A stretch of DNA of 64,000 nt from Mobula hypostoma (taxonomy: Eukaryota): the NCBI RefSeq assembly GCF_963921235.1, contig NC_086108.1:42596001-42660000 (forward strand), read 5' to 3'. The notes below the pieces were generated by a model. It ran no database searches, was not told the origin of the DNA, and saw nothing but the letters and a program-made list of their open reading frames with translations. Of the stretch, positions 1 to 64,000 are shown piece after piece; the stretch's first letter is position 1, and the number at the start of each line of letters is the position of its first letter. A program made the translations under genes and the position numbers.

Positions 1-313
1 AGTACTCTTCTGTGAAGTACTTGTTGTGTTATCCTGCCTTGCCCTTTTCAGTATCCTTCAGATGATTGACAATGTCATCCTTTCTGACTATGTAAAGTAC
101 CTCAGTTATGCATTACAGTCCAGCTCCATTACATTACCCTCAACTTTACTCCTTATTTTATCTCTGCCAACAACGGTCTCTTAACATGTGGTTACCTTAA
201 GAATGCACTCAAGTTGTCATTGAGATTTTCCTTATTTACATCATCACTGCCTCTGACTCTACTTACCTGTGGGTGCCAGAACATCACTGCCTTAGATAAT
301 GTTTAATATATTT

Positions 314-2495
314 TTAGATTATGAGAACACTCAGTCCTTGTTTATTGTCATTTAGAAATGCATGCATTAAGAAATGATACAATGTGCAAAGGATGTATTA
401 GTGATAATTTTTCAAAACTCGTTAGATTCTGGACTAGTTCCTGAGGATTGGAGGGTGGCTAATGTAACCCCAATTTTTAAAAAAGGAGGGAGAGAGAAAC
501 CGGGGAATTATAGACCGGTTAGCCTAACGTCGGTGGTGGGGAAACTGCTGGAGTCAGTTATCAAGGATGTGATAACAGCACATTTGGAAAGCGGAGAAAT
601 GATCGGACAAAGTCAGCATGGATTTGTGAAAGGAAAATCATGTCTGACGAATCTCATAGAATTTTTTGAGGATGTAACTAGTAGAGTGGATAGGGGAGAA
701 CCAGTGGATGTGGTATATTTGGATTTTCAAAAGGCTTTTGACAAGGTCCCACACAGGAGATTAGTGTGCAAACTTAAAGCACACGGTATTGGGGGTAAGG
801 TATTGGTGTGGGTGGAGAATTGGTTAGCAGACAGAAAGCAAAGAGTGGGAATAAACGGGACCTTTTCAGAATGGCAGGCGGTGACTAGTGGGGTACCGCA
901 AGGCTCAGTGCTGGGACCCCAGTTGTTTACAATATATATTAATGACTTGGATGAGGGAATTAAATGCAGCATCTCCAAGTTTGCGGATGACACGAAGCTG
1001 GACGGCAGTGTTAGCAGTGAGGAGGATGCTAAGAGGATGCAGGGTGACTTGGATAGGTTGGGTGAGTGGGCAAACTCATGGCAGATGCAATTTAATGTGG
1101 ATAAATGTGAAGTTATCCACTTTGGTGGCAAAAATAGGAAAACAGATTATTATCTGAATGGTGGCCGATTAGGAAAAGGGGAGGTGCAACGAGACCTGGG
1201 TGTCATTGTACACCAGTCATTGAAAGTGGGCATGCGGGTATAGCAGGCGGTGAAAAAAGTGAATGGTATGCTGGCATTCATAGCGAGAGGATTCGAGTAC
1301 AGGAGCAGGGAGGTACTACTGCAGTTGTACAAGGCCTTGGTGAGACCACACCTGGAGTATTGTGTGCAGTTTTGGTCCCCTAATCTGAGGAAAGTCATCC
1401 TTGCCATAGAGGGAGTACAAAGAAGGTTCACCAGATTGATTCCTGGGATGGCAGGACTTTCATATGAAGAAAGACTGGATGAACTGGGCTTGTACTCGTT
1501 GGAATTTAGAAGATTGAGGGGGGATCTGATTGAAACGTATAAGATCCTAAAGGGATTGGACAGGCTAGATGCAGGAAGATTGTTCCCGATGTTGGGGAAG
1601 TCCAGAACGAGGGGTCACAGTTTGAGGATAGAGGGGAAACCTTTTAGGACCGAGATTAGGAAAAACTTCTTCACACAGAGAGTGGTGAATCTGTGGAATT
1701 CTCTGCCACAGCAAACTGTTGAGGCCAGTTCATTGGCTATGTTTAAGAGGGAGTTAGATATGGCCCTTGTGGCTACAGGGGTCAGGGGGTATGGAGGGAA
1801 GGCTGGGGTGGGGTTCTGAGTTGGATGATCAGCCATGATCATAATAAATGGCGGTGCAGGCTCGAAGGGCCGAATGGCCTACTCCTGCACCTATTTTCTA
1901 TGTTTCTATGTTTCTATGTTCCTCCAGAGTAATATCACAGAAAAACAGCACAAACCAAAGACTAAAACTGACAGAACCACATAATTATAACATATAGTTA
2001 CAGCAGTGCAAAGCAATACCATAATTTGATAAAGAACAGACCATGGGCACGGTAAAAAAAAGTCTCAAAGTCCTCAGTCGATTGACTCCTGAGTCCCTGA
2101 TAGCAGGTGCCAAAGGGAGAAACTCCCTGCCATAAACCTCCACGCACCGACAACTGCCGATGCATTGGAAGCACCCGACTACAGTCCGTCCGAAAACTTC
2201 GAACCTCTGACCAGCCCCTCCGATACAGCCTCCCGAGCATCTTCGACCTTGCCCGGCTGTCGAAACAAGCAAAGCTGAGGATTCGGGGCCTTCTTGTCCG
2301 GAGATTCCGGACCACACAGTAACAGCAGCAGCGAAGCGGGCATTTCAGAAGTTTCTCCAGATGTTCCTTCGTACTCTCACATTTGTCTCCATCAAATCAG
2401 AATTATGTACGGTCCCCTACTTGACAAATAACAGACATCACCACCGAAGTGGCCATGCGCACCGCGTTGCGCCGCCATCTTCTCCTCCTCCTGCT
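314..2495 (-). mobile_element. Non-autonomous ~650-bp retroposon (Rex1/Babar-like ends), split by the CR1
   Basis: Minus strand starts GGAGAAGATGGCGGCG and ends AAATGACAATAAA...(TAATC) tail; other copies at 3591-4255 and 5577-6222. Confidence 0.7.
386..1915 (+). mobile_element. CR1 LINE, 5'-truncated, young (RT domain + 3' UTR)
   Basis: [31 protein letters not shown] motifs; one in-frame TAG at 1241-1243; (tttctatg)n tail; ATGT duplicated at 382-385 and 1916-1919; absent from copy B. Confidence 0.97.
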
Positions 2496-2774
2496 CCTTA
2501 TTTAAAATAATAAATAGCTATAGGAACCCTCTTTGGAATTACCACCAAGTTCAAGAGACCTATGTTCAGTTCTGACCTACAGAAAGTTTGCACTTTCTCC
2601 CTGTGGGGTGGTTGTCCTCTGGGTGTTCCAGTTTCCTCCCACATCCCAAAGACTTGTGGGTTAGTAGGTTCATTGGCCACTTTAAATTGCCTTCAGTGTA
2701 TACATGAGTGATAGAATATGGAGAGAAATAAGATGGGATTAATGTAGGATTGGTGTAACTAGGTATTGATGGTT

Positions 2775-2810
2775 AGTCCTGACGAAGGGTCTCGGCCTGA
2801 AACGTCGACT
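2775..2810 (+). ncRNA. Minimal type I hammerhead ribozyme motif
   Basis: AGTC-CTGACGA-A-GGG tctcgg CCT-GAA-ACGT-C-GACT: conserved core boxes, stem I AGTC/GACT, stem II, palindromic ACGT in place of stem III. Confidence 0.8.
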
Positions 2811-2872
2811 GCGCCTCTTCCTATAGATGCTGCTTGGCCTGCTGCGTTCACCAGCAACTTTGATGTATGTTG
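2775..2872 (+). mobile_element. 98-bp PLE terminal-repeat insert containing a hammerhead motif
   Basis: 10-bp TSD attgatggtt (2765-2774 and 2873-2882); empty site at ~6494-6503. Confidence 0.9.
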
Positions 2873-3094
2873 ATTGATGGTTGGTGTAGTCTTCATTAGC
2901 TGAAGGGCCTGCTTCCACTCTGCATGATTCCTTTTGATTCTAAGCTGCAATAAATGAACTAAATTTTATACGAAAACTAAAATAATAAAAGAACATTTTT
3001 ATAATCTCTGTGAAAAAATGTGTATTGAAAATAAATCTTAAAGGTGTTCTGTGGTGAAGAAATCTATGGAAGACTGCGTGGTTGACGATTACCT

Positions 3095-3405
3095 TTATTT
3101 GTCACATGTACATCAAAACCTCGAAATATCCAGTGAATGGCATCATTTGCACCAACAACAAATACAATCCAAGGATATGCTGGCGGCAGCCCGCAAGATC
3201 GCCATCCTTCCGACATCAACGGAGTGTGCCCTCAACTTACTAACCCTCGCCATATGTCTTTAGTTTGTGGGAGGAAACTGGAGTACCAGAAAAAACCCAC
3301 GTGGTCACGGGGAGAACGTAAAACTCCTTACAGGCAGTTTCTGTAATTGAACCTGGGCAGTGTAATAACATTACATTAGCCTCTACTGTACACTAACATG
3401 CTGCC
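3095..3405 (-). mobile_element. V-SINE-like element with adjacent repeat tail
   Basis: tgtgggaggaaactggagtacc...acccacgtggtcacggggagaacgtaaaactcc is the reverse complement of the V-domain core. Confidence 0.6.
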
Positions 3406-3590
3406 CCAGAAACAACAATAAGATTTTCTACCTTCTACTAAACTGAGCAGTATCTACACAAAGTGACAGAACACACAGAAAATGACACTGCGATAAAACT
3501 TTATTTTTAATTACATGATAAACATTCAGGACTAAGACCTCTTTTTAGGTGTTTTGTAATTATTAAATAATTTGGTAACATTTTCTTTTG

Positions 3591-4255
3591 TTAGATTAGA
3601 TTATGAGGACATGCAGTCCTCTTTTATTGTCATTTAGTAATGCATGCATTAAGAAATGATACAATGTTCCTCCAATATGATATCACAGAAACACAAGACA
3701 AATCCAGACTGAAAAACTGACAAAAACACATAATTATAACATATAGTTACAACAGTGCAAAGCAATAATGTAATTTGGTAAAGAGCAGATCATGGGCACA
3801 GTAAAAAAAAAGTCTCAAAGTCTCTCGAAGGTCCCATCATCTCAAGCAGATGGTAGAAGGGAGAAACTCTCCCTGCCATGAAGCTCCAGTGCCGCAAACT
3901 TGCCGATGCAGCACCCTGGAAGCACCCGACCACAGCCGACTCTTGAGTCCGTCCGAAAACTTCGAGCCTCCAACCAGCCCTCCGACACTGAGCACCATCT
4001 CTGCCAAGTGCTTTGACCCCAGCACCGGCAACAGGCAATAGGCAAAGCTGAGGATTTGGAGCCTTCCCCTCCAGAGATTCTGGATCGCACCCTAGCAGCA
4101 GCAGTGAAGCGAGCATTTCAGAAGTTTCTCCAGATGTTCCTCTATGCTTCTCACGTCTGTCTCCATCAAATCAGGATTGTGCACAGTATCTACTTACCAA
4201 TACCGATATCATTTCGGAGCGGCCGCGGGCGCTGCATTGCGCCACCATCTTCTCC
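3591..4255 (-). mobile_element. Non-autonomous retroposon, diverged subfamily of 5577-6222
   Basis: Same head and (TAATC)n tail, homologous body, no coding capacity. Confidence 0.7.
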
Positions 4256-4458
4256 CCTCCCCTTTAATGTTAATATATTAATAGCTGGTTTGTTCTATAG
4301 ATTTGTCTTTGTAGATTTAAGACTCATTTGGAATAAACAATATTGGTAAGGTTATTATTAGTATCTAGATTAATTTTTGTGTCATAAATTACACCAGGTC
4401 AATCTTGATTTGAGAGGCTTTATATGCAAAAGTTACCTGCCTAGTCAAGTTATATAAT

Positions 4459-4676
4459 AGAAACATAGAAAATAGGTGCAGGAGTAGGCCATTCGGCCCT
4501 TCGAGCCTGCACCGCTATTTATTATGATCATGGCTGATCATCCAACTCAGAACCCCGCCCCAGCCTTCCCTCCATACCCCCGATCCCCGTAGCCACAAGG
4601 GCCATATCTAACTCCCTCTTAAATATAGCCAATGAACTGGCCTCAACTGTTTCCTGTGGTAGAGAATTCCACAGAT
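4459..4676 (-). mobile_element. CR1 3' end, same young family as 386-1915
   Basis: Near-perfect reverse complement of ~1690-1910. Confidence 0.9.
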
Positions 4677-5264
4677 AATGGAGGATTCAGCATGAAGGAT
4701 TGGAATATCCTGTTAGAGAACCTGAGGAACATGCTTCCCTCTAAGTTACTTCCACATGACTTAAAGATGAAAGGTGAGAGGTTTAGGAGGAACATGAAGA
4801 GAAACTTCTTCACTCAGAGGGTCATGAGAGTGTAGAGCGAGTTGCCAGCACAAATGATCCATGCAAGCTTGACTTGAATGTTTAAGAAAAGTTTGGATAG
4901 ATACATGGATAGTAGGGATATTGTGGGCTATGGTCCAGGTGCAAGTCATTGGGAGTAGGCAGTTTAAATGGTTAGGACCAACCTGACATAGCTTTGGACA
5001 AAACTGTCAAAAAATGATTATTAGCCATCATTGCCAATAATGAGGAAGTCAATCTAAATGTGACTGTGCAAGTTAGTACTATTAACCATTCTTAATAAGG
5101 GAAAGCTCACGTTTGGCCTCCATGGCACAATGAAAGTATTTTTCTATCAAAAGTCATGTTATATGTGATTAACACAGCTCAATTCCCACCTTTCTCATCA
5201 TTTCTGTTCAAATCCCTTTAATTGGATTTCTGCCCTCTCCTTTGCACAAAGGATGCCCAGTTCA

Positions 5265-6590
5265 GCACTCTTCTGTGAAGTACTTGTTGTGTTATCCTGC
5301 CTTGCCCTTTTCAGTATCCTTCAGATGATTGACAATGTCATCCTTTCTGACTATGTAAATTATCTCAATTATGCATTACAGTCCAGCTCCATTACATTAC
5401 CCTCAACTTTACTCCTTATTTTATCTCTGCCAACAACGGTCTCTTAACATGTGGTTACCTTAAGAATGCACTCAAGTTGTCATTGAGATTTTCCTTATTT
5501 ACATCATCACTGCCTCTGACTCTACTTACCTGTGGGTGCCAGAACATCACTGCCTTAGATAATGTTTAATATATTTTTAGATTATGAGAACACTCAGTCC
5601 TTGTTTATTGTCATTTAGAAATGCATGCATTAAGAAATGATACAATGTTCCTCCAGAGTAATATCACAGAAAAACAGCACAAACCAAAGACTAAAACTGA
5701 CAGAACCACATAATTGTAACATATAGTTACAGCAGTGCAAAGCAATACCATAATTTGATAAAGAACAGACCATGGGCACGGTAAAAAAAAGTCTCAAAGT
5801 CCTCAGTCGATTGACTCCTGAGTCCCTGATAGCAGGTGGCAAAGGGAGAAACTCCCTGCCATAAACCTCCACGCACCGACAACTGCCAATGTATTGGAAG
5901 CACCCGACCACAGTCCGTCCGAAAACTTCGAGCCTCTGACCAGCCCCTCCGATACAGCCTCCCGAGCATCTTCGACCTTGCCCGGCTGTCGAAACAAGCA
6001 AAGCTGAGGATTCGGGGTCTTCTTGTCCGGAGATTCCGGACCACACAGTAACAGCAGCAGTGAAGCGGGCATTTCAGAAGTTTCTCCAGATGTTCCTCCA
6101 TACTCTCACATCTGTCTCCATCAAATCAGAATTATGCACGGTCCCCGACTTGACAAATAACAGACATCACCACCGAAGTGGCCGTGCGCGCTGCGTCGCG
6201 CCGCCATCTTCTCCTCCTCCTGCTCCTTATTTAAAATAGTAAATAGCTATAGGAACCCTCTTTGGAATTACCACCAAGTTCAAGAGACCTATGTTCAGTT
6301 CTGACCTACAGAAAGTTTGCACTTTCTCCCTGTGGGGTGGTTGTCCTCTGGGTGTTCCAGTTTCCTCCCACATCCCAAAGACTTGTGGGTTAGTAGGTTC
6401 ATTGGCCACTTTAAATTGCCTTCAGTGTATACATGAGTGATAGAATATGGAGAGAAATAAAATGGGGTTAATGTAGGATTGGCGTAACTAGGTATTGATG
6501 GTTGGTGTAGTCTTTATTAACTGAAGGGCCTGCTTCCGCTCTGCATGATTCCTTTTGATTCTAAGCTGCAATAAATGAACTAAATTTTAT
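5265..6590 (+). repeat. Segmental duplication copy B (empty-site copy)
   Basis: agcactcttctgtgaag...taaattttat matches 1-2969. Confidence 0.95.
5577..6222 (-). mobile_element. Non-autonomous retroposon, uninterrupted copy
   Basis: As above; lies within duplication copy B. Confidence 0.7.
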
Positions 6591-7424
6591 GCGGTGTCTT
6601 AACTATACAAGTACTCAACACGAAATTCCAAAGATTATCCACATTTCTATGTTTAGAAATATCTTCAAATCACCTTCCTGAATGGTTACCCCTTTATTTT
6701 GAAAATAAACACCATAGTCAAGACACATAGCAAACTTGCATTGCCCTTTCAAGCCCAAAACAATCGTATACAATTAAAAGAGATCACCTTTCATTCTTCT
6801 AAATTCAATCTGCTTGATTTCTCCTTGTAGGACAACTCGTAACTATTGCAGGAAATGTTTGGTGCATGCTATAATTTATATCGTTTCTTATTCTGGGAGA
6901 CGGAACTGCACAATCTATTACAGATGCAATCTCACCAGGGATTTATACAGCGTCTTCTATTCAAATCTTCTTGTAATATAGGCCAGTATACTATTTCCCT
7001 TCATAATTGTTTCTCATGCATGCTTATTAACTTTAAGTGATCCCTTTACAAGAAAACTTGGGGCCCTCTGAAACAAATACCTTTCAATCTCTCATTTTTC
7101 AAAAATATACATACATCACCTTCCTATGTTTTTCTACAAAAGTAGATGACCTTGCATCTTTTCATATTATATTTCATTTACTGTGTGCTTGGTCATTCAT
7201 TCATTTCTCCATAAAACTACCTAACTTTAATCCTCTCATCTAAATCAGTGATATAAATTGTAACTGGTTAGGTCACTGCACTGGTCCTGACAGCACCCTA
7301 CTAATTCAGCCTCCCAACTCAAAAAATTTAGTCCTATTCTTTCTTTTCTACCCATCTGTGAACAGTGAAGAAGGTAACTCTAAATCTAACCATACAAATT
7401 AGCATTATCAGCTTCTTTAGTAAC

Positions 7425-7853
7425 AGATCCTTCTCCGTGGATTGTCACCTTGTCGCGGTGGAGAAGCTTGTGTGGTCCTGTGATCCAGAGAGCAATGCCG
7501 TCTGGAGCTATGCTCCTGGTAGGGTCACCCATGGCGGTAAGGTCGAGAGTGAGGTCCCTGACAAAGAACCATCCAACCAAGACCTCAACGGCGGAACACG
7601 CGAATGAAGTTATTTCGAACTCAACGGCTGTGAAGGCGGATGAAGGCTGCAACAAATCCATCAGCTCCAGTCGTTGTGGTTTCCATGCCATTGGAATCAG
7701 TTGGTTGATTTGTGAAGTATCGTGTGCTTCTTGGAGTGCAACATCAAGTACACGTTAAACAAATACACACACAGGCGTCTTCACTTTGTGAGCCACTTCT
7801 TCAGAACGAAGACCATCATCCTCAACCTCGAGGGATAGCCACGACGACGACGA
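7425..7853 (+). mobile_element. Short non-autonomous RTE-clade derivative (5' UTR fused to 3' end)
   Basis: tgtcaccttgtcgcggtgga...ctggtagggtcacccatggc...gacaaag resembles RTE (Rex3/BovB-type) 5' UTRs; (ACG)n tail at 7841-7853. Confidence 0.6.
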
Positions 7854-9689
7854 GTGATAGACACCACCACATTACCACCAATAAATATCACGTGCTCTCA
7901 TTTAATATCAGTGGAACTTTTCCGGCTCCTGTCTTTATCCTATTCTCTACTCTTCTAAAATGTAAATATTGTGGCATATTTAACTTCCAAACTTTCTCAC
8001 ATTACACCTGACCATGAATACCTGATCTGTGTGCCTTATCCAGCATTTTAAGGATATTTTGCTGTTGCTGCATATTAATACCCAATGGAGGAAGTAGGCA
8101 ATTGTTGACTCTTGTGCAGTTACACTCAGTAGCCACTTTATTAGGTGTTTTTCTACAGTATCCCATAGCCAGCGCAGTGGGGATTGGGTTAAATAGGATA
8201 TTTTTGAGCCGGGGATTGGGCTAAAGTGCAACCTATTGGACTGTGTTGTTCGATGATAATACATTTATCAGAAGTTGTCATAAACTGATGCTAAACTTTT
8301 GTCAGAATATTACAGAAGAGAGAGATTTAAATTTCCATTCACACAATGGAGACATGAGATTGCAAATGCTTGAATCTGGAGCAACACACAATCTGCTTGA
8401 AGAACTCAGCAGGTTGAGCAGCATCAGTGTGCTGAAAGAAACTGTTGATGTTTCAAGTTGAAACCCAGCCCTAGGTAATTAGAATCAGAATCAGGTGAAA
8501 TTTATTATTATGTGGCAGCAGTACATTGCGATATATAATAAAAAGAACATGAATTACAGTACACACATTAAACAGTTAAATTAAGTGGGGTTCAGTGTCC
8601 GTTCAGAAATCTGATGGCAGAGGCGAAGAAGCTTCCCTGAATCACTGAGCAATTTTGTTCCTCCCACTGATATAGCTCGATCTGCTGAGTTCTTCCAGCA
8701 GATTGTGTGTTGTCCCATTCACATAGTTTGAAGAAAAAAATGCACTGCGATTATAGAGTCTGAGCAGTAGATGGTGCAGCAATTCTGCTAACATTATCCA
8801 ATTCAGGGATATCTGTTAGGTCTTTCGTTTGTTAAGCATGTAAACTTTAGAATGGGTTTAATTAAAAATAATGTTGAGGATAATGGCACCATCACTTTAA
8901 AGACACAAGAAAATGCAAGAATCCTTCAGATTTCAAAATTAGCTTGAACCAAATTATATTTATTATTTTATACAAGAATGGTATCAAAATTCAAACTTAT
9001 TAAGTTACTGATATTCCCATCCCAGTCTTCAGAAACTTTTGTAACCCAGTTGGCTTGACTTCCAACATTAGTTTGCAATGAATAAACATAATGCTACCTG
9101 TAACTCTATTCAAGTACTTTTCCAGTCAAATCAAGACAATAATTTTTTTGTACTTTAACATCTTTTAATACTTATCAGGTTTCTCTAATCTTTTATGTGT
9201 CCATCATAAAATGAATGCAGTTATTCATGGGACTAATAACTCTATTGCTAATAGAATGTACAATGACCCATCCCACTTGCGCAATGAATTCAAAGACAAC
9301 TAGGCCAGAAGAAGATTCCAATTATCACCTCTCATCTCTGATATTGCATCTCCAAGCCAACAACATGCTTTGGACACTTGAACAACATAAGTGTTCAAGA
9401 AGAGATCCATTTTACAGTGTCATTGCACATTGTGGGTCACATACCTTTATTTTTAAAGAGTGAAAAGAAAAGGACGGTGTAAATGATTATATTAGAAGTA
9501 CATGAGGTGATTTATCATGCAGCTTGTATAGTGTAAAAATTAATTACAGAGCCATCCAAGCTGCTCCCAGAATCATTTCAATACAGTTGTCAATGTGAAC
9601 AATGGCCCAATAATACCCTTTCATTAAAAAGTAGGACTAAATCTAATCTGGTTAATCACTATGCAATCAGCCTATATCACCAGCAAATT

Positions 9690-10490
9690 GGTGGAAGGTG
9701 CCAATAATGGTGCCTTTGAAGAGTACCCACTCACCAGCTGGTTCACCAACACAGGATCATCCACCTCCATATCTCATAATACAAACATGGACCTAAAAGC
9801 TAAATTCCAGAAGAGAGATGGGAGTCACTGTCCTTGACATGAAGATAACATTTGACCAAGTGTGGCATCAAGGAACCCTGGTAAAATTGAAGTCAATAGT
9901 TATTGAGAGGAAAATATTCCACTGGCTGGAGTCATAACATGCACAGAGGAACAGGGTTGTCTTCTTCAGGATTCCATCTTCTCAGCCTCATGACATCATT
10001 GAAGAGTTCCTCGGGTCAATGTTCGAGGTCCAGCCATTTTTAGCTGCTTCAACAGTGACATTCCTTCCACCACTAGATCAGAAATGGGAATACTTACTGA
10101 TGATCACTCAGAAGTTTTATCTTATTCACATCGACTCAGCAAATGAAGCAGCCCATGGCTGCATGCAGAAAGCCCAAGACAACACTTAGATATGCTGAAA
10201 ATGTTCCTGCTATACAACTGCCAGCCAATGACCATCTCCAGCAAGAGAAAATCTAATCACTGACACTTGAAGTTCAGTATCTTTGCCAAAGTTGCCATTA
10301 TCAAAATCCTGAGAGGGTCACCACTGACCAGTGACTCAACTGGGCCTCTTCTGACCTGCTATATAAAAATATGGCTACACTAGTAGGTCAGGAGTTGGGC
10401 TTCTTGCGATGATTATCTCACCTCTTGACTCTCTCTAAACCTTTGTTTCTACCATATTCAAGGCCAAAGTCAAAAGTATGAAATACTCTG
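9690..10490 (+). mobile_element. Ancient degraded LINE RT fragment (CR1/L2 group)
   Basis: Remnant LDMKITFDQVWHQGTLVKL and a decayed [14 protein letters not shown] segment. Confidence 0.55.
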
Positions 10491-11629
10491 CAAGTAAGTT
10501 TTGCCAATGCAGTATTAAATTAATTAATTAACCACTGAATGAAGGCATATCTAAGACAGTATTTCCTTTCATATTAAAATAACCACCACTAATTTATATG
10601 CAAAAAATGACATTTAAAATTCATATTCTCTCATAGTCACGATCAATCATGAGAGAAAAATTGGGACATGAACCCTGCCTAAATATTCAACCCTTCTTGA
10701 TGTAATTTTAATTCTCAATGTGGTTTGGATTTATTATATGACTGATGTTTCTGCTGAGATTTGCTGGGTTCAGGGCTAACCAGAACGTCTCTGATGATTT
10801 GAGAAAATATACATTTTTAAATTAAAATAACAAATTTGATTCATAAAATATACTTAATTTATAATCACCAATAATCCACTGATTATTTGAAATCCTCATG
10901 GTTTGGCATGTCTAGCAGGTGGCATTTGGCATGTTCTGTTCAAACTCACTAGGACCCTATTTTCTGTACTCCTTTTAAACTCACCAAGGTCCCAGTTCCC
11001 AGACTCTCTTCAAATTCACTAGAGTCCCATATCTTGCACTCCCTTGAAACCTTTGGTTTCACTGTAAAAATTATTATAATACTGTGTAAGATCTTAAAAA
11101 AACAAGTGACTTACAAGTTTGTTGCAGTATTAATAAGGATTGAATAACAGTCCAGAAAATCTGCCAGTCCAGCACCAAAGTCAAAGTTTTACGGCAATTT
11201 TTATTAATGTACACATTTTAAAGTATGTAAAACTAGTGAAACACTTGCCTTTTTAACTGAAGATTTACTATATCATTGAGATAAACAGGACTGTGTTGGA
11301 TTTACCAAACGTGGCTTGTATAATGTTGACGAACTAGGCCCAATGCACACAGTTCCTGGGCTTTTGCAAATAATTCACATTTCCACACTGCAGTCCACAG
11401 GCATGCAAGCCCAAATGCATGTTCTCAGATCTATTTATTTACTATGTTATTATGATGGGTTACTATATTATTATTACGGATTTTTATTTAGTATTTGCAG
11501 TTTGTCTTCTTTTGTATATCGGTTGCTTGTTCAGTCTTTGTGTGTACTTTTTCTTTGTATTTCTTTTTCCTAATGTGAATGTCTTGTTGTTCCTTTTCAC
11601 ACCTAGTGGCCACCATTTCTGTAGCACTT

Positions 11630-11770
11630 GACACTTTTTTTTAATGAGACCAAGTTGCTAGCTCCACGCTCAACTCAGCACAGATGGAAAGTGCTCAAGG
11701 AACCAGCCGGATTTGAACTCGGGACCTTTCACCTCGGTTGGTGCCAATGCCACTACACCATCACCTGGCA
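11630..11770 (-). mobile_element. tRNA-derived SINE
   Basis: Reverse complement has A box TGGTGTAGTGG and B box GTTCAAATCC; homologous to 15647-15820. Confidence 0.75.
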
Positions 11771-11859
11771 CTGTGAGTGCCCACAGGAAAATAAATGTCA
11801 GGGTTCCATATGGCAATATACATACATACTTTGATAATAAATTCAATTTGAACTTTGTA

Positions 11860-12540
11860 CAGATGAAACCTGGTGGGGGAGGGGGGAGATGAAGATAGTG
11901 GCAGAGGCTGAGATGTGATTGGTGGAGACAACGAAAGGGCTGCAGATTATAGAATGTAATAAGAAAGGAAGGTGGTGAATGAAACCAAATAAGAGAGGGA
12001 TGGTAGTCAAATGTGAATAGTGGAGAAGAGGTGACAGGGAGAGAAATGGCAGAGTGTGTGGGTGATTGGTGGAGCCGGTGAGGGAGACGGAACCAAGGGT
12101 TGGGTGGAGTGGGGGTGGTTTGAAGAAGGGGTATGTAAAAGGACTTGGAGACAGAAAGGAGCACAACATAGTTAGTTAAGATCGGACATTTCAATATTCA
12201 TGCCATTGAGTTGCAGACCACACAGGCAGACTATAACTTGCTGTTCCTCTACTTTGCTTTGAGCTTCATCCTTGTAATGGAGGATGTAGAGAACATACAG
12301 TCTGGTGCGATAACGTGGAGGTGAATTGATCCAGCTTTCAAATGTTCAGCATGGCCACTGCAGATAGAGTACAGCGCTCGTGATGCAGCATAACAGTCTG
12401 CACTTTGTTTCACCGATTACAGCCGGCCACATCAAGTGCACCAGATACAATTAGCAATGATGGAGTAGGTGCTCATGAATCCCTGCAAGGATTGTGGTGA
12501 TGGAGGAGGTGTAGAAACATGTTCTGCACCTCCTACAGTT
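11860..12540 (-). mobile_element. Degraded PLE fragment (GIY-YIG region + 3' UTR)
   Basis: Purine-rich tract and decayed homology to 41820-42467. Confidence 0.5.
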
Positions 12541-13575
12541 TATCTTGAACTTTGTTCTGTAAGCAGTCTGTAGTGTGATATCTATGCACACCTGTGGTCA
12601 TGGGTCTCGCTTTTGAAAAAAGGATAAATATATTTGCATGTTACTGAGAATTGGCAAAGATGGAACTTCAAATGCTCCTACAACGTGACAATAAGAACAA
12701 CGAGTTGTCTTTAAATATTTCTGTGGCTGGAGAATATTTAAAACCTTGTCCAAATGCAGGGTTGAACAAAATGGCCCCTTTCTTACCATTTATTTACCAT
12801 ATAATAACTTGGACTGTAAGATTGACTTTAATAAAAATCTCCCAAACTAGACAACACTTTCTGAGAAATACAAATGTTTGTAAAAGATTGACAAGTACCA
12901 CCTATGCTTTTAACTCATATCACTTCTCAAATTAAATCAGGAACAGTGCCTTTGATAACTTCACTTTAAGCTTTCTGTCTGTAAAAACGATTCATCCACT
13001 TCTCAGCATCTTCCAACATTGCTAGAATACAGAACTCAGTATACAGGGATTAAGTCACAATCTTATGTAACACTACATCCTAGCACAATACTAAACCCAT
13101 CAATACTTTTTGTTGTTCAATTCAAATATTTCTAGTTCACCAAAATATGCCCTCTTGATACACCTCAATAAATATTTAAAGATTTGCTTGTGTTCTATTC
13201 AATTTTTTGGGTTCAGTTTTTCAGAAGGTATTTGTACCATTACAAAACACAGTTGCCTCTTTGCAGCATTTAATTTATTAGCTTGTCAGAAGACATACAG
13301 TGCTTGGTAGTTGGCATTCTGTACAACAAAATGCTGAAAATATTCCAGTTACATACATTTCATAGCTAAACAAAAAATGGCAGTTGAAATATGCCTCTGC
13401 AAATCGTCTCAATACACAGCCAGTATCTTTTCCGCCCTCTTATTTTGGGTCTACACACAAGTGACATTAGTACAGCTCAGAGAAGGAAAACTGCACACAT
13501 TGGTTGACATCTTCCCGGATTAGCACCTGATGGGTAAGATTTGCATTGCACCATACACGAACATAATGGCACACC

Positions 13576-13750
13576 TTTATTGATTACAGTGAAGTATTTC
13601 AGAATGCAACTGCACTTTAAGTGGCAAATTTGTTAAACATTTTTGAAAAGAATTATATTAATCTAAAGTACATTCCTAGTTTTGATAAGGCTTAAATGCT
13701 TTTGCAAAAACATTTACAATGCAATATTAGATAGAATATAAGATTTTATT
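13576..13750 (-). terminator. Candidate STXBP3 polyadenylation signals (AATAAA at 13750-13745 and 13581-13576)
   Basis: tttatt hexamers about 440 and 610 nt downstream of the stop in AT-rich, repeat-free sequence; actual site cannot be determined. Confidence 0.35.
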
Positions 13751-14190
13751 TAATAACAGTAAGTTGAAAATGTTACAATCCTATGTTAGACATATACAGT
13801 ATATTATGGGCAATATATTCAAAACATAGCTACAAAATGTACAAAGCCTATAAGCAACATTACTCTGAAAAAATCCTATATAGTCAACATTTTAAAAATA
13901 CAAACGCGTTACTAGTGATCACCAATTACGGGTCAGAGTATGGTATCCTCATTGATTTACAGGCAATAAGTCAAAGCAGAAATACTTTACCAATATTGAC
14001 TCTCCCAGAAGATTCATTACAGTATTAATAGTGTAACTAAATTAGAGTCCTTGAACTGGTCAATACATGCTGTGTACTTTGTTTATCAAAATACTTTAGA
14101 CAAAGTTTCATTACGTGGATGTTAAGCTCTTGTTATTCACGTTAAGTGCAGTTGATACAAGTGGCCAACTTTAACTCATATGTGGCACTT

Positions 14191-14252
14191 TTACTTGTTC
14201 AGTTTCTTGAGATCATCAAGTAATCTTGTGGGTGTAAGAATATGAGTTGACC
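14191..14252 (-). CDS. STXBP3: STXBP3 last coding exon: [20 protein letters not shown]
   Basis: ctctag|GGTCA...AAG TAA; stop at 14193-14191. Confidence 0.93.
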
Positions 14253-17200
14253 CTAGAGTATGAACAAGAAAGATAATTTCAGTAACATTTAACTGCATCT
14301 GTTATATCTAAGTCCACTGATTTTAAAATAGTACCATACTTTACTCAAGGTAAGGTTACTCTTTCATATGTATCCAATATGATAAATTAGATCATTATGA
14401 ATCAAACATAAATTACATAATCATTTGATCAACATTTGAATGAACTGAATTGAATTGTGATGAATAAGTACTTACCAATAATGACATCACAAAACTTATT
14501 GGCCTTAGAAACTTCATAAGCACAGCGTATTTCTGAATACGTTATACCTCCTATTACAAATACAATTAGTTTTAAACCACCTTTGCGGTCATCATGGAGA
14601 TTGCTTTTGTTCCCCTGTCGAGCACTAAACAGAAAAGATAAGTTAATATCTAGTGTCTGAGTCTAGACAATTTGCAGAATTTATGTAATTCATACAGAAA
14701 GAGAAAAAAAAGTGTCCTGAACTTTAACAACCTAATGAAAAATAGTTACAAGTACTGTTCACAAAAAAACCCAAAGACCTCGAGGTAATTACATCCAGAT
14801 ATTTCCACTTACAAATGACCTAATCTATTTCTTTTTCTTAAATAAACTCTGACAAGAAATTGAAATTCAAAAATAGGTGCTGCAAAGGGCAATGTAAATA
14901 ACAGATTTCTAATTTTACTAAATTTAGGCGGCACAGTTAACTGCAAAGTCATCACCATCATGAGATAGATTTGGTAAGAAAATAAGATTACTTCTTTATT
15001 ACATCCAGCCCATTAAAGGCTTTCTGTTCAAGATGATCAGAAAACATCAATAGTTTGAGATGTTGCAAGTTTTATGTTATTCTTGAGTCATCGTTTCTTG
15101 TAAATTTTATAGTGCTGTATTACAAGATTTCACCATACAACTAAGAACACCTGTTCAGACATTCTATGGCATATTTCCAATTCTTTCACAATACACAAAA
15201 AAAAAACAAAATACTGCAAAACGTGTATTTCTATTTTAATAGTCTAGAACAGAATATATTCCTATAGGCTCACTTGAAACAATATTAGTTGCATAATATA
15301 GGCAGGCACTGAGTAGAGTTAAGACATTTTTGAACACTAAAATATAGCAGCCTAATTATATTGGTAAATTGGATAAAGACATAATCGGTTATTGTATGTG
15401 TTACTTACATTTGTGTTAATTTGATTTATGTCACAAAAAGATTGAGAGCACAGTTGAAGAAAAAGTGTACCTTACAGCCCCTGAGCCATTCCACGCAGCA
15501 CTGCAGCCCGAGCAGTGAGGCCAGTCATGGGAATCAAGCTTGTTGGCAATGGAATCCTGTACAAAATATAATAAACAAATACTGCTATGTACACAACAAT
15601 GTTTAAAGACCTTGTGTATTAAACAGGCGCTAAAACATGCACTTGTCCAGCTGGTGGTGTAGTGGCATCAGCACTGGATTTCGAGGCAATTGGTCCCGGG
15701 TTCAAATCCAGCTGGCTCCTTACATGCTTCCCATCTGTGCTGGGTTGAACGTCAAGCTAGCAACTCGGTCTCATAAAAAACAGACAAAATGCTAAAGGAA
15801 TAACAATGTTGCTGCCCAATGTGCTAAATTTAAATCTGAATTGAAAATATGCATTAAAAGTAACTGGAAAAGTTTGATACAGTAGAAATTAAGATTATAT
15901 TTGAAACAAGTATTATATTTGAGCCACTTTGACAATGGACTAGTGCAGTGATTTAGGCTCATCTCTTCATCTTACTTTTAATGTCAGTTGTTTGGAGGTA
16001 AATTGGCAGGAAGGATGCATAGGTCTATTGGGAATTTCAAAGATAACCTGTTGTAAAACAAGTATGTCCATTTTAAGCCCAGGGACATAACGTTTCCCTC
16101 AGCATTCAACATAGGATTCATTTCTCATTATGATCTTATGGATAATATGCATTGATGGTTCTTTGGCCATGAATGATACTGACCATTACTTATTTATTAA
16201 GTCTCCCGTTGCCATTTATACATTCCCTATTTTTTTTTAATATCCTGTTAAATGTTCTAAAGATTGTGATCATCTTTGAGCTTGTTACTGTTGTGGGGTG
16301 GATGTAATCACCGGAGAGACAGTCACTGGTAGATACAAAGCAGCTTCTTTATTCCACACAACAAGGTACAGCAGGCATCATATGGACGGAGATGCTTTTG
16401 GTGGAAAGGTCTGCTAGCCCAATGTAGGCTCGATATTTATATGCTAAACACAAAGGCAATCGCTACTTACAAAGTTATAGACAATGCATAGACAATGCTT
16501 CCCTTTGATGCTACATACAAAACATCACACCTTCTAACTTCATCCTTTCCTCCCAACGCCAAAGTGTCTGGGTTAGTACTCACAGTCTTTAGGAGTGCAA
16601 GTCAAATCCACACCTCACTCTAACATTACCATAAAAAATTTCTTTCATTGTGCTGGCCAAGGTGCCCCTCTGAACTCCACATTTCAGCAAAGAGCTGCCA
16701 CAACACTGCTAATTTTCTAAAAAAAATACTAAAACCAAAGAACACGAGGGAAGAGAATTACAACCCTTTAGTCAATACTTGTGAAATTATGTCCTTCTAT
16801 ATAAATTTACCCCATCTAAAATCCTCTTCTCACAAAATCTGTATATGGTATATTCAATAACCAGTTTAATCAAAGCAACAATATTAGGTGACTAACTACA
16901 AAAGTATGACTTGCCAATTATTCCCTCCAATGGGCTGTAAGAACAACAGGTAACTCGATCACAGGTCCCTGGCTATGACTGCCTGCATTATGAGAACCTA
17001 GTTCTGGGATGGTATTTTAAGGGTCTGGTATTTAAACAAGATACAAAACTTTACCCTTTCTCATGCAATTACACCTAGTGCATTCCCTCTTTCAGAAATT
17101 GCTTGCATTTACACTATCCTTAACAGAAGTGATTTCTCTAATCCTCTAATTAATGATCTTGCAACTTACATCATGAAAAGCAGCTATTAATTCTCAATTT

Positions 17201-18006
17201 ATCTATCAGCTTCAAGTTCTTCACCAAATCCACAATAGCTGAATTGGCCTTCAGCAATACAACTGGTCATCTTTCTAGTTAAATAATATACCTCCAGAAT
17301 TTGACCTTTGAATGTTTTGGAGAGTCGTGTGTCATGAGCTTTTGCAGTGATTACCAAACAAGTTAGCAGTTGCTTTTTAACCAGGTAATAGTTATTTCTA
17401 TTGTTCATGACTCACTCATTCAGTGCTATTGTTGGAACTTAATCCTTAAATTCATTTCTACCAATCCAGATGTTTTCTAGAGATCCTCATTCACCCCTCA
17501 GTGTTTCTTGGTACTTAGAATGAACACACATTCAACATTTGATAGTTCCTCTGATTTGCTAAGAATAGTGAACCATTCATTGGATCAAGTCATGCCTGAT
17601 TTGGAATACCAATCTCCTGTGCTCTCCCCAAACCCATTCTAATCTTGTATGACTACATGAGTCCGGTCACAATGGGGCTCCCAATTCCACAGTACGGGAG
17701 CCAGGACATAACTGCAATTACACCTCAGCTGACAGGCAGCTGAAGCTGTATATACACCTTGACAGCCATTGATAGAAGTATGCCTTGTTAAAATCCACTA
17801 AACTTAACAACATTTCAAATGTCTCTAATATGGTTTCCTTCAACATCAGAAAGATTATTTTTAAAAAGTTTATTAAATACTAATAAATTAACCACAATTA
17901 AACACAAAAATAAAGTAAGTTTAAAAAGACTGAACTTACCTTATAGTCCTGGTCTAAACAAATGCATCATTAATTTACAGGACATGTCACTCAGAAACTT
18001 GGGCTG

Positions 18007-18042
<36 letters not shown>

Positions 18043-21000
18043 ACTGTATGTTTATAGTTAACTTATCTGTGCTGTGTGTGCCTTGTGCTCTGTGCGAATG
18101 TTGGTGGTGTGTTTGGCACCTTGGCTGTTTCAGTTGATGGCAATCGTGGGTTGAATGCCAATTAAACTTAAACTTGAAATGAACGGAGCTCCCCTGTACA
18201 TTGCTGGAAAATTTCATCAACTCAGGTGATAGATGCTCACAAACCTGGGACTTATTTACCTGCAAGGAACTGAATGCCAGAAAGAGCCAGCTCAATTCAA
18301 TCAGGTCTCCAAGAGAGCATGCTCTTGCGATGTACAACTGCTATTGATCATTGTCTCTTTGATGTGGTAATCAAAATCTCATTGTATTCAATTTCAGTCG
18401 AACACAAAAATTCAAATCCATATTATTTGCAACCCATGCTTAGGTTTTGACCATCTGAACTCCCAAAAATAACTGAATCCACGCACTTCTTCCCTACAGC
18501 AGCCGCAACCTGCCCAACAATTATTAACTACACCTCTTGCAGCCACTTTCACTGTGGTTTCGAAATAAGATAAAGAAAATACAAATAGGATCCCTCTCTG
18601 TAGTCTCCATCTTCATTTAAACCATTTCTGCCTTTGTTTCATTGTCATCAGGGTTAATTATGGCAATCAGCAGTAAAAACGGAACAAGGTGCAATGTCTC
18701 TTGCTCCATTTAAGGGCATCAAGAATCTCGGACAGTTTTAGCTGCTGACACAATTTAAACAACTGAGAAACAAAAAGACAGGTAAAGAAACATAGAAAAT
18801 AGGTGCAGGAGTAGGTCATTCGGCCCTTCGAACCTGCACCACCATTCACTATGCTCATGGCTGATCATCCAACTCAGAACCCTGCACCAGCCTTCCCTCC
18901 ATACCCCCCGATCCCTTTAGCCACAAGGGCCATATCTAACTTCCTCTTAAATATAGCCAATGAACTGGCCTCAACTGTTTCCTGTGGCAGAGAATTCCAC
19001 AGATTCACCACTCTCTGTGTGAAGAAGTTTTTCCTCATCTCTGTCCTAAAAGGCTTCCCCTTTATCCTCAAACTGTGACCCCTCGTTCTGGACTTCCCCA
19101 ACATCGGGAACAATCTTCCTGCATCTAGCCTGTCCAATCCCTTTAGAACTTTATATGTTTCAATCAGATCCCCCCTCAATCTTCTAAATTCCAGAGAGTA
19201 TAAGCCTAGTCAGAGCAGTGCTGCCAGGATAATCAAGGACACGACCCAACCAGCCAACAGGCTTTTCGTCCCTCTTCCCTCTGGGAGAAGGTTCAGGAGC
19301 TTGAAGATTCGTATGGCCAGATTTGGGAACAGCTTCTTTCCAACTGTGATAAGACTGCTGAACGGATCCTGACCCAGATCTGAGCTGTACCCTCCAAATA
19401 TCTGGACCTGTCTCCTGGTTTTTTTTGCACTACCTTACTTCCCATTTTTCTATTTTCTATTTATGATTTATAATTTAAAATTTTAATATTTACTAATTTT
19501 AACTATTTTTAATATCTTTAATATTTAATATTTGTAATCCAGGGAGTGTGAAGTGCAGAATCAAATATCGCTGTGATGATTGTACGTTCTAGTACCAATT
19601 GTTTGGTGACAATAATTTATTATTATTATTATTATTATTATTAGTCGATCCAGTCTTTCATCATATGAAAGTCCTGCCATCCCAGGAATCAATCTGGTGA
19701 ACCTTCTTTGTACTCCCTCTATGGCAAGGATGTCTTTCCTCAGATTAGGGGACCAAAACTGCACACAATACTCCAGGTGTGGTCTCGCCAAGGCCTTGTA
19801 CAACTGCAGTAGTACCTCCCTGCTCCTGTACTCGAATCCTCTCGCTATAAATGCCAGCATACCATTCGCCTTTTTCACCGCCTGCTGTACCTGCATGCCC
19901 ACTTTCAATGACTGGTGTATAAGGACACCCAGGTCTCGTTGCACCTCCCCTAATCGGCCACCATTCAGATAATAATCTGTTTTCCTATTTTTGCCACCAA
20001 AGTGGATAACTTCACATTTATCCACATTAAATTGCATCTGCCATGAGTTTGCCCACTCACCCAACCTATCCAAGTCACCCTGCATCCTCTTAGCATCCTC
20101 CTCACTGCTAACACTGCCGCCCAGCTTCGTGTCATCCGCAAACTTGGAGATGCTGCATTTAATTCCCTCATCCAAGTCATTAATATATATTGTAAACAAC
20201 TGGGGTCCCAGCACTGAGCCTTGCGGTACCCCACTAGTCACTGCCTGCCTTTCTGAAAAGGTCCCGTTTATTCCCATTCTTTGCTTCCTGTCTGCCAACC
20301 AATTGTCTATCCACGTCAATACCATACCCCCAATACCGCGTGCTTTAAGTTTGCACACTAAACTCCTGTGTGGGACCTTGTCAAAAGCCTTTTGAAAATT
20401 CAAATATACTACATGCACTGGTTCTCCCCTATCTACTCTACCAGTTACCTCCTCAAAAAATCCTCAAAGAAAACATATTTATAATGCTTTCAAAATTATT
20501 CTATTAATTGCTAATTATTTTTAATTTGTTCTAATTACAGGGCTTTAAAATAGAGCAAACAAATAGAAAGTGACATCAGCTGCTTCAGTAATTTCAGGTG
20601 CAAACAAGACAATGATACTTTTCAATCTAAATTCTGTCGGTTCTGTGTAAAAAATTGACAAGTTAATTTTGAATACTGTCTTTAAATGGAACAAGAATGT
20701 GCATTCATGCAAGTTCAATTCAAATCAATATATCAACAGATTAAGCAAGAATATACTTTATACTTGAGCTAACATACCTCCATGATATCTTTAATGAAGG
20801 GAGTCCACCTGGAAAGCTGGTAATTCTCCTCGGTACTGCGATCCTTACGCACAGGTTTACATTGCTGGGCGTTAGACTAAAAGTACAAAATCGTCAGCTG
20901 TTCAGCAGGTAAAATAGACCCTCACAGTATTATAGTTACAATTTCAAATCATAAACACAAGAGATTCTGCAGATGCTGGAAATCCAGAGCAACGCACACA

Positions 21001-24000
21001 AAATGCTGAAGGGCCTCAGCAGTTCAGTCAGCACCTATGGAGGGAAATAAACAGTCAGTGTTTCAGGCCAAGACTCTTCATCAGGACCAGAAAGCAAGGG
21101 GGGAGGTAGAGAGAGGAGAAGTAGTACAAGCTGGCAGCTGATAGATGGAGTCACGAAGACAGCAATCCCTACAGAAAGCGGGGTGGGGGGGGGGGTTGGG
21201 GAAGGTGTGCATAGTTGTAGGATCCTGTTGGAGATGACCAAGTTACAGAGAATGATGTGCTGGATACAGAGACCATTTGGGGTGGTAGGAAAGGACAAGT
21301 GTACCCCATCTCTGTTAGGATGGTGGAAGGATGAGGTGAGGGCAGATGTGTGGGAAATGGAGATGCAGGTAGGGCAGCATCAATGGTGGTGGAAGGGAAA
21401 CCTTATTCATTTTTTTAAAAAACGAGGGCATCTCAGATGTTCTAGAATGGAACGTCCTGAGAACAGATGTAGCAGAGACTGAGGAACTGAGGGAGAGGGA
21501 TAGCATTTCTTACCAATGATAGGGTGGGAAGAGGTATAGTGAAGCTAACTGTAAGATTCAGTGAGTTTATAAAAGATATCAGAGATGGAGACAGGGACAT
21601 CAAGAAAGGGGAGAGAAGCAAGACCATAAGACATAGGAGCAGAATTAGGCCATCTGGCCCATCAAGTCTGCTCCACCATTCAGTCATGGCAGATACTTTT
21701 TTTTTCTATCCTCCTCAACCCCAGTTCTCGGCCTTCTCCCTGTAACCTTTGATGCCACATCCAAACAAGAACCTATCAAACTCTGCCTTAAATACACACA
21801 ATGACCTGACTGCAGGTGGCAACAAATTCCACAAATTCACCACCCTTTGGCTAAAGAAATTTCTCTGCATCTGTTTTGAAAGGGCACGCCTCTATCCTAA
21901 GGGCTGTGCCCTCTTGTCCTAGACTCTCCCACCATGACTCTCTTACATCCTTTCCACATCTACTCTGTCTAGGCCTTTCAACATTCAAAAGGTTTCAATG
22001 AGATTCCCCATCATCCTTCTGAATTCCAGTGAGAGCAGACATAGAGCCATCAAACATTCCTTGTATTCCTGGAATACCCTTTCATTCCTGGAATCATCTT
22101 TGTGAACCTCCTCTGGACCCTCTCCAAAGTCAGCACATCTTTTCTATGATGAGGGGCCCAAAACTGTTCACAATACTCAAGGTGAGGCCTCACCAGTGCC
22201 TTCTAGCCTTAGCATCACATCCTTGCTCTTGTCTTCTCAGCCTCTTGAAATGAATGCTAATATTGCATTTGTCTTCCTTCCCACCAACTCAACCTGCAAG
22301 TTAACCTTTAGGGTGTTTTGCACAAGGACTCCCAGGTCCCTTTGCATCTCAGATTTTTGGATTTTCTCCCATTTTAGCAAATAGTCCACACACTGTATTT
22401 CATTTGCCACTTTCTTTCCCATTCTCCTAATCTGTCTAAGTCCTTCTGCATCCTACCTGTTTTCTCAGCACTACCTCCCCCAGCACCAATCTTCGTATCA
22501 TCTGCAAACTCGGCAATAAAGCCATCTATTCAATCATCTAAATCACTTACATACAGCATAAAAAGAAGTGGTCCCAACACCGACCCCTGCGGAACACCAC
22601 AATTTACTGGCAGCCAACCAGAAAAGGAACCTTTTAGTCCCACTCACTGCCTCCTACCAATCAGCCAATGCTCTAACCATGCCAGTAACTTTCCTGTAAT
22701 ACCATGGGCCCTTAACTTGGTAATCAGCCTCATGTGTGGCACCTTGTCAAAGGCCTTCTGAAAGTTCAAATATACAACATCTATACTGCATCCCCTTTAT
22801 CTATCCTACTTGTAATCTCCTCAAAGAATTCCAACAGGTTCGTCAGGCAAGATTTTCCCTTAAGGATACCTTGCTGACTTTGTCATATCTTGTCCTGTGT
22901 CACCAAGTTCTCCATCACCTCATCCTTAGCATTTGAATCTAACATCTTCCCAACCACTGAGGTCAGGCTAACTTGTCTATAATTTCCTTTCTGCTGCTTT
23001 CCTCCTTTCTTAAAGAGTGGGTGACATTTGCACTTTTCCAGTCCTCTGGCACCATGCTGGAGTCCAATGATCTTTGAAAGATCATTTCTAATGCCACCAC
23101 AATCTCTAACGCTACCTCTTTCAGAACCCGAGGGTGCAGTTCATCTGCTCCGGGTGACTTATGTACCTTTAGGTCTTCTGAGCACCTTCTCTCTTGTAAT
23201 TGAAACTGCACCCACTTTTCTTCCTTCACACACTAGGCATACTGTTAGTGTCTTCCACAGTGAAGAATGATGCAAAATACTCATTTAGTTCATCAGCCAC
23301 CTCCTTGTCCCCTATTATTATTTCTCCGGCCTCATTTTCTAGCGGTTCAATGTCCACTCTCATTTCTCTTTTATTTTTAACATACTTGAAAAGACTTTTA
23401 CTATCCACTTTGATATTATTTGCTATTTTACCATTTGAGTATTTCTTCATTTTTGGAATACACATGTCCTGCACCTTCCTCATTTTTCCCAGAAACACGC
23501 GCCATTGGTGCTCTGCTGACATCCCTGCCAGCAGCTCCTTCCAATTTACTTTGGCCAACTTCTCTCTCATACCACTGTAATTTCCCTTACTCCACTGAAA
23601 TATTGCTACATCAGACTTTACTTCCTCCCTATCAAATTTCAAGTTGAACTCAATCATATTGTGATCATTGCCTCCTAAGGGTTCTTTTACCTTAAGCTCC
23701 CTAATCACCACCTATTCTTTACGTAAGACCCAATCCAGTATAGCTGATCCCCTAGCAGGCTCAATGACAAACTGCTCTAAAAAGCCAGTTCTTAGGCATT
23801 CAACAAAATCACTCTTAAGATCCATTACCAACCTGATTTTCCCAATTGACCTGCATGCTAAAATCTCCCATGACTACCATAACATTGCCCTTTTGACTCG
23901 CCTTTTCTATTTTCTTTTGCAATCTGTGGTCCACCTCCCAGCCACTGTTCGGAGGCCTGTATATAACTGCCATCAATGTCCTTTTACCCTTGCAGTTTCT

Positions 24001-39000: not shown

Positions 39001-42000
39001 AGATCCTACTCACGGGAATTAGTACTTTTTAAACAATCAAACTGCAACAATAATTATAAACCCATTTCTTTTTCATCAATTACTGGGAGAATGGTTGAAT
39101 TTACTACCATGATAAAAATTAGTGATCACACCTAGATGCACAGCATAGAATTCAAGTGGCAGTCAACCTAGATGTTTAGTTTTTACCCTGCAAAAAGTGT
39201 CCCAATGACCTACTCACATTAACCCACTGGACATTTGACAATTCTATAACGTACCCAGGTGTTGGACAAAGATTTTTATTTATCTAGTGTCTGCAAAGAT
39301 AAGCTTAGATAAAACTTGTACTTTTTGACAGCTTAAAAAGATGAACTATAGCTAAACAATAACTACTCCTTCAATGTTCAGAAATACAATGCCCTAAGGA
39401 AACTGTTCTTATGATTCTGCTATGATTTCACTCAGCTCTCTATATGTTTCCTATTCACAACAACTATGTGTTATGTAGACAAATAAAACTATAGACAGGA
39501 ACTCATCATGCTTGTCTTTTCCTAAAAAACAATTTTCCTTCATGTTCATACTTCAGCCTCTTGAAATAATCTTTCTAGATTTTGTCAGCTTATGAGGAAA
39601 GGTAAATGACATTTCCTTCTTATTTATCTATGACATCATATTTAGTGGAATGTAATTCCACAAAGTCTGATGCCTTAAGGTACAGGTATATGTAAATATC
39701 ACCAGAAGTCTTGAATATGCTATCATTCAAATTAAGATGAATATCTTTCAGTATACATTTGCTGGCTATTGATTCTTCTGAAAGTTCTGTACTTTCAAAA
39801 GCATATTCAAAGCAATCAAGCAGATGTAGTTGAACAAAAACAAAAACAGATGCACCAATTGTATTCTGACAAAAATAAGAGTTTTTGCATTAATGTAAAC
39901 TCATTGGGGTGGATTACACTGCATCATTCAAGGTGTAGCCTTTTTGCCTTTAGAGAAAGCAAAAGGTTATTTCACCTTCAGCTGAACAGCAACATCATAT
40001 TTGTTTTTAGCACGCTGAATTAAACACCATAAATTTGAACACTTTTTTAAAAACCACAGAAATATTTACCTGAGATTCATATGAAAGAAAGGAAATATTA
40101 ACTTCTTTGCAACGTTTTATGGGTTTTGCACTTGTAGTTTTTAACTGACTGAAGAGATTATCAGGACAATCTACAATTTAAAAAACAGGTTATTTCAGCA
40201 GCACTGAAGATCCACTTTTCTACATTTCACAGATCAAGTACTGTATATATTTAATAAAAGATTAAATTAGAGATATCAATATTCTGAGAGTCTATACCTC
40301 TGAACTAGTCTATCTCCACAGTCACACACCTTAGTTTCAGTCATTCTGGCAGTAAGTCAAAAGGGAGACACACTATTACTCTTCATAAAGGGCAATTGCA
40401 AATAAAGGCTAATTGCATTTAAAGGCTGAAGCAGCCATTCATGATCTCAAGGCTTTTAGCGTATGAGCAAACACTGTGACTAACAGAGACCTGAGCAATA
40501 AGAGGAATAAATTTACAATGAGAAATTGTCAATGAAGAGCTGTACTGAATGGGAGGACATGATAGTAGAGCATTTAAAACTGAGCCTCAAAACACAATGC
40601 AGCTACTCAACACAAGCCCAAGGTGGAAGCTTCCACTGGTGTGACATTTCTCTTTTAGAGCTTTAGTTCTAAGCTCCCTGAAATACAAAATTAGCTATAT
40701 AGCTGAGGTCAGTACTAACACCGACAATTCCCAAATGGTTTGCAATAACCTTCCAAACACTATGGACAGACACTTAATGAGGTGATAACATCTCTTTGAG
40801 CATAGAGGTATCAAGCTCATCTGGGAGCAAAGCCTTGTTGTTATCTATGTTGCTTGGTTTCATTTTTTATGAGATAATAGGACTCAAGACCTGCCAAAGC
40901 TGTTGAGCATCCCCCAGTGATTCAAGTTTTGTCCGGAATTACCATTTCGCACACGAGATGGCTTTCCGGAGATCGTACCTGGACCTCTTGTATCTTACTT
41001 GGTTGCCAGATCTGAATACCACTGATCTGGCCCTTGGCAGATTGCAGATCGCATGGTCACTCAGGGCTTCTGGTTGGGAAATTCTCTGAATGATTTTGTG
41101 GCGCACAGTCATCTATGACTGTTTTTATAAAGTCTGTGACAACTATGGTGTATTCATTCAGATCGTCTGATGAGCCTTTGAACACCAGGCAGTCCACTGA
41201 CTCATATCAAGCCCATAGCCTCTCCTCTGCTTCCTACAACTACCTCTTTGTTGCCCTCATCTCTGGAGCCTCGCTCTTTAGCCTCTGCCTGTGTGCAGGT
41301 AGGAGAAGGACAGCCAAGCAATCAGATTTCTCGAAATGCGGTTTGGCATGGAACGGTAGGTGTTCCTTCTTGTTCTACAGCAATGGTAGAGTGTGTTGGG
41401 ACCCCTGGTGCTGCAGGTTAAATACTGATGATAATTGGGCAGAGTTTTCAAACAAACAAGCCTGACTGAAGCCCCGAGTATGATTTAAAATGCATCAATT
41501 TGGACTGTTTCTTGTTTGGCGATGGCAGCATTCGATATCTCGAGTTTTCTGAACCCGTTTATGCTCATTCAGGCTTTAGATAATAAAGCATACAGACTGA
41601 TTTACTGAGTTGCCAATATGTTGACTTCAATTTAATGTGAAACGCCAAACCTTAACATATGGGAGCACAACTGGAAAATGTTAAACACAAAATAATCTGC
41701 AGATGCTGGGGTCAAAGCAACACTCACAACACGCTGGAGGAACTCAGCAGGTCGGGCAGCATCCGTGGAAAAGATCGGTCGACGTTTCGAGCCGGAACCC
41801 TTCGTCAGGACTGAAGAGGGAAGGGGCAGAGGCCCTATAAAGAAGGTGGGAGGAGGGTGGGAAGGAGAAGGCTGGTAGGTGCCAGGTGAAAAACCGGTAA
41901 GGGGAACGATAAAGGGGTGGGGGAGGGGAAGCAGGGAGGGGATAGGCAGGAAAGGTGAAGAAAGAATAGGGGAAAACACAATGGGTAGTAGAAGGAGGCG

Positions 42001-45000
42001 GAACCATGAGGGAGGTGATAGGCAGCTAGGGGAGGGGGCAGAGTGACATAGGGATAGGGGAAGGGAGAGGGAGGGAATTACCAGAAGTTGGAGAATTCTA
42101 TGTTCATACCAAGGAGCTGGAGACTACCTAGACGGTATATGAGGTGTTGATCCTCCAACCTGAGTTTAGCCCTCATCATGGCAGTAGAGGAGGCCATGTA
42201 TGGACATATCTGAATGGGAGTGGGAAGCAGAGTTGAAGTGGGTGGCTACTGGGAGATCCTGTCTGTTTTGGCGGATGGAGCGGAAATGCTCGACGAAGCG
42301 GTCCCCCAATCTGCGTCAGGTTTCACCAACGTAGAGGAGGCCGCACCAGGAGCACCGGATGCAATAGATGACCCCAACAGACTCTCAAGTGAAGTGTTGC
42401 CTCACTTGGAAGGACTGTTTGGGGCCCTGAATGGTGGCAAGAGAGGAGGTGTAGGGACAGGCGTAGCACTGGAAAATGTTAATTGGAACAAAATGACAAT
42501 GAGAAAGCATACAGGAGTGTGATAGGTTGCCTGGTTGAGTGGTGTCACAACAAACAACCTTACATTCAACATCAACAAGACCAAGGAATTGACTGTGACT
42601 TCAAGGTGGTGAAGGCCTTAGAACATGCACCAGTTCTCACTGAGGGATCAGCAGTGGAAAAGGTGATCAAGTTTAAGTCCAAGAGGCAGTGCCTCAAGAA
42701 GGCAGCATCCATCATTAAGGACCCTCACCAAAGGGGATATGCTCTCTCCTTGTTACTACTGCCAGGGGAAGGATTCTGAAGACCCACACTCAATGATTCA
42801 GGAGCAGTTCTTTCCCCTCTCCATGAACACCCGCTCACCGTTAATTCTTTACCTATTATTAATTCTGTAATTTTATGTCTTTGCACTGTAATGCTGCTGC
42901 AAAAGTACAAGTTTCACATCATATACGACAGTGATAATAAACCTGATTCTGAAAATCAAGTTTTTTAAAACTGTACTTGGATTCTGATTATGTCCCAGAC
43001 ACAATAAATAAATTACTCATACATATTAACAGTTTTAAGTCAGTTCAAGTCCCAGCTAAACTCTTAAATCTCCATTATTCAAAAGAAAATGCATTGGACT
43101 GAATAGTTCAGTCATCAATATTTCCTTCTCAAACAAAATAAATGCCCAAAGTATAATAATTCAGAATCCATAGCATTCTAGTTCCATCAGTTTAGCAATT
43201 ACCACCTGAACCAAACAAATTGATTTAAAATTTTAACATCACTATAACTGGAATTTACAAGCTCTATCTCTCACTCCAACATTGCTTACAAATTTACTTT
43301 AAAATATGATACAGGTTCCCATTGCATTTTGTTCAGATATCACTGGGCCTGAACTTGCATAAAAGTTCAACCCATAAGCTTCTGCTATTAAAGACCATAA
43401 GACATAGGAGCAGAATTAAACCATTTGGCCCATTGAGTCTGCTCTGCCATTTGATCCTAGCTGATCCATTTCCCTCTCATCCCCATTCTCCTGCCTTCTC
43501 CTCATAACTTTTCATGCCCTGACTTATGAGGATTTTTTAAATAATACCTCAGAAATCTCTGCACTAATTTTAATGTGAGAAAGTCAAGTCACAGTTTTTC
43601 TCAGATGGGTCATGTAGCTTTAGCGCTCAGTGACATTTCATTTAGAGAAATTTATATTATTCATACATCTGAAAGGCAGGACAGCACATTATATCTACAA
43701 AACACAATTGCTTGCTCCTCAGTATCAACAAAGCAGGAAACATTGGATTAAAGGGAAAGAAGTCCAATTCGGGACCTTAAGTAAAGACAAGTTTAAATCT
43801 ATGTCTACATAGTAGACATTAGCAAAATGCCAAATACTAATTTGGGTTTTATCCACCAATGAAACAGTAACAAAAACAACACCCATTAGTAAGCCTTAAC
43901 CAATGCATCAATACTGACTAGCTCAAGCCAACGCACATAAAATGCTGGAGGAACTCAGCAGGCCAAGCAGCATCTATGGAAAAAAGTACAGCCAACGTTT
44001 TGGGCCAGAACCCTTCGTCAAGACTAGAGGAAAAAAGCTGAGGAGTAGATTTAAAAGGTGGGGGCGGGGAGGGGAGAGAGAAACAGCAGGCGATAGGTGA
44101 AACCTGGAGGGGGAGGGATGAATTAAAGAGCTGGGAAGTTGATCGGTGAAAGAGACAGAAGGCTATGGAAGAAAAAATAAGGGGAGAGGAGCACCAGAGG
44201 GAGGGAAGGGGTTAGCAAAGAGGTAAAATGAAGTAGGGAAAAGGAGATGGGAAATCGTGAAGGGGGTGGAGGGTGGGGCATTACCTGAAGTTTGAGAAAT
44301 CGATGTTCATGCCATCAGGTTGGAGGCAACCCAAACGGAATACAAGGTGCTGTTCCTCCAACCTAAGTGTGCCCTCATCATGACAGTGGAGGAGGCCATG
44401 GAAGGACATATTGGAATGGGAACAGGAAGTGGAATTAAAATGGATGGTCACTGGGAGATCCTGCTTGTTCTGGTGGACGGAGCAAAGATGCTCAGCGAAG
44501 CGGTCTCCCAGTCTATGTCAGGTCTCACTGATATACAGGAGGCCATACTGGAAGCACTGAGCACAGTAAACGACCCCAACAGATTCACAGGTGAAATGTT
44601 GCCTATTGCCTCTCTCTGTTGCTCCTCCCTCTTTTTTTTTCTTCCATGGCTTTCTGTCTCTTTCACCAATCAACTTCCCAGCTCTTTACTTCATCCCTCC
44701 CCCTTCAGGTTTCACCTGTCATCTGGAGTTTCTCTCTCCCTTCCTACCACCTTTTAAATCTACTCCTCAGCTTTTTTTCTCCAGTCCTGCCGAAGGGTTT
44801 CGGCCTGAAACGTCAACTGTACTTTTTTTTCCATGGATGCTGCCTGGACTGCAGAGTCCCTTCAGCATTTTGTGTGTGTTGTTCAGATTTCCAGCATCTG
44901 CAGATTTTCTCTTGCTTGTGATTTGATTACCAGTTCCGGCCATGTAAGTCTCAAAATGACAGTCCAGTTATGTTTAGGCTAAAACATATCCGATATAGCA

Positions 45001-48000
45001 ATGAATGACACCAAATAAAATGAAGTGACTTACAGTCAGTGAAGTAAACATAAGCTGCTTTATAATTGTTCTTTTTTCTGAAGTCATTTATAAGTGCATC
45101 TACAGACTGAAACATAAAAGAATTGCTTGTACAGATAGAGATCATTAAATAGGACAATTTACGGGTTATTCATACATAATACACTTTCCCCTTTTATATT
45201 CAAAAGTTTCAACATTGAGTTTTGAACATTTGCTTTAAAATCAATATAAAGATTTTTGTAAATGTTCAAAAGAGTTTGTAAATATAAAGGTTTATGTAAA
45301 TATTAATATCTCTACAAATAAAAATAGTGTATTCTGCATTTATTCATTAAATTTTACACCAATAATAATGCATATAGCTTAACAATAAAAGTTCAGCACA
45401 CTAATGAAGACAATCTTCATTACTGCATTTCTATTTTTAAATAAGATTATACATATTTTCCCTCCATGCCAAAATTAAAATGTTCTGAAGAGGTAGTGAA
45501 AATAAATTCTTTGAGCTACAGTTCCGTAATGCTGAATCAGGAACATGCCTTCCTCATTCTGCGTGCTTTATTAAACATTAGGGAAAAATACCTTTTCTGT
45601 TGGAGTAATGAAGTAGATAGCCTTCATGTTTGGAACTGGCTCACGGATTTTGTGTAGGTCTTCAACAACTAGAATCAAAGCATTTATAGTAAGTACGATT
45701 CCAAAATAATCACTGGAAATGTTTATATCACGGGCAAACACAAAAATCCAGCTGTCACATTCTTGACAGTAGACAACAGGATCGGAACTCCCTCTTAATA
45801 TTTGCACATAATATGGCAACTTAAAGTTTGGGCTTTAGTGACCAAAGGACTGTGCCCACCATGCATCTTCACCCAAAGAACAAGGAGAATGAATAGAATA
45901 AATTAGTATGCAACAGTAATATCATTGCATATCTACACGAAGTGTTGTCACAGGAAAGCAGCATCTAGCATCAAGGAATCACCCCTACTCTCCAGGTCAT
46001 GCTCTCTTCTCACTGCTGCCGTCAGGAAGAGGAACTGTTATTACCCCTCAACCATCAGGCTCTTGAACCAGAGAGGATAACTTCACTCACCCCATCGATG
46101 AACTGCCCACAATCTATGAGCTCACTTTCCAGGACTTTTCACCTCATGTTCTTGATATTTATTATTATTATTACTTTTTTTTTGTACTTGCACAATTTGT
46201 TTCCTTTTGCACATTGATGGCAGTCATTCTTTGATTCTACTGTGTTTTTTGTATTTACTGTGAATGCCCACAAGAAAATGAATCGCAGGGTTGTATATAG
46301 TGAGTATTCTGCCGTTCAGGCAATTCATTTATGTTTTTCTATACAATTAACCGCATTCAGCTTATATTGAGCAGTTTAATTAACAGTTTCTGATCTATAT
46401 TAGGTCACTTCCTGTATTGCCAGCAAGTCATAAAATAGAAAAGCACATTGGCTGGCAGAAGGCCAGAGGTTTATGTTAGGAGCGAAAGAAGCTTCTACCT
46501 AAAGCCATCCCGTTGCTTCCACAACAGAAGCATTGCTTGTAGGTTGATGTTATATTGTTTAGAAACTAACCTAAAGATGTCAACAAGATTTTGCCGAAAT
46601 AGAATGTTATTTTTGAGTTTATTGGACACTAACCAGGATGCTAATGGTTCACATACTATTTACCTGTAGTATTTATTTGTCAGAATCCCGCAGGAAACTT
46701 CACTAAGTTCTTATTTACCTGTGCATATTTATTTGTGTGAATAGAACAAGGTGATAATTGTACTGTATTTTGTTTTTCACTTTCACTCCTTACTCTCAAT
46801 GTCATGCCACTGAGTCTGCAATAAACCCAAGGAGCTTGGAGGTTATACCCTGACTCTCGCGTCATTTTTGACTGGAGTTTGGCTGACTGTCTAGTTGATG
46901 TTACAACATCTCAGCAAGGACAGTACAGTGACATACATGTACTTTGATAATAAATTTACTTTGAACTTTTGAATAAAAGCAAAGAGTTCTAAGTGTTTTT
47001 TTTTGTTGCTCTACATCCGTGGCTTTAAAAGACAATTAATTCAAACAATTTATTTCATTATAAGGATGGATCAACTCATCACATGGGTTATTGGATCACT
47101 CAATGTAATAAAATACTCAATCCAAATAGCAATTGGGAAAATGTATGTAATAATTAGTTTTCCATCTATTTTTTGATGACTAGCATAATCATTGAAATTT
47201 TACTCCTATAACATGCCAGCCCTTTGTACAGGAATTTTCTCGATCCCATTCCTCCTCCTGTTTGCTGCAGCCCTACAAACTATTCAAATACCCTTTCAAA
47301 GCCTTGAATAACTGTGTTCCTACCTTCCTTATTGGCAGTAAATTCCAGGTCACCACACTCTGCTCAAACAAGCTTTTCTTCACAAATTCTTATTAAACTT
47401 TGGCCTGTCATTTTAAATTGGATTACCTTGATCTATGAACTAGTAAAGTCATCAACTTCTATTTACCATCACCATTATTAAATTTCCCCTCAGCCTTCTA
47501 CACTTCAAGAAAAATAAACCCATGTTCACTGGTGTCACACTGCAATCTCTCGGCCCTGGAATCATTCCTGTAAAATCCTTTTCTAACTCCTCCAATGATC
47601 TCAATACCCTTCCTGAAGTCTAATGGCCAGAATTACCCCAATGTGGCCTTACCTGTTTTATAATCTCCTCACTAGCATTCTTCCCTTTAATTATAAAGCC
47701 CAGGATACCAAATACTTTGCTAACAGCTTTCTTTACAAGTCCTGCCACTTACACACAGGTCCCTCTGTTCCTCAACAGTCTTTTTAGTTCTTATATAATA
47801 TTTTCTCTATTGTTCGATTGAATTTTTGTATCATCCAGGACAGAACTAGCAGTTTTTTTTAAAATCACAATAGGAGCACATCAAAACAATTTGCATACAA
47901 TAGTGATGTGCATTTGGAAAGATCTCATTAAATCCACATGGGATCAGACTGTAATGTTAGAAAAGTGACATCTGTGCATCAAGTAATAACCTTTTTGATG

Positions 48001-51000
48001 ATCCAAAATTGGATTTGAAAAATCTGATGGTGAATTCTAATCATTTTGTGTGTCATCTGACATCATGTTTTTCTCTAGTTAATTAAACTTAAACCATTAA
48101 CATTGAATGTTCAACACAGAATTCAACAGATTTTCATCTCTCAATGTACATGATGACAAAACATTGCTAAACTAAGAATGCAAGTAGACATATCAGATTT
48201 ATCATTTCTATTGTTTCTACAGAATATTTTAAATGAACGGAGAACTTGTAAAGCTGAGGGAACAGTCAATTATAAAAAGGAAATTCATCTAATAATGTAC
48301 TTTTATTTCCTTTGTAACATGATTGAATTATTGAAAAGACTGGGTTTAGAAATTGAGAAAACAGAGATAGGCAGAAAGGAGAACTCAAATCACAAAACTA
48401 TGATATTTCTTTACTTTATAAGTCATGGCACAGTTGAGTTTACAAATAAACTGGTAATTGAAATTAAAAAATGGAAGGTTATCCAGCATCAGTCATAGTA
48501 CTCTTAAGTACATACCGCTGATCTTTTCAGCCATAAGTGTGGATATTTTGCAGCAAGACGAAAGAAGCCTTGTGGTGTAATGGTCCAAAATAAGTATCTG
48601 TAAGTAAAAAATGACAGCTTGAGATTCTTCCCAAACAAGAGAAATCTGCAGATGCTGGAGATCCAAGCAACACACACAAAATGCTTGAGGAACTCAGCAG
48701 GCCAGGGAGCATCTATGAAAAAGAGTATAGTCCACGTTTCGGCCCAAAGTGTCAACTATACTCTTTTCCATAGATGCTTCCAGGCCTGCTGAGTTCCTCC
48801 AGTATTTTGTGTGTGTAGCTTGACATCCTTGCAGTGGTATAGTTAATTTCATCTGGTTTATACCATAGTTGCAATAGAAAAACAAGCTAAATATTTTCTG
48901 AAACATTCTGCTTATTGACTACAATAGTATTTTTATGCCACTTACTCTTCTATTCTTCTTCATAAGGAACTAACTCTACTCTGGATGTGGTTCAACACCA
49001 CTTAGGGATGGCCATTTCTAATATGTATATATCAACAAGGACGCAAATTGTTGACTATAGAGCACGGGGGAATCATAGTACAACTACATTTTATCCCAGT
49101 AAACATTTTTGGAAAGCAATCAAGGGTGGAAGGGTGGAACCTCTCCCACTCCCCCCTACCCCCACAACACAGCACATTTGGTTACCATGATGTTTTATGA
49201 TTAACTTAGGGTCAAAAAACTGAAATACCCCAGAAGGCAAATTTGATGTATTGCTACTGACGTGTTGGGTTGAAATATGGAGAGAAGAGGGATGAAAAAA
49301 GAAGGCAAATTAAGTAAACATTTAAGGTTCTGTTGTGATCATCTTCATAACCCTCAACATACATACAAGGAAAATACTGTAATAGTTGGAAGATAAATTT
49401 GTTGGTTTTGATCTGAGATCACTTAAAATTTAAATGTATACATAAACTACAATCCTAGCATTCCCAATAAAAATGTGCAAAATATAAAAAATTAACATAT
49501 AAATTGTGCAAAGGAATTGATACATTTGCAAAAGACCGCTCCCACTTATATTGGAAACTTCCTACAAAAAGTACTTTTAGCATTTCCTCCTTAGGAGGTC
49601 AGAGATCCTGGGGACAAATTGAGACAGAAAAATGTCAGTAACCTAAAATGTTAAAGATAGTATGGAAACACTTTAAGATTATCAGTACTATACCATTCAA
49701 GAATATTGTATGATGGGAGTTATTTTTTTCCATCTGTGATCCATTAAAACAATCTAAGTTATTCATTTACCTCTGTTTCCACAATGTAGCCATTACAGGC
49801 TAGGCATTTATTGCTCAGTGCTAATTGTCTTTGAGAAGGTGCTGATAAGCCACATTCTGCAATCTTTCTGGTGAAGCCACTCATATAATGATGTTGGGAC
49901 CATGACTGAGACCAGCAATTTATTTCCCAGGTCAGGACGGTACATGCCATGGAGAGGAATATCCTTTTTTTAAATTTTTTTTTTAATTTTATTTTTATTT
50001 GGATAAGGAGTTCACAATTATCATGTACTTTTTTCACACATATAACCTTTTCCATTTTTTTATATGTATAAAACTACAATTATTTATACATTCTTAAGAA
50101 CACATTGAGATGATATAAAAGCAAAATAAACATTTAAATAGATAATTATGTACTGTGGAAAATCTAACCTATTAGGCTAAGTAATGAAATTAGTTGTTAA
50201 AAAAAATGGTAATAATAGTTTCCATACAACCCTTCTGGACCATTTCCACTGGTCCAAAATGTTGCATACAAGCCTATATACCAACCATTGTAGGTGTTTA
50301 TATCCCAATTTGTTCGTGCTTGTTCCTGCCCGCAGACATAATTATCCAATCCCTATGTACTTATTTACTTAATTTCCCAAATCCTTTCCCAAATCTTTCC
50401 CATTACTTGTGTTAATTCTCTATTTTCCAAAAAAAAACAACAAACATTTAGACTAGGGGTGCTTACGTTAGCAATATTACTGTGTTGATGAGAAGAGCAA
50501 TATAAATCATTAGGAGAGTCATCTAAAGTCTGCTCGCATTGGAGTTATATATTCAATCCATTTATTCCAGATTTGATAAAATGTTTCTTTTTGAGTTCTC
50601 AGGGAGTAAGTCAACTTTTCCATTTTAAGTATTTCCAAGATAATTTCGTACCAATCTTCTAATGTAGGTGGTATTGGATTTAGCCATTTTCTAGTGATTG
50701 ATTTCTTACTTGCCGCTAAGAGGGCCTGCAGCAACTTTATATCTTCCTTCTGTTCAAGGAACAATACATGCCCCAAATAGAGCGTCTCAAAGTTCAGAGG
50801 TATCTGGGACCTAAGTACCTTAACTAATGTTCTATGAATACCTTCCCAAAATAGACTTAATTTAGGGCAATCCCAGAAAATATGAAAATGATTTGCCTCC
50901 TTGGAGCCGCACCTTCTCCAACACATCACATTTGTATCTTTATATTTTTCCTGATATGGGGTCTTGAAGTATCTTATAATGTTTTTCCAACAATGTTCTC

Positions 51001-54000
51001 TCCAAGTCAAAGAATTAGTCGAGGACCATTGAAAGCTGCAGATTTTCCCCCAAGCCTCCTCTGAAAGTACCAACCCCGCTTCTTTCTCCCACTTCTCTTT
51101 AATATACAGTGTATTTACATTTTTAGCATGGGAGAGTGCATTATATAGGCGAGAAACTGATTTACTAGGTATTGAACTGCAAGCCGAATTCAGAAACTTG
51201 AAAAATTCTAATTCTACTGTTGATAGGTCTGTATATCTACAACTCTGGTTAACATAGTTTCGTATTTGAAGGTACCTAAAAAAGTCATTATGTTCTAGGC
51301 CATGTTTGTCCTGCAGGATTTGGAAACTTTGTAATACTCTTTTATCTATAAATGAGAGGTAGGTTGTAAAACCTTTCTTTATCCATAGCTCAAATCTTTT
51401 ATCTCCTCTGTTGGGAAGGAATTCGGTATCATATGCACACCATCTAAAGAGTTTTAGCATGTTATTAATTCCACATGAATTAACCACCTTCTGCCATACT
51501 TTTAATGTAAGATTTATCCAAGCATTATTAAATTTTTCCAACTGGGCCATCAATCCTTTGTCAGCTATTGAGGCCTGAAGAGGAAAACTGTCAACTAATC
51601 CAAATTCTATTTCCTTCCATCTAGCCTCATATTCCCTATTACACCAATATAACAGAGGGGTTATCTGTGAGGCATAAAAATAATTTCTCAGGCAAGGAAG
51701 AACCATACCTCCTCTTTCCTTCCCTAACTGTAAGGTGTTATATCGAATTCTAGGTTTACTTCCTTGCCAAATGAAGCGGGAAATCCATTGGAGGGGAATA
51801 TCCAACACTCAGTGAACCTTAGTTTACCCTGGACCTTCTTTGTGACACAAGTCACAAATTTGGTCAGCACTGGCCTTATGTACATCCCATTGCCCATGTT
51901 CTGGATCCTCCTGACTAGCATCTTTGGAATCATTATTTTGCCCGTATTTATGTAATAATGAACCCACTGCTTGGGGTCCAATTTATGTATTGTTATGAAC
52001 CCTGAAGTTCTGCAGAGCTCTGAGGAACATAACCCAGATCAGTCACTTGCTCCATCTTCTGTAACCTTCAGCAAACCCTTTAAATCTTTGATAGGGTAAA
52101 GCATTAATCATGCCCTGATGCCAGCACAATGATCACAAGTAACAAAGGATCAAACAAATGGACATACAAGAATTTTTTTATTTATACTTGGAGCATTATG
52201 AAAGCCTATTGAAAACTAATGAGGTTTCAAAGACAAGTATCATTTGATTACAGCAGTGTTTACAGAAGTAATTCTTATTTAAATTCTATAAATTAACAAG
52301 AGAAAAGTAAACATCAATTTTCATAGGATCCTTCATATTTAAATGACTCAAATTGGTTAACACAATTTTAGAGTGCAATATTTCTTACTCAGGAGGTACC
52401 CAGACAATGATATTATGCAATTACACAGATTTTTCTATCACTGAAGGATACTTACAATTGGTTAGTTTGCTAGCAACCTCTTTGCAACATGTTCAGAAAC
52501 AAAAATCCCAACCTTCTGATACAAGGTCTTCAATAAGAAACATGATTTCCACATTTGCTACCTGACTTGCTGAGTTTTTCCAGCATTTTCAGTTTCATTT
52601 CACATTCCCAGCATTAGCAGCATTTTTTTTTTTTTTTTTGCTTTTTCAACTCTGAATTTGCTTTCATTTCTTTATACAAAATTTCTTCTTTTAAAAATAA
52701 TGCAAGACAAATCAAGATGTTTGGAAACCGTGACCTACTGGAATTACACTGGACAACAAAGACCTTGCTTTCTGAACACGTTTGGGTGTATCTTATGGAT
52801 TTTGGGCTGCTAAGCATGAATTTCCCAATCATGCACCATTTTTTAAAAATCACCTATATCTGTTATTTCAATTCATAATTCAAGTCAATTAAAATGTTAC
52901 CCACAATGTAAGCTGAAAAGATTTCTATCTTATCCAAGCATGCCTGGCCATGCTTAGGCAAGGCAGATGCTGCCTGGCAGGATAGGTTTTGGAAAGGCTA
53001 CACTGCGCTTACATGTATATCAGTTTGCGATCATGTGGGTGTATGTTCTACACGCACAGCATATTGTGTGTACTCATTACAATAAAGTAATTCTACTTTC
53101 AGGATTATTTGCGATAGCAAAATGTCTCGCCAATGTAGCTACAGCTATGATACTTTCTGCTATATTTGCGGCAAGTATACGTTTAAATCTCAATTCGGAC
53201 CTCCTCTTATTAAGAAAGTCTATGAACTCTACTTCATGTGTAAAATTGCTGCCCAAGACAAAGCCTGGGCTCCTCACATTTGTTGCACAACATGCGCTGT
53301 CAATGTTAGAGCTTGGCTCAAAGGTACTCAGAAGTCAATGTCGCTCTCTGCCCTGATGGTATGGCGAGAGCAGAAGGATCATATGACAGACTGCTACTCC
53401 AGTCTGACCAGTGTGTTCAGTTTCTCTGATAAAACAAGAAATCCATTGAATACCCCGATCTCCCTTCAGCCATGAGACCTATACTGCATGATGATAGCCT
53501 TCCAGTACAGAAGCCACCATCGACATGGAGTTTAGAGGAGGCAGACAGATGAGCTAGGAATGGAAAACAACAGTGGTATTGATACAGATTTTGAACCCTT
53601 TATGTCAAGTGAGCGTCAACTGATAACTCAATCTGAGTTAAATGACCTGGTCAGAGACTTGGATTTGTCAACAGTAGAAGCAGAATCACTGTGTTCAAGA
53701 CTGCAAGGATGGAATCTGTTGTCACCAGGCACAAAAATTTCCGTCTTTCGAGCCATCAAGAAGATTTGACGCAATTCTTTGGTCAGGTTGATAATCTGTG
53801 TTTCTGTGCTGGTATTTATGGCCTTTTGACTGCTTTGGATTGTCAGCATGACCCACTATTATAGCATCCTTTTATTCATTCCTCAGTGTTAAGCCTGAAA
53901 GCTGTGTTCTACACCACGGCAATATCCACCCTTCAATACTGTTATTTCATTTGCAAATTGGACAGCCATACTAAAGAATCTCATTATTACAAAAAGGATT

Positions 54001-57000
54001 GGCCACTCTGTACACAGTTCATTCCAGGGCAGAAACGTGTGACACGTAAGCCTCTTGTAGACCCAACAAAGATATTTTTGCCTCCTCCTCATATAAAATT
54101 GGAGCTTATGAAAATTTTGTGAAAGCATTAAGCGAGGAAGGTGAAGGATTTTGATATTTGAGACAGATGTTTCCCAGAATAACTAGTGCCAAGATTAAGG
54201 AAGGCATTTATGTTGGTCCACAAATCAAACCGGTCATCGACAAACTTCTAGTGAGAGCAGAGAAAGTTTTATTCAAGGATGTTGTTGAAAATTTTCTTGG
54301 CAACTACAGAGCACCAACCTACATGCAGCTTCTTGACAAAATGCTTCAAGCATGCAAAACCATGAAGAGAAACATGTCACTAAAGATTCATTTTCTGCAT
54401 TCCCATTTAGACTTCTTTCCTGCAAATCTTGGTGCTGTGAGTGACAAGCATGCTGAAAGGTTTCACCACAACATAGCAGTCATGGAGAAATGGTATCAGG
54501 GCAACTGGGATCCATCAATGCTGATGGATTATTGTTGGACACTTAAGCAAGAGGTCTCACACACTGAGTACAAATGAAAATCATCAACAACACATTTTTA
54601 GCTTAGTTGAACTATTGCAAGATGTCAACACCATTATGCAATGAAATGCTTTATATTCAATAAAAATTAATTTCTTGTTTCTCCAATTTCCTACGTGATA
54701 CTAGCATTGTGAATTACAATTGTGTTCAGCTTCAAGCATTCTGTGATTCCCACAAGCAAATTTCTGAGAAAGCAACACTTTTGAAAAATGTGCTGTCCAG
54801 TTATACATCTACAGAGTTTACAAAAACAGTGCACTCTCTTGCTGCTCATGTCTTGTCAGTTTATAGGTGTACAAGAGTGGCTTACTAGAAGTCATTTTAA
54901 TTAGAATGCAGGGACATAACATATAACAGATGGAGGTGATTCAGTCTCTTGTGTCTACCCTGTAATTTAAAGGGAATCTGCTTCATCATACAAACCCGCA
55001 ATCATTCAGTTACTCTAAAATCTAAAAATCTACTAATCTCTCTTTTGGATATACAGTAAACAACAGCTGAGATTCAGAATTCTCATGGGTAGATAATTAC
55101 AAAGATTCACTGTGTTTTGGGAGAATGGGTATTCCTCTTATTCTTCTAAATTTCAGTCACTAAAATCTAGTCTGCTTAATGTCTCCTCATACATACACAT
55201 CTGCTCCAAAAGCAACCTGGTATATCTTTGCTGCACTGTCTTATAATTATGTTCTTCCCTAGGCAGGGAGGCCAGACATGTACACAATATTCCCAATGTT
55301 GTCTTACCAGGGTTCTAGAAAATTGGAGCAGGATGCTCCATTATATAGAGCTTAAGTTCTCTTTGCAATAAATGCTACACAACTTCCATTTTAATTCCTT
55401 GTTAACTTTTGATAAAATCATACAAGCCACAAATGCTGGAAAGCTGAAATAAAAGCTTGAAATACAGAAAGCACTCAGCAGGTCAGATAACATTTGTGGG
55501 AAGAGAAACAGTCATCATGGTCAAGGACCACAATTATGCTTCTATTTTGTTAACTTTCAATGTTTTTTTCCAGGGACACACAGGTTCCCTGAATCTCAAC
55601 TCTTTCCAATCTCTCACTATTTAAAAGCATTTTCCTTCTACTTTTTTCTACCAAGGTAACTGACCTTACATATATCTACATTAAATTCTGTCATATCCTT
55701 GACCATACATTTCATCTATCTGTATTACCTTGAAATTTCTCCACATTTGCCTCACAGACTGCCACCCAAGTTGGTGTCATATAGTAAGCATTACACTTCA
55801 ATCTCTTATCCATCTCATTGATATAGATTGTGACAAACTGAAGCACCAACACCACAAGACCATAAGACATGCGAGCAGAATTAGGCAATTCAGCCCATCG
55901 AGTCTGCTCTGCCATTTCATCTTGGCTAATCCCAGATCCCACTTAACCCCATACACCTGCTTTCTTGCCATGTCCTGTGATGCCCTGACTGATCAGAAAA
56001 CAATCAACTTCCGTCTTAAATATAACCACAGACTTGGCCTCCACTGGTCTGTGGCAGAGCATTCCACAGATTTACTACTCTCTGGCTAAAAAAAATTCCT
56101 CCTTATCTCTGTTGTAAAAGGTCGCCCCTCAACGTTGAGACTGTGCCCTCTAATTGTGGATACCCCACCACTGGAAACATCTTCTCCACATTCACCCTAT
56201 CTAGTCCTTTCAACATTCGGTAGGTTTAATGAGATTCCACCCCCCCCCCCCGCATTTTTCTAAATTCCAGTGAGTACAAGCCCAAAGCTGCCAAATGCTC
56301 CTCATATGTTAACCCCTTCATTCCTGGAATCATCCTCATGAACCTCCTCTGGATTCTCTCCAATGACAATACATCCTTTCTGAGATATGTGGCCCAGAAC
56401 TGTTGACAAATACTCCAAGTGCAGTCTGACTAGTGTCTTATAAAGGTTCAGTATTATCTCCTTGCTTTTATATTCTTTTCCACTTGAAATAAATGCCAAC
56501 ATTGCATTTGCCTTCTCTACCACAGACTCAACCTGTAAATTAACCTTCTGGGAGTCTTGCACGAGACCTCCTAAGTCCCTCTGCACCTCCGATGTTTGAA
56601 CCTTCTCCCCATTTACCCTAATAGTCTGCACTATTGTTCTTTTACCAAAATGCATTATCATACATTTCCCAACACTGTATTCCATCTAACACACTAGTCA
56701 CAGCTTCCCAACCTGAAAATTACCCCTTTTTCTTATTTTCTGCTTTCCATCTATTAACCAGCTTTCAATCCACTCCAGAATATAACTCCCAATTATTGTA
56801 AGCTCCAATTTTGTTTAATGTTATGTGGTGTCTCATGGAAGTCTGAATATACATCATCAACTATTTTGCATCTAGTCAGCTACTTACTACCTCAAAACAC
56901 TCTCCTCTTTCTTCCATCTATAAAGATGGTATAGAGTCTTATTCTTACTTTCCAAATGCTGTGTTAGAATTCTTTAAGAGTAGATTCCAGCATTCTCCCT

Positions 57001-59035
57001 ATTACTGACGGCAGCCTAACTGGGCCACAATTCAGTTTTCTCACTCGGTTTAAATAATGGCGACATATTGGCAACCCTCCAGTTACAGAGGATGTTCTAG
57101 AATCTATGATATTCCAGAAGATGACAAATGTGGTTTTCTTTCGCTTCTTCTATGAAGACAGGCAGAAAATATTTAATTGCTCTGCTATTTCTTTATGTCC
57201 TACATAATTTCTCCTGTATCATCGTATAAAGGATCTACATTAACTTTTGTTAATCTTTTCCTTCTTACATACCAATCAAAGGTCAAAGGTTTTAAATGTT
57301 TCTCTACTCCTGTGTACTATTTTTATTTTCTTTATCAATACCTTAGTTTTCCTCTGCAAAATTGTGAAATACAGGTTTCCCCCGCCATCCGAAGGTAGGG
57401 CGTTCCTATGAGACGGTTCGTAATCCGAAATGTCGTAAAGCGAAGAAGCAATTACCATTTATTTATATGGGAAAATTTTGTGAGCGTTCGCAGACCCAAA
57501 AATAACCTACCAAATCATGCCAAATAACACATAAAACCTAAAATAACAGTAACATAAAGTAAAAGCAGGAATGATATGATAAGTACACAGCCTATATAAA
57601 GTAGAAATACTTCTCTACTACGACTGCCTACACAGATCTCCGTAGCGAAAATCTCACGCAAGCGCTCTCGGCAGAAAATCTCACGCAAGCACTCTCGACA
57701 GAAACATACTCTCCAATAACCTTTTGAACTATGAAGCTGCCAAATCTACCAAATAACACGTAAAAATACACAGCCAATACAAAGTAGAAATAATGTATGT
57801 ACAGTGTAGTATCATTTACCAGAATCGGGAAAACAGCTTGCCCAGCACACTGATGGTGTGTTAGACTGAGTCGTCGCAGATTGGGGTGGTGCAGTGGCCC
57901 CCACCCTCCAGGCCGCCGACTGATACATTGCCACAAAGAACGCAGCGGTAGGCGGGAGGCACACAGCACATCTTTAAGAAAAAAGCCGAAATAAGCATTC
58001 TAATTAATTAGGTGCTGCCCGGCACGTAAATGTTGGTGCAGATCAGTGCCGATTGCGTCGTCTCTGATCTGGGCCGACAATTACATGTCGGCGGCACCTA
58101 ATTAATTAGAATGTTTATTTCGGCTTTTTTCTTAAAGATGTGCTGTGTGCCTCCCGGCTACCGCTGCATTCTCCGCGAATCGGTACAGTATCTGTCCGGG
58201 GCCCGGGGTTGGGGTGGTGGGACACGGGGGTGTCATCTCATCCATTGCTTCACTTTCGCTACTGCATTCCGTTTCAATTGTTACCCTTTCCTCTTCCAAT
58301 TGCATCAGCTCTTCATCTATCAGTTCTTGGTCATGAGATGCCAAAACCTCTTCAACATCAACTTCATCAGCTTCCACAAGCCAAACTCACTTTGTCCTTG
58401 CTTCATTCACCACGATCGAAATGCTTAATTATGTCTAGTTTTACGCTAAGTGTAACACCCTTACGAGCTCTTTCAGGCTTTTCCGACACCTTAGAGCTCA
58501 TCTTGCTAACGGCTGCTCAAAGCAACGTGTTTAAGCAATGCCGTTCCGAATCCGGGGAAGAGCGGTTGCTCTTTTATCGGGCGCTGATTTTTTATCGTGC
58601 GCTGCCTTTCTTTGTAACAGTGAAAACACCTTCTGAAAGCGAAAACAGGGTACTAATGAAGGTGTTTCGTAACAGTGAGGTTTCGTAAAGCGAATGTTCG
58701 AAAAGCGGGGGACACCTGTATTCACAATCCTCACATTTGCTGTCTTCTTTGGCAATGTCATCAACTTTTAATTTTGATCTAGTAATATCATTATCTTTTT
58801 ACCTCATCATTCAACTTAGTATCTATTCAGGAGGTAACTTTAAATTCTTCCAGTCTATGTTTCACTCTTTTAGTCGCAGTCAGAAAAAAATTACATATTA
58901 AAAAAGATGATTAAAAATTGAAATGATTGTGCTCAAACATGACATCAGTTAACAATGACGTGCTGCATTCAAGCATTTGACTTACCTTCCATTCTCCTGC
59001 TTCCAAGCAGTCATCCAGTATGAGTTTCTTGATCT
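14191..59035 (-). CDS. STXBP3: Syntaxin-binding protein 3 (Munc18c, Sec1/Munc18 family); 18 coding exons in window, first coding exon outside
   Basis: Spliced translation matches Munc18c motifs: [111 protein letters not shown]. Exons sum to 1712 nt in a continuous frame with GT-AG introns. Confidence 0.95.
14476..14624 (-). CDS. STXBP3: STXBP3 exon 18 (149 nt): [50 protein letters not shown]
   Basis: gtttag|TGCT...ATTG|gtaagt. Confidence 0.94.
15471..15556 (-). CDS. STXBP3: STXBP3 exon 17 (86 nt): [28 protein letters not shown]
   Basis: gtacag|GAT...GTAAG|gtacac. Confidence 0.92.
15647..15820 (+). mobile_element. tRNA-derived SINE
   Basis: A box TGGTGTAGTGG, B box GGTTCAAATCC, then body shared with 11630-11770. 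Confidence 0.75.
16289..16625 (-). mobile_element. Solo LTR (337 bp)
   Basis: TG...CA ends with imperfect inverted termini; 4-bp TSD ttac (16285-16288 and 16626-16629); minus-strand TATAAA (16441-16436) then AATAAA (16353-16348). Confidence 0.75.
18007..18042. repeat. (TA)n(TG)n microsatellite
   Basis: Direct observation. Confidence 0.95.
18786..20460 (-). mobile_element. CR1 LINE, 5'-truncated, interrupted by a Rex1 insert
   Basis: RT ORFs 19561-20418 and 18874-19179 are nearly identical to the 386-1915 copy. Confidence 0.96.
19212..19641 (+). mobile_element. Rex1/Babar LINE 3' end nested in CR1
   Basis: Encodes ...[45 protein letters not shown]; (ATT)n tail; TSD tagtc at 19207-19211 and 19642-19646. 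Confidence 0.85.
20778..20876 (-). CDS. STXBP3: STXBP3 exon 16 (99 nt): [33 protein letters not shown]
   Basis: ttttag|TCT...GAG|gtatgt. Confidence 0.93.
20945..25925 (-). mobile_element. PLE with inverted terminal repeats, split by a CR1 insertion
   Basis: Terminal repeat at 20950-21090; body to ~21618 resuming at ~25633 with RT remnant [19 protein letters not shown]; opposite-strand terminal repeat at ~25838-25920. Confidence 0.7.
21620..25600 (-). mobile_element. Near full-length CR1 LINE (ORF1 zinc finger/coiled coil/SGNH esterase; disrupted ORF2 APE-RT)
   Basis: ORF1 24399-25385 with CxxC, GDS, GTND, DGLHLN; ORF2 starts [14 protein letters not shown], then [25 protein letters not shown]; many frameshifts; 3' tail at 21620. 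Confidence 0.93.
26151..26254 (-). CDS. STXBP3: STXBP3 exon 15 (104 nt): [35 protein letters not shown]
   Basis: ttatag|GAACG...TCT|gtaagt. Confidence 0.92.
27455..27912 (-). mobile_element. Degraded CR1 3' end
   Basis: acaggcccttcagc tail and accactctctgtgtaaagaa (FFTQRVV) segment. Confidence 0.65.
28132..28270 (-). CDS. STXBP3: STXBP3 exon 14 (139 nt): [46 protein letters not shown]
   Basis: cttaag|GAC...AATG|gtacag. Confidence 0.93.
28437..28517 (-). CDS. STXBP3: STXBP3 exon 13 (81 nt): [27 protein letters not shown]
   Basis: ctgtag|CAA...CAG|gtatac. Confidence 0.93.
29478..29543 (-). CDS. STXBP3: STXBP3 exon 12 (66 nt): [22 protein letters not shown]
   Basis: ttacag|GCC...AAG|gtataa. 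Confidence 0.92.
30669..30726 (-). CDS. STXBP3: STXBP3 exon 11 (58 nt): [20 protein letters not shown]
   Basis: gtacag|GAAA...AAA|gtaagt. Confidence 0.92.
31225..32620 (-). mobile_element. Cluster of nested Rex1/Babar LINE fragments
   Basis: [18 protein letters not shown] and [21 protein letters not shown] motifs; younger copy at ~31653-32030 inside an older one. Confidence 0.75.
33830..33931 (-). CDS. STXBP3: STXBP3 exon 10 (102 nt): [34 protein letters not shown]
   Basis: taatag|ATAT...GCGA|gtatgt. Confidence 0.93.
34460..34755. mobile_element. PLE terminal-repeat-only insert with three hammerhead motifs (one -, two +)
   Basis: 14-bp TSD taacttgaacaaaa (34446-34459 and 34756-34769); motifs at 34557-34593(-), 34598-34634(+), 34660-34697(+). 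Confidence 0.88.
34812..35562 (-). mobile_element. PLE 3' part (GIY-YIG endonuclease remnant + terminal repeat)
   Basis: YIG..., [26 protein letters not shown]. Confidence 0.8.
35950..36074 (-). CDS. STXBP3: STXBP3 exon 9 (125 nt): [41 protein letters not shown]
   Basis: tttcag|GGT...TATAG|gtaagc; most conserved SM-protein block. Confidence 0.96.
36628..36718 (-). CDS. STXBP3: STXBP3 exon 8 (91 nt): [31 protein letters not shown]
   Basis: ttccag|TGAA...AAG|gtatgg. Confidence 0.9.
37494..38095 (-). mobile_element. CR1 3' fragment
   Basis: Same 3' UTR as the 21620 copy (aagaccatacgacgtaggagcagaattagg). Confidence 0.85.
38647..38813 (-). CDS. STXBP3: STXBP3 exon 7 (167 nt): [55 protein letters not shown]
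   Basis: Acceptor atctag|GTA is clear. Donor AG|gtccat is the nearest GT in the phase (2) required by exon 8, but it is weak, so the 3' boundary is less certain. Confidence 0.8.
40070..40170 (-). CDS. STXBP3: STXBP3 exon 6 (101 nt): [34 protein letters not shown]
   Basis: ttgtag|ATTGT...CAG|gtaaat. Confidence 0.93.
40870..41560 (-). mobile_element. Rex1/Babar-type LINE internal fragment (endonuclease/tether)
   Basis: Decayed coding pattern similar to Rex1 ORF; family assignment is tentative. Confidence 0.5.
41685..42467 (-). mobile_element. PLE, 5'-truncated: GIY-YIG domain + terminal repeat with intact hammerhead core (41776-41813)
   Basis: [43 protein letters not shown]; 15-bp TSD actggaaaatgttaa (41670-41684 and 42468-42482). 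Confidence 0.9.
42490..42952 (+). mobile_element. Rex1/Babar fragment
   Basis: [23 protein letters not shown]; tail gataataaacctgattctga. Confidence 0.65.
43922..44925. mobile_element. PLE with ~280-bp inverted terminal repeats around a GIY-YIG remnant
   Basis: 43925-44200 is the reverse complement of ~44605-44885; hammerhead motifs at ~43988-44025(-) and 44782-44819(+), both with substitutions. Confidence 0.85.
45034..45106 (-). CDS. STXBP3: STXBP3 exon 5 (73 nt): [24 protein letters not shown]
   Basis: tttcag|TCT...GACT|gtaagt. Confidence 0.93.
45592..45668 (-). CDS. STXBP3: STXBP3 exon 4 (77 nt): [26 protein letters not shown]
   Basis: ttctag|TTGTT...AAG|gtattt. Confidence 0.93.
45935..46302 (+). 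mobile_element. Rex1/Babar 3' fragment
   Basis: gaaagcagcatct..catcaagga...ctcttctcactgctgccgtcaggaag; homologous to 31225-31650. Confidence 0.65.
48516..48597 (-). CDS. STXBP3: STXBP3 exon 3 (82 nt): [27 protein letters not shown]
   Basis: ttacag|ATA...AGCG|gtatgt. Confidence 0.93.
48637..48828. mobile_element. Fold-back PLE terminal-repeat pair
   Basis: ~70-bp inverted arms, 48664-48734 and 48751-48822. Confidence 0.8.
49965..51788 (-). mobile_element. L1/Tx1-clade LINE, 5'-truncated, young
   Basis: Open ORF2 C-terminus (~420 codons; FIWQG..PRI, GGMVLP, CWRRC...HIFWDC zinc knuckle); A-rich tail; TSD tggag(a/g)ggaatatcc at 49950-49964 and 51789-51803. Confidence 0.92.
52747..54802 (+). 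mobile_element. DNA transposon, CMC/Chapaev3-like, with transposase pseudogene (53122-54577)
   Basis: Termini tta|CACTGGACAACA ... TGCTGTCCAGT; motifs [53 protein letters not shown]; frameshifts. Confidence 0.72.
55855..56688 (-). mobile_element. CR1 3' fragment
   Basis: [28 protein letters not shown]1 3' UTR tail. Confidence 0.88.
57372..58718 (-). mobile_element. Tigger/pogo-like (Tc1/mariner) non-autonomous DNA transposon
   Basis: TA|CAGGT(T/G)TCCCCCGC inverted termini with TA TSD; minus-strand [26 protein letters not shown] (CENP-B-type HTH start) joined to acidic C-terminal [17 protein letters not shown]; catalytic region deleted. Confidence 0.88.
58986..59035 (-). CDS. STXBP3: STXBP3 exon 2 (50 nt): [17 protein letters not shown]
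   Basis: tgcag|AGATC...GGAAG|gtaag. Confidence 0.9.
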
Positions 59036-59319
59036 CTGCAGGAAAATAAAATTCCAAAATAAAAGTAAAATCAAATAAAAACATAATTCATGAGTTAGGT
59101 TCTTAATCCTAACAGTTCACCAGTCCTTCTTAATTTTGTGTTTTATGTATATTTACAGGTAATTGCACAAATCAGAATTTCAAAAGCAACTTATAACAGA
59201 ACCTAGTCCACGTGCCTATGTGATCACTTTGAATTATATCTTTCAATTGGCTCTGTATTCTTAAAGTTCTTGATCTTTGAGAAATCATACCAGAAATGCC
59301 TACCTCACATGGTGCGCTT

Positions 59320-59885
59320 GTCTTCATCAACTGAGGCACTGAGTACCAGAATTAGGATGTCACGTTTGTCAGGCCTCACCTAGGATATTCTGGCTACCAT
59401 ACTATGACTAAGCTACAGAGGGTGCAGAAAGGATTAACGAAGATGTTGTCAGGACTGGAGAGCTTGAATTACACGGAGAGACTGGAGAGACTGGAGAGGC
59501 TGGGGCTGTTTTCCCTGTGGTGAAGAAAGGTAAGGAATGACCTTACAAAGGTTTGTAAAATCATGAGAGGCATGGGCAAGGTGGATTGTCACGGTCTTTT
59601 TCCAGTTTAGGGAAGTCTAACACTTTAAGTCAGAGGCTTATGGCGAGAGATGAAAATTTTAAAGGGGACCTGAGAAGCAATTTTTTTCCACATGGAAAGG
59701 AGTGGGTATATGGAATGATCTGCCGGAGAGGTGGTGAAGACAAGTACAATGATATTTAGACAATGCAATAAAATGAGTTTGAAGAACATGGGTCAAAAAC
59801 AGACAGACGGCACAAACCCGAGAAGGCACCTTGGACAGCATGGACAAGTTGGGTTGAAGGGCCTGTTTCTGTGCCCCATAACTCT
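59320..59885 (+). mobile_element. Degraded CR1 3' end
   Basis: RVQKGLTKMLSGLESLNY.ERL-like remnant; gaagggcctgtttctgtg tail. Confidence 0.7.
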
Positions 59886-59967
59886 CCCACTCCACATGAA
59901 ATTTATGTGATTATTTTAGCTGATGATATATTATCGTTTCTGCTTAAACATTACTCAGTATGGCAAT

Positions 59968-60061
59968 GAAAATATGGCAGTGTAGATAAAATCAGCATGA
60001 AAATATGGTAGCATAGATAAAATTGGTATGAAAATATGGTAGCGCAGTTAACAAATTTCAT
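59968..60061 (+). repeat. 31-bp minisatellite, 3 copies
   Basis: Units start gaaaatatgg at 59968, 59999 and 60030. Confidence 0.85.
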
Positions 60062-60519
60062 GATAAAAGCCAGTGATAATAAACCTGATTTTGATTCTGA
60101 AAATTTAAAAGTAGCTTCAAACCACTACTGCGATTATAAATCTCCATTTCACTTCACACAGATCAGCAGATTCCCTTTGCAGGTGAACAACATTCAGAAG
60201 AGGAATAGCTTAATGCACTGTATCATTAACTTTTTAACTACTGCTTAAGTCACTTAAAAAGGTAAGTAAAAGAAACACACTATTGCTCAGAATATTAACT
60301 TCTTCATTAACAATGCTGTTCAAGTCTTAAGTGATGGCAACTTGGCTTCTAAAAAAATGTTCGTGAATACTTTTCTCAATACTAGGTTTGCACAAAACAA
60401 ATCTGGCTGGAACACAAAACCAACCTAATATCATTAATTGAAAACTACTCAATGCATTCCATAAATTGGTAGGGCTAGGTGAACATAAAGAATTTTTAAA
60501 AAAACAAACTGCCTCTACA

Positions 60520-60718
60520 ATATGTACAAAGTGCTGGAAGAACTCAGCAGGTCAGGCACCATCTATGGAGGGGAATAAGAAGTCGACGTTTCAGGCTGAC
60601 ACACTTCACCAGGATTCATCAAAACATACAGCCGCTGTTGGACCTGTTGAGTTTCTTCAGCATTTTCTGTGTGTTGCTCTGGATTTCCAGCACCTGCAGA
60701 ATTCCTCACATTTATGAT
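60520..60718. mobile_element. Degraded inverted PLE terminal-repeat pair
   Basis: gctggaagaactcagcagg ... cctgttgagtttcttcagc; decayed hammerhead motif at ~60583-60615(-). Confidence 0.65.
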
Positions 60719-61137
60719 TTGCTGCCTTTACAATGTCTCTCTGCTGTCTCTGCTTATCATGAGATGCAATAACAGTATAAGATATAGGAAGAAAGTTAGG
60801 CCACTTGGCCAATTGAGTCTACTTTGCTGTTCAATCAACATTGATTTTAAACTCCTCCCCTCCAATAACACTTAAACTTCTGACCAATCAATAAGCTATC
60901 AACATCAGTCTTAAATTCACCTATAGACTTAGCCTCCACAGCATTTTGAGGTTAAAAATTCCACAGATTCACCATCCTCTAGTTGACAGAATTCCTCCTC
61001 ATCTCAGTTTTAAAGGGACATTCCTTTATTATAAGGCTCAGCTCTTAAACTCTCCACTCTCTATCCAGGCATTTCAGTATCTAGTACGCTTCATTGAGAT
61101 CCCCGTTCATTCTTCGAACTCTATGAGAGGATCATGG

Positions 61138-61572
61138 GACGGTATGAACATCGACTTCTCTAACTTCCGCTAATGCCCCACCTCCCCCTCGTACCCCATC
61201 TGTTATTTATTTATATACACACATTCTTTCTCTCTCTCTCTCTCCTTTTTCTCCCTCTGTCCCTCTGACTATACCCCTTGCCCATCCTCTGGGTTTTTCC
61301 CCCCCTCCCCCTTTTCCTTCTCCCTGGGCCTCCTGTCCATGATCCTCTCATATCCCCTTTTGCCAATCACCTGTCCAGCTGTTGGCTCCATCCCTCCCCC
61401 TCCTGTCTTCTCCTATCATTTTGGATCTCTCCCTCCCCCTCCCACTTTCAAATCTCTAACTCTTCCTTCAGTTAGTCCTGACGAAGGGTCTCGGCCTGAA
61501 ACGTCGACTGTACCTCTTCCTAGAGATGCTGCCTGGCCTGCTGCGTTCACCAGCAACTTTGATGTGTGTTGC
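61138..61572 (+). mobile_element. Young PLE 3' end with intact hammerhead motif (61474-61509)
   Basis: Ends [14 protein letters not shown]; pyrimidine-rich UTR; terminal segment almost identical to 2775-2872. Confidence 0.88.
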
Positions 61573-62199
61573 TTAAGCATCACCACTGCCAAGTCCCCTA
61601 GAATCAACATCATGGAAGTCATCATAGAGCAGTAATTAAATGAAACCAAAGTCTCTCTGTCTCTGACTTTATGACAGCAGAGTACACAGCAGCAAATTAC
61701 TCACAATTCCTCTCCAACATCAAGGTTTAATTCAAATATATAACGGAATATTGAACTTTTGCTTGCAGGAACATAGCAAACAGAACAATCAAGAAGCTAC
61801 ATACATGTGCATGACTGGATGCAATATGCAAATACATTGGCTGGGTTATCGCGAGGTGTACAGGGGTGACACAGATCAGCTGGTTGAATGGTGCTGCTCT
61901 GTGTGAAGTGAAGTGGAAATTTGTGATCACTTCAGTGGTTTGGAACTATTTTTTCAACTTTGTCAACCCTGCCATATTTTCATTGCCATACTGAAAAATG
62001 TTTAAATTGGGATCACAATATAGTAATGTGGGGACAATAATATAAAGCTATCTAAAACAATCACATAAATTGCATGTGGAGTCAGGGAGCTTTATGGCAC
62101 AGAAACAGGCCCTTCAACCCAGCTTGTCTGTCCTGACCAAGTTGCCTTGTTGGGCTAGTCCCATTCATTTATCTGTATTTAGCCCACATCCTGCTAAAC

Positions 62200-62280
62200 C
62201 AGGGGTGTCCAACCTGGGGTCTATGGAACCCTCGGTTAATGGTAAGGGTACATGGGATAAAAGGAGGTTGGGAACCCCTG
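62200..62280. mobile_element. 81-bp hAT (Charlie-like) MITE inside a CR1-tail repeat
   Basis: TIRs CAGGGGTGTCCAACCT / AGGTTGGGAACCCCTG; 8-bp TSD tgctaaac/ttctaaac (1 mismatch). Confidence 0.8.
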
Positions 62281-62364
62281 TTCTAAACCATTTCTTTCCA
62301 CTGATCTTTCCAAATTTCTTTTAAATATCATTGCACTCGCCTCCTATTCAGACGCATTGCAGCT

Positions 62365-63085
62365 CCATATTCAAAGTACATTTATTATCAAATTATGTAT
62401 ACATTATACAACCTTGAGATTCAGGCAGCCACAAAACAAAGAAACCCAGGAGAACCCATTAAAAAAAGACAGTCAAACACCCAATGTACAAAAAAAAACT
62501 AATCATGCAAAAATAAAAGTAAGCAAACAGCATTCAGAACCTCAGAAGTGAAGTTTTACAAAAGACATGAGGCCAGGCATCACTGCAGCTGAAGTAGGTC
62601 ATAACCTCACTTCAACGCGGAACTGTTCTACCCAAGAGCACAAGAAACTGCAGAGAGTTATGACTGCAGCCCCACACAATAGGCACGCCAGCCTCCCTTC
62701 ATTGGCTCTGACTATGCTTCCCACGTCCATGGGAAAGCAGCCAACGTAAACAAGGACCCTTCCCATCCCAGTCATTCTCCTTTCTTCCCTCTCCTATCAG
62801 GCAGAAGACAGAAAAGCTTGAAAGCACAAACACAAAAGCAAAGAGCAGCGTCTATCCCACTGTTAGCACTCTTAAATGAACTTCTCATATACTAAAGATG
62901 AAGTCTTGATCTCCCATTTGACTCTACTAGGGCTCTTGTCCACCTGCACTGCACTTTTCTCTGTAACAGTAACACTATATTCCACATTCTGTCTTCCTTT
63001 TGTATATCAGGATCACTCTGGATAGCATTCTAACATGGTTTTCATTATCATCGTCATACACGTGACAATAACAAACCAATTCCAC
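62365..63085. mobile_element. Rex1/Babar 3' fragments (62365-62610 minus; 62620-63085 plus)
   Basis: NCSTQEHKKLQRV..A; KDPSHP.HS...LLSGRR; gtgacaataa tail. Confidence 0.6.
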
Positions 63086-63099
63086 TGACAGGAGACTGG

Positions 63100-63985
63100 T
63101 AAATCACAAACAATAAAGATTCTGCAGATGTTGGAAATCCAGATCAATACACTCAAAATGCTGGAGTAACTCAGCAGGTTACACAGCATCTAGGGAGAGG
63201 AATAAATAGTTGATGCTTTGAGCCAACAACCTTCATCGGCACTGGAAAGGAAGAGGAAGAAGCCAGAATAAGAAGGTTGAGGGAGGGGAAGGAGACCACG
63301 CTGGCAGGTGAGAGGTGAAGCCAGATGAGGGGGTAAGTAGGTGGGCAGGGGAAGGTTGAAGTGAGAAGCTGGGCAGTGATAGGTGGAAGAGGTGAAGCAC
63401 TGAAGAAGGAATCTGATAGGAGAGTGGATTATGAAAGAAAGGGAAAGAGGGTAAACAGAGGGAAGTGATACACAGGTGAACAGAAGGGGTAAGATGGGAG
63501 CCAGAAAGGGGAATGGTAAAACAAAGCAGGGGGAGAAATTACTGTAAGTCAGAGAAATCGATGTTCATGCTGTCAGGTTGGAGGCTACCCGGCTGGAATA
63601 TGAAGTGTTGCTCCTCCAACATGAGAATAGCCTCATCTTGGCAGTAGGGAAAGCTATGGACTGACATGTCGGAATGAGAATGGGAAGTAGAATTAAAATG
63701 AGTGGTCACAGGAAAATCCTGCCTGTTGTAATAGATGAAGTGAAGGTGGTCAACGAAGCAGTTCTTCAATCTACACCCCGCCTCACCGATAGAGAGGAGG
63801 CCACATCGGATACTGTAGATGACCCCAAAAGACTTTCAAGTGGAAGGGTTGGCTCACCTGAAAGGACTGTTTGGGAATGGTGGTGAGTGAAGAGGGAGGT
63901 GACAGGGCAGGTGCAGTACCTTGCAGGGGTAAATGCCAGGAGGGAGAGACCAGTGGACAAGGGAGTCGCAGAAAGACTGGATAAA
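63100..63985 (-). mobile_element. PLE 3' part (GIY-YIG remnant + decayed terminal repeat)
   Basis: [49 protein letters not shown]. Confidence 0.85.
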
Positions 63986-64000
63986 CTTTTGGTTAGCTTT

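Follow-up and report, generated by a model that had tools for sequence, protein, structure and literature searches.

The 98-bp insert at 2775–2872 of the window (the whole 64,000-nt stretch of Mobula hypostoma DNA that was analysed) is a short copy of the 3′ end of a terminal repeat, which belongs to a young and highly abundant Penelope-like element (PLE). We consider it probable (roughly 60%) that the insert was made by target-primed reverse transcription from the nearer of two internal start sites, with the reverse transcriptase (RT) running off an uncleaved RNA whose 5′ end lay at the base of helix I of a hammerhead motif. As a single insertion it is unremarkable within a known class, likely a dead short PLE copy and one of thousands. 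It also belongs to a non-random end class, which holds testable information on the PLE mechanism, and both the integration mode of PLEs and the role of their hammerheads are stated to be unresolved (PMC8557442, PMC11167929). Three testable constraints are offered: the templates are uncleaved, the two arms of an insertion come from a common source, each from its own start site, and half of all arms end in a zone at helix I that is fixed in position.

Element positions are numbered with +1 at window position 2775. The features referred to are:

2765..2774, no strand: left target site duplication (TSD), whose final 3 bases are shared with the element's sequence just before +1 (microhomology)
2775..2872, plus strand: the 98-bp insert, equal to +1..+98 of the PLE terminal repeat and ending in the "short" class of 3′ ends
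2775..2810, plus strand: minimal type I hammerhead motif, assigned from sequence, with the architecture given in PMC4209133
2873..2882, no strand: right TSD, the flanking repeat
6494..6503, no strand: empty site in the duplicated locus 5637–6593, which is 2.9% diverged
34446..34769, no strand: two-armed insertion of the insert's family with a 14-bp TSD
61144..61574, plus strand: longer arm of the insert's family, spanning about −323..+101 and carrying the element's natural sequence ahead of the hammerhead

The insert is bounded by exact 10-bp repeats, and the paralogous locus carries the same 10-mer singly and without an insert. Outside the insert the two loci align without gaps and show 28 differences in 957 bases. 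The insertion is thus real, and the empty site proves it as the original prediction had argued. The further claim that the empty site fixes both ends has to be relaxed for the 5′ side: the GTT that closes the left repeat is also how the element's natural upstream sequence ends, so the insert may begin anywhere between −2 and +1 with a TSD of 7–10 bp, and a 7-bp TSD with 101 bp fits as well as 10 bp with 98. At the other side, the 3′ end (+98) nearly coincides with those at 34756 (+96) and 61574 (+101), as had been noted. Since the insert does not differ from the youngest copies of its family, it was likely inserted after the duplication. The duplication that supplies the empty site is a local segmental one, 97–99% identical, pairing 1–385 with 5264–5648 and 1908–2972 with 5637–6593; a weaker third copy lies at 3596–4260.

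Directly upstream of the repeat the parent element carries an ORF with matches to RVT_1 (E 2.5e-5) and GIY-YIG (E 6e-4), both below the Pfam gathering cut-offs. In the copy L076 this ORF ends 296 nt upstream of +1, and DKG and YIDD motifs are visible. The linker between the RT and endonuclease (EN) domains reads CKRNKCYTC (CX4CX2C) in P0001 and has the form CX2-5CxxC that is described as a Neptune feature; Nematis also has a linker motif (PMC8557442). The parent is probably an endonuclease-bearing, Neptune-type PLE, with the clade read from the linker motif. Its full unit is 3,515 bp, with an ATG at +171. The insert is a fragment of this EN+ PLE, the contiguous RT and GIY-YIG ORF, two classes of 3′ ends, an inverted partner and TSDs all being present, and the proposed PLE origin, mobilisation by the PLE enzyme and shared 3′ end are borne out. 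Over 97 nt it matches 11 other arms among the 401 collected without a difference, and 9 of these 11 extend beyond −400. Pattern searches of the 3.48-Gb genome gave 32,520 exact matches to the first 37 nt of the insert (0 for the reversed control) and 102,896 to a 21-nt motif at the 3′ end. Solo pLTRs and 5′-truncated insertions of Neptune-type EN+ PLEs show the same RT and C-terminal GIY-YIG ORF, CX4CX2C linker, terminal-repeat hammerhead, inverted 5′-truncated partner, one-sided tail of 30–40 bp and TSD of ∼9–16 bp (PMC8557442, PMC3846280). High 5′ truncation is described for them, but the accessible parts of these papers contain neither a focused peak at helix I nor counts of arm pairing.

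In the hammerhead motif, AGTC (2775–2778) and GACT (2807–2810) would form helix I around the core CTGACGA (2779–2785), which is followed by one extra A, helix II (2787–2798), GAAA (2799–2802) and the palindrome ACGT (2802–2805). C2806 corresponds to position 17 of the hammerhead, and cleavage is predicted after it. The CUGANGA/GAAA/UH core with helices I and II and a palindromic stub of helix III thus appears to be present, in agreement with the elements and the C2806 site originally predicted. At +24, T or C is found in 359 of 361 aligned arms, which preserves the pair with G13. The motif was identified by sequence pattern alone, and an Rfam scan gave no hammerhead match at E≤1 and two weak, unrelated hairpin matches. 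The minimal type I hammerheads of metazoan PLEs (PMC4209133) resemble it in the core, in the extra base between positions 9 and 10.1 and in the G10.1 pair, and likewise have a short helix I, a palindrome replacing helix III and mostly single, dispersed motifs.

Folding of the 98-mer was no better than that of its shuffles (z +1.10), and in the minimum-energy monomer the catalytic core was paired with ACGUC rather than free. The predicted probability of helix I depended on where the RNA starts: it was 0.95 for starts at −3 or +1, 0.11 at −8, 0.00 at −19 and −39, and 0.01 at +3. In longer RNAs helix I is predicted to be lost because a pyrimidine tract just before it (L008; 61455–61490 in the window) pairs with GAAGGG (+10..+15), which would sequester the core in read-through RNA. 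Such a predicted block of helix I by an upstream tract, relieved when the RNA starts at −3..+1, distinguishes this motif from the hammerheads described in the accessible part of PMC4209133. No helix of at least 5 bp of the loop II/downstream pairing type was seen in the insert. Several copies of older families (e.g., L150, L335, L351 and L354) may form a 6-bp pairing between CTCAGC in loop II and a downstream GCTGAG; judged by eye, the young family has one mismatch in it.

To describe where copies end, we gathered arms, mostly from contig C1, by their 3′ motif alone. Of 401 arms, 4 came solely from stretches that had been selected through the hammerhead pattern and were removed, leaving 397 that are unselected for 5′ length above ∼25 nt. 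Their 3′ ends fall into two classes, +95..111 and +124..139, with none between; such tails have been equated with two internal RT start sites (PMC11167929). The 5′ ends were taken as maximal extensions and are thus shifted 5′ by a few bases through microhomology. Within −30..+25 of helix I lie 187 of the 397, with the mode at +1/+2. The rate of 5′ ends was 3.39% per nt at −4..+3, ∼1% per nt on both shoulders and 0.21% per nt at +26..+75; from −61 to −2610 a background of 0.09–0.18% per nt was found, and 12 arms stayed censored. No second peak was seen in these 2.6 kb, including near the donor-like sites at −622/−601. Single-armed copies peak at the same place (54 of 99 in the zone and 23 of 99 at −4..+3). 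Arms of the short and long 3′ classes have zone medians of 0 to +2 and −3 to +2.5, respectively, though their starts are 37 nt apart. The peak is thus set by position and not by length, and we rejected length-dependent fall-off.

The original prediction had posed a choice between an extreme 5′ truncation and a discrete RNA, to be decided by plotting the ends. The plot fits neither half of it: nearly half of the ends cluster, which speaks against smooth truncation, and the cluster is ∼55 nt broad, which speaks against a sharp, discrete end. What is observed instead is a broad, strong hot zone centred on the base of helix I. We found no description of this peak in the open-access literature searched, though supplementary figures may show it.

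Genome-wide, patterns for junctions matched 580 times at −3, 9,361 times at +1, 320 times at +33 and 272 times at the +37 control, with filters that differ between patterns and make the ratios approximate. The counts at +33 and +37 give no genomic sign of self-cleavage. Among the +1 matches listed, 29 of 100 were young-family junctions when counted by eye, or an estimated ∼2,700 in all, and much of the remainder belongs to older families with a different natural upstream sequence. In a crude check of 101 older-family matches, which include false positives and decayed copies, the upstream tract is retained in 31, the core is present but the tract absent in 24, and no core can be recognised in 46. 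Among the +1 junctions listed, several have ACGA in front of them, which repeats +8..+11 in a short second copy, as though the RT had realigned at the end of its template.

An inverted neighbour was found for 197 arms, which make up 125 insertions: 107 combine a short with a long 3′ end, 1 has two short ends and 17 are unresolved. The two arms carried identical haplotypes in 47 of 65 scorable pairs, against a mean of 6.7 (maximum 16) in 2,000 shuffles. They also agreed in 5′ length, since among 124 pairs both arms were short in 90, both long in 27 and mixed in only 7 (p 8e-20; the classification covers pairs in which at least one arm ends short of about −620). In long pairs the two arms both extend past the zone but frequently end hundreds of bases apart, and so they do not move in lockstep. 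We infer that a single RNA, or a single source locus, served both starts and supplied the copy for each of the two nicked strands, and that it is the template molecule which determines whether copying stops in the zone. Among 78 short pairs, the short-3′ arm extends further in the 5′ direction in 48 pairs and the long-3′ arm does so in 24. One arm is therefore usually not a copy of the other, and simple fold-back was rejected as the main source of inverted pairs. TSD-like repeats of 13–15 bp flank 72 of 113 two-armed insertions, and a TSD of at least 9 bp accompanies 59 of the 99 single arms. One-sided tails and inverted partners have been known qualitatively (PMC3846280, PMC8557442).

The insertion at 34446–34769 illustrates this arrangement. 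It consists of a long arm of −5..+138 on the minus strand (34459–34598) and, on the plus strand, of about +2..+62 (34599–34659) and +1..+96 (34661–34756), so that two 5′ stops at +1/+2 occur in one event. The three hammerhead copies include two in tandem, 63 bp apart, which is a natural dimer arrangement. Further palindromic insertions at 48664–48822 and 43929–44881 match the ends of older PLEs, and one at 57937–58172 has no match elsewhere in the window.

The mechanism we favour for the insert would run as follows. The endonuclease would nick both strands ∼10–15 bp apart, and each nick would prime cDNA synthesis at one of the two starts (+95..109 or +124..139) on one RNA. Templates would come in two classes, short ones starting near +1 and long ones, and at the insert locus only one arm would have been kept, joined through the 3-nt microhomology. 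Such a copy, carrying neither the second start nor the 5′ body nor the ORF, was likely dead on arrival. The short templates may owe their 5′ end to a transcription start or to trimming. A start of the RNA near helix I is suggested by the sequence: TTAGTC at +1 fits an initiator consensus, and an AT-rich stretch lies near −30. Against such a start stand the breadth of the hot zone (∼55 nt) and the bases at +1, which read equally well as a 3′ splice site with a branch-like motif, a pyrimidine tract and YAG. Only one full-length copy in the sample, L314, clearly got as far as the zone, and it continued through to −648; most jumps into the 5′ body depart from −60..−140 rather than from the zone. 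An excess of a cap-derived G was not evident before +1, where 29 young-family junctions among the matches listed had A in 16, G in 7 and C in 6 by eye count, nor was one evident by eye at −3. In D. virilis transcription has been mapped to a start well upstream, 46 nt ahead of a 75-nt intron (PMC2377424), and the intron ends at helix I (PMC4209133).

The closest experimental parallel is the Poseidon element PAc of the green anole, whose protein uses two internal starts in vitro, extends both strands, accepts uncleaved RNA and yields products that become shorter when the template is shortened at its 5′ end (PMC11167929). An RNA 5′ end is the simplest cause of the peak because the peak is the only one in 2.6 kb, is fixed in position and matches a protein that copies to the 5′ end of its template. 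As in our copies, two internal RT starts define the tail of PAc, both strands are cleaved and extended, and no RNA-seq ends fall at its cleavage site; junctions show no excess there in the present genome either. The target of the insert begins with ATT, the motif preferred by PAc. The two systems belong to different clades and differ in layout: the PAc ORF begins inside the hammerhead and contains the starts, whereas here the ATG at +171 lies downstream of both (PMC11167929).

A wider account can be put forward tentatively, at somewhat less than even odds. The thousands of genomic junctions would record an RNA 5′ end at the base of helix I; the ribozyme would be switched on by the RNA start (or by splicing), one RNA would be copied twice by a protein dimer, and it would rarely be cut before reverse transcription. 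In the folding model −3..+1 is the narrow window in which helix I is predicted to form, and longer transcripts would lock the core in a hairpin with the pyrimidine tract.

A run-off is not the only way to obtain such a peak. Splicing factors bound just before helix I, at the branch point, pyrimidine tract and AG, or the hairpin predicted to span −9..+15, might halt the RT on some templates of a long RNA. A conserved sequence resembling a 3′ splice site does abut helix I in young and older families, the D. virilis intron ends at the corresponding point (PMC4209133), and a block acting per molecule would also yield concordant arms. We nevertheless regard this as unlikely: an RT moving 3′ to 5′ would meet the hairpin at +15 but the mode is at +1/+2, purified anole PLE copies through its own hammerhead region in vitro (PMC11167929), and among the 322 arms with a classifiable 5′ flank no junction joins the zone to an upstream splice donor. 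A spliced template with a shared first exon was not seen either. In older PLE families (41812, 44026 and 44783 in the window; L024, L204, L249 and L297) a branch-point-like CTGAC or CTAAC, a pyrimidine tract and YAG directly precede helix I.

The peak could also arise at the DNA level, whatever length had been copied, if two same-sense cDNAs annealed through the imperfect palindrome at about +4 or if a cDNA hairpin were opened or trimmed. Such events would account for the concordance of the two arms, and inverted junctions do recur in palindromic registers, e.g., +2/+10 and −8/+15. These registers make up only a minority of junctions, however; single-armed copies peak at the same place, and the further 5′ reach of the short-3′ arm in most short pairs is usually not that of a fold-back of the long arm. 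We consider this origin improbable.

That the start at helix I is a coincidence of ordinary random 5′ truncation is very improbable: the rate is flat upstream of −60, so that any single copy could be background, but at −4..+3 it is 20–35 times that background and a copy ending there is almost surely in the peak class. For the family as a whole the distribution of ends refutes this reading.

Equally slight is the chance that the 98-bp unit represents a discrete RNA family of its own, non-autonomous, retrozyme-like and mobilised in trans, as the original prediction had offered in its second branch. In its favour, 15 of the 397 arms, the insert included, are TSD-flanked single copies with a 5′ end at −3..+3 and a 3′ end up to +103, corresponding to a few thousand when scaled to the genome, and the junctions estimated at +1 are similarly many. 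A separate family finds no support in the haplotypes, though, as all 8 common ones hold short copies and the ratio of short to long copies is similar across them (chi-square 6.8, df 7, p 0.45). With no private haplotype and an insert identical to long copies over 97 nt, an independent short lineage was rejected. Both ends of the unit vary, and the second arm of short two-armed insertions reaches +133..138, so that these need a template to at least +135 and hence beyond a 98-nt RNA. At the predicted cleavage site (+32..34) only 2 of 397 arms have their 5′ end, which is no enrichment, and with no excess of ends at C2806 an origin from cleavage products was rejected.

Animal non-LTR retrozymes resemble the insert in being non-coding, in bearing a hammerhead and in deriving from PLE terminal repeats, but they are described as tandem, with RNAs of ∼170–400 nt bounded by cleavage (PMC7229834; bioRxiv 10.64898/2026.07.22.740005). 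The 98-bp copy, by contrast, is single, has its start 32 nt before the cleavage site and does not form a lineage. Two of the defining retrozyme features are thus absent, since short copies neither begin at the cleavage site nor stand in tandem.

A different kind of unit was seen at most of 30 other loci (L301–L330, e.g., L301/L302, L315/L316, L317/L318, L306, L309–L311 and L322), where the terminal repeat is joined to the 5′ body with the ORF deleted. The junctions lead mostly from −60..−140 of the repeat to +284..+332 of the 5′ body, and their motif was counted 333 times genome-wide. Each junction is largely specific to its locus, yet occurs there 2–3 times or in both arms. The resulting hammerhead-bearing units of 340–460 bp suggest circular or repeatedly jumped templates, and these rarer, repeated units are better retrozyme candidates than the 98-bp copy.
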